Positions 1 to 60,186 of a DNA stretch of 60,186 nucleotides are shown here, one piece after another; the first letter of the stretch is position 1, and each line of letters starts with the position of its first letter. This DNA is from an uncultured Lachnospiraceae bacterium. GTDB lineage: Bacteria > Bacillota > Clostridia > Lachnospirales > Lachnospiraceae. The translations under genes and the position numbers were made by a program. The notes below the pieces were generated by a model. It was not told the origin of the DNA and did not search any database. It was given only the letters and a program-made list of their open reading frames with translations. The stretch lies in NCBI GenBank assembly GCA_949879775.1, contig CATLBW010000001.1, positions 1 to 60,186 of the forward strand, read 5' to 3'.

Positions 1-200
1 TCCTGCCTATGCTGTCGCTCTTTAATGAGGCCATTGCCAAAATAGCTAAATTCTCCTACTCCGGGCAAATCAGCCTTATGCTCGCGCAGATAAACATCCT
101 TGATATTGGGGCAGAAACCGTCTGCATCCTGGCTGCCAACACGGTCCTTTCTGTAATTCTCTTTACCGCCGCCTATAAGAAACGCGCAAACGCAGTGTAA
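1..200 (+). CDS. 3' end of a membrane protein, probably an ABC-2 type permease (truncated by the window edge)
   Basis: Open frame from the edge, LPMLSLFNEAIAKIAKFSYSGQ..., ending in a hydrophobic helix and basic tail. Confidence 0.5.
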   Translation, partial: LPMLSLFNEAIAKIAKFSYSGQISLMLAQINILDIGAETVCILAANTVLSVILFTAAYKKRANAV

Positions 201-225
201 ATTCCCGTTTCATGGGAAGAAAAAC

Positions 226-257
226 CCAGGGCTTTCAGGAAACCCTGAAAGCCCTGG
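226..257. terminator. Bidirectional intrinsic terminator
   Basis: 14-bp perfect stem CCAGGGCTTTCAGG/CCTGAAAGCCCTGG between convergent genes, with A/T runs on both sides. Confidence 0.8.
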
Positions 258-283
258 ACCTTTATTTTTGGGGGAACAATTGC

Positions 284-1252
284 CTAATCATCAAAGGAAA
301 CATCCACTTCCCCAATATTGCAAGTTACCCATATCGTTTTATCCGCAGAATTATCTATTTGTTTCTTAGCGCCAATCGCATGGAAATCGTGGTCACCGAT
401 TGACACCTCGCCTATGCTGCAAGAAACCTCATAATTAAAATCCTGCTCCCTGCCCCTTACCTGCGCGTCTATTTGGCCTATCCCACAATCAATATAAAGC
501 TCATCCGCCGTAATCTCTTCTGTATCAATCTGCCCTACATCGGCATTCAATGTCACTTTAGGGGCCTCAACCTCCTCCAAATCAATCTGCCCCGCGCCTA
601 CATCGGCGCTGAATTCCGCCAAGGCCGTCAGCCTTTCATAGGCTAAGCATTCCCCAGCATTGACATTTATGCTGATTTTCTCTGCTTTCAGCGGCATATC
701 TGTATAAATCGCCCCGGCATCCTGCTTTAGGGAAATCATTTCCAAGGCCTGGGCCCCTTCCATCATCCCTCGCGGGATGCCGACTGTTATTCTGGTGCTG
801 TCGTTATTCCTGCTGCTTTTACTCCCCGTCTCCTGGATTTTCAAAATACCTCCGTCGTTATAGGCTTCTACCTTGCGCTGATGGTTCTTCTTACGGTACT
901 CCACAATCACCTGGACTTCATCGCTATCGCTCGTCTCCATCCTCACTTTTCCGTAATAAACATCCAAATCCAGCCCGGTAACTCGCTCCTGCCCTTCACC
1001 GTCCCATTTAAACTTATACTCGCTCGTCGATGCACTTCTCCAATTCACGCCGTCATCCCTCCAATTGTCTCCATTGCGCCAGATTGCGTCCCCTACCGTA
1101 GAAATAGGGCCAAAGCTGTACCTTCCCTCTTCCACGTCCTGCCAGAAATCACTGTAATTAAAGCCAATCCCAAAACTGACCGTACAGCAGACACTGCCAA
1201 GGACTACCAATACCAGGGACAAAATTAATGCAAATTTAATAAAATGTTTCAT
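284..1252 (-). CDS. DUF4097-type beta-strand-repeat membrane-anchored protein
   Basis: N-terminal TM helix (MKHFIKFALIL...) and repeated xGxGxI beta motifs (VGAGQI, CGIGQI, CSIGEV, CNIGEV); ATG overlaps the upstream stop. Confidence 0.75.
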   Translation of the reverse strand: MKHFIKFALILSLVLVVLGSVCCTVSFGIGFNYSDFWQDVEEGRYSFGPISTVGDAIWRNGDNWRDDGVNWRSASTSEYKFKWDGEGQERVTGLDLDVYYGKVRMETSDSDEVQVIVEYRKKNHQRKVEAYNDGGILKIQETGSKSSRNNDSTRITVGIPRGMMEGAQALEMISLKQDAGAIYTDMPLKAEKISINVNAGECLAYERLTALAEFSADVGAGQIDLEEVEAPKVTLNADVGQIDTEEITADELYIDCGIGQIDAQVRGREQDFNYEVSCSIGEVSIGDHDFHAIGAKKQIDNSADKTIWVTCNIGEVDVSFDD

Positions 1253-1977
1253 ACCGCCTGCTCCTTTCCTGGAAATATCTGTTTCCAAAGCTTCCCAAGC
1301 GCCCGCCAAAGCCATGGAATGCCCTTACCGCAAAGCCATACGCACAAGACTGTTATCAGTATGGCAAATGCCCAGACTAACAGCGACGCCCCCAACAACG
1401 CGAACCCTGCAGCGACACCGCCGACTGCAAACTCCCCAATCCCAATGCCAAACATCACGCCGCCTGTTATATAAAGCACAAAAGCCACGCCGATGAAACC
1501 AACCACTGCTCCAAGCAGCCCTATAAGCACGGAAACTACCCCGCTCAAGATACTTAGCCAAATGGGGCTGGTCAGCACAACCGCAATTACAATCAGCACA
1601 ATCTTCAAGGTGCGGTCTTCATCCACAGCTTCTTTGCCTTTGCCAAACTTCTGCTTCGCCTGTTCCCAGGCTCCGCCCTGTCCCTGGACCGGCTTATCCT
1701 TGATGTTAATCTCCTGGCGTTCCTGCCCAAACCGCGCGTCCTCAAAGCCGCGCTCTGTAAAAGCTGCGGATTCCATCCCCTGGTCCGTCTTCAAATCAGC
1801 CTTAATCGTTGCCGCCACCTTCTCCGGGGACTCAAGCTCCCTAAGGATGCGTTCTTCATTCTCCTCCCCTGCGTCCTCAAAATAACCCCAATAATAAGAT
1901 AACGCTTCGCGCCTCTCTTCTTCTGATATGTCTGCCAGCAGCGTTTCCAGCCGCTTCATAAATTCCTCTTTTCTCAT
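1249..1977 (-). CDS. DUF1700 domain membrane protein
   Basis: MRKEEFMKRLETLL..EEERREALSYY..YFEDAG...ELESPEKVA N-terminus followed by TM helices. Confidence 0.8.
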   Translation of the reverse strand: MRKEEFMKRLETLLADISEEERREALSYYWGYFEDAGEENEERILRELESPEKVAATIKADLKTDQGMESAAFTERGFEDARFGQERQEINIKDKPVQGQGGAWEQAKQKFGKGKEAVDEDRTLKIVLIVIAVVLTSPIWLSILSGVVSVLIGLLGAVVGFIGVAFVLYITGGVMFGIGIGEFAVGGVAAGFALLGASLLVWAFAILITVLCVWLCGKGIPWLWRALGKLWKQIFPGKEQAV

Positions 1978-2297
1978 GCCAGCTCTCCTCCCGAAAATAA
2001 CATTGTAATTTTAGAAGAATACGTTACCCATTCCGTCTGGTACAAGTCCAACTGTGCGCTGCCCCTGTCCGTAATCTTATAATACCTGCGGTTCCTGCCC
2101 CCGCATTCCATATCATAGACCTCAAGGCACCCATCTTTTTGCAGCCGCCTAAGCACCGGATACAGGGTGGATTCCGACACTTCAATTGCCTGCCGGACAT
2201 CCTGGGTTATTTTATAACCGTATGTGCCCTCTTTCTCTTTGCTTACAACGGCAAGAACAATGGCGTCCAAAAGAGCTGCACCCGTATTAAATACCAT
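1974..2297 (-). CDS. PadR family transcriptional regulator
   Basis: YGYKIT...SESTLYPVLRRL...GRNRRYYKIT winged-helix signature. Confidence 0.9.
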   Translation of the reverse strand: MVFNTGAALLDAIVLAVVSKEKEGTYGYKITQDVRQAIEVSESTLYPVLRRLQKDGCLEVYDMECGGRNRRYYKITDRGSAQLDLYQTEWVTYSSKITMLFSGGELA

Positions 2298-2460
2298 TCC
2301 ATCACCCCTTCTATAATATTATATTTTTTATATTACTATTTTATGTTTAATACTATACATCATATAATATTATTTGTCAACAAATATTTTGAGAAAAAGT
2401 ATCTACGGCACTTCATAGTCCCCATTCATGGGGGATTGGCTTGCACACTTTCCTATAAGG

Positions 2461-2505
2461 CAAAGGAACATCAGTACGTAAAACCTGCGTACTGATGTTC
2501 CTTTG
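2461..2505. terminator. Strong hairpin, likely terminator of the chemoreceptor gene
   Basis: 18-bp perfect stem CAAAGGAACATCAGTACG/CGTACTGATGTTCCTTTG. Confidence 0.65.
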
Positions 2506-2618
2506 TGCCAGTATTAATTTATGTATTGCGCAATGCCCATCGCCCTTCTTAAAAACGGATAACGTTTCCACATCCTTGAGAAGGTTTCGGCAACGCCCCT
2601 CGTGATGATTCATACAAG

Positions 2619-4070
2619 TCAGTCCACGATAGTATTATCTTCAAAAATGCGAATATTGTCTTTGGATAAACGTTCAATAATATCAATCACTTTGCGAAAA
2701 TCAGCAATTAAATCCTCTGAACACTCATAGGCCTGTTCGTAAATCTCTTGCAAAACATCCGTATGCCCAGCACGGACAGCGGAAACCATTTCCGTCCCAA
2801 AAGAATGGAATGTCTTGTGCTTGCCTTCAAGCCCATTCCAGATATCCGCAATCTGCGGGTTCGAGGGCTTAAAGGCATAATAGAAACGACCAAGCCCGCA
2901 TTTCGTACAATCCGTCTGCAATACCCTGCATTCCCCTGTCTGCGCAATATCCTTCAACGTATTCAGCCAATTTTTATGTGCCTCTACCGCATTGTTCAAA
3001 CAGTTAAGGACAACCTGGTTATCTAACATATAAAACGCGTCCTGCGCCATGCTCCCCATGATTTTCGTGGATTCCTCCAAATGCTTTTCGATCATCTTCG
3101 ACGGCTCTACCAGCTCGGCAATGGCATGGCTGGAAACAGCCAGGGACTCTGCATTGTTTTTCAGGCTTTGGCACTCGCCATTCACATGCTGCATCTGGTT
3201 GTCCAATTCGTTCATGGAACTGCTGATTTCCTCGCTGACAGCAGCCAGGGAAGAGACCGAATCGGCAATATTGTCCATGCCCTTGCGGTTGTCCCCGGTA
3301 ATCTTCCATACATTCTGGATATTTTCGTTGATACGCCCCAATTCGGCAACTGTCGTATCTACGCTGTCAGAGCTTTTACGGGAAGCTTCCCGGATGCTGG
3401 ACACAAAACTGCCCATGCTCCCTGTCAATGACTTCGTCTCCTCTGCAAGGCTGCGTATCTCCTCCGCAACAACAGCAAACCCCCTGCCGGCTTCCCCGGC
3501 GCGCGCCGCTTCTATCGAAGCATTTAACGCCAAAAGGTTCGTCTGTGCGGAAATGGAATTAATCGCCTCAATAGCCTCGTTCATGTGCTGGATAATATCA
3601 ATCAGCCCATAAATATCCGCCTTCATCTCCTTGGCAGTGGTAATAGCCGAGGAGGACAATCCCGTTATGGAAGTAAGCTCGTTTTCACAACTGCGTATAC
3701 CCTCCATAATCTTGCCGGATTCATCGGAAACCTCAATAATCGTCGCCGTCAGGTTTTCATGCGCCTTTGAGACTTCCGAGGCAATGTGAGCTGTAGAATC
3801 CGCCGACCCGCTGATCGTGTCCACCGCAGATGAAATTGAAGTATTAATCTGCTCTACCGTGGCAACATTTGTCTCCAGCGTTAAGTCCATGGCGCTCATA
3901 TGGATAACTGCCTCCATCGTCTTTGTGGCCGCCTGCTCAAACTCCCTGCGCCCCTCCATCAGGCGTCGGTGGATATTATTCAGTTCTCCGTTTTGGGGCT
4001 CATACTCCATGTCCACAAGCCTGGAAATAGATTGAATAACATGGTTCGCCTTCCTTTTCTTTGCATTCAT
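2619..4070 (-). CDS. Soluble methyl-accepting chemotaxis protein with C-terminal CZB zinc-binding domain
   Basis: [31 protein letters not shown] signalling hairpin; no TM segment; HKNW, CGLGRFY and HKTFH CZB motifs. Confidence 0.88.
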
Positions 4071-4257
4071 AATGATTGATCCTTTCCACATGTATATACA
4101 GCAAATCCTCCTATCCAATGGTTAATAACCACCGGATATATACCATATTGCAGCATATTTCATGCTTTGTCAATCAATAAGGGCAAAGTTAGCGTTAGGC
4201 ATGAGGAGGGGACCACAAAGCGGGAGCAAAGCGGATTTCTTGTGATGGGCGGTTACT

Positions 4258-4764
4258 TTATTTTTCCAGCACCCGTTCTACAAAAGCCCTGGCATCCGCC
4301 AGGTCTGCATCATTGGGATGGAACAAAGCCTCGTCAAAATTATGCAGCAGCTTCTTGCGGCAGGCTTCCTGCCTGGGGTCCTCCCTGGTAATCTCATAAT
4401 TCTCCCGAACCTGCATCGGCATCTTCCCCTGGCAGAGGAACATGCCCAAATATTCACAGTCATCTGGTATCCATACATTGACTTTCTTCTCTATGCTCTT
4501 GTAATACTGCGCGTCACTGCCCATGCCGCAGGTGCCAAAAAGCGCAACCTTCTTGCCATGCAGCTTTGACATCGCATCAATCACCGACATGTCGCAAGTG
4601 CCCCGGTTAACCCAGAACCCAATAAAGAACACATCCGCTTCCTTGCCCCTATATTCATCTATGCTCTGCATATCCTTGGACATACCTGGAAGCGCGCTGA
4701 AAACCTCAGTGGCAACCTTCTTGGTATTCCCGGTTTTGCTGGAATACAGCACCATATAATCCAT
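4258..4764 (-). CDS. Flavodoxin family protein
   Basis: YSSKTGNTKKVA FMN loop; GFWVNRG; ALFGTCG; FLCQGKM. Confidence 0.85.
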   Translation of the reverse strand: MDYMVLYSSKTGNTKKVATEVFSALPGMSKDMQSIDEYRGKEADVFFIGFWVNRGTCDMSVIDAMSKLHGKKVALFGTCGMGSDAQYYKSIEKKVNVWIPDDCEYLGMFLCQGKMPMQVRENYEITREDPRQEACRKKLLHNFDEALFHPNDADLADARAFVERVLEK

Positions 4765-4838
4765 CCTGCTCACCTGCTATTTATTTTTACCCTTGTCTTA
4801 ACCCCATACTCTATGCTCACAGCCGATGAAACCTGCCG

Positions 4839-5528
4839 CTAAATATATGGCCTGCCGCAGCAAAACCCCCCGCCGCAGCACAGATTGCATATCATGTTGG
4901 CTAAGCACAGCTTGAGGCAAAAATTACTCCCGTCGCCGATCGGGCTCCCATAGCTCTGCCGCTGGCCGTAATACCAGCTTCCGCCATTCTGAAGGCTGGC
5001 ATACAATTGCTGGTATTGCCGGTTGCCCGGTTCCATAGCTAATGCGCGCTGCGCAGATTCCATTGCCGCCACGTTATTGCCAATACCGGAATTAGCTATA
5101 GCATTTAAATAATGCCAGTAAGCATCACGGTCCTTGATGCCATTCAGCACATGAAACGCTTCCCGGTAATGCCCGCTGCGGATATAGTTCTCCGCCGCCC
5201 GCTTATAGGCGCTTTCCGAATCCTGCTCCTGTGCGCTCCCCGTCTGTCCAAACCCGCCAAAAAAATCTCCAAAGCCTCCATATGTACCGCCTCCCGGCCG
5301 TCCGTATGCAGAATTCCCATAACCGCCAGAGTTCCCGTGTTCCTTCTCGTGCATAATCTGTTGGTAAGCCTGCTGGATTTCTTTGAACTTCTCCTCCGCC
5401 TGCTCCTTATGCGGGTTATTGACGTTCGCATCCGGGTGGTATTTGCGGCTCAGGGAGCGATATGCTTTTTTAATTTCTTCATCAGTGGCATTCCTCGATA
5501 TCCCAAGGACTGCATACGGATCATACAT
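4839..5528 (-). CDS. J-domain protein with TPR-like helices and Cys-rich C-terminus
   Basis: DPYAVLG...KYHPD J-domain; G/F-rich linker; C-terminal [21 protein letters not shown]. Confidence 0.85.
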
Positions 5529-6357
5529 GCTGCTTTCCTTCCCGTTCGCGTTTTACAAGTTCATAACGGCTCCATACGCCGGAATATAAAATATTTCGCA
5601 AAATCCCTGCATTCTCCACAATAGGCAATCGCTCAAACGCCCGCGAGCATTCCGCCATCATCATGCTTAAAACCTGCTCTGTGCGCTGCGCGAAACCTTC
5701 CTTCCGGCATTCCTGCGCAAACACGTTGTAATTCCCTGTCTTCGCATCCCGCTCCACATCCTCAAAGGCGTCCAACAGATAAATGAACTTACCGAGGAAA
5801 AAACCCATCCGGCGTAAGTCCTGCTCCCACTCATCCTTACGGTATACCAGGATCTGGGCCATGATTTCCCCAAAATGCCCGGACGCCTCGTCAAGGTCCG
5901 TACACTGCTCCTGTTCACAGCGGTGAATCTGTTCCATCTTATGACGGATAAGGCCGTCCTTCCCGGGGTAAGCCTCAGCCACCTTCTGAACCCGCGCCCT
6001 TAGGGCGGCTGCCATCGCTTTCTTAGAAACCTTGCGTTCATCCTGCCAATCATCCAAACATTTATAATATGACAATAAAAGGTTCATGTCCGCTGCATAC
6101 CTTGAAAACTGATTCACCATGGCAGGATGCTTCCCCAAGGGATGTGCCAGGCATCTCTGGTAACCTTTCACCGTCTCCGGCTCGTAAAGGCTGGTAAGCA
6201 GCAAGACCACAAACGTCATATCATAACTTAACGTCATCTGCCCCAGCCCGCCATATCGGTCCCTCAGCGCCCTGCACAGCCCACAGTAATAAGACTGGTA
6301 GATATCAAATTCTTTAAATTTCATTTCCGGCTTATTTACAATAATATATCCAAACAT
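5521..6357 (-). CDS. DUF5685 family protein
   Basis: MFGYI...YYCGLC...LSYDMTF...CLAHP...DDWQDE...YLLDAFED...NILYSGV. Confidence 0.75.
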
Positions 6358-6504
6358 ATTTCTTATTCTAAGCCTTCTTATGGAAATTGCAATTAACAAA
6401 CCGGAAATATTCTATAAAAATATTATAAAATACGCTTGCCGCATACGCAAGACGCTTCTTGCCCACTTTGCGGGCAAACTGTTCAAGGAGCGTGAAGCAA
6501 ACTG

Positions 6505-8511
6505 TTACGGTCTGCACTTTTCCAAACGCGCAAGCCAAAGGTCTGCGCTGGCGTCGCTCGGCATCCGCAAATCCCCGCGCGGCGAGACTGCCACGGTGCC
6601 GACTTTAGGCCCGTCAGGCAGGCAGGAACGTTTAAACTGCTGGGTGAAAAACCTGCGGATAAATATCTTTTCCCATTTAAAAATAATTTCCGGCGTATAC
6701 CGGTTCCCACATGGAGCGTCTGCACCACAAAATGCACGCACGGCAAGACGGAAAATTTTCTCCGGGCCAAAGCCCAGCCGGAGCATATGGTACAAAAAGA
6801 AATCATGAAGCTCATACGGTCCCACAAGGTCCTCCGTCTTTTGGGAAATCTGCCCATCTTCTGGGGGCAAAAGCTCCGGGCTTACCGGTGTGTCTAAGAC
6901 GTCCAGGAGGATTTCTGTAAGCCGGGCGCTGCCGCACGTATCCGCATAATAGCGTACCAGATGGCGCACAAGCGTCTTAGGCACCGAAGCATTGACGCCA
7001 TACATAGACATATGGTCGCCATTGTAGGTCGCCCAGCCAAGCGCAAGCTCTGACATATCTCCAGTGCCAATCACCATGCCATTCTGTTTGTTAGCAATAT
7101 CCATCAAGATCTGGGTGCGCTCCCTCGCCTGCCCATTTTCGTATGTGACGTCATGGCTGCTCTCTTCCTGCCCTATGTCACGGAAATGTACCCGCACAGC
7201 CTCCCGGATATCCACTTCTTTCAGTTCCGCGCCCAGGCAGCGCACTAAATTTACAGCGTTATCATACGTGCGGTCGGTAGTGCCAAACCCCGGCATTGTC
7301 ACCGCACAAATTCCTTTGCGCCTCATGCCGAGCAAATCAAAGGCGCGCACGGCCACAAGCAGGGCAAGCGTAGAATCCAGCCCCCCGGAAATGCCCACGA
7401 CGGCACATCGGCAGTTGGTATGTTCCAGCCGTTTCTTAAGCCCCATGGACTGAATAGACAAAATTTCCTCACAACGCTTCCTGCGTTCTTCATCCTTGCC
7501 GGGAACAAACGGCGCCGGATCTATAAAACGTGTAAGCTTTGTCTCTTCCTTCTTTAAATGGAACATTATCTCCTGATAATTCCCCTTCTCCCCGCGAAAC
7601 GTCGTCATGCGCCTGCGCTGCCCATTCAGCCTCTGTATGTCCAGCTCCGCATAGACGGACTGGTTTTTAAAGCGTTTTGCCTCGGCTAAAATGACCCCAT
7701 TTTCCGCTATCATATTGTGGGCAGAATAGACGACGTCCTGCGTGGATTCCCCATCCCCTGCGCTCGCATACACATACCCGCAGACAAGGCGCGCGGACTG
7801 CCCTTCTACCAGGCTTTTACGGTAACAGTCTTTTCCCGTCAGCTCATTGCTCGCCGACAGGTTCACAACCAGGTTCGCCCCGGCAAGCGCATGGGAGATG
7901 CTGGGCGGCTTCGGCGACCAGATATCCTCACAGATTTCCGCGGCAACCTTTAGCTCCGGCAGGCAGTCAGGCGAAAAGAGCAGACGCCCGCCCATGGGGA
8001 TGCGCATATTTTCCGTAAGCAATACCTCTACAGGCTCCTCCATCCCCGGGGTAAAATGCCTCGTCTCATAAAACTCATTATAGCCAGGGATGCATTGCTT
8101 AGGCACAAGCCCCAAAACCCTGCCGCCCGAAAGAGCCGCCGCCACATTGTAAAGCCCTCCCCGGTATGCAATCGGAAGCCCCACAAACACCAGCATATTT
8201 TTCCCGGCAGTGCCCTCGGCTATCTGCACCAGCGCCTGCTTGGCCTCCCTTAACAAGGTATCCTGGAAGAACAAATCTCCGCAACTGTAACCGGTGATGC
8301 ATAGCTCTGGGAAGACAACGACCACAGCACGCTGCCTCTCCGCTTCTTCAATTTTCTCCATAATCTTTTCTTTGTTATATATGGGATCGGCAACCCGTAT
8401 CTTGGGGGTCACTGCCGCCACTTTGACAAATCCATCCTTCACTGGCTGGCTCCTTTCTGATATTGGCGCTTGCTGGCTATCTGCGACAGAAGGACGCAAA
8501 TCGCATGCCAA
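6505..8511 (-). CDS. nadE: Glutamine-dependent NAD+ synthetase (true start may be the GTG at 8442)
   Basis: Nitrilase domain (FPEL, VPK, EICEDIW) fused to synthetase domain (GISGGLDST, ENGQARER, GTGDMSE, QFKRSCLPDGP). Confidence 0.95.
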   Translation of the reverse strand: MACDLRPSVADSQQAPISERSQPVKDGFVKVAAVTPKIRVADPIYNKEKIMEKIEEAERQRAVVVVFPELCITGYSCGDLFFQDTLLREAKQALVQIAEGTAGKNMLVFVGLPIAYRGGLYNVAAALSGGRVLGLVPKQCIPGYNEFYETRHFTPGMEEPVEVLLTENMRIPMGGRLLFSPDCLPELKVAAEICEDIWSPKPPSISHALAGANLVVNLSASNELTGKDCYRKSLVEGQSARLVCGYVYASAGDGESTQDVVYSAHNMIAENGVILAEAKRFKNQSVYAELDIQRLNGQRRRMTTFRGEKGNYQEIMFHLKKEETKLTRFIDPAPFVPGKDEERRKRCEEILSIQSMGLKKRLEHTNCRCAVVGISGGLDSTLALLVAVRAFDLLGMRRKGICAVTMPGFGTTDRTYDNAVNLVRCLGAELKEVDIREAVRVHFRDIGQEESSHDVTYENGQARERTQILMDIANKQNGMVIGTGDMSELALGWATYNGDHMSMYGVNASVPKTLVRHLVRYYADTCGSARLTEILLDVLDTPVSPELLPPEDGQISQKTEDLVGPYELHDFFLYHMLRLGFGPEKIFRLAVRAFCGADAPCGNRYTPEIIFKWEKIFIRRFFTQQFKRSCLPDGPKVGTVAVSPRGDLRMPSDASADLWLARLEKCRP

Positions 8512-8519
8512 ACGCTAAA

Positions 8520-9407
8520 CTATTTCTTTTCCCGCAGCAAGCCCTGGAGTTCCTGCGGGGTAAACACATAACGCTTATCACAAAACTGGCAGTTCACCTC
8601 TATAGATTCGCCTGCATCGACCATCTCCTGGATATCCTTTTTCCCGATACTGGCTATGGCGCGCGTAACGCGCTCCTTGGAGCAATTGCACAAATACTGC
8701 ACGGGGATTTTCTTAGTGACCTCCACGCCAAACGCACCTAACATCTTCTCAAGCAAACGCTCCGGCTCCATCCCCTGCTCCAGCAAATCTGTCACTGACG
8801 TAACCTCGGCAACCTTCTTTTCCAGGGCCAAAACCACCTTCTCATCCGTATATGGCATCAATTGGATAATAAACCCGCCCGCCTGCCTGACCGTGTTGTC
8901 CCGGTTCATCAAAACGCCCAGCCCCACAGCGGAAGGAACCTGCTCGGAAGTCGCAAAATAATACGTCAAGTCCTCTGCAATCTCCGAAGTCTTTAGTTCA
9001 ACCTGCCCCACATAAGGCTCTTTCATGCCCATGTCCTTGATTACGCTTAAAATACCCGGCCCAAGCGCTCCTCCAACATCCAGCTTGCCCCTGGCATTGG
9101 GCGGCAGCATCACATCCGCAGCCTGGGGATAGCCCTTGACGTTCCCTTTGCTGTCTGCTGTGACTGCCATCCCTTTGGCTGGCCCTGCACACTTTACCTG
9201 CAAAGTCAGAAGGTCATCCTCGCCCTTCATCATGCACCCCATCATCACGCCCCCGGTAAGCAGCCTGCCGAGCGCAGCCGTAATCACCGGGCTTGTATTG
9301 TGGTAACTCCTCGCCTGTTCCACTAGATCCCTGGACGACACTGCAAATGCGCGGATTTGCTTGTCCGCCGCGGTCGCCCTCACTAAATAGTCTCTGTATT
9401 TACCCAT
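8520..9407 (-). CDS. hslO: Hsp33 redox-regulated chaperone
   Basis: YFATSEQVPS, AGGFIIQLMP, and CNCS...CQFC zinc motif. Confidence 0.95.
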   Translation of the reverse strand: MGKYRDYLVRATAADKQIRAFAVSSRDLVEQARSYHNTSPVITAALGRLLTGGVMMGCMMKGEDDLLTLQVKCAGPAKGMAVTADSKGNVKGYPQAADVMLPPNARGKLDVGGALGPGILSVIKDMGMKEPYVGQVELKTSEIAEDLTYYFATSEQVPSAVGLGVLMNRDNTVRQAGGFIIQLMPYTDEKVVLALEKKVAEVTSVTDLLEQGMEPERLLEKMLGAFGVEVTKKIPVQYLCNCSKERVTRAIASIGKKDIQEMVDAGESIEVNCQFCDKRYVFTPQELQGLLREKK

Positions 9408-9413
9408 AACCTG

Positions 9414-10169
9414 TCATTTCCCCCGTTCCCTGGCAATGAAGCAGACACGCTCGCTCTCCTCACGCACCGGCTCCTTCGTATATGCGTCATACATTGCCAC
9501 AAATTCCATGCCTGCCTTTTCTAAAAGTTCCTGCACCTGCCGCAGCCCATACCCTCTCTGGATATGCGTTTCTTCGTATTTCCGGTACAAATCCCCGCTT
9601 TCGCCCTCACGGACAAACAGCGTCAAATCATACTGGTTGACCTGCTCCCCTTCATCGTAAAAATTCTCCCAGATAAAGCTTCCCTCTTCGCGGTTCTCAC
9701 AAATTGTGCCCTCCCCTAATATTTCCCTGTATTTATAGAGAGTATTCATGTCAAAAATAAACAAGCCTCCTGGGTCAAGGTAATTATTCACCAGCAAAAA
9801 TACGGAAAGCAGCCCTTCTTCCTCTAAGATATAATTAAGGGAATCGCAGACGCATACCACCGCCCGCACCGTCCCATATAATTCAAATTCACGCATGTCC
9901 TGGCAGAGATATAAAATAGCCGTAGACTCCCCTTCCCTTTCACGGGCAACCTGCAGCATTTCTTGTGAATTGTCCACGCCAATCATATCATAGCCTGCCT
10001 GCGCCAAAAGCCGCGTCATCTTCCCCGTGCCGCATCCCAAATCAAGCACAAGCCCTTGGGATATCCGGTATTCCTGCAAGAGAGAGACTAGGTATTGGCC
10101 CCATTCCAGGTAAGGCACATTATCCATAAACATATCGTAAACTTCTGCAAATCCGCTGTATGCATCCAT
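9414..10169 (-). CDS. Class I SAM-dependent methyltransferase
   Basis: VLDLGCGTG, GVDNS, CQDMRE, CDSLNY. Confidence 0.9.
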   Translation of the reverse strand: MDAYSGFAEVYDMFMDNVPYLEWGQYLVSLLQEYRISQGLVLDLGCGTGKMTRLLAQAGYDMIGVDNSQEMLQVAREREGESTAILYLCQDMREFELYGTVRAVVCVCDSLNYILEEEGLLSVFLLVNNYLDPGGLFIFDMNTLYKYREILGEGTICENREEGSFIWENFYDEGEQVNQYDLTLFVREGESGDLYRKYEETHIQRGYGLRQVQELLEKAGMEFVAMYDAYTKEPVREESERVCFIARERGK

Positions 10170-10422
10170 ATAGGTTACTCCTATCTCCATTTTAATCCTT
10201 TAGGGCTGCCATAAGGCCTCAGGACGCTCCTTTGTATAGCTGGTTCTCCTCAGGTCAAATCCATATGCAATATCGTACCAACTTTATTTGCAAAAGTCAA
10301 TTGCAGCCGCCCTTGATTCTTTTAACCAAAAAACGTATACTGTTTTTAGCTATATTGGCAAACCATTCAAAGACTTACCGTTTTACCGCCTTGCGGAAAA
10401 CGGTATGGCATAAGGAGCTTCC

Positions 10423-11436
10423 ATGACTGAAAATTTAGGACATTACATTCCCAAACATCTCCGGCGTGTGTTCCGGCGGCGCCTGGTTCCCCCTATCCTG
10501 TATCTGATCATCCTTGCAGCCCTGTGGCTGCTTCTGCCGCTGTATGACATTTTATTCCCGCCTGTCCTTGACAGGCTTGATAACCTCCCGGATTACAGCA
10601 ATGCACATTCCTCTTACGTCTCTGCAAAATTAGAGAACCTGTATTTTACCGGGTACACAAACAGCTCTTTTGGAAGGACCAACGGTTACTATTATTATAC
10701 CTTACAGGACAAAGAATGCGTGATTGTCCTGTTAAGCCCCCGCACCTGCGAAGAAGGGCTGCCCCAAATAAGCTCTGTGCAGATCCGTGGACGTGTCCTC
10801 AAAAGGGACGCTGCCTATGACGCTTTATTGGAACATTTATCCCAGGACTTAAATTGGACAAAAGAAGGGATCTCCCAGAAGACCAGCAATTATTTTATCA
10901 GCGAGCCGGCGTTCCGCTTAACCTCAAGCGCTTTGCTGGTGGGGCTTTATTTCGCGACAGGCGCATATGCCCTTATCTCCACGCTCCTTTGCATACTCTA
11001 TATATGCCTGCCGACCCTTTCCCCCGCTTGCCGCCAGCTTAGACGTTTCGGCAAACCGTCAGCCCTGTTGGCACAGGCAGAAGAAGAGCTTGCCACGCTG
11101 CCGCAGCTAGCAACGGAGGACATGTTTATCACAGAACATTTCTTTATCGTGCTTGCCAACTACGGCGCCGCCATAGTGCCCATAAAGGAAATTATCTGGA
11201 TTTACAAATATTCTACCATGCACAAAATTTTATGGCACCACTTTAGCATTTCCTACACGCTGCATATTACTGCCAACAAACATTTGTACATCCAATGCCC
11301 AAAAAACATGAAATCTGACATTGACGGCGTCATGGATTACCTGTCGGAAGCGAACCATGATATACTGGTGGGTTTTAACGAAGAAAATCGCCTGAAAGTG
11401 AAACAGAAAACCATGCGGTTGAAATGTATGCCCTAA
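10423..11436 (+). CDS. Conserved membrane protein (DUF6709-like)
   Basis: 337-aa ORF with AGGAG RBS, two TM regions and a TTGATT-17-TATACT promoter at 10313-10341. Confidence 0.55.
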   Translation: MTENLGHYIPKHLRRVFRRRLVPPILYLIILAALWLLLPLYDILFPPVLDRLDNLPDYSNAHSSYVSAKLENLYFTGYTNSSFGRTNGYYYYTLQDKECVIVLLSPRTCEEGLPQISSVQIRGRVLKRDAAYDALLEHLSQDLNWTKEGISQKTSNYFISEPAFRLTSSALLVGLYFATGAYALISTLLCILYICLPTLSPACRQLRRFGKPSALLAQAEEELATLPQLATEDMFITEHFFIVLANYGAAIVPIKEIIWIYKYSTMHKILWHHFSISYTLHITANKHLYIQCPKNMKSDIDGVMDYLSEANHDILVGFNEENRLKVKQKTMRLKCMP

Positions 11437-11555
11437 AACCTTCATTCATTTTCCGCTCGGTAAAGGAGGGACAGATAGTACAAGCGGCTTTTAACGCCTC
11501 CCGGCTGCACTTTTCAAAATTGAACATTGTATCATCAATATCAAGGAAAATTGCC

Positions 11556-12194
11556 TTATATATTGTGCAGCTCCCCTATAAAATAAAAACCATTCGACTT
11601 ATGGCCGTTCATGGTTGTAAAAGTCAAATGGCTATATTCCAACTCTGAAAAGTCGCTTAAAAGCTGTTTTATCCATGCTTCATCATGGTGACGGCAAACT
11701 GCGCCCTCTGGTAATTCAAATATGCCATAGATACCGTAGGCTTCTTTGAATTTTTCATAACGGGAAAGGTTGCGCTCATCTGTATTCAGCAGGAAATCAT
11801 TTACATATAAAATCCCCTGTGGTTTCAGCACCCTTTTAATTTCTCTCAATAGCTGTTCCTGTTCCCCGTTGGTCTGTATGCAGGTTAAAACAGCAAAAAG
11901 TATAACCGCGTCAACGCTTCTGTCCGGCAGAGCGATTGCAGCATTTTCTTTTACCCTTAAATCAAGGTATGGAAACTGTTGCTTTCCTCTGCCTATCATA
12001 CCGCTTGAAAAGTCAAGCCCTATCAAATTCCGATAGCCATTATGGTATAATTCATCAAGCGTCCGTCCATATCCGCATCCTACGTCAAGAATACGGCTTT
12101 CTCTTATTACATATCTTGAAAAAGCTTCTGCTTGAAATGGAGTTGTAAACTCTTTCTTCCCTGACACACTGTTCCAGTATTCGTCTTGTTTCAT
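11556..12194 (-). CDS. Class I SAM-dependent methyltransferase
   Basis: ILDVGCGYG, GLDFS, EIKRVLKPQG. Confidence 0.88.
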   Translation of the reverse strand: MKQDEYWNSVSGKKEFTTPFQAEAFSRYVIRESRILDVGCGYGRTLDELYHNGYRNLIGLDFSSGMIGRGKQQFPYLDLRVKENAAIALPDRSVDAVILFAVLTCIQTNGEQEQLLREIKRVLKPQGILYVNDFLLNTDERNLSRYEKFKEAYGIYGIFELPEGAVCRHHDEAWIKQLLSDFSELEYSHLTFTTMNGHKSNGFYFIGELHNI

Positions 12195-12346
12195 TTGAAT
12201 TGACCCCCTTTTCTTGAAGTAGACAAAAATTTGTAATAGTCTATTATACAAATATCTGCCAAACATTAAAAGAGTCAGAAAATCCCTACTGCTTCTTAGC
12301 GTTATGCGAAAATGATTTGATACAGGGCTGCCGTTAACTATAAGTA

Positions 12347-12787
12347 TTACATATCAAGCCACTGGATAAACGCCGTCTTGTCTGTACTATTGTAGCCTGC
12401 ATTCCGATAGAAATCCAGTGTCTCCTTTTTTTGGCTTCCCGTCAGCAGCATCATCTTATAACAATTCTGCTGCATTGCTATCTGCTTTGCATATTCTAAG
12501 CATTCTGACGCGAAACCCTGCCCTCGGCAGCCTGTATGGGTAACAACATTTTCCACAAACGCATACGGACGCACGCCCCTTGTCAAATTGGGGATGATAA
12601 CACACACGCAAGAAGAAACAATTTTCCCAGCAACCTCGTTTACTATAAGGTGGTGGTTCCTATCCTCTAAAATCTGTTCCCAGGTGTTGGACAAACGCTC
12701 TGATTGTTCAGGGATAGAACTCTCATGCAGGCATAGATACAATGTTAAAATCCCCTCTAAATCCTTTTTCCCAGCTTCCCGTACCAT
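12347..12787 (-). CDS. GNAT family N-acetyltransferase
   Basis: VENVVTHTGCRGQGFA acetyl-CoA motif; FYRNAGY. Confidence 0.88.
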   Translation of the reverse strand: MVREAGKKDLEGILTLYLCLHESSIPEQSERLSNTWEQILEDRNHHLIVNEVAGKIVSSCVCVIIPNLTRGVRPYAFVENVVTHTGCRGQGFASECLEYAKQIAMQQNCYKMMLLTGSQKKETLDFYRNAGYNSTDKTAFIQWLDM

Positions 12788-12816
12788 TGCGAGCTAACCC
12801 CCCGCCATCATTTTAT

Positions 12817-13785
12817 TTATTGCAAAAGCGACAATATGCCCTGCTTGCTCTGGTTCGCCTGCGCAAGCATTGATTGCCCCGCCTGCATCAGAATATTATT
12901 CGTGCTATATGCAACCATTTCCTGCGCCATATCCGTATCACGTATCCTAGACTCCGCAGAAGTTGTGTTTTCGGCAATATTATCAAGGTTGGCGACCGTA
13001 TGTTCCAAACGGTTCTGTGTCGCCCCCAGGGAAGAGCGCATCTCGGAAACAAGGTTGACTGCATTCTGCACCAGTTTCATTGTCCTTCCTGCATTCTCAT
13101 AGGAATTGACAAAAAGGTTCTGCTTAGGGTTATAAATGTTCTTCTTGCCAGTCGCCACATCATATGACATCCAGTTCAAATATGCGGTATCCCTTTCATC
13201 AATGATCTCTATATAATCAATAGATGGCACTGACTCCAATATTGTGTCAAGCCTGCTTGGGTTATCAAACACCAGCGACAGTCCCAGGGCATGCGTGTCC
13301 ATTGCCTTTATCTCAACCTCAATGCCCTGCCCGGAAAGCGCGCCTACCTGAAGGTTCTTGCCCCTAAAGGAACCGTCCAAAAGGTTCATGGAATTAAACT
13401 GGGTTGCACTGGCAACACGGTCTATCTCCATTCCCAACTGGTCAATCTCTTTTTTGATGGCGTCGCGGTCAACCGTAGTATTCGTGTCATTCGCCGCCTG
13501 CGTAGCCAGTTCGTTCATCCTCTGGAGGATGGAATGGACTTCGCCAAGCGCGCCCTCCGCCACTTGAATCAGGGAAACGCCGTCCTGCGCATTATTGGAT
13601 GCTTTCCCTAACCCCCGGATCTGGGAACGCATTTTCTCAGAAATGGACAAACCCGCAGCATCATCCGCAGCGCTGTTAACCCGATAACCAGAAGATAACT
13701 TCTTTATTGAATTAGATTGTTTGGACGTTACGCTGCCTAACATCCGATTCGCATTTGCTGCTTGTAAATTATGCTGTATAACCAT
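12817..13785 (-). CDS. fliC: Flagellin (short, orphan)
   Basis: LSSGYRVNSAADDAAGLSISEKMRSQIRGL, LQRMNELATQAAND, LGATQNRLEH, ESRIRDTDMA, QAGQSMLAQANQ. Confidence 0.95.
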   Translation of the reverse strand: MVIQHNLQAANANRMLGSVTSKQSNSIKKLSSGYRVNSAADDAAGLSISEKMRSQIRGLGKASNNAQDGVSLIQVAEGALGEVHSILQRMNELATQAANDTNTTVDRDAIKKEIDQLGMEIDRVASATQFNSMNLLDGSFRGKNLQVGALSGQGIEVEIKAMDTHALGLSLVFDNPSRLDTILESVPSIDYIEIIDERDTAYLNWMSYDVATGKKNIYNPKQNLFVNSYENAGRTMKLVQNAVNLVSEMRSSLGATQNRLEHTVANLDNIAENTTSAESRIRDTDMAQEMVAYSTNNILMQAGQSMLAQANQSKQGILSLLQ

Positions 13786-13862
13786 ATATGCCTTCTCCCT
13801 TAGCTCTTTATATTCTTAACACCTCTTGCATCTTTCGTATGTAGTATATATAATATTTATTT

Positions 13863-13889
13863 ATATCGGAATATTATGGCAAAACCTTA
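13863..13889 (-). promoter_or_regulatory. sigma28 (FliA/SigD)-type promoter of flagellin
   Basis: Minus strand TAAG-N15-TCCGATAT, close to the TAAA-N15-GCCGATAT consensus. Confidence 0.75.
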
Positions 13890-13918
13890 ACCTCTCCCGT
13901 ATTCGAAGCATTTCAATT

Positions 13919-13950
13919 AAAAGCCGGGACCTTGCCAGGTCCCGGCTTTT
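13919..13950 (-). terminator. Intrinsic terminator after the DUF1002 gene
   Basis: AAAAGCCGGGACC/GGTCCCGGCTTTT. Confidence 0.8.
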
Positions 13951-13978
13951 GGCCTCATACACCTTACCAACCATTTAT

Positions 13979-15070
13979 TTAGGAAAACAGCCCCTTGAAG
14001 AAATCAAAGACAGATTGAAAGAACCCGGCGACCTTATCGAAAAAACCTCCGGCGTCAATCTTAGAAAGCTTATTATATAATTCTTCCGCCTGGTTCTTTA
14101 TGGAGTCCCAGTCGAGGTCAAGCTGCCCTATTTTCTTAAGCAGCTCTACTAGCTGCGAAACCTCATCCTCCGAAAGGGTAATGTCGAACTCTTCACAGGC
14201 TTTGCCAATCACCTCGCGGATTTCCCCTTCGTCGCTCAAGCCTTTCGAGAGCACTTCCTGTTTCAGGTAGGCAATCAATTCCTCTACCTTCTGCGAATCG
14301 CCCATTTTTTTCGCCAAATCCCCGGTAAGGACCAGCTCGTTTAACGCTGTGTCCATGCTCTCCTCCGTAACTTCCTCCCCGGTCATATCAGAATATGCTT
14401 TCATGGCCCCCACAAGGGCGGCCGTCCCTGAAATAGAAGTAGGAGCAGCCACAATAATATCTGCATCCGTAATCCCGGCTGTAATCAGGGCATTCTTATA
14501 CATACCGATTGTGCAATAAGAAATATTTTTTGTCGTAATGTTGATCCCATGCCCCTTCTCCCTTTTCACGATAAGCACGGAAGAAAGGGAACGCGTGCCA
14601 ATCTTGCTGGCGTCTACATAGTTCCCTAAGTATTGGTGTTCTTGCTCATTTGTGATATAAATCACATCATAGTCGGCAAGCTCCGCAGGATTAATGCCCA
14701 AAAGCCCCAGCACTACGGCCTGCTGTTCCGCAGTCAGGTTCGCCCCCAGCGCAAGGTACGGCTTATCTTCTTTTGTAATTGGCTCTGTCACTTCCCCGGC
14801 CTGCCCGGAAGCGTCCACTGCCTCCCCTGTATCTGCATGATCCCCCTCCTGCCCGGAAGCGTCCTTTGCTTCCTCTGATTTTACATCGTCCTCTGGCTGC
14901 GTTTCCCTAGGAATCCCGCCGCCCTCCGGCATTTGTTCGCCTGCTTCATCATTTTGGGCGTACTGCTCCCCACCGTCCGCAGGTCCTGACGCCATGGCGC
15001 TTGCTGACGGCAGGACAGCAAAAATACATACTGCCAGCAGCGCAACCCACCTTTTGATGCTCTTCTTCAT
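13979..15070 (-). CDS. DUF1002 domain secreted protein
   Basis: Signal peptide; LALGANLT..Q, ITNEQEHQYLG, MYKNALITAGI, SGTAALVG. Confidence 0.85.
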   Translation of the reverse strand: MKKSIKRWVALLAVCIFAVLPSASAMASGPADGGEQYAQNDEAGEQMPEGGGIPRETQPEDDVKSEEAKDASGQEGDHADTGEAVDASGQAGEVTEPITKEDKPYLALGANLTAEQQAVVLGLLGINPAELADYDVIYITNEQEHQYLGNYVDASKIGTRSLSSVLIVKREKGHGINITTKNISYCTIGMYKNALITAGITDADIIVAAPTSISGTAALVGAMKAYSDMTGEEVTEESMDTALNELVLTGDLAKKMGDSQKVEELIAYLKQEVLSKGLSDEGEIREVIGKACEEFDITLSEDEVSQLVELLKKIGQLDLDWDSIKNQAEELYNKLSKIDAGGFFDKVAGFFQSVFDFFKGLFS

Positions 15071-15109
15071 ATTTTCCTCCATTCCTGTACGTTCCTGTAC
15101 AAATTATTT

Positions 15110-16036
15110 TTACAGATGTTCCTGTAACCACCTGTAAATATCCTCATATACATTTTCGCGGTCCAGCTCGTTCAATATCTCATGGCGGTCGGTTGGATAC
15201 AGCTTTAAACTTATGTCTTTGATACCCGCCTGCTGATAAGCCCCATACGCTTTCTTCACGCCTGCCCCATAATCGCCTACCGGGTCATCCTCCCCTGACA
15301 CAAAGAACAGCGGAAGGTCTTTGGGGATCATCTGTATATGCGCAGGCTGGTTAATATAATAAATGGTATCAAAAAGGTTATAAAAACCATTCAGGGTAAA
15401 CTGAAAGGTACATCGCGGTTCCTTGACGTAAGCATCCACAATGTCCCTGTCTTTTGTCAGCCAGGCACTTGGCCCTTCATCCTCAAACTTCTTATTATTC
15501 CCCGAAAACACCTGCTTTTCCACAAAACCACCGCGATGGCCCCAGCCATGGATACGAGCCTGCAGCCTGCAAACCCTCTTGCCCATTTTCACTGCGCTGT
15601 CTGACTGTGTGCCAGTACCCATAATGACAGCGCCGGACAAACCTGCCCCATGCTTAGACAGGTACTTGCGCAATAGGAAAGAACCCATGCTGTGCCCCAG
15701 CATGAAGTAGGGGGCCTGAGGGTATTCAGCCTGGACTTTATCGCGGAGCTGGTGCAAATCCTCAACCACCAGGTCGCTTCCCCGCTCGGGTGCAAAATAT
15801 CCCCAGAATTCCTGAGACTGCACGGATTCCCCATGCCCTAAATGGTCGTTCCCGGCTACCACGAAACCCTTTTTTGTCAAATATTCCGCAAATGCCTCAT
15901 AACGCTCGACATATTCTATCATACCATGGCTGATTTGCAGGACAGCCCTTGCCCCCGCCTGGTCCGGCTCCCATTTTACCGCGTGGATCTGCGTCTTCCC
16001 ATCCGAAGACAGGAACCCAAATATACTCTTTTTCAT
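15110..16036 (-). CDS. Alpha/beta hydrolase (lysophospholipase family)
   Basis: HGMIEY, DHLGHG, GHSMGS nucleophile elbow, DPVG, RHEILNE. Confidence 0.9.
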   Translation of the reverse strand: MKKSIFGFLSSDGKTQIHAVKWEPDQAGARAVLQISHGMIEYVERYEAFAEYLTKKGFVVAGNDHLGHGESVQSQEFWGYFAPERGSDLVVEDLHQLRDKVQAEYPQAPYFMLGHSMGSFLLRKYLSKHGAGLSGAVIMGTGTQSDSAVKMGKRVCRLQARIHGWGHRGGFVEKQVFSGNNKKFEDEGPSAWLTKDRDIVDAYVKEPRCTFQFTLNGFYNLFDTIYYINQPAHIQMIPKDLPLFFVSGEDDPVGDYGAGVKKAYGAYQQAGIKDISLKLYPTDRHEILNELDRENVYEDIYRWLQEHL

Positions 16037-16099
16037 ACAAATCTCCGTTCTGCTGCCGCCGAATGCGGCTTTTATCAAATATCCATGCAGCCTTGCTTT

Positions 16100-17017
16100 T
16101 TACCCCTGGATATCTTTCACTAATGTTTTCGCCTGCTCAGCTATCTTACGCAGGCCGTCCCATTTCTCCTTCTGCTGTGCAAAATCCTGCTTTGCTTTCT
16201 CCACCTTTTTTGAAATATCCTCACACTGTTCCTGTATAGACTCGTTCCCCAGGGTTTGTTCCATCTCTTCCTGAAGCTCTGCAACTGGCAGACCAAGCAT
16301 TTCCTCCCCGACAGACACGCAGGCGCTCCTTGCCTGCCCTAGCCGTTCAAACTGCTGCTTTAAGCGCTCCTCCACTTCCTCTATCTCTGCCCTGGACTTC
16401 TGCCATTTCATCCCTACAATCTGCATCTGCTGTGCCAACGCTGCCGTTGCCTGCTGGTATTGGTCTGACATCCCGCGGACTTCTTCTGCTGCCTCCACAA
16501 ATTTCTTTCCGCTTTCTCCCATCCTTCCTGCCTCGATGGCAGCATTTAGCGACAACACTCCCATCTGCTTGCCAAGATCTACCACATCCTCTAACATCTT
16601 GCGCATTTCTTCCATGCCATTGCTCAGTTCCGTAGTAATGGGAGCTATAATTTTTACCAGGGAAACCGGGGTTTCCGCTTCTATCCCCTTCGCTTCCTCC
16701 TGGGCCTGCCCATGTTCTTCCCGGAGGCTTTCTTGCTTCCCCACAATTTCTTCCGCCTGCTGCAAAAGCTTCTGACGGTTTTCCATCTGCCGCTGTGATT
16801 CATTAGAGATGCCGTCTGCCGCCGTTGTAATCTTCTTAAGCTGGCGCTCTACCTCACGCTGCTCCCTTTCTATCTGAGAAATCCGCTGCCCTGCCTCTAT
16901 CCACATCAGGCTCATTTTCCCTATCTGCTGCTCCGCCTGCTCCAAAGCTGCCTGGCATATTGCTAATTCCTGCTCTTTGTCCCTAATCTCCTGTTTCCGG
17001 TTTGTCATTCCAAACAT
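16100..17017 (-). CDS. Small soluble coiled-coil protein with an MCP signalling motif
   Basis: QMGVLSLNAAIEAGRMGESGKKFVEAAEEVR; no TM or sensor domain seen. Confidence 0.75.
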   Translation of the reverse strand: MFGMTNRKQEIRDKEQELAICQAALEQAEQQIGKMSLMWIEAGQRISQIEREQREVERQLKKITTAADGISNESQRQMENRQKLLQQAEEIVGKQESLREEHGQAQEEAKGIEAETPVSLVKIIAPITTELSNGMEEMRKMLEDVVDLGKQMGVLSLNAAIEAGRMGESGKKFVEAAEEVRGMSDQYQQATAALAQQMQIVGMKWQKSRAEIEEVEERLKQQFERLGQARSACVSVGEEMLGLPVAELQEEMEQTLGNESIQEQCEDISKKVEKAKQDFAQQKEKWDGLRKIAEQAKTLVKDIQG

Positions 17018-17078
17018 GGCTCTTCCCTTTCTCCTCTATAATTTTATAACGATATGTATTTTAATTTGCCAACAAAAG

Positions 17079-18845
17079 TCAACAAAAATCTTTCACTATA
17101 ATCTGAATGCTCTCCCTTCCATTATATCTGTTAATTTCCGGGTAATATACAAAAGAGGCTGTCATACTGCCGCCACCGCCCGCCATCGCCTGCCCTAACG
17201 CCTGGCTTCCATATTTTTGCTCAAGAAAACTTAACAGCCGCTTTGGCTCGCCAAAATACAACGCCGGCATCACTGCAAAGCCTTTGCCCCTCACCTGCAT
17301 TTTACAGACGTTTTGGTTATTACCCAAAAAACTGAAGGATAAGATTTCAATATCCTTATCGGCAAATACCGGCTTCTCGTTAGATTTACCAAATGGCTCT
17401 AATATACCCAGCTCCTCGACTAAGTCCTTCGAAATGTAAGACAATGGCATGGGGACGTCTATCGTAATTTTCCCACACAGGTCTTCTTCTGTCAATGTTG
17501 TATTCTCATTTAACCGTCGGCGAAAAAGCTCTACATGCTCCATAGGCAGGGACAAGCCCGCCGCCATCGGATGGCCTCCATATTTTGTGAATAATTCCTT
17601 ACACTTTGACATCTCCTCATACATGGAATACTGCTCAATGGAACGCCCGGAGCCTTTTACGCCGTCCTCACTTTTCGTCAACACAAATACCGGACGGTTA
17701 TACTGCTCCCGGATGCGCCCGGCTATAATCCCCGCAAGGCTCTCATGGCAGTCCGGAAGGTAGATTACCAGGACTTTATCTTCCTTAAGCCCCATATGCT
17801 CTACCATCTCTTTTGCCTGCAAAACCCCCTGCTCTGTCAGCTCTTTGCGGCTCGCATTCAGGTCATACAATTCATCTGCATACTGCGCCGCCTGATATTC
17901 GTCTTTTGCAAGCAGCAGCAAAAGCGCGCGTTTTGCCGTATCCAGCCTGCCGCTGGCATTAAGGCATGGCCCCAGCACAAACCCGATATGGTATGCTTTT
18001 ATCGACCCTAAGGGGATCTTATTCCGTAAGGCCAGGGCGCGCATACCATAATTCCTTGTCTGGTTTAAAGCTTTCAGCCCTTCCTTAACCAACACCCGGT
18101 TCTCACCCTGCAAATCCATAACGTCGCCTACCGTGGCAAATGCAGCATTTTCCAGATATGCAAGCGCTTCCCCTGCCGGCAGCCCCAGCTTCGCATAAAG
18201 CGACTGGACCAGTTTAAAGGCAACCGCCGCGCCGCACAGCTCCTTAAATGGATACGGGCAATCCGGCTGCTTGGGGTTCACCACCGCATCCGCCGGGGGG
18301 ACCAGGTATGCCCGCTTCCCCTTTGCATCCTCCGTATAAGGCGTCTCATGATGGTCCGTAACAATTACCTCCATGCCTAATTCCTTTGCCAGCGCAATCT
18401 CCTGATAAGCCGCAATGCCATTATCACAGGTCAGCAGCATGTCCGCCCCATCTTCCTTTGCCTGGCGGACCAGACGTTCATTCAGCCCGTAGCCGTCCGC
18501 TACCCTGTCCGGAATCACATAGTCAACCTTGGCATGGCAGCGGAGCAGCGCCGAATACAGGATATAGACAGACTGCACGCCGTCAATATCATAATCTCCC
18601 AGAATACGGATATGCCCTCCCTGTATAATCTTCTCCTGCAGCATCCTGGCCGCCAATATAATATCCTTCATCTGCGCAGGGTCATTGAGGTCCGCAAGGG
18701 AGCCATGAAGGTACTCCTCCATAGCCTCATCGCCCACAACCTCCCGGTTGCGGATAATTCTGGCTGTCACCTGGTCTATGTGGAAACGTTTGGCTATCCC
18801 TTTAAAATCTGCTCTTTTTGCCGATACTACCCATTTCTTTCGCAC
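17079..18845 (-). CDS. recJ: Single-stranded-DNA-specific exonuclease RecJ
   Basis: GDYDIDG, TCDNG, TDHH, NASGRL, KGSGRS, GGHPMAAG, LEPFG; GTG start with AGGAGG RBS. Confidence 0.95.
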   Translation of the reverse strand: MRKKWVVSAKRADFKGIAKRFHIDQVTARIIRNREVVGDEAMEEYLHGSLADLNDPAQMKDIILAARMLQEKIIQGGHIRILGDYDIDGVQSVYILYSALLRCHAKVDYVIPDRVADGYGLNERLVRQAKEDGADMLLTCDNGIAAYQEIALAKELGMEVIVTDHHETPYTEDAKGKRAYLVPPADAVVNPKQPDCPYPFKELCGAAVAFKLVQSLYAKLGLPAGEALAYLENAAFATVGDVMDLQGENRVLVKEGLKALNQTRNYGMRALALRNKIPLGSIKAYHIGFVLGPCLNASGRLDTAKRALLLLLAKDEYQAAQYADELYDLNASRKELTEQGVLQAKEMVEHMGLKEDKVLVIYLPDCHESLAGIIAGRIREQYNRPVFVLTKSEDGVKGSGRSIEQYSMYEEMSKCKELFTKYGGHPMAAGLSLPMEHVELFRRRLNENTTLTEEDLCGKITIDVPMPLSYISKDLVEELGILEPFGKSNEKPVFADKDIEILSFSFLGNNQNVCKMQVRGKGFAVMPALYFGEPKRLLSFLEQKYGSQALGQAMAGGGGSMTASFVYYPEINRYNGRESIQIIVKDFC

Positions 18846-18906
18846 AACCCTTTCCTCCTGAAAGCATAATAGCAAAAGATGGTGACTTTTTCAAGAAATT
18901 ATGTTA

Positions 18907-19052
18907 AGATTGGCAAGAGGATTTGACCAAAGGAGGGACCCACGTAGTGGGGGGATTCCTTAGGTCTCTTTGAACAGGCAAAAAAGCAAATCGAAGCTAG
19001 GAGGAGCCCTGATGCCTCGTACCGGAGCCACAAAAACAGATTGGCAAGAGGA
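18907..19052. repeat. 15-bp direct repeat (AGATTGGCAAGAGGA) enclosing a REP-like hairpin
   Basis: Identical copies at 18907-18921 and 19038-19052; internal AAGGAGGGACCCACGTAGTGGGGGGATTCCTT. Confidence 0.7.
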
Positions 19053-19063
19053 GGTAGTAATTC

Positions 19064-20047
19064 ATGAACCCACTGAAATTAGTTGAAATACTGAAAAACC
19101 ACACCGTTTATATACAGACGCACAACTTTCCCGACCCGGACGCCATTGCCAGCGCATTCGGCCTGCAAAATTTCCTGGCATACCACGGCGTCCCCGCCAC
19201 CTTATGTTATGACGGAAAGATTGACCGGCTCAGCGTCAAAAAGATGCTGGAAACCTTTGGCATTACCATGTATTCCAAAAATGACGTGCCGGACATGACC
19301 GAGGCCGATTACATCGTATTGGTAGATTCCCAGAAAAAAAACAGCAACGTCACAGACTTAATCGGCGATGAGGTAGCTTGCATCGACCACCATCCCATTT
19401 TTTTCACCAATCACTACCTTTACCAGGATATCCGCCCGGTAGGTTCCTGTTCCTGCCTGATTGCATCTTATTTCCAGAGCACGGACACCCCTATTGAGCC
19501 GAAATGCGCGGCCGCGCTCGCCTACGGCATCAAGATGGACACCGCTGACTTTACCAGGGGGACAACCACATTGGACACAGAAATGCTGTCCTTCCTTTTT
19601 TCTCATGCAGACTGGGAATTAGTCTCCGACATGTATTGCAACACCATGGAATTTAACGACCTCCAGGCATATGGGGCCGCCATCCAGAATATACAGATTT
19701 TTGACCGGACAGGCTTCGCCTATATCCCCTTTAACTGTGCTCCAGCGCTGATTGCCATAATTTCAGACTTTATCTTATCACTGGACGTTGTGGACATTGC
19801 GGTAATCTATGCCATGCAGACGGACGGCATCCGCTTTTCTATCCGCAGCGAGCAGAAACGAATCCATGCCGGCAGCCTCATCGCCCGGGTTCTTGCGCCC
19901 TACGGCGATGGCGGCGGGCATCCTTCCATGGCGGGCGGCATGATCCCTTCCGCAAACCTGCCTTTGCTGGGGGAAGACAGCCACACCACCATCCAGGATG
20001 CTTTTTTGTCCGCAATCTCTGAAATGGAAGCCCAACAATGCACGTAA
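19064..20047 (+). CDS. DHH/DHHA1 family phosphoesterase (NrnA-like)
   Basis: HNFPDPDAIAS, LVDS, IDHH, GGGHPSMAGG. Confidence 0.88.
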   Translation: MNPLKLVEILKNHTVYIQTHNFPDPDAIASAFGLQNFLAYHGVPATLCYDGKIDRLSVKKMLETFGITMYSKNDVPDMTEADYIVLVDSQKKNSNVTDLIGDEVACIDHHPIFFTNHYLYQDIRPVGSCSCLIASYFQSTDTPIEPKCAAALAYGIKMDTADFTRGTTTLDTEMLSFLFSHADWELVSDMYCNTMEFNDLQAYGAAIQNIQIFDRTGFAYIPFNCAPALIAIISDFILSLDVVDIAVIYAMQTDGIRFSIRSEQKRIHAGSLIARVLAPYGDGGGHPSMAGGMIPSANLPLLGEDSHTTIQDAFLSAISEMEAQQCT

Positions 20048-20051
20048 AAGA

Positions 20052-20100
20052 GCGCTGCAAAGAGCTGGATTCATATAATATGAACCGCCCTTTGCAGCGC
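20052..20100. terminator. Hairpin between convergent DHH gene and asnS
   Basis: GCGCTGCAAAG/CTTTGCAGCGC outer stem with inner TTCATA/TATGAA. Confidence 0.6.
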
Positions 20101-20184
20101 CCTCTTACATTCAGGGCAGTAAAAACCGGCGCGCTTAACGCCAAAAACAAAGTCTTTTGCCGTTTCCCATAAAGCCCTTACTGA

Positions 20185-21576
20185 TTACAATTCACAGTTA
20201 TTTACTGTCCGCGGGAACGGAACCACATCACGGATGTTCGTCATGCCAGTCAGATACATCACGCACCTCTCGAAGCCAAGCCCAAAGCCTGCATGCCTTG
20301 CCGTGCCGTATTTACGCAAATCAAGGTAGAAACCGTAATCTTCTTTATCCAACCCCAATTCCTCCATGCGCTGGCAAAGCTTGTCGTAATCGTCCTCCCT
20401 CTGGCTCCCGCCAATAATCTCGCCGATCCCCGGCACCAGGCAGTCCACAGCGGCAACTGTCTTGCCATCCGGGTTAAGCTTCATATAAAACGCCTTGATT
20501 TCCTTGGGATAATCCGTCACAAACACCGGGCACTTAAACACTTCCTCCGTCAAGTAACGCTCGTGCTCGGTCTGCAAATCCGCCCCCCAGGAAACCTTGT
20601 ATTCAAATTTATCGTTATTTTTCTCTAAAATCTCAATCGCCTCTGTATAAGTCACATGGGCAAACTCAGAACTTGCTACATGGCGAAGCCGCTCTAAAAG
20701 GCCCTTGTCCACAAAGTTATTGAAAAACTGCATCTCCTCCGGGGCATGTTCCAGCACATAATTGATAATGTATTTAAGCATGCTCTCAGCCAGGACCATA
20801 TCATCCTTCAAGTCAGCAAACGCTATTTCCGGCTCAATCATCCAGAACTCCGCCGCATGCCTGGTGGTATTGGAATTCTCCGCACGGAATGTCGGCCCGA
20901 AGGTATAGATATTCTTAAATGCCATCGCGTACGTCTCACCGTTTAGTTGCCCGCTTACCGTCAGATTGGTTGGCTTATTGAAAAAATCCTGGGAAAAATC
21001 CACAGTCCCGTCGTCATTTTTCGGCATATTATTCAAATCAAGCGTTGTCACCTGGAACATTTCGCCTGCCCCTTCACAATCGCTGCCGGTGATAATCGGC
21101 GTATGCACATAGACAAAATCCCGCTCCTGGAAAAATTTGTGGATGGCATAAGCAATCAGGGAACGTACGCGGAAAACTGCCTCAAAGGTATTGGTGCGCG
21201 GACGCAGATGTGAAATTGTCCGCAAATATTCAAAACTGTGGCGCTTCTTCTGCAAAGGGTAATCCGGCGTGGACTTGCCCTCGATGACAACCTCATCGGC
21301 TTGGATTTCAAATGGCTGCTTCGCATTAGGCGTGGCAACCAGCTTACCAGACACAATCACCGCCGCGCCTACATTTAACTTATCAACCTCTGCAAAATTA
21401 GGCAGCTTATCATGGTACACCACCTGCAGCGGCTCAAAAAACGTCCCGTCATTTACCACCATGAACCCAAAATTCTTAGAGCCGCGGATGCTGCGTACCC
21501 AGCCGCCCACGCTCACCTCCTGGTCCAGGTATTCTTCCTTTTTCCGATACAAATCCTTAATGTTCGTTAATTCCAT
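20185..21576 (-). CDS. asnS: Asparagine--tRNA ligase
   Basis: [53 protein letters not shown]. Confidence 0.97.
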
Positions 21577-21603
21577 AACTTTTCTCCTTCTTCCATTCTT
21601 CCC

Positions 21604-22857
21604 CTACGGCGTAGCCGCGTCAGTCCCTGCCTCATCTGATGCAGCCGCGTCAGTCCCTGCCTCATCTGCCGCGGCCGTGCCGGTGCCTGCTTCACCTGCC
21701 GCGTCAGCCGCCTTTTCATCGTAGGTGACTTTGGCGTTATCAATAACAAAATTCACTGCCTTATCGCTGATATAAGCATTCTTCACATAGTCCTCGCCGT
21801 ATTGTTCCAGCAGGGCTTCTTCACTCTCATAGGAAAAATCCTTTACAATATCCTGCTTGTACTTCGCATAACCTTCCTCATCCGCTTCGAGGTTCTCCTT
21901 CTTGGCAATCGCCTCCATGATTAACTGGTTCGTCAAGCTGTTCTCTATATACTGGCGCACCTGCTGGTTAAATTCATCCTCCGTCGTATTTACGCTGCTC
22001 AGGTAAGCGGAAAGCTCCATATTATAATTATTTTTTAGGTTTTCCTCAAACTGATCCATATATTCCTGTATCCTCTGGTCCAGCAGGCCATCCGGCAGCG
22101 TCACCGTGCAGTTCTCCTGCAGCTTATCAAAGACAGCGTTCTGTGTGTCCGTCTCCTTTTGCGTCTCATTGTTGCTTTCTAACTTTTCCCTGACGCCTTT
22201 TTTCAAGTCATCGACGGTTTTATACCCGTCATTGACAAAGTTGCTCTCCACAAACTCATCCGTCACCGTGTCGTACGTCATATACTCTTCTTTGACAATC
22301 TTGTTAATCTTCACCTTAAATACGACCGCCTGCCCTGCCAGCTCCGTATTTCCGTAATCCTCCGGGAACGTCAGGTTTAATTCCACATCTTCCCCAACCT
22401 TCTTGCCGACCAGCCCATCCTCAAACCCGTCAATAAAACTGTTTGAGCCAATTTCCAGGTTGGCGCCCTGCGCCGTCCCGCCGTCAAACGCCACGCCGTC
22501 TTTTATCCCTTCATAATCAATATTTGCAATGTCCCCTTCTTCTACCGTGTCCTTATCCGTATCTACATAATTCGGGTATGAGGCAAGCGTGCTCTCGATA
22601 TTGCTCTTGACGTCTTCATCCTTCACCTCATACGTGCCAAGGGTGATTTCCAGCCCTTTGTAATCCCCTAGTTTCACACATTCGTCCACATCATACGATT
22701 CTGAACCTGTCTCGCCGCCGGAAGCCTGCGCTCCCTCTTCTGTCGCCTGCCCCTCTTCTGCCTTCTGCCCCTCATCGGTCTTTTCTTTTGCGCCGCAGCC
22801 GCCAATCAGCGACATTGCACATACGGCAATTAAAAATGCTGTCATCTTCCTCTTCAT
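21604..22857 (-). CDS. Trigger-factor-like FKBP PPIase/chaperone with lipoprotein signal peptide
   Basis: MKRKMTAFLIAVCAMSLIGGC lipobox; NIDYEG..DGVAFDGG, IGSNSFIDGFEDGLVG, TFPEDY..ELAG; no GFRxGK ribosome-binding motif; C-terminal DEAGTDAAA repeats. Confidence 0.82.
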   Translation of the reverse strand: MKRKMTAFLIAVCAMSLIGGCGAKEKTDEGQKAEEGQATEEGAQASGGETGSESYDVDECVKLGDYKGLEITLGTYEVKDEDVKSNIESTLASYPNYVDTDKDTVEEGDIANIDYEGIKDGVAFDGGTAQGANLEIGSNSFIDGFEDGLVGKKVGEDVELNLTFPEDYGNTELAGQAVVFKVKINKIVKEEYMTYDTVTDEFVESNFVNDGYKTVDDLKKGVREKLESNNETQKETDTQNAVFDKLQENCTVTLPDGLLDQRIQEYMDQFEENLKNNYNMELSAYLSSVNTTEDEFNQQVRQYIENSLTNQLIMEAIAKKENLEADEEGYAKYKQDIVKDFSYESEEALLEQYGEDYVKNAYISDKAVNFVIDNAKVTYDEKAADAAGEAGTGTAAADEAGTDAAASDEAGTDAATP

Positions 22858-23161
22858 ATAAACATTTACCTTTCTTTCTGATAATATAAATAGCTGCCCG
22901 GGCCATCCATCCCCCATAAAACGGCAAAGCCATAGGCTTACAAGCGGCGCCCGGAAAGTAACAATAGAAACAGAATACCATATTTTCAAACAAAATAAAA
23001 GGGTTCCTGCATACAAATCACAAATAAATCACACTCTAAGTCCGGTTGCAGCCACAAGCTGCAAATGGTATACTATGGGTTAAGCAAAAACCCCGCGCCT
23101 TAAGGCGTAACAACAAATGCACTGGCATTCCCTGTAAAACCAGACGAAAGGAGCCATCTCC

Positions 23162-24625
23162 ATGAACGCAGAACATCTGACCCTGCTGACTGATTTGTAT
23201 GAATTGACTATGATGCAGGGATATTTTAAAACCGGCAACAAAAACGTTGTCATATTTGACGCTTTCTACCGTACGAACCCAGACAACGGCGGCTATGCCA
23301 TCTTTGCCGGGCTTGCGCAGATTATTGATTACATTAAACACCTTCGCTTTGATGCTTCAGATATATCTTATCTCAAGTCATTGGGAATTTTTGAAGAAGA
23401 TTTCCTGGATTATCTGAGGACGTTTTGTTTCTCCGGCGATATTTATGCCGTCACTGAGGGCACAGTCATTTTCCCCCGGGAACCCCTGATAAAAGTAATC
23501 GCCCCCATCATGGAGGCACAGCTCATTGAGACTGCCATATTGAATATCTTAAACCATCAAAGCCTAATCGCCACCAAGGCTGCACGCGTCTGCTATGCAG
23601 CGGGGGACGACGGGGTCATGGAATTTGGCCTGCGCCGCGCACAAGGGCCGGACGCAGGCATCTATGGGGCCAGGGCCGCCATAATCGGCGGATGCTGCGG
23701 CACGTCCAACGTCCTCTGCGGCAAGCTGTTTGACGTGCCAGTGAAGGGCACGCACGCCCATAGCTGGATTATGAGCTTCCCTGACGAATACACAGCTTTC
23801 CAGACATACGCCAAATACTACCCTTCCGCCTGCATCCTGCTCGTGGACACTTACGACACCCTAAAATCCGGCATACCCAACGCCATCCGCGTATTTAGGG
23901 AAATGCGTAAGCAGAATATACCGCTCACCAACTACGGCATCCGCATGGACAGCGGCGACCTCGCGTACCTCTCCAAGCAGGCGCGCAGGATGCTGGACGA
24001 AGCCGGATTTACGGACGCCGTTATCTCCGCCTCCAATGATTTGGACGAATACCTCATTGAAAACCTCAAGGCACAAGGCGCAGCCATCACATCCTGGGGC
24101 GTGGGGACCAACCTGATTACCTCAAAAAACACCCCCGCCTTCGGCGGCGTATATAAGCTCGCCGCCACTTTGGATGAACAGGGCAATTTTGCGCCCAGGA
24201 TTAAGCTTTCCGAGAACAGTGAAAAAGTGACAAACCCCGGCAATAAGACAATTTACCGGATTTATGAAAAAGATTCTGGGAAAATTAAGGCAGACTTAAT
24301 CTGCCTGGAAGGCGAAACTTTCGACTGTGAGAAAAATTTACGTATCTTTGACCCCGTGGAAACTTGGAAATACACCAACTTAATCGGCGGCGCCTATACC
24401 ATGCGCCGCCTGCCAGTACAGATATTTGACAAGGGAAGATGTGTCTATGAGTCCCCCAGCGTAATGGAAATCCAAAAATACTGCGAACAGGAGAAAAACA
24501 CGCTCTGGAACGAGGTGAAACGTTTCTCCAACCCCAGCAAAGTATATGTGGATTTGTCTGACAACCTGTTTGAGATGAAACGGAATATACTCAGGGAGCT
24601 TTCCGCAGAACATCACCAGTTTTAA
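23162..24625 (+). CDS. pncB: Nicotinate phosphoribosyltransferase
   Basis: TDLYELTM, EFGLRRAQG, GTHAHSW, LVDTYD, RMDSGD, GVGT, GGVYKL. Confidence 0.95.
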   Translation: MNAEHLTLLTDLYELTMMQGYFKTGNKNVVIFDAFYRTNPDNGGYAIFAGLAQIIDYIKHLRFDASDISYLKSLGIFEEDFLDYLRTFCFSGDIYAVTEGTVIFPREPLIKVIAPIMEAQLIETAILNILNHQSLIATKAARVCYAAGDDGVMEFGLRRAQGPDAGIYGARAAIIGGCCGTSNVLCGKLFDVPVKGTHAHSWIMSFPDEYTAFQTYAKYYPSACILLVDTYDTLKSGIPNAIRVFREMRKQNIPLTNYGIRMDSGDLAYLSKQARRMLDEAGFTDAVISASNDLDEYLIENLKAQGAAITSWGVGTNLITSKNTPAFGGVYKLAATLDEQGNFAPRIKLSENSEKVTNPGNKTIYRIYEKDSGKIKADLICLEGETFDCEKNLRIFDPVETWKYTNLIGGAYTMRRLPVQIFDKGRCVYESPSVMEIQKYCEQEKNTLWNEVKRFSNPSKVYVDLSDNLFEMKRNILRELSAEHHQF

Positions 24626-24638
24626 GGACCAAATATGA

Positions 24639-24687
24639 ATTTGTCCCAAGGAGCGCCAGGCTTGCCTGGGGATTCCTTGGGACAAAT
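24639..24687. terminator. Hairpin (REP-like) between convergent genes
   Basis: ATTTGTCCCAAGGA/TCCTTGGGACAAAT stem with inner CCAGG/CCTGG. Confidence 0.7.
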
Positions 24688-24728
24688 ACGTAAGGGCGTC
24701 TTCCATTCACATGTGCGCACATTAGGAA

Positions 24729-25787
24729 TTAACACTTTGGGCTTTGCGCCGGAGCGCAGCCTTTAGGCAAAACACGCCCGACCCGTGACTTAAAATGGCA
24801 CCAGGCGGCTACCAGGGCGCTGACAATCAGCACCATATAAAAATTCAGCCCGCGCGTGACGCACATGGACGCTGTCAGCGTCGCCCCGGTAAATACCTGG
24901 GAAAACGCGGTCTTATACATCATCTCCGTGATGCCCTGGGCGCCCGGCAGCGGCAGCATGTCAACCGCTATGTAAATCGCCGCCTGTAAGCTCATCACGG
25001 TAAACGCCGACGTCCCGCTAAGCCCCAGCCCCTTATAAATCAGCCAGGTCAAAAAGAACACGCTGCACCGCTGGACCACGGTAAATGCAATAACAGCATA
25101 AATCTTGCTCTTATTCCTCAGGAAAAACAAGACTGCCTCATGGTACTGGTCAGCCATCTCAATGAGCTTTTTCGTCCGCTCGCCGGAATTCTTAAGGACC
25201 TTTATTTTCTTTAGCAGCTTCTCTCCACCTATGACAAGCCCTTTAAAACATTTGGGGCTGACCATGATAAAAATAAGGACCACCACTAACAGCGTGTTTA
25301 AAAACAACCCCAGGTAATAGAGGTACAAATAGCCCTGCAAGTGGTCTGCAAGCGGCTGGTAACAGAAAATTAAAATGCCCACCCCCATAACCACCAGCAC
25401 AAATTTATAAATGACCGCCACAGTCATTAAGACCACGGAACTGTCCGAAACTTTATGCCCTTCCTTCTGCATATAATAGAGCTGCATGGGCTGTCCCCCG
25501 GTCGCCGAGGGCGTAATCCCGGAAAAGAAAAAACCCACGAACGAGTATTTCACACAGGTAGCGGTGCTCGTCTTATAATTTAAAGCCCTCAGCAGATAAC
25601 AGATCATAAACCCCTCCGCTGACACAAAAAAGAACGCTGTGGCGACGGCCGCGCACAGATACAAGGGATGCAGGGTCCTGACAGCCCCTACAACCGCCTC
25701 CATGTCATTTCCCTTGAAAATCACATAAAATGTCAGTACTGCCAGCAAAATAAAAATGATTGCGCTGATAATATTTTTCTTACTCAT
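24729..25787 (-). CDS. Lysylphosphatidylglycerol-synthase-TM / flippase-like membrane protein
   Basis: Multi-TM; FFSGITPSATGGQP and PLPGAQGITE motifs. Confidence 0.85.
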   Translation of the reverse strand: MSKKNIISAIIFILLAVLTFYVIFKGNDMEAVVGAVRTLHPLYLCAAVATAFFFVSAEGFMICYLLRALNYKTSTATCVKYSFVGFFFSGITPSATGGQPMQLYYMQKEGHKVSDSSVVLMTVAVIYKFVLVVMGVGILIFCYQPLADHLQGYLYLYYLGLFLNTLLVVVLIFIMVSPKCFKGLVIGGEKLLKKIKVLKNSGERTKKLIEMADQYHEAVLFFLRNKSKIYAVIAFTVVQRCSVFFLTWLIYKGLGLSGTSAFTVMSLQAAIYIAVDMLPLPGAQGITEMMYKTAFSQVFTGATLTASMCVTRGLNFYMVLIVSALVAAWCHFKSRVGRVLPKGCAPAQSPKC

Positions 25788-26395
25788 AAGTAAACTCCAT
25801 TCACTGCATAAGATAATTTCCGCCACATCTTACGGAACATATTCCTTCGTCTCACCGGATAGCAGCCGTTAAGCCTGTTAAATTTGCTAAGCGTCCCCTC
25901 ATAGACGGCGCTGGTCTGTTCCAGCTCATAGAAATCCCTGGGCGTAACCAGCGAAAAATGCTTGTCGAAAAGCTCTATCCCATTTTCCTGTAAAATATTA
26001 GCGGTAAAAGAAGAACATGTATAATGGTTCTTCTGGTAAAACGGTATATTCAATAATATCATGGGAAGCCCCAATACACAATAATGATATTGAAATCTTT
26101 TCTCATAACATTCCCTGAGCTGCCTGGCAATCTCCTCTTTCTGCTCCTTCGTGCATTCCAGGCTGACAACCTTGTAGCGCGCCGTCGGGAATGCCTTTTC
26201 TATCTCGCGCGTATCTTCCTTCTCAAAGCCTGAAAATATGGGGATTGCCGGATTGCGCCTGCCTACGCTGTATGCCTCCTGCAATTCCTCGTCCAAAGAC
26301 AACGCCACATGGATATAATTGATGCCTGTCACCTTGCGGATCATAGAGGCAAAAAGCCCCGGCGTGTCTACCAATGCAAAATATATCTGTTCCAT
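25784..26395 (-). CDS. Permuted papain-like (NlpC/P60 superfamily) protein
   Basis: His before Cys order: YIHVALS ... YHY ... YTCSSFTA ... TPRDF. Confidence 0.6.
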   Translation of the reverse strand: MEQIYFALVDTPGLFASMIRKVTGINYIHVALSLDEELQEAYSVGRRNPAIPIFSGFEKEDTREIEKAFPTARYKVVSLECTKEQKEEIARQLRECYEKRFQYHYCVLGLPMILLNIPFYQKNHYTCSSFTANILQENGIELFDKHFSLVTPRDFYELEQTSAVYEGTLSKFNRLNGCYPVRRRNMFRKMWRKLSYAVNGVYL

Positions 26396-26463
26396 TCAGT
26401 CTTCCTCTCTTGTGGTATCAGTTCAGACAAGCTGCCCTGCCTGTTACCTCTTATGTCTCTTTC

Positions 26464-27486
26464 TTAGTTAAATTGGTATAACTTCCTTGCCACACGGTAT
26501 CCGGCAAGCGTAAACGCATCGCCAACCCTCCCCGGGAGGTACGTGAAGCCGCTGATGGTCCTCCATTTCAGCAATGCGTACAATTTCTGGTCGTGGTACT
26601 TTACATAATTCCAGAGCATTTCCCGCTTCTTTAACGCCTCCGGCGTGCCGATCAGTAAAAGATGGATGGATGAAATAGCCATCATAATTGAAATATTACG
26701 GATTAAATAATTGCTGAGCTTAGGGTTATCCTCGCTCAATTTCTCCAAATCCGCACATTTGGAAACCAGCTTTGTCACCCGTATCTGCTGGTCAATGCGC
26801 CGCATCAAAACCTTCTCATTGACAGACTGGTCATCCCTGCCTAGGAAATAATGGTAGAGGTCCAGGTTCAGGTAACACAATGTCCGCACATAAGGCAGCG
26901 GCTGGTTAGCAAAAATATTGTCAACATAAAAAGTATGTTTCGGCAGCTTAACCTTGGACTTCCTCAACACATCCGTGCGGTAAAATAAAGAGTGCATCAC
27001 AAGATACTGGGACGGATGGAAATGCCTGACTGCATCCCAGCCGCAAACCTGGTTTTCCCTCAGGACATTCTTATAGCCCATCCGCTTAACCTTGCGCTCA
27101 TTAGCATGGTCGTACAGATAATTGCAGATAATCAAATCTACCGTAATATCCCGTTTTTCCCACTCGCGAATCTTATGCAGAAGCTTCTGCAGCTCCCTTT
27201 CATCCAACCAGTCGTCGGAATCCACAACCTTGAAATATCTGCCCGTTGCTAACGCAAGCCCCGCATTGACGCCAGAACCATGCCCGCCGTTCTCCTGGTG
27301 GATTACCCGCACAATCTCCGGGTAGTTCCTTGCATAATTGTCCGCAATCTCCCCGGTGCGGTCTGTGGAGCCATCATCGACAATGATAATCTCCGCCCGC
27401 TCGTCCGCTGTCAGCAATGTATCAATGCAATGTTCCATATAATCCTCAGAATTAAAACAGGGTACAGTAAATGTAATGTCTCTCAT
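26464..27486 (-). CDS. Glycosyltransferase family 2
   Basis: VPCFNS, IIVDDGSTD, NGGHGSGVNAG, VVDSDD. Confidence 0.92.
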   Translation of the reverse strand: MRDITFTVPCFNSEDYMEHCIDTLLTADERAEIIIVDDGSTDRTGEIADNYARNYPEIVRVIHQENGGHGSGVNAGLALATGRYFKVVDSDDWLDERELQKLLHKIREWEKRDITVDLIICNYLYDHANERKVKRMGYKNVLRENQVCGWDAVRHFHPSQYLVMHSLFYRTDVLRKSKVKLPKHTFYVDNIFANQPLPYVRTLCYLNLDLYHYFLGRDDQSVNEKVLMRRIDQQIRVTKLVSKCADLEKLSEDNPKLSNYLIRNISIMMAISSIHLLLIGTPEALKKREMLWNYVKYHDQKLYALLKWRTISGFTYLPGRVGDAFTLAGYRVARKLYQFN

Positions 27487-28109
27487 ATGCTTCCTCTCCT
27501 GTGCTTTTTTGTTGTCCTATTTTATTTAACGAAATTATTCTTGGAATTTCTTCACTATTTTTCTTAATTTTTCTTTAAGATTATACCCCGGCAGTCTTAA
27601 CTGACGCATGATAGAACAAAATGCCGTCGCGCAGTAACATCTTAAAGGCGCATTCGACGCCCTATCGGAATGGGAATTGCAGAAGGATATAGGGCGCCTC
27701 CTGCTGCCTGAGGACAGTCTATCGCATTTTTCTTAAAATTGCCCTGTGTTTACCTTACAATAAACTTACAGTTTTGTAATGTTGAAGGCTTAGGGCATGT
27801 TGCAGGGGCGATATTTCACAACATAACAGAAAAACCCCCGGAAAGCTATACTACCAGGGTTGTATTGGGGGTAGTATTTTTCTCGCAGGGCAGGAATGAA
27901 TTAAAATGATTATTTGACGGCATAAGGAAATAACTGCCGCAGGAATTGGCTTTCCAATCGACTGAAAAAAGGCGCTACACTGCACCACGAATAACAGGAG
28001 AGATTTCTCCTTTTTGTCACGGGTCTTATTTCCGCAAATGGGACATAATAACCAGTTACTTATTTTTTCATTTCCAGCATTGCATTTTTCAACTCGCTTT
28101 CAACATATT

Positions 28110-28589
28110 TTACTTAATAAATTTATCAAAGAATTTATATGCGACAACGCATAAGCCGATAGGCAACGCAAAGAGGAGACCACCAATACATATCCCAATA
28201 ATCAGATGAAGCGTTGAATAATCATCTGATAACATATAAAATCTTAGTCCCCATACAGAATTAACCAGAAATAAAAAGCCTGTAATCAGTCCATGAGAAA
28301 CCTTTTTATCCTTGATTGTATAAAAGAAATGGTCTCCAAAATTGATAAGCCCCCATATCAAAACAGCCACACCAAAACAAATCATATTTTTGTTGAATAT
28401 ATAAATGAATACTGCCAACAGCAGCATAGGATAATAGATAAAAATATTATTTGCCATCCAATGTCCATGCGTCATATGATAGGGCAGCCATTTATGTTCA
28501 TACATCCATCTAGGGAAATCTCCAACTGCTTCCTCAAATAAATGAAATGGTATGTAGATCATAAGGTTTAATAAGATAAAGCTAATCAT
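28110..28589 (-). CDS. HXXEE domain membrane protein
   Basis: FHLFEE motif; multiple TM helices. Confidence 0.8.
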   Translation of the reverse strand: MISFILLNLMIYIPFHLFEEAVGDFPRWMYEHKWLPYHMTHGHWMANNIFIYYPMLLLAVFIYIFNKNMICFGVAVLIWGLINFGDHFFYTIKDKKVSHGLITGFLFLVNSVWGLRFYMLSDDYSTLHLIIGICIGGLLFALPIGLCVVAYKFFDKFIK

Positions 28590-29121
28590 GTTTTCCATCC
28601 TCCCCGTTAATTTTCTGTTCAAAAATCTTTTCCCATTTTTCTAATGTTTCTAAAAGCATATATTGTTGTTCCAATATCATTTGTCCTAATAAGGTCATTT
28701 CCTTTTGCCTTGACATTTGTTCTTGTATTTGGTTTTTGGTTTTACAAATGCTGTTCTTTATATTGTCCATACATTCTTTGAAATCTGTATCATCAAGCGA
28801 TGACATATTTACAATAACGGCGTTGAAATCCAAAAATATTCTGGTTTCACCTGCTGAAAATTCAGACATCAATTCACGAAACTTTGTTTTCCCGTTTGGT
28901 GTGAGTGTATATACTGTTTTTTCAGGCATATTCCCATTCTTCTTTGTTTCACTAAGGACAAATCCTTTTTTTTCATATTGGATAACTTTTTTATATACTG
29001 TATAAGAACCTATTTTTACCCATCTGGCTAAATGCCTGTCCTCAATTTGTTTTTGTAATTCGTATGCACTTTTGGGGCTTTGATAGAGTGAGCCTAAAAT
29101 TATTAAATCAATAGTTGACAT
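28582..29121 (-). CDS. PadR family transcriptional regulator
   Basis: SAYELQK, PEKTVYTLTPNG. Confidence 0.85.
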   Translation of the reverse strand: MSTIDLIILGSLYQSPKSAYELQKQIEDRHLARWVKIGSYTVYKKVIQYEKKGFVLSETKKNGNMPEKTVYTLTPNGKTKFRELMSEFSAGETRIFLDFNAVIVNMSSLDDTDFKECMDNIKNSICKTKNQIQEQMSRQKEMTLLGQMILEQQYMLLETLEKWEKIFEQKINGEDGKHD

Positions 29122-29138
29122 ATATTTTCTCCTTTCTA

Positions 29139-29188
29139 TACTGTATAATACAGTATTGTATAATACAGTAAAGAAAAATAAATGTCAA
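29139..29188 (-). promoter_or_regulatory. padR promoter with tandem palindromic operators
   Basis: TTGACA-17-TATTAT; TACTGTATAATACAGTA and TATTGTATAATACAGTA repeated at 15-bp period over the -10 and start region. Confidence 0.7.
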
Positions 29189-29293
29189 GATTCGCTATCT
29201 ACCATCAAAAGGGTTTCTGCGGCTTTTCCACGCTCATGCCTATGCTCCAAAATATTAATACTTACAATTTCCCCATTTTCTTTTCCGATATTC

Positions 29294-29869
29294 TCATTTC
29301 AAACACCTCTCAATCTTTCTGCCTATGCGCTTTGGAAGCCCCTTTTTAGAAGAAGCGCCTGCATAGACAACTTTGCCTATTGGCTTCATGCCTGCAGCCT
29401 TAAAAAATTCGTCCATATTACGTATTGCCCCCCTGCTTTGTCCAAATATCCATGAAAATGGGAAAGGGGTATTGCAGGAAGTTAAAAGCATATATTTTTT
29501 CCCTTTCAAACGTGGTTTGGGGAAAGTATTTGTTTCTTCCATAGCTGTTCCTAACAATCGGTCAAATAAATTTTTAACAGGGGCAGGGACATTCGCCCAA
29601 TAAACAGGCGCCGCAAGAAAGACTATCTGGCATTCACGCAAAAAGCTGGCGATTTCCTGCATATCGTCTTTTTGCGTACAGACTTTCGTGTCTATACAGT
29701 TACGGCATCCCATGCAGAATGAGATATTTTTTTCGTACAGATTTATTTTAGTTACCATATAGCCTTTCTCCTCGGCTCTGCGGATTGCAATTTCCATCAT
29801 AGACGCCGTCTTCCCGTTTCTATGAGGGCTGCCTAAAATTGCAAGCGCCAATTTCTTGTCCGTGCTCAT
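29294..29869 (-). CDS. NAD(P)H-dependent FMN reductase / iron-sulfur flavoprotein family
   Basis: GSPHRNGKT, CMGCRNC..C, APVYW, KNLFDR. Confidence 0.85.
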   Translation of the reverse strand: MSTDKKLALAILGSPHRNGKTASMMEIAIRRAEEKGYMVTKINLYEKNISFCMGCRNCIDTKVCTQKDDMQEIASFLRECQIVFLAAPVYWANVPAPVKNLFDRLLGTAMEETNTFPKPRLKGKKYMLLTSCNTPFPFSWIFGQSRGAIRNMDEFFKAAGMKPIGKVVYAGASSKKGLPKRIGRKIERCLK

Positions 29870-30507
29870 TTCCCTCCCTCCTTTTCAATCGAATGGTATA
29901 ACATATCAAAGCCATACTCTAAAAATTGTTTTTTAGATAAGTGCATTGTTTTTTCAATGTATTCTTCTTTATTTGCCGCCAACTGGATAAGCCCTGACAA
30001 CATACCCCAGAACTGAAAGATAGCAGGCATAACTTTTATGTCATCACGCAAATCGCCTTTTTTCATGCCGCTTACTAAAAAATCCTTTATTTTTTCATTT
30101 ATTTCCTCCCCGACTTGATAGGTTTCTTTCTCTTCGGGCAAATAACCTTGGCTTTCAAAATCAATGTTAATTTTATCTAACACCATTTTAAAATAAAAAG
30201 GAAATTCTTCTTGGTACAAGACTAACCCCCGGCAAATCATATCATACCTTGCTTTTGTCCCCTCCTGCTGCTCCAATGCGGAAGTTATGTAACTGTAAAG
30301 CCTTTTCATGCTGTCTAACACTAAAAAACCGATAATTTCCTCTTTGTTCTCAAAGTACACATACAATGTCGCTTTGCTATATCCAGCCGCTTTTGCTATA
30401 TCATTCATGGAAGTTGCCGTAATCCCTTTCTCCATAAACAATGCCGAAGCGGCAGCGGCAATATTTTCTCTATGTACGCTTTTGGGTTCTTTTTTTCTGC
30501 GTGCCAT
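29866..30507 (-). CDS. TetR/AcrR family regulator
   Basis: TSMNDIAKAAGYSKATLYVYFENKEEI. Confidence 0.92.
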   Translation of the reverse strand: MARRKKEPKSVHRENIAAAASALFMEKGITATSMNDIAKAAGYSKATLYVYFENKEEIIGFLVLDSMKRLYSYITSALEQQEGTKARYDMICRGLVLYQEEFPFYFKMVLDKINIDFESQGYLPEEKETYQVGEEINEKIKDFLVSGMKKGDLRDDIKVMPAIFQFWGMLSGLIQLAANKEEYIEKTMHLSKKQFLEYGFDMLYHSIEKEGGK

Positions 30508-30525
30508 CTGTATTTCTCCTTTCAT

Positions 30526-30573
30526 TAATTAAACCATCGGTTTAATTATATTCCATTGACATGATTTTGTCAA
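30526..30573 (-). promoter_or_regulatory. Consensus sigma-A promoter and TetR-type operator
   Basis: TTGACA (30573-30568)-17-TATAAT; palindrome TAATTAAACC-atc-GGTTTAATTA at 30526-30548. Confidence 0.75.
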
Positions 30574-31047
30574 TCTGCTTCGCCTTATATTCATAAATAG
30601 TTTTCATTTATATTCACAAAACTCTCCCGAAAAAAACAGCAGAGATTTCTCTCTGCCGCCTTGCTGCTTAAGCATATATAATTTCCTCGTTCACAATCTC
30701 CCCGCACAAGCCCTTATACCTTAAGACGTTGCATCCATTCTAAGGTAGGCGTTCAGTTTGCCACTTGTGAGAGGATTGATTTTTAAGAGATTAGGCGGCG
30801 AATATGAACAGCAAGGAGATAATCCAATACCGTGCTTAACTGTAACCGCCGAATAGGAACAGGCATAGGGCATAACGGAACAGCTAAAAGCAGGAAATTT
30901 AACTTTTGAGAAAAGAAAATTGGGGTAATTGCATAGTAAAATATTGCAAAATTGCACTTGCTTATTTGATAACAAATGCTGATGGTTGCTTGTATTTATG
31001 TCAAAATGATGATAAGATACAGTTATAAATTAAGAAGAGGATAAGGC

Positions 31048-31977
31048 ATGGCAAACATATATGATGGGGCATTTCGGACAATCTTAAATGACTGCCGAAA
31101 ACTGATTATTCCGATTATCAATGAGATTTTTAGTGAAACATATACAGGGGAAGAGGAAATTCAGTTTTTTCCCAATGAGCATTTTATAGACCAGCAGGAT
31201 GAAGCAGACAAAGAAAGAATTACTGATACGAATTTCAGGATTTTGGGAAAAGTACAGAAGAAATACCACATTGAATGTGAAAGCAGCATGCCGGACGGCA
31301 AGATTGCAATACGGCTTTTTGAGTATGATGCACAGATAGCTCTTGACGAGGGCGAGGTTACAGAGGAAACACTGACCGTGACATTTCCCCATACGGCCGT
31401 TTTGTATCTCCGGTCTTATCAAAAAACGCCAGACAGAATGAAGTATGTGATAATTACGCCGGGCGGAACAGTGCAGTATGATGTGCCGGTTATGAAAGTA
31501 CAGGCGTATTCATTGAATGATATTTTTGAGAAAGGCCTGCTGATGCTGATCCCGTTTTATATCTTTTCACATGAGAAAAGTTTTTCTGAGTATAATAGTA
31601 ATGAGAAAAAGTTGGCAGAATTGGAAGCGGAATATCAAATTATCCTTAAAAGGCTTGATGAGTTGGAACGGCAGGGAGCCATTGGGGCATTTGATAAGCG
31701 GACAATTATTGATTTATCGGGTGATGTTATAAAGGAAATCGCACAGAAATATGAAAACGTGCAGAAAGTTGTAGGTGGTATGATGAGAGGTGCAATGATT
31801 GAAACGAGTGCAAGGAGGATTTTAAATCAGGGCATAAGCCAGGGCATAAATGAAACAAAAAAGGAAACAGCCCTTAGGATGCTGCAGGATGGAGAATTAT
31901 CAATTGATAAAATTGCAAAATATTCAAATCTTGAAGTCGCAGAAGTGGAGCAGCTTGCAGGGTTGCAAACCGTGTAA
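31048..31977 (+). CDS. Rpn-like / PD-(D/E)XK nuclease family protein
   Basis: YDGAFR...RITD...YHIECES...IRLFEYD; C-terminal QGISQGI...TALRML..IAKYSNL tail typical of the family. Confidence 0.7.
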   Translation: MANIYDGAFRTILNDCRKLIIPIINEIFSETYTGEEEIQFFPNEHFIDQQDEADKERITDTNFRILGKVQKKYHIECESSMPDGKIAIRLFEYDAQIALDEGEVTEETLTVTFPHTAVLYLRSYQKTPDRMKYVIITPGGTVQYDVPVMKVQAYSLNDIFEKGLLMLIPFYIFSHEKSFSEYNSNEKKLAELEAEYQIILKRLDELERQGAIGAFDKRTIIDLSGDVIKEIAQKYENVQKVVGGMMRGAMIETSARRILNQGISQGINETKKETALRMLQDGELSIDKIAKYSNLEVAEVEQLAGLQTV

Positions 31978-31988
31978 TAATTGCTTTA

Positions 31989-32072
31989 GAACAGAAATTG
32001 GAAGAACTGAAAGCAGAATAACAGATTATACGAAATAGACTTGATAAATTGGAACAGCAGAGGGAATTGTGA
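31989..32072 (+). pseudogene. Degenerate fragment paralogous to the Rpn-like gene
   Basis: EQKLEELKAE*QIIRNRLDKLEQQ aligns with EKKLAELEAEYQIILKRLDELERQ (31603-31674). Confidence 0.7.
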
Positions 32073-32168
32073 AACAAATGCTCCACAATTCCCCCTGTTC
32101 ATTTCTTTATGGCTGCTCTCCTTCAAATAGAATGCCCAAATTCACTTATGAAACTTACTGCAACGCCC

Positions 32169-33200
32169 TTACAAGTGCCTCAAAACATTAGAGGTTGATT
32201 TTTCCACTCCTACAACCACAAGCCTGTTGTCTGTGTCATGCCCGTCGCAGGTGGAAAGCATTACAAAAGATTCACCATACACAAACTGATAACCGGTATC
32301 ATAAAGACGGTTTTGGCTGATAAAATCCATATATTTTTGAAATTCCTGATCATCATAATTGTAAAAATTAAAGTAGCAGAAATCCCCGGTATCTGATACG
32401 TCTGTTACCAACACCGCCGCAATTTGGTACGTGGATTTCTCATAGAGGGTGTTGAACCCAAAGCCGGGATGCCCTTCAAAAAAAGCCTTGTCCTTATATT
32501 TTTTTAACTCTCCAAACATACTCCCATCGCTCATGTTATGCCCATACAACACGATATTCTTGTCTTTTGGATATATGTTTGTGGCGCCATCAAGGAAAAT
32601 AGCGCCACACCTGTCCTCTTTTTCAAAAAAGTTATGGGAAAGATAAAATTCCGGGTTTTCCCTATTCTGTAAAACAGGATAATCTATGTCTGTGCCCTCC
32701 ACTTTTATCCATCCTACAAAATCCTCGTTCAAATCGTAAAACCTTTGGTACTCTTCCATAACCTTGGGGTTTCCCGAACCTCCATCGTCTGTTGGGGACA
32801 GATTCGTTTCCTGTCTCTCTTGAGGCAGGGTATCCGGCAAACTGCCTGTGCCCTCCCTGGCTTCCATTTCTGCCAAAACTTCCTGTAATACCTTATTTTC
32901 ATGGTCCTTTACCCTGCTGGCTGCTCCAGCCCCCAGCAGTAAAGCAGCCGTAAGGAACGCCAGGGTTCCAACTTGCCGTACGAAAAACGCGGCATACCGC
33001 CGATACCTGGCAAAGGAAGTCTTTGTTTTTAGCCCCTCAAAAAAGGATCTTCCTATCCAGGTATAAAACCTGTGCTTCCCCTGTTTTTTCAATTTGCGGT
33101 ATACCGCGTCCACTTCTTTTTGGTCAGACAGATTATAACTCTGGCTAATCGTATAGATTTTTTGTATATCCTGGAGCATTTTTTCATTTATCGTTTTCAT
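32169..33200 (-). CDS. srtB: Class B sortase
   Basis: TM anchor; DFVGWI, IDYPVLQ, YGHNM, LSTC, NRLVVVG; ATGA overlap with the upstream gene. Confidence 0.9.
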   Translation of the reverse strand: MKTINEKMLQDIQKIYTISQSYNLSDQKEVDAVYRKLKKQGKHRFYTWIGRSFFEGLKTKTSFARYRRYAAFFVRQVGTLAFLTAALLLGAGAASRVKDHENKVLQEVLAEMEAREGTGSLPDTLPQERQETNLSPTDDGGSGNPKVMEEYQRFYDLNEDFVGWIKVEGTDIDYPVLQNRENPEFYLSHNFFEKEDRCGAIFLDGATNIYPKDKNIVLYGHNMSDGSMFGELKKYKDKAFFEGHPGFGFNTLYEKSTYQIAAVLVTDVSDTGDFCYFNFYNYDDQEFQKYMDFISQNRLYDTGYQFVYGESFVMLSTCDGHDTDNRLVVVGVEKSTSNVLRHL

Positions 33201-33874
33201 CGGGATAATTTTCTTTTTATAATGACGCAAGAGCATCCCACTGCAAGGCAAATCCCTCCCAGGAAGAGCACCTTAAAATCCAAAATATCTATCCCTGTCT
33301 TATAAGCCTTGCTGGTTTGAGCCTTATCCCCTGTATGGCTGCCCTGGTTCCCGCTGTCCCCATTTCCATTCCCGTTACCGGGGACAGCGCCGCTGCCTCC
33401 CTGTTTTTGGTAGGAAACGTTTGTGGACTCCGAAACATCCTGCATATCCTTATCCGTAACATCCCTCAATTGTAATTCCACCGGGACATCTGAGTAATCC
33501 CCTTTTACGGAAAAAGCCAAGGTCACCACTGTCCCGCTGCCCTGATACCCAACGTCAGATATCATGGAAATATTCAGCGCTTTCCCTCCATCATTTTCCA
33601 CATCTGATACAAGGGTCATGGCATTTGCACTTTTTATGCCCTCTGACCAGGACTCCCCCTCAAAGGTAAGTTTGTCGCTGTCATAATTAAGGCGCAGCCC
33701 TAACGTGGTGACTGGTTTGCTCCCGGATATATCGATTTCAACATTTATTTTATCCCCTGCCTTAGCAGCCTCTTCTGTCCGATATGTAATATTGATATCT
33801 GCTCCCCATACTATTTGGGGGAACAGGAAAATCAGGCATAGTGCCGCTAATGATAATTTTATCGTTTTTTTCAT
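33197..33874 (-). CDS. Single-cohesin cell-wall anchoring protein
   Basis: Signal peptide; GDKINVEIDI...LGLRLNYDSDKLTF...VVTLAFSVK cohesin pattern; Gly/Asn linker; AYKTG, hydrophobic stretch and KRKLSR tail. Confidence 0.75.
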   Translation of the reverse strand: MKKTIKLSLAALCLIFLFPQIVWGADINITYRTEEAAKAGDKINVEIDISGSKPVTTLGLRLNYDSDKLTFEGESWSEGIKSANAMTLVSDVENDGGKALNISMISDVGYQGSGTVVTLAFSVKGDYSDVPVELQLRDVTDKDMQDVSESTNVSYQKQGGSGAVPGNGNGNGDSGNQGSHTGDKAQTSKAYKTGIDILDFKVLFLGGICLAVGCSCVIIKRKLSR

Positions 33875-33905
33875 CTTGCTCTCCTAATTGTCCTTTTATG
33901 CCTTG

Positions 33906-35171
33906 TCAAAATTCGGTGATTTCCCCGTTAAAGTACTTCATTATCATTAACGCGTCCACAAGATTTACCGTTCCATTTTTGTCCACATCCGCCGCTGTCT
34001 CCTGGGCTTTCGTAAACTCCCGCACCTGGTTGTAATTCTGCAAAATGTAAACTGCATCTACAAGGTCAATCTTTTTATCCGCATTGACGTCGCCTAATGT
34101 TGGCTGCTCCTCGCCGCCTGCGTCTGTTATGCTTACGGCACAGGTCGTCCCACTCCCGCTCATGCTTGTCTCCGCTTTATTCCCTACCTGGCTAACCCCT
34201 ACTTCAACATTGGAGCTTGTGCCTGCTGCCACCCCATCCTTTACTTTCAATTTTAATTTCAGGAAATCCCCCACATCCGTGATATCCTCCAAGGCAATGA
34301 ACGACGCTTTTATCCTGCCGGAACCCGGCGCTTCATAGATAGAATCCAGGCTGATTTTGGATTGCAGGCTCTCGGCAATTTCCAACGATTCATAGGTGAA
34401 CAGGGACGTATCGTAATCCAAGTCCAGACCTAAGAGGTTGAAGCCATCGTTTCTTTCGATATTTATGGGAACAATGATTTCTTCACTGCCCTGGGCTGGG
34501 GTGGTGGAGAGGGTAAGCTTAGACGCTGCGTCAGAAGTATCTGTCAAGTTTAAAGTAAGGACATCATAGTTATACCCTCCCTCAACTTTTACTTCATACC
34601 TATGCTCATCTGGAGTAACACTCGTCAGAGCAATAGCCCAAAAATAAATTTTAGTAGACGTTACGTCTTTTTTTACCCGATATGTCACTGTCGCCACGCA
34701 ACCACCCTTATCAAGCCCATTTATCTGTTGTGTCTTCGTTTCATATGAAGCCTCTAGCCACACATGTCCAGGAATTTGAAGAGAAGCATCACTGTAGTCC
34801 GATACGCCATATTTTAAGTGTTCATCGGGGAAGTCTATTCCCACAAATTCCAATACATTTTCATCATAAGTTGCATCCATTGTCCAGCCAAAGAGATTTG
34901 CTTGCAGACTGTCTTTTTCCTTATCATAAAAAATCTGAACCTCTACCGTATCTCCTTCCCTCAAAGAATGAGAATCCGTCCGGACTTGTATCACCCCATC
35001 TTCCGTACTTGTTCCGCAGTCATAAAAACCAGTAACTCCATTTCCAGTTCCCAAAATCTCTGCCAGTTCCGGTGAAAGTGACTTCTCTGCCCTCACCTCC
35101 CCCGGAACCCCCAGACAGATACACACAGCCAGCACAACCGTAGACATTCTCTTTAACAACCGTTTCATCAT
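33906..35171 (-). CDS. Secreted cohesin-cohesin-dockerin protein (mini-scaffoldin)
   Basis: Signal peptide; two cohesin-like domains (GDTVEVQI..ATYDENVLEFV; IIVPINI..LDLDYDTSLFTY); dockerin GDVNADKKIDLVDA...ADVDKNGTVNLVDA. Confidence 0.8.
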   Translation of the reverse strand: MMKRLLKRMSTVVLAVCICLGVPGEVRAEKSLSPELAEILGTGNGVTGFYDCGTSTEDGVIQVRTDSHSLREGDTVEVQIFYDKEKDSLQANLFGWTMDATYDENVLEFVGIDFPDEHLKYGVSDYSDASLQIPGHVWLEASYETKTQQINGLDKGGCVATVTYRVKKDVTSTKIYFWAIALTSVTPDEHRYEVKVEGGYNYDVLTLNLTDTSDAASKLTLSTTPAQGSEEIIVPINIERNDGFNLLGLDLDYDTSLFTYESLEIAESLQSKISLDSIYEAPGSGRIKASFIALEDITDVGDFLKLKLKVKDGVAAGTSSNVEVGVSQVGNKAETSMSGSGTTCAVSITDAGGEEQPTLGDVNADKKIDLVDAVYILQNYNQVREFTKAQETAADVDKNGTVNLVDALMIMKYFNGEITEF

Positions 35172-35527
35172 TTGCTCTCCTTCCTCTCTCTGTCACATGC
35201 TTTTTTCAATATTGCAAATAGGTCCTTTATATCAAAAAGCGTACTTTTTGATAAATGCCCTTTTTTTATTATTTACAGTATTTTTTCACCAACTTTGAAG
35301 GAAAAATCACAGAAAAGTTTTATATTTTGCAGCCAAAACCTATAAAAACAAAAATAATTATTGCATTACCATCCCATTTATAGTAAAATATCCCATAAGA
35401 AAAGAAGTATCAAAAAGTACACCTTTTGATACTTCTTTTCACGTTTCCCGACCCATGCGGTACTCCCGCAAACGTCGGTAAAACGTGGCATGGCTCATAT
35501 TGCATTCCTGGATTGCATCACCACACT

Positions 35528-35852
35528 TTATCTGCCCAGCAGGTGACGCTGAGCGGCTCCTGCCGTTACCTTACTTTCCCTGATACTTTCCCTTTCATTC
35601 ACCGCCACAAAAGACAGTATCTGCAGCACCAAATCTGCAATCAAATACCCCGTAGCAAGCTGACGGGGTATCAATCTTGCTGCGGGGTGTTTGACCCTCG
35701 CGGCATTCGTCAAATATCCATGCAAGCATGTCTATTTTCCTCATTGCTCGCGGGAATAAACGTCCCCATAAGGTCTTTTCCATTGCAAGCATCTGCCTGC
35801 CCTCATTCTGCTCCACGCTTGACACGCGCACATATCCATATATGTTTCCCAT
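35528..35852 (-). pseudogene. Serine recombinase/resolvase pseudogene
   Basis: MGNIYGYVRVSSVEQNEGRQ in one frame and YLIADLVLQILSFVAVNERESIRE in another; internal deletion and frameshifts. Confidence 0.85.
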
Positions 35853-36013
35853 TTTCATCCTCCATAAATATAACAAGCTCGCATACTATTTATATCTGAT
35901 AGATTTTATGGTATGGTTTTTAACAAACTTTATGGAACGCTGTAAGCGCCTGTTTATGGGCTGTGTGTCAGAAAAATGATAAGGATAATTTCGTCGGATT
36001 CTAGAAAATGCAG

Positions 36014-36042
36014 TTGATTTTCAGATTCAGAAATGTTATATT
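36014..36042 (+). promoter_or_regulatory. Promoter of putative antitoxin sRNA
   Basis: TTGATT-17-TATATT with extended -10 TG. Confidence 0.65.
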
Positions 36043-36047
36043 ATAGA

Positions 36048-36138
36048 AAAGGAGCAACCGCCCACAAGCGTGGTTGACCTCCAGTAGCTTAAAAGCCTAC
36101 CTTCACCGGGCAAGTGACAAGGTAGGCTTGTTTATTTG
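36048..36138 (+). ncRNA. Putative type I antitoxin RNA
   Basis: Promoter upstream; hairpin GGAGCAACC..GGTTGACCTCC; terminator AAGCCTACCTT/AAGGTAGGCTT followed by T-rich run; convergent with the toxin 3' end. Confidence 0.6.
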
Positions 36139-36230
36139 CGCTTATTAGTCCTATCTAAATAGGTAAGCAACGCAATAAGAAAATTACCGCCCAAAAATAA
36201 CAGGGTTAAAATTTGGTATGTATTCATCAT
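36132..36230 (-). CDS. Small hydrophobic type I (holin-like) toxin, 32 aa
   Basis: MMNTYQILTLLFLGGNFLIALLTYLDRTNKRK; RBS AAGGGGGGTGA; single TM helix and basic tail; below the ORF-track cutoff. Confidence 0.8.
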   Translation of the reverse strand: MMNTYQILTLLFLGGNFLIALLTYLDRTNKRK

Positions 36231-36260
36231 ATGCGTCACCCCCCTTCTTTTAAGGGAGGC

Positions 36261-37187
36261 TCACCACCTTGTAACACGTTCGCTCGCAAAACACACCTCC
36301 ACCGCAAAATACCCCTCCCGCAAAAAAGCCTTGATGCTTCCTCCCATCTGCTCGGTAAATTCCTTGGCAATGGCAAGGCCAAGCCCGGTCGTCCTGCGGT
36401 TCCTGGACTGGTCTGTCGTGTAATACCGCTCAAAAATATGCTGCAAATCTTTCTCCTCAATGCGCTCTGTCTCATTGGCAATGGTGATGATCGCGTACCC
36501 GCCCCGGGACGCCAGCGAAAAACGATATTTCCCTTCCCCATGCACCAGGGCATTCTTAATGAGATTTTCCAATATTCTGGAAATCGCATACTTGTCCGCC
36601 TGGATGAACATAGCTTCCCCGGGCATCTCAACCTGCGGCTCTAAGCCTTTTGAGGCAAAATCCTCATAAAACATGGAAATAACCTCTGCAAAAATATTTC
36701 CCACATTCAACCGCTGTGGATCTAACTGGAACTCTCCCGCCTCAAGCCTGGCATATTCAAAGAGCTGGTTTAAAATATCTGAAAGCTCCTCTAACCTGCG
36801 TTCCACAATCTGTAAATATTCCATTCTTTTCTCTTGTGGGATATCTGCATTCTTCTGCATCTGCACATAGCCTTTTACGGAGGTCAGCGGCGTGCGGATA
36901 TCATGGGAAATGCTGGTGATGCTCTCCCGGTAACTTTGATTGGCTCTCTCCAGCCCCCGCTGCCTGCGCCTAAAATTTTCAATCACTTCATTCAGGACAT
37001 TGATAAGCTCCTGCGTTTTCCCTACAGGATAAGCAGAGGTCAGCATAAAATTGCTTCCCTCTGCTTCCATAAATAACAACTGCTCTTTGATATGCTTGAT
37101 TTGTTTGCGGTAACTTACAAGGCGAAACAGCAGCACCACCGCTGCCGCCGCCAAAAAAATACTTACACCTGCAAGAATGATTCCCAT
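36261..37187 (-). CDS. Sensor histidine kinase (single TM, intramembrane-sensing type)
   Basis: ISHDIRTPLT, ENLIKNA, IFERYY, TGLGLAIA. Confidence 0.93.
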   Translation of the reverse strand: MGIILAGVSIFLAAAAVVLLFRLVSYRKQIKHIKEQLLFMEAEGSNFMLTSAYPVGKTQELINVLNEVIENFRRRQRGLERANQSYRESITSISHDIRTPLTSVKGYVQMQKNADIPQEKRMEYLQIVERRLEELSDILNQLFEYARLEAGEFQLDPQRLNVGNIFAEVISMFYEDFASKGLEPQVEMPGEAMFIQADKYAISRILENLIKNALVHGEGKYRFSLASRGGYAIITIANETERIEEKDLQHIFERYYTTDQSRNRRTTGLGLAIAKEFTEQMGGSIKAFLREGYFAVEVCFASERVTRW

Positions 37188-37249
37188 AATACCCCATCCC
37201 TTATGAATCCTCTATATAGCCACAAACAGCCCCTTATGCTTTCCACCCA

Positions 37250-38089
37250 TTATTTTACATCTGCTTTTGTAAAATGCAAGGCGCCAAGCGCTGCCGCTGC
37301 CACGAACCACACTGCCGATACCAACACGCCCCGCAAGGTAAATTCCGATGGGAAATCTGTCGTCGGGCAGGATGACATCAGGTCCAGGACCCAATATTTT
37401 GAGGGCTGGAATCCCATCCCATGGAAGACAAGGTCAAGCCCTGCCGTAAGCGTCGTGGAAAACAGCAGCACGCCGATGCTCACAGAAATCCCTGCCGCCA
37501 AATTGCGGGTAAGCTCCCCCACCAGCATATAGATTACGGCAACCACAACCCCAAACAGGAACTGGAACCCTGTATAAGCGGCGACGTCCCCCCAGTCCGT
37601 AGCCAAAAAGCCTTCCCAACCCATAAATGGGAGTCCCATACATATCGTCACGATCGCCACCACCGCCTCAAATACCAGCATCAGCACCACGACCGGAACC
37701 ATCTTTGCAAAGAAAATGGCAGTCCTCGTATACCCCTTGCCCACCAGGTTCTTGATTGCGCCTGTGGCAAATTCCCGTATCACAAAAATACTTACCAGCA
37801 CTGCTGCAATGATTCCTACAAAATGGCCTCCAAACATCTGCTGCAATACGCCGACAATCCCAATCTCCTCCATCATAGAGCCAGGCGCGCCGCCATCATC
37901 CACACCCTCGCCGACTTGCGATACGGTGACCCCGGCTGTACCGTTGCCAATCTCCCCCTGGTTGATTTTGTCAACCAGCAGCAGGGAGCCATAGAGCAAT
38001 AACGCAAGGATTGACGCCGTCAATATCCCTATATAAATAGCCTTGCTTTTCCTTAATTTATAAAATTCTGCATTCAGTAAATTAATCAT
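37250..38089 (-). CDS. ABC-2 type transporter permease
   Basis: MINLLNAEFYKLRK, REFATGAIKN..GYTR..IFFAK; multi-TM. Confidence 0.85.
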   Translation of the reverse strand: MINLLNAEFYKLRKSKAIYIGILTASILALLLYGSLLLVDKINQGEIGNGTAGVTVSQVGEGVDDGGAPGSMMEEIGIVGVLQQMFGGHFVGIIAAVLVSIFVIREFATGAIKNLVGKGYTRTAIFFAKMVPVVVLMLVFEAVVAIVTICMGLPFMGWEGFLATDWGDVAAYTGFQFLFGVVVAVIYMLVGELTRNLAAGISVSIGVLLFSTTLTAGLDLVFHGMGFQPSKYWVLDLMSSCPTTDFPSEFTLRGVLVSAVWFVAAAALGALHFTKADVK

Positions 38090-38993
38090 TCGGCGCACCT
38101 CCCAACAAATCCATAAAAGAACCTTCCAGATCTTGCCCCGCAAGATAACTTTCCTTCAGTTGTATGCCGCCCTCGACCAATTCCCGATTAATCACCCAGG
38201 GATGGTCCAGCCCGTCAAATACCCGGATAACGCCTTCTTTGGGTACATCGTATTGCAGAATATGGCATTTTTCCTCCAAGATTGTGACGGCGCGCTGCGC
38301 GTCATCCACAACTAATTTGACGCATCTTTTACATCTGCTTTTCAATTCTTCCGCTGCAAATTCCTCAATCAAGGCGCCTTCCTTAATAATTCCATACTTT
38401 GTAGCTATTTTGGACAATTCACCCAAAATATGGCTTGAAATCAATATGGTAATCTGCTTTTCTTTGTTGAGCTTAGATAAAAGGTCGCGCACTTCCTTAA
38501 TTCCCTCCGGGTCCAAGCCATTGATAGGCTCATCCAGTATCAGGAAATCCGGGCTGCGGAACAAAGCGATGCCAATCCCCAAACGCTGCTTCATGCCCAA
38601 GGAGAAATTCTTAACCTTCTTCTCCCCCGCCTGCGAAAGCCCCACGAATTCCAGCATCTCATCCACTGCCTGCTTCCTGGCAATGCCCAGGCTCCTGCGC
38701 ACGACCTCCAGGTTATCCCTTGCCGTCATCGTCCCATAAAGCCCCGGCTGTTCAATTAAGGTCCCCAAACGCTGCCTCTGCCTTTCTAAGTCGCCCGATC
38801 CAAACAGCTCCATGCTTCCCGCCGCAGGGACCGCAAGCCCCGCCACGATACGCATAAAGGTCGTTTTCCCCGCTCCGTTCTTGCCGATAAAGCCGTAAAT
38901 ATCTCCCTTTTTCACATGCATGCTTACATGGTCCACCACGGTATGTTTCCCATATATCTTAGTGATCCCGTCCGTCCTCAACGCATAATCCAT
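38082..38993 (-). CDS. ABC transporter ATP-binding protein (BcrA/LanF-like)
   Basis: GKNGAGKTT, FSLGMKQRLG, LDEPINGLD, SSH. Confidence 0.93.
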   Translation of the reverse strand: MDYALRTDGITKIYGKHTVVDHVSMHVKKGDIYGFIGKNGAGKTTFMRIVAGLAVPAAGSMELFGSGDLERQRQRLGTLIEQPGLYGTMTARDNLEVVRRSLGIARKQAVDEMLEFVGLSQAGEKKVKNFSLGMKQRLGIGIALFRSPDFLILDEPINGLDPEGIKEVRDLLSKLNKEKQITILISSHILGELSKIATKYGIIKEGALIEEFAAEELKSRCKRCVKLVVDDAQRAVTILEEKCHILQYDVPKEGVIRVFDGLDHPWVINRELVEGGIQLKESYLAGQDLEGSFMDLLGGAPND

Positions 38994-39147
38994 ACTGTTC
39001 CTCCTCTCCTGTGGGCTGTCAAACCATTTTTCCATAGATTGCTGCTTTCCCATAACAAGATTTATCCTATAGGACTAAAGGACAGTATAACAGGGGATCT
39101 TTTAGAAACTTTAGGCAAAATATAAAGAAACCATAAAGATTTGGCAG

Positions 39148-39849
39148 CTATCCCATTTTAAAGCCAATGCCCCATACAGTCTGGATATATGTTTCATCCG
39201 GACATGCCTTGGCAAGCTTCTGGCGGATATTGCTGATATGCACATTCACTGCATTTTCCTCCCCCAAAAATTCCTCATTCCACACAGACTCATAGATATT
39301 GCTTTTCGTAAAGACTTTCCCGGGGTGGCGCATGAGAAGCTCTAAAATCATGTATTCCCGCTTCGTCAGGGAAACTTCCTGCCCTGCTGCCTGCACCTTT
39401 AGGCTTTCCGGGTAAACCTTCAAACCCTTATATGCCAAAACCTCCTGCGCGCCAGCAGGGTTTATGTGCTCCCCGCCCCCTGCGCTGCGCCGCAGCACCG
39501 CTTCCAACCTTGCCAAAAGCTCCTCTGTGTCAAAAGGCTTTACCACATAATCATCCGCCCCGGCCCGAAGCATGGACACCCTGGCCTGCACGTCGTCCCG
39601 CGCTGAGGACACAATGACGCTGACATAGGGATGCGCCTCCTTTATGCTGCGCAAAACATCCTCACCTTTCATGCCCGGCAGCATCAAATCCAGGATTACA
39701 GCCCCCGGCACGCGCTTCTCCAAACAAAGCAAAGCTTCCGTCCCCGAGAACGCCTGCATTGTCTCATATCCTTGTCCTGCGAGAAGCTCCTTTAACATCT
39801 GGTTGATATCACTGTCATCCTCCACAATTAAAACCAATGTAGCCATCAT
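39148..39849 (-). CDS. OmpR family response regulator
   Basis: VEDD, LDLMLP, GADDYVVKPF, VHISNIRQK, TVWGIGF. Confidence 0.93.
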   Translation of the reverse strand: MMATLVLIVEDDSDINQMLKELLAGQGYETMQAFSGTEALLCLEKRVPGAVILDLMLPGMKGEDVLRSIKEAHPYVSVIVSSARDDVQARVSMLRAGADDYVVKPFDTEELLARLEAVLRRSAGGGEHINPAGAQEVLAYKGLKVYPESLKVQAAGQEVSLTKREYMILELLMRHPGKVFTKSNIYESVWNEEFLGEENAVNVHISNIRQKLAKACPDETYIQTVWGIGFKMG

Positions 39850-39876
39850 CTGCTTCCTTTCTTTTTCCGATTATGT

Positions 39877-40095
39877 TTTCACGCTTTAACGTGACAAGAC
39901 CTTTCCTAGAACAAAGCGGACAAGTCCGCATCAGCTCCCTAAATCCCTCATTCATGAGGGACTTGGACGATTTGCTGCGCCGAGCACAATTGCGAAGCAA
40001 TATTTTCCTCTTGTGCGAGTGCGCATAATTATTTTTATCTTATAGGTAAAGGTGCTTTCACGCTTTAACGTGACAAGGCCTTTCCTATAAGATAA
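39877..40095. repeat. REP/MITE-like palindromic element
   Basis: TTTCACGCTTTAACGTGACAAG(A/G)CCTTTCCTA repeated at 39877 and 40056; long hairpin 40035-40095; internal TCCCTCATTCATGAGGGA. Confidence 0.65.
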
Positions 40096-40283
40096 GAAGA
40101 TAAAATAGCCAAAAGCAGTAATCCCGCCTCTGGCTATCCTTATCTTTTGTCATATCCGGTAAAACCTCTCCCTAAATATTCAGTAATTGAAACTGCCGAA
40201 GATACAGCCCCTCCAGGCGATGCGCCACGCACGAACATGCAAAGCAGCCGTGCCTGGCGCAGTTGGCGATAATTAATCACCAG

Positions 40284-41633
40284 CTATTTCTTCTTATTTG
40301 CAAAAAAATCTTCAACTGTTTTCAAAATGAAATCATCCGGCATGGTTTTTAATAAATATCCTTCCGGCTTTAACGCCTTGACATTCTTAACGCTCTCCTT
40401 ATCGCTTCTGCCAGTCAGGAACATCACCGGGATATCCGCAATATCCTTATCTGACCGAATCATTGCCAGGGCCTGCTTCCCATCACAGACTGGCATCTCG
40501 TAGTCCAACAGGACTAAGTCCGGGCGGTTCACTGCAATAATCTTAATTGCGGAAATGCTGGAATCTGACTCTATTACGTCATACTTTCCTGCCAGGAGGC
40601 TGCGAATCCTGGCAATCATAAACTCAGAGTCATCTACCACAAGTATCTTATGCCTGCGCTTTTCCTGCTCCTCGTTCTCTTTCACCAGATAATCCCTGAC
40701 CGCGTTCATGGCATTTTGATGGTTGATTTCTGAGGTAATCTTTCCGCTGAGCGGTTCCGCGGATACCGCGCAGAACGCAAAATACCCTTCTCCCGTGCTG
40801 AATAGCAGGCTGCAGGACGGATGCTCACGCTGAAAGGCTTTCAATAACTGCTCATGGGTCAATAAGCTTTCATCCTCCAGCGTCATTAAGTCAAATGCCG
40901 GGATACGTTCCCTAATCTGCTCTAAAAACTGCCGTGCCAAATAACGGGTGACGTTAAGCACCATATCGTCCACTTTCGGGTAATCTGAATTCAGTATGTT
41001 GCTGATAACCTTAAGCAACAGCCTGTCTTCAAAGACAAGCATAATCTGCCAACGCTCCTTATTCTCCCCACTGTAAACCATGCGGCAGCAAAATACCTTG
41101 CCAAAGTCCTCCCCGGCATACTGCTCGCTTATCAGCTTCGCTTTCATTTGGAACATCTCATACACAAGCTGGATAATCGTTGCCTCTAAGGCATCCTGTT
41201 CCTTCTCCTGTGGGATATCCCCCCATTTGCTGCCTGCCTTCCCGGCAATCGCCTGGTCCTCCGTCACCGTATGGGAAATCACCCATCCGATGCAGACGCC
41301 CAGAAAATGTCGGATAGAATCTGCGGAGTATTGGGAAGCCTCCATCTCCTCCTCCAATGCCGGCATTGTTTTGAACCGAAAATCATCATGCAAACGCTTG
41401 TGTATTTCGTAATCACTATAATTAATGGATTTCATATACTCTTCTTCATGTTCAAAATGCTTTTCCGTATGGCCTTTCAGGTATTTAATGCCTTCCCGGC
41501 ATACATATTCACTCTTTTCCTCGCTCTCAATGAGGCTCATCAATTTATTCATCGTTGAAAAAAGCACCTGGTGTTCTTTATCAATAAAATCCACACCGAT
41601 GTCATAACTGTCATCCCATGCGATATGGCTCAT
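40284..41633 (-). CDS. Hemerythrin - CheX-like - receiver domain protein
   Basis: WDDSYDIGVDFIDKEH, HFEHEEEYM, HKRLH, WVISHTVTED; C-terminal REC domain VVDD..LDYEMP..FLTG..LLK; the middle-domain call is tentative. Confidence 0.8.
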   Translation of the reverse strand: MSHIAWDDSYDIGVDFIDKEHQVLFSTMNKLMSLIESEEKSEYVCREGIKYLKGHTEKHFEHEEEYMKSINYSDYEIHKRLHDDFRFKTMPALEEEMEASQYSADSIRHFLGVCIGWVISHTVTEDQAIAGKAGSKWGDIPQEKEQDALEATIIQLVYEMFQMKAKLISEQYAGEDFGKVFCCRMVYSGENKERWQIMLVFEDRLLLKVISNILNSDYPKVDDMVLNVTRYLARQFLEQIRERIPAFDLMTLEDESLLTHEQLLKAFQREHPSCSLLFSTGEGYFAFCAVSAEPLSGKITSEINHQNAMNAVRDYLVKENEEQEKRRHKILVVDDSEFMIARIRSLLAGKYDVIESDSSISAIKIIAVNRPDLVLLDYEMPVCDGKQALAMIRSDKDIADIPVMFLTGRSDKESVKNVKALKPEGYLLKTMPDDFILKTVEDFFANKKK

Positions 41634-41905
41634 GTTAAATCTCCTCCATTTACTATATATGATAATTCAAAATCTCCCTGGTACACGCCCTAAGGCATCA
41701 TCCCAACTTCGTTGGACCCATCCTTAACGCCTATACCTTATCTCCCTTTTTCCTATCTTGGTTAATTCTGCAATTTCCCAGAAAATGCGCATACGGCTGA
41801 TTCCCAGCCATATTCATTCCCTAAACATATTATATTCCTCCAAGCCCTCATTGTTCGATATGCCCGTCTTAAGGCAGCTCCCCTGTTATCTTAACCATAC
41901 CCGTC

Positions 41906-42334
41906 TTAAGGCATCCTCCCTGTTATCTCAATCATATTCCCATCCGGGTCCTCAATATTAAAATACCAATATGGCATATGCACGTTGACGTACATTAACT
42001 CAGACACCTTACCGATATTAAGCCCCAGCAGCCTTTCATGTTCCTGCTTCAAATCATCCACTTCAAAGTTGAGGATCATAATGTTATTCCTTGCCTGTCC
42101 CTTATCCGCGAAAAAATCGTCTATGTACGCTTGGTTGAAATGCTCATTTGGCTCCCTGCTGATTATTTTTTCATCATAATGTTTATTGTAAAGTGATAAT
42201 GTGTTGCCGCAGCCAAAAGTAATCCATCTGTCCTCATTGGCGTATAACGGCTCCTTTTGCAGCAATTCTTTATAAAAAGCTAAGGATTTTTGCATATCAC
42301 CCACACAAATATACGTCGTCCCTAAATTCATCAT
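41906..42334 (-). CDS. VOC/glyoxalase family protein
   Basis: VGDMQKSLAFYKELL, NFEVDDL, EDPDGNMIEI. Confidence 0.85.
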   Translation of the reverse strand: MMNLGTTYICVGDMQKSLAFYKELLQKEPLYANEDRWITFGCGNTLSLYNKHYDEKIISREPNEHFNQAYIDDFFADKGQARNNIMILNFEVDDLKQEHERLLGLNIGKVSELMYVNVHMPYWYFNIEDPDGNMIEITGRMP

Positions 42335-42424
42335 AACCTCCTTTGTTTCCCTGCCCTATCGAGCTACCCTCATCTCCATGCAGCCTGGCTTCGCACTCTT
42401 GCCGCCTCTTATTCCTGCCGCACC

Positions 42425-43129
42425 TTATAAATCTATTGTCCGCCTCCAGGGACGCTTCTTTTTCGTCCAGCCTTTCTCCCGCCAATAATCTGCGTCTGCT
42501 TGATTAAAGCCACGTTTTTGCATTTTCGCCATAACCCCAAAAAACGCCTTTGTCTTGAACGAAGGCTTTACACGCCCCTGCCTGCTTTTAATTTTGTTTG
42601 CCAGGCGTCCAAGCTTCTTATCTATCAAACGTTTCTTTTGGGGGCTGACCCGCTTCCATGCCGTCTCCCTCACCGCGACGCCATATTTATAAATCCTGCC
42701 AATGCCCCAAAAAAACATGCTGTGCGCCATATCCTGGTTTGTGCTTTTCATCCCTGCCCCAGCCGCCGTAGAGATACAGACGGCTTGCTTGGAAAACATC
42801 TTCCCCTCTGGTCGATGCACCATCCAACGCCAGCCATAATGGTCAAGAAATGCTTTCATAGCGCCTGTTACATGATAGACATAGACAGGGCTTGCCAATA
42901 TGATTACGTCCGCGTCATCCATTGCTTTTGTAATCGGGGATAGCTTATTATAATGAGGACATTTCACCTCTGATTCGCCAAAGCAGCGGGTACAGCCAAC
43001 GCAGAACTCACCAAAATCCCGCGGCAGAAAAAATTCTATGGCTTCGCCCCCGATCTTTTTTGCAAGCATCCTCGCAATATGGCAGGTAGAGCCTTCATGG
43101 TCCTGCCCATGTATCATTACTATTTTCAT
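42425..43129 (-). CDS. NAD(P)H-dependent flavodoxin family protein
   Basis: CVGCTRC..C, ASPVY, MKAFLDH, STAAGAG. Confidence 0.82.
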   Translation of the reverse strand: MKIVMIHGQDHEGSTCHIARMLAKKIGGEAIEFFLPRDFGEFCVGCTRCFGESEVKCPHYNKLSPITKAMDDADVIILASPVYVYHVTGAMKAFLDHYGWRWMVHRPEGKMFSKQAVCISTAAGAGMKSTNQDMAHSMFFWGIGRIYKYGVAVRETAWKRVSPQKKRLIDKKLGRLANKIKSRQGRVKPSFKTKAFFGVMAKMQKRGFNQADADYWREKGWTKKKRPWRRTIDL

Positions 43130-43225
43130 CCTATCACCCCGTAATCACATCAATCACATATTAATTTGTAATTTGCAGTTATAAATGCTACAATAGAACG
43201 AGACTTAAGAAGGAGGGTTCGCTTT

Positions 43226-43630
43226 ATGGACTACAATGAATACAATATGCCCAATATGCCTGATACGCCTAATCCATCCTACATAGAAAAACGCTCCGCC
43301 AGCATGGCAATCGCTTCTATGGTATTGGCAATTGCCGGCCTGGTAATGGGCTGCTGCATTTACCCGGCAATTATCTTCGGCTCACTGGCAATCATCCTGG
43401 CGCTGCTGTCACGCGGCGGTGAGATGTCCACGAGCGGTTATGCCAAGGCTGGGCTGATTCTCGGCATAATCTCCATTATTTTCGGCATCCTGTTCTTATG
43501 CTATGGGCTTTTCACCATAATTGTACAGTTTGGCGGTTTTGAAGGCTATATGGAGTATATTGAAGAAATTATGGAGAATATGGGCTATCCATCCAACTAT
43601 GATCCTTACGATATGTTCAACAATATGTAA
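43226..43630 (+). CDS. DUF4190-like membrane protein
   Basis: MAIASMVL..., AIILALLS, AKAGLILGIISI. Confidence 0.7.
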   Translation: MDYNEYNMPNMPDTPNPSYIEKRSASMAIASMVLAIAGLVMGCCIYPAIIFGSLAIILALLSRGGEMSTSGYAKAGLILGIISIIFGILFLCYGLFTIIVQFGGFEGYMEYIEEIMENMGYPSNYDPYDMFNNM

Positions 43631-43791
43631 CCCTGCCCCGGCAGCTTCCACAGATAGGATGGGAAAGCTGCCGAAAGCTTCCATAACGTTGGATTCCCAC
43701 AGGCAATGCGCCCATGGGCATCCGAAAAATATCCATGCATACCACGAGGCTTATCCTCTCTTCGCAGAAAGGGAGATAAGCCTCATCGAAT

Positions 43792-44535
43792 TTATGCCTC
43801 AACACCGCTGCCTGCATCCCCATCCAGTTCCCCTGTCAAATCCCGGTAAAAATTAACGTTGGTCTGCATCATGTAAGGCGTTACCCACAACATGCCTATG
43901 CCGCAGGAAAGAAGCCCCAGCAGCGACCAGCCGATAAAGCTCAGGTTGATATAAAAAAACCGGCCCATATTGCCCTCCATCATCTGTGAGCTGACATGGA
44001 AAGCCTCTATGACGGACATATCGCCATGCTCCACCAACAGATAAAAAATTTGCGACAGGCGAAGCGACACAATTATGACAACTACAAACCCGGCGATATA
44101 TAACGCCACGCCTATCGATATTGCCAGCACGGTTTCAACAACAATCCCCACTGCCAGGCAGATAGCCCCCGGCAGCACACATAGCATCTCCACAACAAAT
44201 ATCAGGACATAACCCAGGACATAACGGTCCGGCCTCCTTGTAAATTCCTCAAAAACCATGCCTACGCCAGCTTCCTGGTTCCTGGCAAACCCGAAATACA
44301 TCCTCAGGATACCGCACTGCAGTATCATGGAGGCTGCAGAGATAATAATTGCCGCCACTATATATGTAATATACTGAACTGTCCCGCTGCCGGTGAGGAT
44401 AAGCAGAAAATAGAATGGCATCAGTAACCCTGACACGATCATCTCCACTAACAGGTTTGCCGCAATGGCAAGCCCCCAATGACCATTTAACTGTTCCCTT
44501 GCTAACCGTTTTAATTCCGCTGATGTACGACTCAT
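43792..44535 (-). CDS. DUF975 family membrane protein
   Basis: ELKRLAREQL..W, SSQMMEGN, LSFIGW, GIGMLWVTPY, FYRDL. Confidence 0.85.
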   Translation of the reverse strand: MSRTSAELKRLAREQLNGHWGLAIAANLLVEMIVSGLLMPFYFLLILTGSGTVQYITYIVAAIIISAASMILQCGILRMYFGFARNQEAGVGMVFEEFTRRPDRYVLGYVLIFVVEMLCVLPGAICLAVGIVVETVLAISIGVALYIAGFVVVIIVSLRLSQIFYLLVEHGDMSVIEAFHVSSQMMEGNMGRFFYINLSFIGWSLLGLLSCGIGMLWVTPYMMQTNVNFYRDLTGELDGDAGSGVEA

Positions 44536-44537
44536 AT

Positions 44538-45173
44538 TTAATAACGCTCCATTTCAAATTCTTCTAAAGGCCGGGTCGCATAATCAAACCCCTTGCCCCG
44601 CACTGCATTTGCCTGGCTCTGCCTTTGCCCTGCCGCATAAGGGTTCTCCCTTTGCCCTGCCGCGTAAGGGTTCTCTGCCGGATACCTAACCTTGGTCGAT
44701 GTAGTGCCGCCGGACACATAGTTCTTCCCACATTCCGGGCAAACCGCCGTCTCAAGGCGCACGGAAACAGACACAACTTCCCCGCCCTTTAGCGCCGCCT
44801 TACTGTAAGCATTTGCCACATGCTCCCCCTCATGGGCGCGCACCCTGCTGGCTGCCGCTTCTGGTGAAATATGCGCCGCCGCCTTAAAGGACACATTCTC
44901 GTCTGAACCATCCTTATATTTGCGGTTCTTACAGGTCTGGCACTCTTCGCCAAGCTCTTTCTTCCTAAAACCGTCTTTGGGCACCTCCTCTTCCTTCTGC
45001 GCCTTATCCGCCCACGGCAGCCGTTCTTCCCTGGGTTCTTTTTCTGCCTTGGGAACCTTCCCGGCTTCCTCTGCTTCTTTGTTGTTCTGTGGGCTGCCTG
45101 GCGCATCCATCTGTTTGTCCGCCGGATGTATACCATTATAAGATGTGTTGATCCCTACCATAAAACCTGCCAT
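44538..45173 (-). CDS. Hypothetical protein, SprA-related-like (HExxH plus two CxxC)
   Basis: CQTC, VRAHEGEHV, CPECG..YVSGG; internal 27-bp duplication ENPYAAGQR x2. Confidence 0.55.
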   Translation of the reverse strand: MAGFMVGINTSYNGIHPADKQMDAPGSPQNNKEAEEAGKVPKAEKEPREERLPWADKAQKEEEVPKDGFRKKELGEECQTCKNRKYKDGSDENVSFKAAAHISPEAAASRVRAHEGEHVANAYSKAALKGGEVVSVSVRLETAVCPECGKNYVSGGTTSTKVRYPAENPYAAGQRENPYAAGQRQSQANAVRGKGFDYATRPLEEFEMERY

Positions 45174-45424
45174 GCTTCCATCCCCTTCCCTAAACTATAC
45201 TATATTTTAGTGTAGCACATAATCTTCTTTTTGACAAATAAAAAACTTCTTAGGTCGCTTCACATTTTTTCAAAGAAAACCTTCTTACATCTTGAAAACC
45301 CACAATAACCAAAATCCGCGATAGACAAAATCACCGAACTTAGATTATAATATATAACATCGACACTTGAAAACGATAACAAATATAACAAAACAAATGA
45401 TAATAATTGAAAGGGGAATTTAAG

Positions 45425-46081
45425 ATGGCAGATTACGGAAACGAAATTTCTTCCATCAGTTTAGGAAGCATCATCGGCGGCGCCTTGAGCGCGATTGTAG
45501 AAGCACAGAGCCAGGCGGCACACACAACAGTGAACTTTATTAACGAGGTCGGTTTTGAAGAAAAACAGGGCAATCGGCAGCCAGTATACGTCGATTTTCA
45601 ATATGAAAAGACGCTTGCACCCGAGGAGGCAGAATCGGGGAACCCTAAGGAGCCTGAAGAGGACGAGACGAAAGCACCGTCCCGTACAGAGAACCTCAAA
45701 CAGGTGACAAATTTGAAGGTGCCGCTTCTTACTATGGTGCCAATCCCTTATATTCGGGTGGACGACGCGACAATCGATTTCAACGTCAAAATCAATTCCG
45801 TGCAGGAGACAAAATCATCCACTGATTTGACATATGGCGGCAATATGGATGCGCACGCCAATTATAACGGATTCCGCTTTAAAACAGGAATCAAATTAAG
45901 CGCCTCCATCTCCAACCAGAAAAAGAGCAGCACATCAGATACCGTAAAACGGGACTATTCCCTTAACGTCCATGTCCACGCCAAACAGGACGATATGCCG
46001 ACCGGGGTGGAGCGCCTGCTGGATTTACTTTCAGATGCATCGTCTGTCGAGAACCACACGGTAAAGGAGAATAAATCATGA
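45425..46081 (+). CDS. DUF2589 domain protein
   Basis: LGSIIGGALSAIVEAQ..AA.TT.NFI.EVGF, VPLLTMVPIP, YSLNVHVHAKQDDMPTG..RLLD; RBS GAAAGGGG; TAGACA-18-TATAAT at 45322-45351. Confidence 0.85.
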   Translation: MADYGNEISSISLGSIIGGALSAIVEAQSQAAHTTVNFINEVGFEEKQGNRQPVYVDFQYEKTLAPEEAESGNPKEPEEDETKAPSRTENLKQVTNLKVPLLTMVPIPYIRVDDATIDFNVKINSVQETKSSTDLTYGGNMDAHANYNGFRFKTGIKLSASISNQKKSSTSDTVKRDYSLNVHVHAKQDDMPTGVERLLDLLSDASSVENHTVKENKS

Positions 46082-46932
46082 TAACATTTGGTGAATTTGC
46101 AGGAGTACTGATCACGGATTTTTTGCAGGCGCGCAAAATTGCCGATACATACAGCGCAGCCCTCTCGGAGGAATATCATGTGAATCCCATTTTAAGCGGG
46201 ATGCCGGTACCTCATTACACGATTGATGAAGCTGAGATAGACGTCCCTGTAAAAGTCATGGGCATAAAAAAGACGGAAATTACACAGGAAATGGTGAAAA
46301 AAATTCTCGTAAAAATTGAACGGAACCTCCCCACACTGCTGTATCGGAATATCAAAAACAGCTATTATGAGAAGCAGGAGCATAACGTTTGGCTGAAAAA
46401 CGGCGCTGTGGAAGCGGATCAGGTTGGGGTTTCTCTGGACCCTGGCTTGGAACAGGATGAACAGGCAAGGGTAATACGATTAAGCGAGGAGCCGCAGTTA
46501 AAAGCATGTTATAAATCATCTGTGGCGTCGATTTGCACTTTAATGAATACATATATGAACACCTATATAGAGGAAAACAACATAGGCGAAATGAAACTGC
46601 TGGACTTTACGGACGCTTTTGTATCCACATTAAAAAGCTCCTGCAAGCAGGAATTCGGTTCTTATCCGGATACACAAACGCCGTTTATTGACAAATCGTC
46701 ATTGAAAAAAATGTGCCAAATCATCGGCAACACCATGTTTTTTGAATTCAAGGAAATCTTTGACCAAAAAGACGGCATCCTCATACTGCCGGAAACCGGC
46801 AAAATGGAAAGTAGCTGCACACCGGAACAGTTGATGCGGGTGAAGCTTAAGATCCGGGAACAGGACGTAAGCTTTGTGGTTGATAAAGATGAGAACAGCG
46901 GAGAGACCAAGCGCTTTCTGACCTTAGGTTAG
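46078..46932 (+). CDS. Hypothetical protein with a DUF2589-like N-terminus
   Basis: FGEFAGVLITDFLQARKIAD...PVPHYTIDEAEIDVP parallels AQ...PIPYIRVDDATIDF of the upstream protein; ATGA coupling. Confidence 0.6.
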   Translation: MITFGEFAGVLITDFLQARKIADTYSAALSEEYHVNPILSGMPVPHYTIDEAEIDVPVKVMGIKKTEITQEMVKKILVKIERNLPTLLYRNIKNSYYEKQEHNVWLKNGAVEADQVGVSLDPGLEQDEQARVIRLSEEPQLKACYKSSVASICTLMNTYMNTYIEENNIGEMKLLDFTDAFVSTLKSSCKQEFGSYPDTQTPFIDKSSLKKMCQIIGNTMFFEFKEIFDQKDGILILPETGKMESSCTPEQLMRVKLKIREQDVSFVVDKDENSGETKRFLTLG

Positions 46933-46937
46933 GTGAT

Positions 46938-47480
46938 GTGATGCTTTCGATAGAAGTAATCGAAGAATTTGAAAAATATTTTGAGAAAATGGTTCCGGTA
47001 ATTGAAGCAATTAACAGGGATTATTACCTTCCAGAAGAAAAAGCAGGCGAATACCTGGCAGTTCTCGTCTCCATGAGTGAAGATTGCCATCTTCCATTCG
47101 CTTCGGATCTTGCTGTCCTCAAAGCACAGATGTACCAATATGTGCCAGAGATGGACGGAAGGGACAGGTCCGGCGGCAAATACGAAAGGAAACGCAAGAA
47201 ACAGTATCTGCTCAACGGCCTAAAGCAGGCCAAAGCCTATGCAGACGATTACTTTGCAGGGACGCGCCGGCTCCTTCAGGAATGCAGCATTTTGCTGCGT
47301 AAAGTGGCGGCAGTCGCCTCAGCCAAAGGCCTGGCTTTGGAGAATGGCGCCGAACAGTTAATTGAGGACATAAAACAGGATGAAGAACTGTCTGCCGCAC
47401 TGACAAGCGCCATTGGCTCGGTAGGGTATTCTAATATGAAATGTTTATTGCAACGCGCTATTGCAGACGTTACGGAATAA
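46938..47480 (+). CDS. Hypothetical helical protein
   Basis: 180-aa ORF in the operon with AGGTGA RBS; no recognisable motif. Confidence 0.6.
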   Translation: MMLSIEVIEEFEKYFEKMVPVIEAINRDYYLPEEKAGEYLAVLVSMSEDCHLPFASDLAVLKAQMYQYVPEMDGRDRSGGKYERKRKKQYLLNGLKQAKAYADDYFAGTRRLLQECSILLRKVAAVASAKGLALENGAEQLIEDIKQDEELSAALTSAIGSVGYSNMKCLLQRAIADVTE

Positions 47481-47492
47481 CCCCTGCCACAT

Positions 47493-47882
47493 ATGCGGCA
47501 ACAGATATTGGAGGGAATTTGTTTGAATAAGTTAGAATTTGACCAGGTCGTAAGTTTAACACATTTTTTAGAAAAATATACACAACAAATGATGGACGCA
47601 GGCAAAGATAAGGTTATTACGTTTTCCAGCGAAGATAAAAATACGTGGGATACTTTTTTTGAAACGCTTATAAATCCAGGGATTTTGCAGGATGGTATGG
47701 CTTTCCATACGCCCTGTAACGATACCAAGGTCGGGATTGGCAGTGATGGTGCCTGCTACAGGGAAGAATTCTTACAGCTTCTGATGCAGTGTTACAAGTA
47801 TCTGTACCTGGCGCTTTCCAGCGGAGAAATCTTTCTCAAGCACAAGAACTGGTATACGTCAGATGGAAAGGAGACTTCATAG
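47493..47882 (+). CDS. Hypothetical protein (possibly the N-terminus of the next gene)
   Basis: 129-aa ORF whose end overlaps the open frame of the next ORF. Confidence 0.45.
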   Translation: MRQQILEGICLNKLEFDQVVSLTHFLEKYTQQMMDAGKDKVITFSSEDKNTWDTFFETLINPGILQDGMAFHTPCNDTKVGIGSDGACYREEFLQLLMQCYKYLYLALSSGEIFLKHKNWYTSDGKETS

Positions 47883-47887
47883 GAATT

Positions 47888-49528
47888 ATGTGCAACCTTA
47901 GGAAAGCCAATAAGAAAGACCGTGAACAATACCGGGGGCATCTGAATCGAATCTTCTATTGGGTCCAATGGGAAACCAGCCCATCATTGGACAATCTGAT
48001 GCAGGAACTTAAACCTTTAACAGACTTCTATATGGAACCGCAGGCAGAAGAAACCAGAAAGGGGATTTTATCCTTGCTTTCAAATATCCAAACTGAGACG
48101 CTTTACCGGAAACTCGTCTCGCTGCAAGGTGAGCTGCTATCGTTCCTGATAACATATGACGAAGCCATTGAGCCGGACTTTAACGGGAAAAACCCTTATA
48201 CATTTTTCTATTTTTTACCCCAAAACCCACACAAAACGGCAGATGTGCTAAACCGTGCGTCAGAGATATACGCTAAGTTTGGTTCCCATACCCATCATAT
48301 ATTGGAATACCTGTTCCGGCTGGGAGGGTTTGTGGCCAGCTCTTCCGCTCCCAGCACAGCTGAGCAACCCGAAAATTTTATTAATTTCTTTTTGCGGCGC
48401 AGCTACAACTTTTTATTGGGAATGGAAACAATCCAACACCAATTGGCAACTGCAAGGCTCGTCTACATCGCCGACTCACTCATTCCAACTGGCGGCGATA
48501 TGCACTGTGACGGAAAAGTCCCCTGTATCATTGACTATAACAACGAAAAATATGTTTATAAACCGAGGGATATGAGAATTGACTGGATCGTAACGCAGGC
48601 GATTGCCTTTTGCTCACAATTTTTGGAGAAGGAAATGCAATTGCCATCGTTAAATATCCGTTTGCTTCCGGATACTACCGGACTGGTACAGTTCGCGTTC
48701 CATGCGGATGAGATGAGCTTTGAACAGGCAGGAAGTTATTTTACAAAACTGGGCGCACTGTTATGTATTTCCAAACTATTTGGCGTCCGGGACCTTCATT
48801 ATGAAAACATTATGGCAACATTGGAAGGACCGGTCATCATTGACATGGAATGCGCGTTTAGCGCGGAGGCAATTAGCAGCGAAACCGTCTGTGACACCTC
48901 TTTCTTTTTAATGAAGCAGGCATTTTCACGCAAATCAGCGCAGAATGCAACTTTTTCGGTGGAGGGGCAGATTCCAACTTTAGCAGCATTCAAGGAACAA
49001 ATCATAAACGGCTTTACAACAGCAGCAGCATGTTTGTACAGCCACCGGCAACATCTGATAGAATATTACCGGAATTTATTGATGACATCCATTTCTTATC
49101 GGATCGTTCCGATCCCGACACAAGATTTCTATGGGAACATATGGGCTTTTTTAGACAATTCCTCCACATCGGCTATGATAAAAAAAAGATTGCTACCACT
49201 ATACAAACAGCTATATGATGGTCTGTATAGACACATTATGGAATGCATCCCCAGAGAGCAATTTGAACAATGTTTGAAAAAAAAATTTATTCAGTACGAA
49301 ATTTATCGTACCTTGTATTATGGAAATATCCCTATTTTTAATATGACAGTTAAAGCAGATTCCGACGGGACTGTTTATTATACCGGCTATATAAACAGCG
49401 TTTCCTTTTTCAAGAGGGCGATTGCGGTAACTTCCCTCGACAATTTGACCACAGCGTTTGAGGCGCAGATCAGGTATTTGATATCGAAACCTGCATTAGA
49501 GGCTGTCAAAAAATTCACGGATAGCTGA
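47888..49528 (+). CDS. DUF4135 / LanM-type dehydratase-kinase domain protein without cyclase (frame is open from at least 47789)
   Basis: GDMH.DGK, YVYKPR, DLHYENI, PVIIDMEC, YRIVPIPT, GNIPIF; ends with no LanC domain. Confidence 0.8.
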   Translation: MCNLRKANKKDREQYRGHLNRIFYWVQWETSPSLDNLMQELKPLTDFYMEPQAEETRKGILSLLSNIQTETLYRKLVSLQGELLSFLITYDEAIEPDFNGKNPYTFFYFLPQNPHKTADVLNRASEIYAKFGSHTHHILEYLFRLGGFVASSSAPSTAEQPENFINFFLRRSYNFLLGMETIQHQLATARLVYIADSLIPTGGDMHCDGKVPCIIDYNNEKYVYKPRDMRIDWIVTQAIAFCSQFLEKEMQLPSLNIRLLPDTTGLVQFAFHADEMSFEQAGSYFTKLGALLCISKLFGVRDLHYENIMATLEGPVIIDMECAFSAEAISSETVCDTSFFLMKQAFSRKSAQNATFSVEGQIPTLAAFKEQIINGFTTAAACLYSHRQHLIEYYRNLLMTSISYRIVPIPTQDFYGNIWAFLDNSSTSAMIKKRLLPLYKQLYDGLYRHIMECIPREQFEQCLKKKFIQYEIYRTLYYGNIPIFNMTVKADSDGTVYYTGYINSVSFFKRAIAVTSLDNLTTAFEAQIRYLISKPALEAVKKFTDS

Positions 49529-49543
49529 ATCGGAGATGAGATT

Positions 49544-49984
49544 TTGAAAAACCACAGCAAAGAAGAAACGGCATTATTTTATATCGGGTGGGCGCTGGTC
49601 TTTGTTGCCGGCATTTGCCTGCTCATATACCGGGCAATGCCCCTGCCATACACAAAACTTATGATGCCCTGCATTTTCCACAGCGTTACCGGGTTTTACT
49701 GCCCTGGCTGCGGCGGCACCAGGGCGGTTTCCGCGCTGCTGCATGGGCGCATTGCCGCCTCGTTCGTCTGCCACCCCTTGGTCCCATGCGCCGCCATTAC
49801 CGCAGGATGGTTCTTAATCAGCCAGAGCATCGAGCGCCTTTCCCGGCACAGGGTTAAAATTGGCATGAAATACCGCGACGTCTATATCTGGGCGGCGTTG
49901 GGGATTGTCATCCTGAATTTTATCGTAAAAAATTTACTGCTGATCATATGGGGCGTCGATTTGCTGCAGGGGATTAATCTGTAA
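49544..49984 (+). CDS. DUF2752 domain membrane protein
   Basis: PCIFHSVTGFYCPGCGGTRA..L..G....SF..HP. Confidence 0.88.
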   Translation: MKNHSKEETALFYIGWALVFVAGICLLIYRAMPLPYTKLMMPCIFHSVTGFYCPGCGGTRAVSALLHGRIAASFVCHPLVPCAAITAGWFLISQSIERLSRHRVKIGMKYRDVYIWAALGIVILNFIVKNLLLIIWGVDLLQGINL

Positions 49985-50026
49985 ACCCACAAATCCCAGC
50001 GGCAAACCAACGCCCGCAATTACTTC

Positions 50027-51229
50027 CTATTTCCCTGTCAGGTAATCAATCATCTCATATCCCTTAGCGATGCTGTAGCCGGACTGCACGGCTTCCCGCT
50101 CATTGTATTTCCAGGAATTATGCTGCACCTTTGTGCTGTCGTAAAGCAGATAAGGCACGCTGTCGCCGGTGTGCGTCCTCAGGGCAATCGGCGTGGGATG
50201 GTCGGGCATCACAAGCATACGGAAATCTGCGCCCGCCTGTTCCAAGCCTGCCTTGATCGGCGCAATCACGCGTGCGTCCAGGTTCTCAATCGCCTGCACT
50301 TTCCGTTCCACGCTGCCCTGATGCCCCATCTCGTCCGGGGCTTCTAAGTGCACGTAGGCAAAATCGCACCCTTCCTTCGTCAGCGCATCCACCGCTGCCT
50401 GCGCCTTGCCCTCATAGTTGGTGTCCAGCCCGCCATTGGCGCCCTCCACGGAAATGTTCGTCATGGAGGCTCCCACCGCAATTCCTTTCAAAAGGTCGAC
50501 CGCCGATATCATTGCGCCCCTTAGCCCTGTTTTTTCCTGGAACGAAAACAAGGACGGCCTTGTGCCAGCCCCCCAAAACCAGCAGGAATTGGCAGGGTTT
50601 TGCCCCTTCTTTTTGCGCTCTATATTGATGGGATGGTTTGCCAGGATATCGTAACTCTTTTTCATCATTTCCCTAAGGACGGCGTCCTGGGGAAGATACT
50701 GCCCAATGGTCTGTCCCAGCACGTCATGGGGCGGCGTCAAATCCACAACCTGCCCCTGCTGCCAAATCAACAGATGACGGTAGCTAGTGCCCACATAAAA
50801 TTGATAAAGGTCTGTCCCTAATTCTTTTTTGACAGCTTCCATGAGGGTAGATGCCTCCTTTGTGGTGATTTCCCCGGAGCTGTGGTCTAAAATCTTCTTA
50901 TCCTCGTAATTAGCTTCCTCCTCCGAGAGCGTCACGATATTGCAGCGCAAAGAAACGTCCGTAGGCTTCATATCCACGCCAATGCTCAATGCCTCCAAGG
51001 GAGAGCGGCCGGAATAATAAACCTTGGGGTCGTACCCTAACACGGAGAGGTTCGCCGTATCGCTTCCCGGCGACATGCCCTCTGGGATGGTGTGCACCAT
51101 GCCAATCTCCCCAGCCGCCGCAAGCGCGTCCATCTGCGGGGTCTTGGCGTATTCCAAGGGGGTCATGCCCCCAAGCTCGTCTAGCGGGCGGTCTGCCATG
51201 CCATCGCCCAGCACAATCACATATTTCAT
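50027..51229 (-). CDS. apgM: Cofactor-independent phosphoglycerate mutase family protein (ApgM type)
   Basis: GDGMAD, TPLEYAKTP, PGSDTAN, EAPDEMGH, MPDHPTP, HTGDSVP. Confidence 0.88.
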   Translation of the reverse strand: MKYVIVLGDGMADRPLDELGGMTPLEYAKTPQMDALAAAGEIGMVHTIPEGMSPGSDTANLSVLGYDPKVYYSGRSPLEALSIGVDMKPTDVSLRCNIVTLSEEEANYEDKKILDHSSGEITTKEASTLMEAVKKELGTDLYQFYVGTSYRHLLIWQQGQVVDLTPPHDVLGQTIGQYLPQDAVLREMMKKSYDILANHPINIERKKKGQNPANSCWFWGAGTRPSLFSFQEKTGLRGAMISAVDLLKGIAVGASMTNISVEGANGGLDTNYEGKAQAAVDALTKEGCDFAYVHLEAPDEMGHQGSVERKVQAIENLDARVIAPIKAGLEQAGADFRMLVMPDHPTPIALRTHTGDSVPYLLYDSTKVQHNSWKYNEREAVQSGYSIAKGYEMIDYLTGK

Positions 51230-51297
51230 CGTATCTTTCCACCTTTCCAGACAGAATGCCTCAAAAGCAGCGCTGCTTCTGAGACATTCTTATCACT

Positions 51298-52497
51298 CTA
51301 TACTACGCGGATTCTCTGAATGACATCCAGCCCGCTTGCTTTCTTCTCATAATCTTCCTCGCTCATTTTCCCGGTAAGGAACCCGATTTCACCGCTTACC
51401 CCCGGCGCTTCCACAAATTCAACCTCTCCAAACAGAGATTTCGCTTTCTCCTTATCCGCCGTGCTGCGCACAAAGAACCGGCTCTCGCTCTTTCCTTTAT
51501 CTACCAAGTCCATCTTCTTGGAACTCCAGGAAATCAGGATATTCTTGTGCAGGTGCTTGGCGATATCCACGATATCGGCAACTACCGCGCTGGCAGTCGG
51601 CAGTTTGCCCGCCCCGCTGCCATAAAACATGGCGTCGCCTAAGACATTGCCATGCACGAAAATGGCGTTGAACACATCATTGACGCTGTATAAAGGATGC
51701 TGCTGTGACAGCATGAACGGCGCGACCATCGCGCAGTAACCTTCCTTCGTCTTCCTGCTGGTGGCAAGAAGCTTGATGACACGCCCCATAGCATTGGCGT
51801 ACTTAATGTCATCTGCGGAAATCTTAGTGATTCCCTCTGTATAAATGTCCTCAAAATCCACCTGCTGCCCACATACAAGGGAAGTCAAAATGGCAATCTT
51901 CCTGCATGCGTCATAGCCCTCCACGTCTGCCGTGGGGTCTGCCTCCGCATAGCCCCTGGACTGCGCGTCCTTGAGCACGTCCGCAAACTCCAGCCCTTCA
52001 AAAGTCATCTTACTGAGGATGTAGTTCGTGGTGCCATTCAAAATTCCCGTAATCTCCTCAATCTCATCTGCGGTCAGCGAGGAATTCAAGGGACGGATAA
52101 TCGGGATGCCGCCGCCCACGCTGGCTTCAAACAGGAAATTGATGCTCTGCTCTTTGGCAATGGCAATCAGTTTCGCGCCATGCTTCGCTACCAAGGCCTT
52201 GTTGGAAGTCGTAACGCTCTTCCCTGCCAGCAATGCCCGCTTCACAAACGTATATGCCGGCTCCACGCCCCCCATAGCCTCCACGACTACCTCAACCTCC
52301 GGGTCATTGGCAATCACGTCATAATCATGTATGACCTTGTCCTCCATAGGGTCTCCTGGAAAGTCGCGCAAATCCAGTATGTACTTTACTTCAATCCCAT
52401 CGCCCGCGCGTTTGGCAATGCTCTCGCTGTTGGTATTCAACACTTCTACCACGCCGGAACCAATCGTCCCGTAACCTAAAATTGCTATCTTAATCAT
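51298..52497 (-). CDS. hom: Homoserine dehydrogenase
   Basis: GYGTIGSG, TSNK, EASVGGGIP, NGTTN, GYAEADP..DVEG.D, GSGAG..PTASAV. Confidence 0.95.
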   Translation of the reverse strand: MIKIAILGYGTIGSGVVEVLNTNSESIAKRAGDGIEVKYILDLRDFPGDPMEDKVIHDYDVIANDPEVEVVVEAMGGVEPAYTFVKRALLAGKSVTTSNKALVAKHGAKLIAIAKEQSINFLFEASVGGGIPIIRPLNSSLTADEIEEITGILNGTTNYILSKMTFEGLEFADVLKDAQSRGYAEADPTADVEGYDACRKIAILTSLVCGQQVDFEDIYTEGITKISADDIKYANAMGRVIKLLATSRKTKEGYCAMVAPFMLSQQHPLYSVNDVFNAIFVHGNVLGDAMFYGSGAGKLPTASAVVADIVDIAKHLHKNILISWSSKKMDLVDKGKSESRFFVRSTADKEKAKSLFGEVEFVEAPGVSGEIGFLTGKMSEEDYEKKASGLDVIQRIRVV

Positions 52498-52501
52498 AAT
52501 G

Positions 52502-52945
52502 TCACTCCCTGGCTAAAATTTTTATATAATGAACTCCCTCCTGCTGCTCAATGTTCTCCACCATTTTGGACACATTCTTCGTGTCCGGCAGTACATCCAC
52601 GCTCAGGGTAAGGGAGGCAATCCCATTAACCGGGATACTCTGATGGATTGTGAGGATATTCGCATGGAAATCCGCCACAATCTGCAGCACAAGGGACAAA
52701 AGCCCCGGCTCATCATCCATCTGTATCACCATCGTGATGGTTTTTCCCTTGGCATTATCGTGGAATGGGAAAATATCATCCTTATACTTATAAAAAGAAC
52801 TGCGGCTAATCCCCACGGAATCGGTCGCCTCCTGCACAGATTCGGCGCGTCCGGATTCTATCAGCTTCTTTGCTTCCACAACTTTCAGTAATACCTCTGG
52901 CACGGCTTTCTTTTTTAAAACAAAATATTTCGTCTTGTCCTCCAT
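52502..52945 (-). CDS. ACT-domain regulator (ThrR/PheB-like)
   Basis: VPEVLLKVVEAK, GISRSSFYKYKD, NILTIHQSIP. Confidence 0.85.
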   Translation of the reverse strand: MEDKTKYFVLKKKAVPEVLLKVVEAKKLIESGRAESVQEATDSVGISRSSFYKYKDDIFPFHDNAKGKTITMVIQMDDEPGLLSLVLQIVADFHANILTIHQSIPVNGIASLTLSVDVLPDTKNVSKMVENIEQQEGVHYIKILARE

Positions 52946-53048
52946 AATGCCTCCAGTATGTTTGCCTGTGAAATACATTTGTGTTCACTGCAAAGATATT
53001 AGCACATTTGCCCTTTTATTGCAAGTACTTTTCCCATTCAGCCAAACC

Positions 53049-54017
53049 CTAAAATTTCCTGCTGCCGCCGCTAGAGCTTCGCCCCCCGGAGCCGGTATGC
53101 ACGGTGCTCCTGCTGCCGCCGCCAGAGCTGCCCGTCTGCTTGGGAATATGCCGCCTTGTAACAAAAGAATTGACAAGCCTGTCTTCCTTTGCCGTCAGGT
53201 TTACGCGCCCATTCTTCTCTATCGGATATTTGTAGCCGCCAAATTTCAGGCGGTATTTGCCAAAAATACCACAAATTGCCCCGCCCCCAGCGGCAACCGC
53301 CAAACCCAGGGCAATAAGGATTTCCGATAAAGTGATGGACTTCTTGCGGGGATGCCGGATCACTTCTCCTGTGTCTTCATCCTGTAGATAATTTTTACTG
53401 GCATTTTCATTTTGATAAGCGTCCTCCACTTCATCTAACATTGCCTGCAAGGTGGCTGCGTACTTTTCCTCTGAAACTGCCTCATATCCTGCGTCAAGAA
53501 TCCTCTCCGTGCGGTTATCGGTGATATAGTACCTGGCTTCCCCAAAGGCGCGTACCACAATTTCACGGTTATCCATATCAATAGCGCAGATAACCCCGTC
53601 ATCGTTTGCAGTATATCTGTCAAACCAGCTTTCCGCATACGACGTTGCGTCCTCCCCGCCAGCATCGTCGGTAGTCAGCGCCATAAACTCCCAGCCTGTG
53701 CGTCCTTCAAGCTCCGCCAGCCTGCGTTCCACCTCTTTTGCTTCTGTTACCGACAGCAGCCCCGCCTGGTCTGTAAGCTGCGCATTCTCTTCTGTTTGCC
53801 CTGCCTGGTCTGCAAGCTGCACTTTCTCTTCCGTCTGCCCTGCCTGGTCTGCAAGCTGCACTTTCTCTTCCGTCTGCCCTGCCTGCTGCGCATTCTCTTC
53901 TGTTTGCCCTGCCTGGTCTGCAAGCTGCACTTTCCCTTGCGCCTGCACAGGCACCATGCAAAAAATTACCATACACAGCAAGAAAGCCAACGCCAAGCGT
54001 CTCTTTAACAATTTCAT
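53049..54017 (-). CDS. TPM domain membrane protein
   Basis: Signal peptide; DQAGLLS, DGVICAIDMDNRE; TM helix; Gly/Ser tail GGSRKF. Confidence 0.85.
   Translation of the reverse strand: MKLLKRRLALAFLLCMVIFCMVPVQAQGKVQLADQAGQTEENAQQAGQTEEKVQLADQAGQTEEKVQLADQAGQTEENAQLTDQAGLLSVTEAKEVERRLAELEGRTGWEFMALTTDDAGGEDATSYAESWFDRYTANDDGVICAIDMDNREIVVRAFGEARYYITDNRTERILDAGYEAVSEEKYAATLQAMLDEVEDAYQNENASKNYLQDEDTGEVIRHPRKKSITLSEILIALGLAVAAGGGAICGIFGKYRLKFGGYKYPIEKNGRVNLTAKEDRLVNSFVTRRHIPKQTGSSGGGSRSTVHTGSGGRSSSGGSRKF
53760..53935 (-). repeat. Coding tandem repeats (39/30-bp units)
   Basis: KVQLADQAGQTEE x3, NAQQAGQTEE, NAQLTDQAG. Confidence 0.85.
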
Positions 54018-55123
54018 AGCATCCATCCTCCCAGCAGCCCCAACAGAAGTACCAGCATAAATATGACAATGCCCAAAATCCAGACTTTTGCCCCATCGAC
54101 CGGCAGCTCGCCGTAAACTTTTCCGTTCTGCCCGTTCATGGAATAATAGTATATCTTTCCGTCACGTCCTTTATATGTAACCGTCCATACCGGAAGCATA
54201 ATATAGTCCCAATGCTCCTTTTGCGTTTGGACCTGGCAGCTATTCACTCTTAAATGCCCGTAGCCGCCTGCTGTCTCTTGAAGAAGCCTCTTAGCAAACT
54301 CCTTGGCGTCTTCCAATACTTCCGCCTGTAAATCATCGCGTTCCAAATCACGCTTTTCCGCTAAAAACCCGGACAGATAACCCATATGGAAGCCCTGGAC
54401 CTTACTCACGTCATAGGGCAGCACGCCTTCCGCCAACTTAAGGCTGTTTTTCTTCAACGCGTTCTTTGTAATATCTTCGAGATGGATATTTCCCCTGCGT
54501 TCCACATGGTAAACCTTCGTCTCTGTGTATTCCGTATCCCCGCTGCGCCAAACGCGAAGGTTCTTTCCTTCCGCCTGCAATGAGCCTCTCATGTCCATAT
54601 CCGCCATCCAGTATGGGAAATATACCCCGGAAATTTTCTCAATCTGCTGTTTGTTAAAAAATGCTTTAGGCACGAATTTCTTGCTATGCGCATATTCTAG
54701 GAATTTTTCAGTGGCCTGCTGCTTATCAATCGTAAAGGGAATGATTTTGTGAGGCAAAAATTCCCCGGAAACACGACCGGAAAGCACAACCGGGTTATGG
54801 CAATAGTAGCAAAACGTAGCCGCTGTCGTTCGGTCCGTCACAATCTGCGCGCCACAGCTTGGGCAGCGGTACATTACGCCTTCCTCCGCATCCTGGGGCT
54901 GCTTTGCCCCTCCACTTTCCTGCATGCTTGGGGATGGTCCCGCCCCTTCCAGCGTGCCATGGGATTCCGCCGCCCTCTCCTCTTCCTCCTGCGCGGGTCT
55001 CATCTGCACAAGCTCCTCCTGCGAAAACGCAGAAGCACAGTATTCGCACTTGTACTTCTGCGTCGCTGGATGGAAGACCAGTTCACCATCGCAATTCGGA
55101 CATTTATAACTGATTACTGCCAT
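54014..55123 (-). CDS. Zinc-ribbon membrane protein (YdjG-like)
   Basis: CPNC/CEYC and CPSC/CYYC; YFPYW; LPVW; NGQNGKVYG.LP; C-terminal TM. Confidence 0.8.
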   Translation of the reverse strand: MAVISYKCPNCDGELVFHPATQKYKCEYCASAFSQEELVQMRPAQEEEERAAESHGTLEGAGPSPSMQESGGAKQPQDAEEGVMYRCPSCGAQIVTDRTTAATFCYYCHNPVVLSGRVSGEFLPHKIIPFTIDKQQATEKFLEYAHSKKFVPKAFFNKQQIEKISGVYFPYWMADMDMRGSLQAEGKNLRVWRSGDTEYTETKVYHVERRGNIHLEDITKNALKKNSLKLAEGVLPYDVSKVQGFHMGYLSGFLAEKRDLERDDLQAEVLEDAKEFAKRLLQETAGGYGHLRVNSCQVQTQKEHWDYIMLPVWTVTYKGRDGKIYYYSMNGQNGKVYGELPVDGAKVWILGIVIFMLVLLLGLLGGWML

Positions 55124-55213
55124 CGCTTATCTCCTTAATTATAACTGTTTAGAAACATTCATTGGGGAACCCAAATACCCGGGCGGCCTTTGCCCTCTGC
55201 CCAATGATTACTG

Positions 55214-55423
55214 TAGTGTCTTGTCTCGTTGATGTTTGATAAAATCACGTAGGATATTCGCTCATCTGCAAGGCGGATTTTCGACGGCGTAGCGGTGGCG
55301 TTTATCACAAGGAGGGACCCGCTTGCGGGAGGATGCCTTATGATGTACGACTAGAAAATCCAACGAAGCAGATGTGTGAATAGACAAGTGAGTTTAACTG
55401 ATTATCAATGAGACAAGACACTA
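55214..55423. mobile_element. MITE-like foldback element (210 bp)
   Basis: TIRs TAGTGTCTTGTCTCGTTGAT / ATCAATGAGACAAGACACTA (19/20 match); inner arms also pair (CATCTGC/GCAGATG, GGATTTTC/GAAAATCC). Confidence 0.75.
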
Positions 55424-56769
55424 GGCTTGCCGCACTGCGAACAGAACTTGCCGCTATTTTTAACACCGCACACGCAAACCCATTCTCCACTGTCTTGCGG
55501 TTTGGGTTTGCCGCATTCCGAGCAAAAATTCCCGCTATTTTCCTGGCCGCATTCACAAATCCACGTCTTTGACCCCTGTGGCTTGGGCTTGCCGCATTCT
55601 GAACAGAATCTCCCGCTATTCTTAACGCCGCATTCACAAGTCCACCCCTGCGTGGCGCTTTGCCCCTGCTGCGCAGCCGCATTGGCGCTGCCCTGCATCG
55701 CCGTATTTGCAGGCTTTGGCATCGCCATATTGGCGTTGTTTTGCATCGCTGCGTTTTGCTGCATAGCCGCATTCTGCTGCATCTGCATTTGCTGCATATT
55801 GGCAGCGGAAGCAACGCCCATAGCGGAACCCATAGCGTTCATGCCCATACCCATGCCCATAAAACCAGACATCGCGCCTGCTGAGTTGGAACCTGCGGCT
55901 TCCAGCCCGCGTGCCACATGTCCTTGCATATAGCCCTCGCGGACCGTGGGGTCGCTCAGCATGGCCCCTTCGTTGCGCATATTAATCAATTCTGTGGATT
56001 TCTCGTCATACGTGACGCTGGCAATGCCCACAGCCTGGATTTCCATGCCGCGCATCTGCCTCCAGTCCTCATCCAGGGTGTCCGCCATATATTTCCCTAA
56101 TTCACGCCCTTTGGAAGGCACATAGGAAATGCGGATGCCGTCTGCGGACATCTGGTTAATTGCCGACTGCAACGCTTCAAGGAACTCCGCCATATACTGC
56201 TCGTTGATATCCTCAATCTGCACCTTCGCCGCATTTCTGGGAATCGCTTCGGCGTAAAACTTGACAGGGTCTGTAATCTTGATGGAGTACGTCCCATGGG
56301 TGCGCAGAAATAATTCTGCATTATAAAAATTGTCAAAATAATTGATCGGGTTCCTGGTGCCGAATTTGATGCCCTTAATCTCCTGTAAATTGATATAAAA
56401 CACTTTTTGCCTGGCAGGCGTCCCCCCGCCAAATTTGATACGGCTAAAAGATTCCCGTATAGCATCTTTTAGTTCCCCGTTAAATAAAGACGGCAGCGCA
56501 GAGTTATCTACCTTAAAATATCCCGGCTCAGCCGTGTAATCGACAATCCTGCCGCCATCCACCAACATCATAAACTGGTTGTCATATACATGGATAACGG
56601 AACCATTGCTGACCGTGCCGTCGCTGCCTTTCTTATTCTGCCCTTTGCGCATAAGGATTCCGCTGGTAAATACCGTGCGATCCCCCATATCATCCGGCTC
56701 AACCACTTCCAGCCATTGATCCGCCAGCCCGCCGGAGACTGACTGTATGGCCGCTTTTATAATTCCCAT
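55405..56769 (-). CDS. SPFH (band 7) domain protein with C-terminal zinc ribbons (YdjI-like)
   Basis: SNGS.I.V, INLQEIKGIKFGT, GMGMGM; three WxCxCG...FCSxCGKP repeats. Confidence 0.85.
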   Translation of the reverse strand: MGIIKAAIQSVSGGLADQWLEVVEPDDMGDRTVFTSGILMRKGQNKKGSDGTVSNGSVIHVYDNQFMMLVDGGRIVDYTAEPGYFKVDNSALPSLFNGELKDAIRESFSRIKFGGGTPARQKVFYINLQEIKGIKFGTRNPINYFDNFYNAELFLRTHGTYSIKITDPVKFYAEAIPRNAAKVQIEDINEQYMAEFLEALQSAINQMSADGIRISYVPSKGRELGKYMADTLDEDWRQMRGMEIQAVGIASVTYDEKSTELINMRNEGAMLSDPTVREGYMQGHVARGLEAAGSNSAGAMSGFMGMGMGMNAMGSAMGVASAANMQQMQMQQNAAMQQNAAMQNNANMAMPKPANTAMQGSANAAAQQGQSATQGWTCECGVKNSGRFCSECGKPKPQGSKTWICECGQENSGNFCSECGKPKPQDSGEWVCVCGVKNSGKFCSQCGKPSVLSH

Positions 56770-56805
56770 AATTTCCCTCCACTGCCATATGGATATATCC
56801 GTTAT

Positions 56806-57925
56806 TTAATTTGTTGTTCCAGAGAGGCTTTTCCATTTCAAATAGGCATTGATAAACAAATCAAGGTTGCCGTCCATCACGCTGTCCACGTTACCAGTCT
56901 CCGCATTCGTGCGGTGATCCTTTACCATGGTATACGGCTGCATAACATAGGAGCGAATTTGGTTGCCCCAGCCAATCTCCGTGACTTCCCCACGGATATC
57001 AGCAGCCTTTTTCTCATTTTCCTCCTGCTTTAAAAGATAAAGCTTGGCTTTTAACATCTGCATCGCCTTATCTTTATTCATATGCTGGGAGCGTTCGTTC
57101 TGGCACTGCACCACAATGCCTGTGGGAAGATGCGTAATGCGGATAGCCGAAGAGGTCTTGTTGATATGCTGACCGCCTGCCCCGCTGGAACGGTAAGTGT
57201 CTATCCTCAGCTCATCGTCTTTCACCTCAATGTCGAGGTCCTTTTCAATATCCGGCATCACGTCGCAGGAAGCAAAAGAAGTCTGCCGTTTGCCTGCCGC
57301 ATTAAACGGTGAAATGCGCACCAGGCGGTGCACTCCTTTTTCAGATTTCAGGTAGCCATAAGCATTCTCCCCGCGCACCTCAAAGGTAATGGACTTGATG
57401 CCCGCCTCTTCGCCGTCAAGGGAGTCCAGCACTTCCACGGCAAACCCTTTATCATCAGCCCAACGTTTGTACATGCGGTACAGCATACTGTTCCAGTCGC
57501 ATGACTCCGTCCCCCCTGCCCCTGCGTGCAGGGAAATGATGGCATTTTCCCCATCATACTCACCGGACAAAAGCGTCTTAATACGGATATTGTCAAATGT
57601 CTGTTCAAATTCGTTAAGTGCCTCCTCAATTTCCGGGATAAGCGAGGCGTCATTCTCCTCATAGCCCATTTCCAAAAGCGTCTCGATATCATCATACTGC
57701 CCTTCTAAATGGCGATATGTCTCGATATCATCCTTGAGGCCCTTAAGCTCTTTCATTTTTGCCTGGGAAACTTCGGTGTCATCCCAAAAACCGGGCGCTT
57801 CCATCTCCCGCTCTAATTCCTGGACACGCTGCTCCTTATTTGCTAAGTTAAAGTGAATCCCTCACTTCCACTAACGGTTCTTTATATGTGTTCAAGGTTG
57901 TCTTGAACTGGTCTAACTCAACCAT
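56806..57925 (-). CDS. prfB: Peptide chain release factor 2 with programmed +1 frameshift after codon 25
   Basis: MVELDQFK...RDSL (CTT TAA C at 57853-57847), then +1 frame NLANKEQR...; SPF motif and GGQ (SSGAGGQHIN). Confidence 0.95.
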
Positions 57926-57950
57926 CGTGTCACCTCTTTCTATTTTAAAT

Positions 57951-58095
57951 TATAGCCAACGACAAAGCTTTTTGTGATTTGACGTTGGCTGCGCCGATTT
58001 TTGCTGCGTGTTAACACAGTAATTCCTTTCAAAATCGTGCGCATCCCCCGGAGGTTTTATAGTCAAGGACAATTATTTTGTCGTTGACTATAAAA
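57951..58095. repeat. REP/MITE-like element upstream of prfB
   Basis: TATAGCCAACGACAAA (57951) inverted against TTTGTCGTTGACTATA (58077); third arm TATAGTCAAGGACAA forms a local hairpin. Confidence 0.6.
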
Positions 58096-58312
58096 ACTAT
58101 ACTGCCACTTGAAAAATCAGGCTGGGTAGCCAGCGCTGATTACGGATATTCTACCACATCCAACACAAGAAAACAATTCCATCTTTGATTCGGGATTGCC
58201 AGCCAGCCTGTGGCATGGTATCATTTGGGTACGGGACAGCCGTGTTACAAGGCGGCAAGCCTCCCTAACCCGAAAACCAACCGCAATACTTATTTAAGAA
58301 GATTAAACAGCT

Positions 58313-59002
58313 ATGAATACTTGGATTAAAGAACAGCTCGAACTGCAAAGGGAACCTGAGTTCCAAAAATTTACCGCCAGCCTGCTGCCGGGTGTAAGGC
58401 ACATTCTCGGCGTGCGCCTGCCTGCTTTACGGAAAATGGCAAAGCAGCTCGCCAAGGGGGACTGGCAAAGTTACCTGCGGACAGCCTGTGATGACAGCTA
58501 TGAGGAAATCATGCTCCAAGGCATGGTCCTAGGTTATGCCAAAGGGGATTTGCAGGAAAAAGAGCCTTTCCTTCGGGCATTCCTTCCCAAAATAGATAAC
58601 TGGTCCGTCTGTGACAGCGCCTGTTCGTCTCTCAAGCTGGCAAAGGCACAGCCGCAAGAATTCTGGGACTTCCTGTCAGAATACCTGCGCAGCCCCCGGG
58701 AATATGACGTCCGCTTCGCACTGGTGCAGATGCTTGATTATTATGTAAACGACGATTATCTGGAACGTGTGCTGCAGGCGATAGACAGCGTAGATTTGCC
58801 ATTCTATTATGTGCAGATGGCGCAGGCTTGGGCAGTTTCGATCTGTTACCGGGAATTCCCGGAAAGGACGCTGCCATTTTTAAAGAAAAACCATCTGGAC
58901 GATTTTACCCACAATAAATCCTTGCAGAAAATTACGGAATCGCTGAAAGTGCCGAAAGAAGATAAAGAATTTATACGGACATTGAAACGGAAATCAGATT
59001 GA
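58313..59002 (+). CDS. DNA alkylation repair protein (AlkD-like HEAT repeat)
   Basis: LGVRLPALRKMAK, IDNWSVCD, YYVQMAQAWAVS, HNKSLQKI.ES. Confidence 0.88.
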   Translation: MNTWIKEQLELQREPEFQKFTASLLPGVRHILGVRLPALRKMAKQLAKGDWQSYLRTACDDSYEEIMLQGMVLGYAKGDLQEKEPFLRAFLPKIDNWSVCDSACSSLKLAKAQPQEFWDFLSEYLRSPREYDVRFALVQMLDYYVNDDYLERVLQAIDSVDLPFYYVQMAQAWAVSICYREFPERTLPFLKKNHLDDFTHNKSLQKITESLKVPKEDKEFIRTLKRKSD

Positions 59003-59107
59003 AACGCTACCGTTCCCTTCATTGTCCAGGTAAACCTTCCGATGTGGAAACGCTCTATTTATCTTGCCAAAATCTTCAATGATTAATTTTCGTTCCATCC
59101 CTCTCTC

Positions 59108-60186
59108 CTAAATCCCAAAATAAGCGTCCAGCCCATCGGCAATCCCGGTGGAAATCTTCTGCTGGTAGCCGTCGTCCGCCATATTGGCGTCTTCCGTGGG
59201 GTTCGTCATAAACCCCATCTCAATAATCGTCACAGGGACCGTGCACCAATTAATGCCGCTCATGCTGTCCGTCTCCCAAATGCTCTGCTTATTGGCGCCA
59301 GTGGCATTCACAACACCATCCAGCACGCATTCTGACAGCTTCCGGCACTGGCTGTAGAGATTGCCCATATAAGGGTTGCCGGAAGTCGGGCAGATTGTCA
59401 GCGCGCCATTTTGCGCGCTGTCGTCAGAGCCGTTGGCATGGACGCGGATAAACGCGTCCGCTCCTGCATTGTTGGCAACTGCCGCCCTCTCGCTGTTGCT
59501 GATATCCACATCATGGCTGGTACGCACCATCATCACCTGGTAGCCCCTGGCCTCCAGCTCTTCCTGTAATTTCAATGATACCTGAAGCGTAAGCTCATAT
59601 TCCTTAAGCCCAGTAGCGCAGCCGGTCGTGCCGCTGGCAACTTTGGGCTTCGTCTCAGAAGCCCCAGGTCCAATCGGCTCTTGAGTGCTGTTGCCCTGCG
59701 CCTGATGCCCGGCGTCTATCACCACCAGGTAACCATTGTCTGTCATTTCCGACGCCAGCATCAGGAATTCCGATGCAATATAGTACTCTTCCCCTTCTAT
59801 CTGCACTGCGCTCCAGGTCCCGTCATCCGCCGTCCTCGTAAAGCTGCTCCTGCGAGGCGCCGTCTGATAAACTTCGCTGTCCGTGGAGGGGGCTTTCCTT
59901 ACGTTAACGGAAGATGTCGTCACAACCTCTTCCTGCGCATACGTTACCGTGTCCGGGTCCAAGGATGGGGCTGCGCTTACTTCTTCCTCTGCTTCTTCCT
60001 CTGCGTCCTCCTGCACATTTTCATCCTCCGCCTGGCTGCCCCCATCCTCTAAGGCATCAGCCCCCTCCCCTTCTTTGCCCTTTTCCGGGGCGTTATCCTG
60101 ATGCCCTTGTTCTTGATATTTCTCGATCGTGGTTGACTCCTTCTGCTTTGGCGCAGCCTTCTTGCCAGCACATCCCTGCAGCAACA
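59108..60186 (-). CDS. N-acetylmuramoyl-L-alanine amidase (Amidase_3) with SH3 domain, likely lipoprotein; 5' end outside the window
   Basis: LQGC lipobox; VNVRKAPSTDS SH3b; VVIDAGH, EYELTL, RVHAN, IIEMGFMTN. Confidence 0.9.
   Translation of the reverse strand, partial: LLQGCAGKKAAPKQKESTTIEKYQEQGHQDNAPEKGKEGEGADALEDGGSQAEDENVQEDAEEEAEEEVSAAPSLDPDTVTYAQEEVVTTSSVNVRKAPSTDSEVYQTAPRRSSFTRTADDGTWSAVQIEGEEYYIASEFLMLASEMTDNGYLVVIDAGHQAQGNSTQEPIGPGASETKPKVASGTTGCATGLKEYELTLQVSLKLQEELEARGYQVMMVRTSHDVDISNSERAAVANNAGADAFIRVHANGSDDSAQNGALTICPTSGNPYMGNLYSQCRKLSECVLDGVVNATGANKQSIWETDSMSGINWCTVPVTIIEMGFMTNPTEDANMADDGYQQKISTGIADGLDAYFGI

What the first reader, a model, noticed from the sequence alone, without database searches (positions are those of the whole stretch)
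32169..35171. Minimal cohesin-dockerin surface module with its own sortase and no CAZyme
Seen: an operon of a secreted Coh-Coh-Doc protein, a single cohesin with a sorting signal, and a class B sortase. Established: sortase-anchored cohesins that capture dockerin-bearing scaffoldins underlie Ruminococcus cellulosomes and amylosomes (ScaE-type anchoring). Inference: a compact, possibly mobile mini-scaffold in a Lachnospiraceae-like host. Because one protein carries both cohesins and a dockerin, it could self-polymerise into a chain or branched surface polymer, or display dockerin cargo encoded elsewhere.
Basis: partly seen in the sequence, partly recalled or inferred. Interest (0 to 1): 0.75.

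Follow-up and report, generated by a model that had tools for sequence, protein, structure and literature searches.

The report
Switchable cohesin-dockerin surface chain cassette
A rodent-gut bacterium carries three genes behind a predicted flip-flop promoter that likely fix one cohesin 'socket' to the cell wall and likely stack a secreted plug-and-socket protein on it into chains carrying a highly variable outer domain, which would be a switchable surface fibre rather than a fibre-digesting complex.

Summary
Observation confirmed: a secreted Coh1-Coh2-Doc protein, a single cohesin with a YKTG sorting signal and a class B sortase. No cargo was found. The genome's only other dockerin is on an M60 peptidase that travels with its own cohesin-like partner, independently of this cassette. 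Across 33 homologues Coh2 and the dockerin are conserved (66%, 76%), and Coh2 resembles the anchor cohesin. Coh1 is hypervariable (33%), most on its would-be binding face. One relative has tandem paralogues with near-identical Coh2-Doc and divergent Coh1. It faces away from the operon here and is flipped in a relative. Best reading (0.45): a phase-variable, wall-anchored head-to-tail Coh2-Doc chain displaying a variable domain. Binding is untested; the complex predictor was unavailable. Self-binding Coh-Doc proteins are known (R. bromii Amy4, R. flavefaciens ScaH). This scan noted sortase-B cohesin cassettes and this switch family earlier on other DNA. New variant of a known kind.

The parts
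35439..35852 (-). Broken small serine recombinase (Hin-like invertase) gene: pieces match residues 3-23, 100-112, 109-151 and 172-201 of the intact homologue in L021; most of the catalytic domain is missing
35408..35431 (.). Site A: 24-bp near-palindromic recombination site directly after the recombinase stop; central dinucleotide GT in operon orientation
35361..35389 (+). Predicted sigma-A promoter (TTGCAT, 17 nt, TAAAAT) inside the invertible segment; points away from the operon in this assembly (predicted OFF)
35242..35419 (.). Invertible segment (about 178 bp between site centres); a 75% identical segment stands in the opposite orientation in L165
35230..35253 (.). Site B: 24-bp palindromic site, 92% inverted match to site A; central dinucleotide AC in operon orientation
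33906..35171 (-). Secreted Coh1-Coh2-dockerin protein (predicted chain subunit)
34539..35036 (-). Coh1: cohesin-fold domain with hypervariable face (residues 45-210)
34125..34526 (-). Coh2: conserved type-I-like cohesin resembling the anchor cohesin (residues 215-348)
33909..34097 (-). C-terminal dockerin with two near-symmetric Ca-loop/helix repeats (Leu-Val at positions 10/11 of both)
33197..33874 (-). Anchor: signal peptide, single cohesin (33404-33799), flexible linker, AYKTG sorting motif (33293-33307), membrane helix and basic tail
32169..33200 (-). Class B sortase with an N-terminal extension before its membrane helix; translationally coupled to the anchor gene
32058..32097 (.). Hairpin between srtB and the convergent Rpn-family gene; possible terminator (not called by the terminator scan)

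Best explanation
The cassette encodes a class B sortase, a single-cohesin anchor and a secreted Coh1-Coh2-dockerin protein; the sortase likely fixes the anchor to the wall, the dockerin likely plugs into the anchor and then into Coh2 of the subunit below, giving a predicted unbranched non-covalent chain that displays the hypervariable Coh1, and the operon is likely switched on and off by promoter inversion. Shown: domain content and folds, conservation pattern, no compatible cargo found, two inverted sites with a promoter-like sequence, and a homologous segment flipped in a relative. Inferred from known families: sortase anchoring and dockerin-anchor binding (about 0.9), inversion as an expression switch (about 0.9). 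Inferred and untested: Coh2 binds its own dockerin in trans (about 0.5), and Coh1 acts as a variable adhesin or antigenic decoy. In this strain the switch was assembled OFF and the local recombinase is broken, so flipping would need the intact homologue on contig C43.
For: Closed system: a profile built from family dockerins scores the cassette dockerin 117.7 bits and the only other hit (M60 peptidase) 12.8 bits among the 12,243 ORFs called in G000. In G042, which has the same three genes, the cassette dockerin is the only dockerin found by Pfam and by a family alignment. Coh2 is under purifying selection (dN 0.091, dS 0.865 against the orthologue in L014), like the anchor cohesin (0.089, 1.05) and dockerin (0.055, 1.23). 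Coh2's face strands are as conserved as its back (0.82 vs 0.78; anchor 0.87 vs 0.75), while Coh1's face is the least conserved part (0.34 vs 0.58), also within 5 of 5 Coh1 types. Coh2 and the anchor share face residues: invariant Gly on strand 3, Ser-x-Ile on strand 6, invariant Asn/Asp on strand 8. The anchor profile scores Coh2 29.6 bits and Coh1 5.5 bits, and hits the Coh2 position in 42 of 46 distant representatives against an earlier domain in 3 of 46. Tandem paralogues in L014 are 100% identical in DNA over residues 244-406 yet 27-60% over Coh1, as expected of interchangeable subunits with a common joint. Precedent for self-recognition: Amy4 (PMC4611034) and ScaH (PMC5301203). Switch: 17 of 32 recombinase loci examined have two sites, cores GT then AC in 17 of 17, each enclosing a promoter-like sequence; L165 has the homologous segment flipped at the site, promoter towards a secreted-protein gene (score 145.5 flipped, 32.5 unflipped, shuffle maximum 60).
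Against: Coh2 and the anchor differ at several conserved face positions (Thr/Arg, Asp/Val, Ile/Asp, Gln/Asp), so they may not share a ligand. Profile-profile comparison ranks Coh1-anchor (97%) above Coh2-anchor (93%). Coh2's face is only slightly more conserved than its back, and not more in type T5 (0.58 vs 0.61). Related cassettes of the Eubacterium plexicaudatum group have a single cohesin beside the dockerin that resembles the anchor poorly (36%), so the wider family works without an anchor-like cohesin in the subunit. The Coh2-Doc linker is 10-20 residues and binding in cis was not excluded. Near-identity of Coh2-Doc holds for the one verified paralogue pair only (98%); five pairs inferred from equal contig length are 65-86% and do not group in the tree, and an assembly artefact in L014 is possible. 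Pfam missed a cohesin-like domain in this genome, so divergent cargo could also be missed; G000 is 95% complete. Two other full cassettes (L015, L022) show no switch sites and L014 has only one. The one contig spanning both sites in run X1 has the window's orientation.
Confidence: 0.45

Rival explanations
1. One-to-one display. The dockerin binds only the sortase-anchored cohesin; Coh2 is a conserved stalk that spaces the variable Coh1 from the wall. No chain forms; paralogues compete for the same anchor.
For: Conserved face differences between Coh2 and anchor; Coh2 conserved about equally on both sides; E. plexicaudatum-group cassettes lack an anchor-like cohesin in the subunit; R. flavefaciens ScaF and ScaI bind ScaE with weak or no binding to other cohesins (table passage).
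Against: A mere stalk need not keep invariant exposed Gly247, Gln327 and Asn330 in 33 of 33 homologues or stay anchor-like in 42 of 46 distant representatives.
Confidence: 0.3
2. Classical adaptor scaffoldin. The protein docks on the anchor and its cohesins capture dockerin-bearing enzymes encoded elsewhere (the M60 peptidase, undetected divergent dockerins, or proteins shed by other bacteria).
For: This is the textbook role of Coh-Coh-Doc proteins (polyvalent adaptors, PMC11557425 passages). An M60 peptidase with a dockerin is in the same genome. The assemblies are incomplete. A variable Coh1 face could track variable foreign dockerins.
Against: M60-dockerin orthologues occur in 8 genus genomes whose dockerin hits include no cassette-sized ORF, and were not found among the dockerin loci of G004, which has the cassette. 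The M60 gene keeps its own downstream partner in G000, G007, G016, G046 and G048, whose N-terminus looks like a cohesin. Its recognition positions are Glu-Gly and Ile-Ala, not Leu-Val. G042 shows no other dockerin.
Confidence: 0.15
3. In this strain the cassette is a silent passenger: the promoter is stuck OFF because the adjacent recombinase is broken and the C43 enzyme does not act on these sites.
For: Broken recombinase; promoter faces away; single orientation in the X1 contig; a decayed copy of anchor and sortase exists in G007; the C43 sites differ in their arms.
Against: All three frames are intact and dN/dS against L014 is 0.05-0.42; both sites are intact; an intact homologue (71% to the L021 enzyme) is in the genome; a weak forward promoter-like site overlaps site B. 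This rival concerns this copy, not what the cassette does.
Confidence: 0.1

Closest known systems
Ruminococcus flavefaciens ScaE + ScaH
   Same: A sortase-anchored single cohesin (ScaE) binds a Coh-Doc protein with a symmetric dockerin (ScaH) that also recognises its own cohesin (PMC5301203 passages).
   Different: ScaE serves a cellulosome with many dockerin enzymes and uses type III modules and an LPXTG motif. Here Coh2 folds like type I cohesins, the motif is [YF][KQR]TG with an operon-encoded SrtB, there is an extra hypervariable cohesin, and no enzyme cargo was found.
Ruminococcus bromii amylosome Amy4 (Sca1) + Sca2
   Same: Amy4's cohesin binds its own C-terminal dockerin, predicted to multimerise, and its dockerin binds the sortase-signal anchor Sca2 (PMC4611034 passages).
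   Different: Amy4 carries a GH13 amylase and recruits other amylases; here the N-terminal module is a non-catalytic variable cohesin fold, the parts are in one operon with their sortase, and the promoter is invertible.
Minimal or non-cellulolytic Coh-Doc systems (Cellulosilyticum lentocellum ClcC/ClcD; Paenibacillus guangzhouensis; Limousia mucinolysome; Archaeoglobus fulgidus cohesin 2xdh)
   Same: Very few cohesins and dockerins, or dockerins found almost only on cohesin proteins (PMC13487519 abstract; PMC11557425 passage; PMC12997984 passages; 2xdh Z 14.9).
   Different: The bacterial ones carry glycoside hydrolases or peptidases. None of the passages seen describes a variable cohesin tip or phase variation.
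Sortase-assembled pili of Gram-positive bacteria (recalled, no call)
   Same: Operon of secreted beta-sandwich subunits plus a dedicated sortase and a wall anchor; variable exposed domains.
   Different: Pilus subunits carry sorting signals and are joined covalently by a pilin polymerase. The subunit here ends in a dockerin with no sorting signal, so any chain would be non-covalent and Ca-dependent.
[quoted passage not shown]
   Same: Small serine recombinase gene followed directly by a short promoter-bearing segment that inverts (bioRxiv 10.1101/2025.07.22.666180 passage).
   Different: Sigma-A-like rather than FliA-dependent promoter; cargo is a cohesin-dockerin operon; local recombinase broken. 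Whether the sites are the same as in that preprint was not checked (its extended data were not seen).

Membership tests
Cohesin | Nine-strand jelly-roll beta-sandwich and Pfam PF00963 score above cut-off, for all three domains | tested here: met
Cohesin (functional) | Conserved 8-3-6-5 face able to bind a dockerin: anchor and Coh2 | tested here: inconclusive
   Faces conserved; strand-to-face assignment rests on recalled cohesin topology; binding not modelled or measured
Cohesin (functional) | Conserved 8-3-6-5 face: Coh1 | tested here: not met
   Face 0.34 vs back 0.58 over 33 homologues; lower than the back within 5 of 5 types
Dockerin type I | Two Ca-binding loop-helix repeats, PF00404 above cut-off | tested here: met
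   44 bits vs 22.9; Ca-loop Asp and helix residues invariant in 33 of 33; PDB dockerin hits
Class B sortase | TIGR03064 above cut-off; His, Cys, Arg catalytic motifs | tested here: met
ScaE-type anchoring scaffoldin | Single cohesin with C-terminal sorting signal (motif, membrane helix, basic tail) | tested here: met
   motif is AYKTG, not LPXTG
ScaE-type anchoring scaffoldin | Covalent attachment to peptidoglycan by the sortase | not testable with these tools
   needs cell-wall proteomics
Cellulosome / amylosome / mucinolysome | Dockerin-bearing glycoside hydrolases that load onto the scaffoldin | tested here: not met
   2 dockerin proteins in G000, neither with a GH domain; 1 to 3 in G041-G043
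Self-recognising Coh-Doc proteins (Amy4, ScaH) | Cohesin and C-terminal dockerin in one secreted protein plus a separate wall anchor | tested here: met
Self-recognising Coh-Doc proteins (Amy4, ScaH) | Dockerin binds its own cohesin | not tested
Sortase-assembled pilus | Shaft subunit with its own sorting signal for covalent polymerisation | tested here: not met
   the secreted protein ends in the dockerin; no sorting signal found
Hin-type promoter inverton | Two inverted sites whose asymmetric cores match only in inverted orientation, next to a serine recombinase gene | tested here: met
   recombinase is broken in the window and intact in L021 and on C43
Hin-type promoter inverton | Promoter inside the segment, close to one site and pointing outward | tested here: met
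   promoter-like match ends 11-32 nt from site A in 17 of 17 two-site loci; sequence consensus only, activity not measured
Hin-type promoter inverton | Segment found in both orientations among homologues | tested here: met
   of 9 loci with a homologous segment, 8 have a recombinase beside it: 7 as in the window (window included), 1 flipped (L165)
Hin-type promoter inverton | Both orientations present in this strain's population | tested here: inconclusive
   only contigs were available; the one spanning contig has the window's orientation

The most novel reading that the evidence does not exclude
A previously undescribed class of Gram-positive surface fibre: a calcium-dependent, non-covalent 'cohesin-dockerin pilus' built head to tail from one subunit type on a sortase-anchored primer, in which a cohesin has been repurposed as a diversifying tip domain, paralogous subunits share a homogenised joint so they can co-polymerise, and the whole is phase-varied by promoter inversion in gut Lachnospiraceae.
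Probability: 0.35. Interest if true: 0.85.

Novelty: new variant of a known kind. Interest (0 to 1): 0.62.

Why it matters
Cohesins and dockerins outside cellulosomes are common and mostly unexplained. This is about the simplest closed case: one dockerin type, three cohesins, one sortase, so three binding assays settle how it assembles. If the chain is real, it is a route to surface fibres that needs no pilin polymerase, with a variable domain and an ON/OFF switch typical of structures seen by the host immune system or by phages. It would also give protein engineers a natural self-extending Coh-Doc unit with an exchangeable N-terminal domain. If only 1:1 display holds, it is still a phase-variable variable-antigen system built from cellulosome parts.

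Tried and rejected
No RNA holder listed for the region, so expression is untested. Contigs of 4 runs laid on the window gave no strand-changing joint at the sites; a low-depth joint 35254-35408 with a 20-letter side was set aside as likely from another organism; contigs drop rare forms. M60 peptidase as cargo: rejected. Branched polymer through Coh1: rejected on its variable face. General concerted evolution of Coh2-Doc: only the L014 pair groups together; 5 of 6 putative pairs do not, and the Coh2-Doc tree is the quick tree, without bootstrap. An early count of 'only one dockerin' for G046 and G048 was corrected: a family alignment finds a second, M60-type one in each. L202 has a forward-facing promoter between sites but its segment shows no homology to the others above shuffles, so it is not counted as a flipped copy. 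A strict site-plus-promoter pattern found only 2 of 401 family genomes and added no flipped copy. The anchor alignment found no full-length homologue in 300 other genomes of the order, only 8 weak hits of 35-40 bits. phmmer of the anchor against the PDB gave nothing; the fold search did. The metagenome scan gave 2 short contigs. The palindromes as transcription-factor operators: rejected because of the GT/AC core rule in 17 of 17, the adjacent recombinase and the flipped homologue. Literature: searches (cohesin/dockerin terms; inverton terms) listed no paper describing this protein family or a phase-variable cohesin-dockerin operon; the library omits most subscription papers, and no supplementary files were read (the inverton tables of PMC11892184 could list this site family).
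Full report
OBSERVATION. The three genes are real and lie as described on the minus strand. The 420-aa protein has a signal-like N-terminus, two cohesin stretches and a C-terminal dockerin; the 225-aa protein has one cohesin; the third is a sortase, above the class B cut-off. An AlphaFold model built on 33 homologues (pLDDT 83.6, pTM 0.47) aligns Coh2 to type I cohesins (Z 16.1, rmsd 2.2) and Coh1 to a type II cohesin (Z 10.1, rmsd 3.6). The anchor model's best structural matches are cohesins. The anchor ends in AYKTG, a membrane helix and a basic tail; the motif is [YF][KQR]TG in all 29 aligned rows. A scan of the genome's ORFs gave 9 candidate tails, of which 2 look like true sorting signals, each next to its own SrtB; the genome has 4 sortases. 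The sortase start most likely overlaps the anchor stop (ATGA at 33197-33200).

HOST AND DISTRIBUTION. The genome (G000, 95% complete) is a Lachnospiraceae-type gut bacterium: related loci carry such titles, and a mouse-gut run holds a 3.8-kb contig over 31897-35538 with 5 differences, with shorter pieces in a rat-gut study. The protein has 41 relatives among 7998 candidates scored; I aligned the query with 32 of them and left out 9 (self, partial or different length). A profile search of 1.84 billion representatives lists many 370-450 aa proteins with a C-terminal Coh-Doc pair; the 46 I selected and scanned all carry a dockerin and none shows a catalytic Pfam domain at E 1e-4. Among 49 genus genomes, dockerin ORFs of the cassette's size occur only in G000 and G004. 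The same three genes occur in L014, L022 and (in another order) L015, with different neighbours each time. The window's 27.9-36.3 kb stretch has GC 0.40 against 0.48-0.49 in the flanks, holds other genes in G007 and is missing in G005. G007 has a decayed anchor/sortase piece 88-97% identical in DNA although its backbone is 81-85% identical. The cassette is accessory and moves.

NO CARGO FOUND. Pfam finds 3 cohesins (all here) and 2 dockerins in G000. The second is on a 1782-aa M60 peptidase. A profile of family dockerins gives it 12.8 bits against 117.7 for the cassette's, and its recognition positions differ. M60 orthologues turn up in 8 genus genomes without a cassette-type dockerin ORF and not among G004's dockerin loci. 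The M60 gene keeps a downstream partner in 5 of 5 genomes where I read the neighbourhood (G000, G007, G016, G046, G048), and that partner's N-terminus looks like a cohesin. It is a separate pair. In G042 the cassette's dockerin is the only one found by two searches; G041 and G043 each have two cassette-type dockerins and one unrelated. Caveat: Pfam missed the M60 partner's cohesin, and these are incomplete assemblies.

A CONSTANT JOINT AND A VARIABLE TIP. Mean pairwise identity is 0.33 for Coh1, 0.66 for Coh2, 0.76 for the dockerin (33 rows) and 0.65 for the anchor cohesin (22 closest of 29 rows). Taking strands 3, 5, 6, 8 as the dockerin-binding face (recalled cohesin topology, mapped on the models; strand 5 of Coh1 was left out as ill-defined), conservation face/back is 0.82/0.78 for Coh2, 0.87/0.75 for the anchor and 0.34/0.58 for Coh1. 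Coh1 falls into deep types, and its face is less conserved than its back in 5 of 5 types. Against the orthologue in L014, dN/dS is 0.42 for Coh1, about 0.1 for Coh2 and the anchor cohesin, 0.05 for the dockerin; dS is 0.40 for Coh1 against 0.74-1.2 elsewhere, which suggests Coh1 was exchanged more recently (one pair, inference). L014 carries two tandem paralogues, identical in DNA over residues 244-406 and 27-60% alike over Coh1; the window's gene resembles the first in its first 15 codons (0.80 vs 0.67) and the second in Coh1. Coh2 and the anchor share invariant or near-invariant face residues (Gly, Ser-x-Ile, Asn/Asp) but differ at others. The anchor profile prefers Coh2 to Coh1 in this protein (29.6 vs 5.5 bits) and in 42 of 46 distant representatives (these were selected with a Coh2-Doc query), whereas hhalign ranks Coh1-anchor 97% and Coh2-anchor 93%. 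A related group of cassettes (L016-L021, L103-L106, including E. plexicaudatum) has a one-cohesin subunit whose cohesin resembles the anchor poorly (36%), beside large LRR/Ig-like surface proteins without dockerins.

THE SWITCH. Upstream lie two 24-bp near-palindromes, 92% complementary and 154 nt apart; no other site in the genome comes within 2 mismatches of the arms. They follow a broken serine recombinase gene; the same layout with an intact enzyme precedes a related cassette in L021, and again on contig C43 of this genome before surface-glycosylation-like genes. Of 32 recombinase loci examined (30 from the genus search, L021, the window), 17 have two sites, always with core GT then AC, and in 17 of 17 the best promoter-like match faces the recombinase, ending 11-32 nt from site A. 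Downstream genes are often secreted or surface proteins. Of 20 further family loci, 5 have two or more sites: 3 face back, 1 forward, 1 is ambiguous. Decisive at family level: in L165 the recombinase end and site match the window, then the 75% identical segment runs the other way, its promoter facing a secreted-protein gene, with the second site lost. Of 8 homologous segments with a recombinase beside them, 7 are as in the window and 1 is flipped. The window's copy is thus predicted OFF. L015 and L022 show no sites and L014 one, so the switch is not an obligatory part. The OFF excess could arise if the OFF promoter runs antisense into the recombinase (inference, untested).

MECHANISM. Most likely: in ON cells SrtB links the anchor to the wall, the secreted protein docks by its dockerin, and, as no other ligand is on offer for a conserved anchor-like Coh2, further subunits dock on Coh2, giving an unbranched chain with one variable Coh1 per subunit (0.45). 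Rivals: 1:1 display with Coh2 as stalk (0.3), adaptor for unseen cargo (0.15), silent copy (0.1). Binding was neither modelled nor measured, and cis closure over the 10-20 residue linker is not excluded.

WHAT IS KNOWN. Self-recognition with a sortase-type anchor is published for R. bromii Amy4/Sca2 (PMC4611034, passages) and R. flavefaciens ScaH/ScaE (PMC5301203, passages). Minimal and non-cellulolytic systems are described in PMC13487519 (abstract and outline), PMC11557425 (passages) and PMC12997984 (passages); PMC12484212 (passages) and PMC13463774 (one passage) added nothing on chains. Hin-linked promoter inversions in gut Firmicutes appear in bioRxiv 10.1101/2025.07.22.666180 (passage), and PMC11892184 (passages) reports unpublished Firmicutes_A inverton motifs; its supplements, not read, may include these sites. 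Eight searches listed no paper on this family. This scan had noted sortase-B cohesin cassettes and this switch family in other genomes; no look-alike of this protein was on record. Hin/hix and sortase pili are recalled, from no call.

VERDICT. Real, not a cellulosome, and richer than first read: a closed, mobile, switch-controlled Coh-Doc display with a diversifying cohesin. Each ingredient has precedent; the combination and the possible fibre do not, as far as searched. New variant of a known kind; interest 0.62.

Noticed in passing
G000:C26:1681-8451 (L010): 1782-aa M60 peptidase with N-terminal dockerin, FN3 and F5/8 domains, followed by a 471-aa protein with a cohesin-like N-terminus (missed by Pfam, Atlas 0.91) and FN3-like repeats: a separate two-gene Coh-Doc pair, conserved in G007, G016, G046, G048.
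   Followed up: partly
L113:6008-11527 (G041): S8 peptidase with an internal dockerin next to a small cohesin protein with a VRTGD-type sorting tail: another dedicated dockerin/anchor pair; 1550-1650 aa dockerin ORFs of similar size are common in the genus.
   Followed up: partly
G000:C43:18562-19363 (L130): Intact serine recombinase with its own two-site promoter segment, upstream of a 501-aa membrane protein resembling surface-glycosylation genes; candidate trans-acting enzyme for the window's switch.
   Followed up: partly
L165:373-1043 (G002:C38): Switch apparently locked ON: segment flipped, second site deleted, recombinase in pieces, promoter directly before a secreted protein gene.
   Followed up: yes
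L016-L021, L071, L103-L106: E. plexicaudatum-group cassettes: homologous YKTG anchor plus a single-cohesin Coh-Doc protein, often SrtB, embedded among large LRR/Big_2/Flg_new/FN3 or RCC1 surface proteins lacking dockerins; up to three such loci per genome. What their cohesin binds is unexplained.
   Followed up: partly
window 33000-33200 (-): The cassette sortases share an N-terminal extension of about 70 residues before the membrane helix, also seen in L014, L015, L022 and in related form in L018/L104; no family assigned.
   Followed up: no
L209:244-1116 (G007:C38): Decayed anchor (93% aa) and sortase (85% aa) pieces beside transposase-like genes in another species: recent transfer followed by loss.
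   Followed up: partly
window 35650-35803: A short stretch inside the recombinase remnant draws very high contig depth from many organisms, suggesting an inserted multi-copy repeat.
   Followed up: no
window 39909-40099: About 190-bp intergenic element present in dozens of copies in G007, G001 and other relatives.
   Followed up: no
window 31048-31977 (+): Rpn-family nuclease/putative transposase gene convergent on srtB; a PD-(D/E)XK transposase-like gene also flanks the cassette in L014.
   Followed up: no
window 27900-31000: Low-GC cluster of TetR, flavodoxin-like, PadR-like and HXXEE genes sharing the variable interval with the cassette.
   Followed up: no
L202 (G435): Two-site segment with a forward-facing promoter before a 423+ aa protein whose start resembles TnpB/TldR-like proteins (family label recalled, not scanned).
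   Followed up: no
P0042, P0076, P0086, P0150: Longer family members with two or three variable cohesin-like domains before the conserved Coh2-Doc.
   Followed up: no

Follow-up and report, generated by a model that had tools for sequence, protein, structure and literature searches.

A DUF2589 gene cassette with a stand-alone LanM-type dehydratase in a Lachnospiraceae bacterium: a possible carrier with exchangeable cargo

Results

The window analysed here is a stretch of 60,186 nucleotides from an uncultured Lachnospiraceae bacterium (GenBank assembly GCA_949879775.1, contig CATLBW010000001.1). Within it, as the initial annotation had observed, five ORFs run in one direction, all on the plus strand, and form a cassette of about 4.1 kb. 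ORF1 (45425..46081, 218 aa) is a DUF2589 protein and overlaps by an ATGA with ORF2 (46078..46932, 284 aa), a diverged DUF2589 paralogue. ORF3 (46941..47480, alternative start 46938, 179 aa) matches no known family, ORF4 (47523..47882, 119 aa) is a single copy of an undescribed helical domain, and ORF5 (47888..49528, 546 aa) is a predicted stand-alone LanM-type Ser/Thr kinase-dehydratase. The first three are called core A, B and C below. ORF4 was first listed at 47493-47882; its most likely start is TTG 47523, because a ribosome-binding site (GGAGGG) precedes it and 5/5 aligned homologues begin with MNK, which gives a protein of 119 aa and a gap of 42 bp before it. The tight packing first described (gaps of 5-12 bp) thus holds for the ATGA overlap and the conserved 5-bp spacing of ORF4 and ORF5, but not for the gap before ORF4. 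Neither a signal peptide nor a helix-type membrane span (best 19-residue hydropathy 1.54) was found in any of ORF1-5.

The inserted cassette extends over 45246..49531 (plus strand) and takes the place of about 250 bp of intergenic DNA: in a blastn comparison with an empty site (L054), the match stops at 45245 and restarts at 49532. This site was empty in 22 of 30 fetched loci, unclear in six and filled in two. The next gene, outside the cassette, encodes a DUF2752 membrane protein (49544..49984, plus strand, GC3 0.68) and is a resident carried by 47 of the 49 genomes in the genus; the flanks are housekeeping genes and not a defence island, as their ordinary look had suggested. The AT-richness noticed by eye is real but mild, with a GC content of 44.2% in the cassette (11th percentile among 2426 windows), 46.1% in the left flank, 51.6% in the right flank and 47.8% in the genome. 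Recent transfer, considered on the grounds of GC or codon use, was rejected because cassette GC tracks host GC in 12 loci ranging from 27% to 48%. Of the proposed horizontal acquisition, the insertion is supported, while composition does not support a recent gain.

The cassette occupies at least five different sites in Lachnospiraceae (window/L002, L001, L003, L004/L005 and L007). DUF2589 and DUF4135 co-occur in full cassettes in L001, L002, L004, L005, L007 and G029, and the cargo is deleted or broken in L006 and L124. The spread is patchy, with ORF4 in 3/49 genomes of the genus and ORF3 in 1/400 other Lachnospiraceae. In a sequencing run, probably of DNA, contigs span 45125-49764 in three pieces at ~85-92% identity. 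A candidate sigma-70-type promoter, TAGACA-18-TATAAT (45322..45351, plus strand), was the top of 12 sites in a site scan, with 11/12 positions matched; the number of sites by itself equals chance, since shuffled sequences yield 10.3. This site is retained in L001, L002 and L003, three different insertion sites, but is not visible in L004 or L007; as a candidate promoter it thus travels with some copies of the cassette.

ORF1 matches PF11655 with E 1.5e-29 and 103.8 bits (curated cut-off 23), in line with its first assignment to DUF2589. DUF2589 is found in bacteria, archaea and phages. Of about 8.4 million papers searched, two name DUF2589, both in passing, and none gives the identifier PF11655; the mentions of the family stand in expression tables, with no function described. 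The AlphaFold2 model of ORF1 (mean pLDDT 64) has a long helix (residues 13-43), beta strands and a long hairpin. The beta-hairpin suspected at the outset is amphipathic with an aromatic tip (residues 135-166; 45827..45922, plus strand) and has a model pLDDT below 50; its hydrophobic/polar alternation exceeds that of shuffles in 32/51 and 34/51 rows, which are mutually related ORF1 relatives, such alternation being normal for any sheet with one buried face. From this pattern, the hairpin is a candidate membrane-spanning or barrel-forming element. The layout of ORF1 presumably resembles that of Trypco; no Trypco/Pepco Pfam match occurred among the 51 relatives. Foldseek with the ORF1 monomer (pLDDT 64) gave no match at E 0.001, and a fold search gave a best Z of 4.3, the sheet at residues 109-189 being weakly SecB-like (Z 4.0-4.3, rmsd ~4, 74-76 residues aligned). 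Nothing was found under E 0.04 in a PDB sequence search with ORF1 and ORF3 profiles, or under E 0.01 in PHROGs.

ORF2, for which 66 homologues were found, was said to repeat the N-terminal pattern of ORF1. This holds as a weak resemblance over 37-39 positions (37 aa align at 30% identity with E 6e-6, and hhalign gives 73% for 39 columns), but not as a DUF2589 match, a Pfam scan of ORF2 having found neither this nor another family. ESM Atlas places ORF2 at 0.77 to a DUF2589 cluster, which we treat as a lead only, and returned only unnamed clusters for an ORF3 relative. The ORF3 profile matched 21 ORFs among 32 loci and 7/401 Bacteroidota genomes; in each of the seven new loci read, genes A and B precede the match. 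The order A-B-C is preserved between phyla and the core is common to Lachnospiraceae, other Bacillota and Bacteroidota, in about 1/100 genomes (3/400 in the phylum). ORF3, initially taken for an accessory adaptor or immunity protein, is thus rather a third core gene. ORF1 and ORF2 are under strong purifying selection (dN/dS 0.04-0.15; 0.05-0.15 for ORF1).

The cassette has a two-layer build, in which the conserved core ORF1-3 is followed by a swappable tail. A recognisable enzyme or toxin part lies directly behind C in 7 of 13 lineages, the lineages being grouped by eye and the neighbour counts being raw. These tails are ORF4-5 in the Lachnospiraceae clade that includes this cassette, a CHAP hydrolase (L042-44), a GH25 hydrolase (L045-46), DUF261 with a ricin lectin (L049, L100), CHAP with SUKH/Imm35 genes upstream (L110), the Tc-type toxin part SpvB/TcdB (L112) and an S8 protease (L115-116). 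No enzyme follows C in four lineages (Tenacibaculum and L111, L035, L036, L114), and only an uncharacterised ORF does so in the other two. S8 or papain-like proteases lie behind other DUF2589 loci (L023, L024, L049, L115, L116), and in several lineages, as well as on viral contigs, DUF2589 genes are followed by cell-wall hydrolases. The N-terminus was not strongly hydrophobic (best 10-residue hydropathy < 2) in 10/12 neighbour proteins. A protein of 327-376 aa in L042-45 was not counted as an enzyme, because its nitrilase-like reading, based on a motif (PE-F, K, C), had no library support; viral matches L092-L099 were dropped, their similarity being a short motif only. The cargo role first suggested for the enzyme fits these changing neighbourhoods.

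The ORF4 domain, covered by no Pfam or NCBIfam model, occurs elsewhere (48 representatives) mostly as a tandem pair, which either stands free or is joined to another protein, for example adenosine deaminase, alkyl sulfatase or an HExxH protein. Since the domain rides on many unrelated enzymes, a role of ORF4 in binding or targeting is more likely than the immunity function suggested at first. A tandem relative (P0186) has a confidently predicted fold (pLDDT 92.7), for which a fold search found nothing in the PDB or a viral library (best Z 4.5), and another relative (P0202) has a signal peptide. At the one readable locus of a tandem-domain enzyme (G663, alkyl sulfatase) no DUF2589 match was present; a search of 269 genomes from the class (one unscored), of plasmids and of phages gave no further hits, and 5/5 genomes with other DUF2589 cassettes lack the domain. 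Complex prediction for ORF5 with ORF4 scored 0.00, which, the partner fold being uncertain, speaks neither for nor against an interaction. The idea that the ORF5 N-terminus is a second ORF4 repeat was rejected (hhalign 0.1%).

The sole Pfam domain of ORF5 is DUF4135 (E 3.7e-34). Aligned with CylM (E 3.6e-21), ORF5 keeps all nine catalytic positions, D252, H254, K274, D347, H349, N352, D364, R506 and T512 in CylM numbering (roles from PMC4550811), and they are invariant across 16-17 aligned rows. Both the LanM-type dehydratase and its missing cyclase, as first read, were confirmed: the match ends at CylM residue 568 of 993, ORF5 itself ends at 546 aa, and Pfam finds no LanC-like cyclase domain in it. 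The LanC model PF05147 had no match elsewhere in the genome (G000), nor in any control genome. The missing precursor and exporter were likewise borne out, with no conserved precursor-like intergenic ORF among 95 small ORFs and no C39 exporter (PF03412) in G000, 95% complete, a domain found in 7/14 controls. The reaction predicted for ORF5 is phosphorylation of Ser/Thr followed by dehydration, the second step being expected because the elimination pair R506/T512 is intact. It also carries the Tox-Peptide Kinase motif (D204-H206, YKPR 224-227, D302-H304-E306-N307, D319-E321, R405), with no PVC metallopeptidase domain; PF06841 (PVC/eCIS) had no match in G000, nor in any control genome. ORF5 is the fastest-changing gene of the cassette (38-79% identity, dN/dS 0.27-0.38), with a conserved active-site region. 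No immunity gene for it is evident. ORF1-5 include no cell-wall hydrolase, protease or sensor, and G000 encodes the type VII secretion protein EssC and three WXG100 genes. Toxin use of a LanM dehydratase domain was not found among the literature matches listed.

Discussion

We propose, at somewhat less than even confidence, that ORF1-3 are a pore-type carrier with an exchangeable toxin cargo slot, filled here by ORF4 and ORF5. The three-gene core likely builds a hairpin-lined pore or carrier: ORF1 and ORF2 would together form an oligomeric beta-barrel, ORF3 would help its assembly or plug it, and cargo without a signal peptide would exit, or enter a target, through the assembly or by lysis that it causes. 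ORF5 is probably a protein-inactivating toxin against rival cells; it would act on folded proteins, with no use of a leader peptide, and leave dehydroalanine or dehydrobutyrine, which a phosphatase could not reverse. ORF4 would be the binding module as a separate chain, where other enzymes bear a fused tandem tag.

Several observations argue for this proposal: the constant A-B-C order with an enzyme or toxin part behind it in just over half of the lineages, the full CylM residue set joined to the Tox-Peptide Kinase signature, the lack of a conserved small ORF and C39 exporter, and the mostly non-hydrophobic N-termini of the neighbours. The fast change of ORF5, the patchy spread and the cargo-broken copies point the same way, as does the hairpin alternation, which resembles the Pepco barrel (bioRxiv 2025.11.14.688446). 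Against it, six lineages have either no enzyme or only an uncharacterised ORF behind C, the alternation is what any half-buried sheet would give and comes from related rows in a low-confidence region, and no immunity gene is evident. The ORF4 domain also occurs independently of DUF2589, once with a signal peptide; the dN/dS of ORF5 is below 1 and similar to that of the resident DUF2752 gene (0.26 in one pair tested). Type VII secretion would be an alternative export route, the cassette has no cell-wall hydrolase, which Gram-positive pore export seemingly requires, and the known cyclase-less LanM enzymes PoyF and EmbM act on their own peptides. The fuller version, in which A-B-C is an undescribed hetero-oligomeric beta-barrel machine that delivers exchangeable enzymes without signal peptides across an envelope, and its cargo here a one-chain, ATP-driven dehydratase toxin aimed by ORF4 at proteins of rival cells, we consider doubtful.

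The same hairpin pattern would suit self-directed lysis or abortive defence, in which the core, once triggered, would breach the membrane of its own cell in the manner of Pepco/Trypco pores or a holin, and ORF5 would act within that cell as a regulator or second effector instead of being exported. Pepco barrels are described as suicide pores (bioRxiv 10.1101/2025.11.14.688446), and the cell-wall hydrolases behind DUF2589 genes, viral contigs included, would fit as well. We nevertheless judge this unlikely, given a cassette with no protease, sensor or hydrolase and its housekeeping surroundings; PADLOC matched none of ORF1, ORF4 and ORF5, and its matches to ORF2-3 were weak (best E 8e-4).

Two further explanations are less probable still, and about equally so. 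ORF5 could be a maturase that dehydrates Ser/Thr of a cassette protein (the ORF1 hairpin, ORF2 or ORF4) or of an unlinked peptide, for which its complete residue set, its pairing with ORF4 in every intact copy read and the precedents PoyF and EmbM speak. The initial annotation had raised such a modifier role, but the hairpin is equally Ser/Thr-rich with ORF5 (share 0.21-0.23 in four copies) and without it (0.18-0.30 in ten) and lacks Cys in 14/14 copies. Moreover, 12/13 lineages retain the core without ORF5, neither precursor-like ORF nor exporter was found, the ~55-residue CylM insert (CylM ~390-445) is missing, and ORF5 evolves faster than its supposed substrates. The core could instead be an abundant structural polymer or chaperone that shelters or stabilises the enzymes encoded beside it within the cell. 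The strong purifying selection acting on ORF1-2, host-like GC, lineages with the core alone, recurring SecB-type chains and Archaeoglobus DUF2589 genes whose expression rises with lactate (PMC3949148) agree with this, but Z < 5 is commonplace for any sheet, and presence in ~1/100 genomes with toxin, hydrolase and immunity neighbours fits conflict better than housekeeping.

That ORF4-5 are an independent pair, landed once behind the core in a Lachnospiraceae ancestor and sharing only its promoter, is very unlikely: the pair is limited to one clade, its ORF4 domain lives separately on other enzymes and type VII secretion is at hand, but the five genes moved jointly to at least five sites and stayed linked, 5-bp spacing included, while synonymous sites saturated, and a distant set (P0123, P0182, P0279) sharing its longest contig, 5264 bases, suggests linkage too.

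Taken together, the initial interpretation is supported in part, including its claim of an undescribed module. Should the core prove to be a carrier with an open cargo slot, polymorphic toxin biology would gain a further route of export in Gram-positive gut bacteria, where few are known. ORF5 would be a testable LanM case of irreversible dehydration of folded proteins without a leader peptide, and potentially a tool for producing dehydroalanine, while ORF4 defines a domain family, well-folding by prediction, outside Pfam and NCBIfam models. Because the operon, at 4.1 kb, is compact enough for cloning in one piece, the carrier, ORF5 and ORF4 questions are directly testable.

Among known systems, the DUF2589 clusters of Archaeoglobus (AF0414-0417) and Bacteroides fragilis (BF9343_2744) share the family of ORF1. 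In excerpts of the sources, Pepco/Trypco protease-activated barrels have the N-terminal helix, amphipathic hairpin and signal-less form of ORF1 (bioRxiv 10.1101/2025.11.14.688446, PMC7159879); ORF1 is twice as long, with a paralogue and a helical partner, in a cassette without a protease. Type 10 secretion, a holin and a peptidoglycan hydrolase releasing signal-less toxins, is similar in that a few genes lie next to toxins or hydrolases that have no signal peptide, and a cell-wall hydrolase accompanies DUF2589 in other lineages, whereas ORF1-5 have no holin-like transmembrane helix or hydrolase family.

CylM (5dzt) and LicM2 (6st5) share with ORF5 the dehydratase domain and its nine catalytic residues (PMC4550811); ORF5 differs in lacking the cyclase domain and the ~55-residue insert and in having its own N-terminal 160 residues. 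PoyF (polytheonamide) and EmbM (phospeptin) are likewise dehydratases without a cyclase (PMC9505594, PMC9259500), and both adjoin a leader-bearing precursor; EmbM only phosphorylates, its elimination residues being altered, whereas ORF5 keeps them. Also comparable is the Tox-Peptide Kinase domain of polymorphic toxin systems in Firmicutes, for which Zhang et al. 2012 (PMC3482391) give the signature DxH, YKP[KR], DxHxEN, DxE, R and propose action on Ser/Thr of target proteins. Like ORF5 it is a cyclase-free LanM-type kinase with the same motif, but it sits at the tip of a protein that is delivered by PVC and also contains a PVC metallopeptidase, whereas ORF5 stands free behind a DUF2589 core and retains the elimination pair, so that dehydration is predicted in addition to phosphorylation.

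Organization and distribution of the cassette

All five ORFs claimed by the initial annotation were present as stated (45425..49528, +). ORF1 (45425-46081, +) and ORF5 (47888-49528, +) were assigned by Pfam to DUF2589 and DUF4135, respectively, while no Pfam or NCBIfam family was obtained above cut-off for ORF2, ORF3 or ORF4. ORF4 probably starts at TTG 47523, since a ribosome-binding site lies there and five aligned homologues start at the same point. Three cassettes inserted at different sites retain a promoter-like site (45322-45351), which is not visibly kept in two others.

The co-occurrence of DUF2589 with DUF4135 elsewhere, raised by the initial annotation, was borne out, as the whole cassette was found at loci L001, L002, L004, L005 and L007 and in genome G029, at no fewer than five insertion sites. 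At L006, the stretch from mid-ORF2 to mid-ORF5 is deleted, and at L124, ORF5 is split in two pieces. In the window, the insertion spans about 45246 to 49531. Among 49 genomes of the genus, 47 have the resident membrane protein gene 3' of it, DUF2752, and 3 have ORF4; the 30 DUF2752 loci fetched comprised 2 with the cassette, 22 with an empty site and 6 unclear. DUF2589 of any type was found in 4/36 congeners and in 3/400 genomes of the phylum.

The cassette had also been described as AT-rich and horizontally acquired. Its GC content is indeed below that of the genome (44.2% versus 47.8%), but this places it just at the 11th percentile of 2426 windows. Cassette GC tracks that of the flanks from 27% to 48% across 12 related loci; thus composition argues against recent import, and the cassette is an old, ameliorated element.

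Several features were observed around the insertion sites. At L101 (G029:C45, 2418-7403), a 3' remnant of a phosphoglycerate mutase gene lies 3' of the cassette, and that gene flanks the site in the window, which hints that the cassette travelled with flanking DNA. Also encoded in this stretch are a 75-aa peptide whose tail is Cys-rich and three proteins of the radical SAM/SPASM type, likely a RiPP cluster. A tyrosine integrase-like gene, a possible means of movement, lies 5' of the core at L043 (by Pfam) and at L044, L049 and L100 (by sequence likeness). At L006, L047 and L048, the deleted cassette follows clustered, repeated short paralogues and an 887-aa protein whose NTPase matches are weak. 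In the window, a divergent gene (44538-45173, -) encodes a 211-aa protein with a CxxC pair and the short internal repeat ENPYAAGQR in two copies; it is kept beside DUF2752 across the genus and matches no family above cut-off. Further along, at 53049-56769 (-), lies an operon whose products we take to be TPM-like (with N-terminal repeats), zinc-ribbon and SPFH-like (with C-terminal zinc ribbons) proteins.

A conserved core with a changing tail

The order of ORF1, ORF2 and the helical protein ORF3 is conserved among their homologues in other Bacillota and in Bacteroidota, Tenacibaculum included. An ORF3 profile matched 21 ORFs in 32 loci, and it matched in 1/400 further Lachnospiraceae and 7/401 Bacteroidota. 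When near-identical loci were grouped by eye into 13 lineages (raw counts, with the end of L040 and L041 not fully covered), the tail behind ORF3 contained a recognisable enzyme or toxin part in seven, an ORF of no family in two and nothing in four. The seven tails are ORF4-5; a protein of no family with CHAP; the same no-family protein with GH25; DUF261 with a ricin lectin; CHAP, with SUKH and Imm35 genes upstream; SpvB/TcdB; and an S8 protease. A second DUF2589 type lacks ORF3, and C39-like peptidases or muramidases come after it.

In the congeners G009 and G021 (L023, L024), a different DUF2589 pair has long extensions at the C-terminus and is accompanied by a C39-like peptidase, and L023 adjoins transposase-like genes. 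At L042-L045, a conserved gene 3' of ORF3 encodes a protein of 327-376 aa, without a match in the libraries searched, whose motif we take to be reminiscent of nitrilases.

The hairpin of ORF1

ORF1 was modelled with AlphaFold2 from 51 rows (mean pLDDT 64), giving a helix at 13-43 and strands at 91-125 and 174-188, with pLDDT below 50 in the hairpin at 135-166. Hydrophobic/polar alternation in the two hairpin strands exceeded that of shuffles in 32/51 and 34/51 rows, and in three other segments it did so in 0/51, 11/51 and 1/51 rows. The hairpin tip is aromatic in 14/14 aligned copies. This alternation fits a barrel-forming hairpin, but any one-sided sheet could give the same pattern. The hairpin resembles the barrel-forming hairpin of Pepco, a beta-barrel pore that is activated by a protease, as presented in part of bioRxiv 2025.11.14.688446. 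ORF2, a diverged paralogue, has in common with ORF1 the strand following the helix. Purifying selection on both genes is strong (dN/dS 0.04-0.15 in pairs with a measurable dS; many of the 15 pairs compared were saturated).

ORF5 is a predicted dehydratase

ORF5 aligned with residues 203-568 of the class II lanthipeptide synthetase CylM (E 3.6e-21). Nine CylM residues have equivalents in ORF5: D204, H206 and K225 correspond to D252, H254 and K274; D302, H304, N307 and D319 to D347, H349, N352 and D364; and R405 and T411 to R506 and T512. All are invariant in 16 or 17 of the covering rows. In CylM, R506 and T512 act together with D252 and H254 to drive the elimination of phosphate, according to an excerpt of Dong et al. 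(PMC4550811). The kept kinase and elimination residues predict full dehydratase activity for ORF5; EmbM differs in that it does no more than phosphorylate, in the sections available of PMC9259500 and PMC9505594. ORF5 also bears the motif of Tox-Peptide Kinase, which Zhang et al. list, in the part of PMC3482391 consulted, as a toxin tip in Firmicutes.

The usual LanM partners were not found, as had been noted: ORF5 lacks a cyclase domain, the intergenic stretches of the cassette hold no conserved precursor-like ORF, and the host genome (G000) has no C39 exporter. ORF5 is the quickest-evolving of the five genes (38-79% identity, dN/dS 0.27-0.38); the resident DUF2752 gene gave 0.26 (one pair).

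ORF4 belongs to a wider domain family

Out of 1.84 billion representatives, an ORF4 profile retrieved 48. In most of these the domain is present twice, and the pair either stands by itself (about 205 aa) or is joined N- or C-terminally to larger proteins, including adenosine deaminases (2), alkyl sulfatases (6), HExxH proteins (labelled from the sequence motif) and large proteins of no family. Being tandem or fused to diverse enzymes, the domain has the pattern that marks a putative portable binding or targeting module. A tandem relative has a predicted fold at pLDDT 92.7. P0185-P0229 form a helical, tandem ORF4-type family without prior description, of which P0211 carries five copies.

The domain is not specific to DUF2589. 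In G663 it occurs on a sulfatase, with no DUF2589 match in that genome, it was absent from all five genomes bearing other DUF2589 cassettes, and the relative P0202 has a signal peptide. That single-copy forms go with this cassette is suggestive only; the longest contigs of P0182 and P0184 are of the same size as those of the ORF2 homologues P0123 and P0128. The G663 sulfatase, an alkyl sulfatase, is inserted among arrayed surface proteins, at least seven in number and paralogous to one another (L122-L123, G663:C1 about 2834000-2855500), with BspA LRR and choline-binding repeats in the one scanned.

Proposed function and comparison with known systems

As the likeliest of the readings considered, we tentatively propose that ORF1 and ORF2 would assemble an oligomeric hairpin barrel, assisted by ORF3, and that the slot 3' of this core would hold a signal-less cargo moved by the barrel. 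Here the cargo would be the protein dehydratase ORF5, putatively toxic and directed by ORF4. The gene architecture, residue set and domain distribution in this proposal are taken directly from the data.

Neither an immunity gene nor a wall hydrolase is apparent in the cassette, which counts against the carrier and cargo reading. Self-lysis or defence as the role of the operon is unlikely. A maturase is improbable: ORF5 had been suggested as a possible modifier of the DUF2589 pair, but the Ser/Thr share of the hairpin is equal with or without ORF5, so the hairpin is not shaped as a substrate. The four lineages without cargo also count against a carrier with cargo, and a structural or chaperone assembly would be no more probable than a maturase. 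That ORF4-5 is a passenger behind the core is very unlikely.

A further point against the carrier and cargo reading is that G000 has type VII secretion, with EssC and three WXG100 genes at G000:C13 31181-37095; EssC was found above cut-off in 3/5 cassette genomes.

No description of the operon was found in the literature searched on DUF2589, DUF4135 and Trypco, a scope that left out subscription papers and bioRxiv supplements, and PF11655 (DUF2589) is not mentioned in the literature searched. A lanthipeptide cluster and a type 10 system were both rejected for this operon, and a Pepco module is no more than a candidate identity for it. It is doubtful that the DUF2589 core is a new delivery machine. 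In its workings the operon would come closest to a polymorphic toxin locus whose carrier is uncharacterised.
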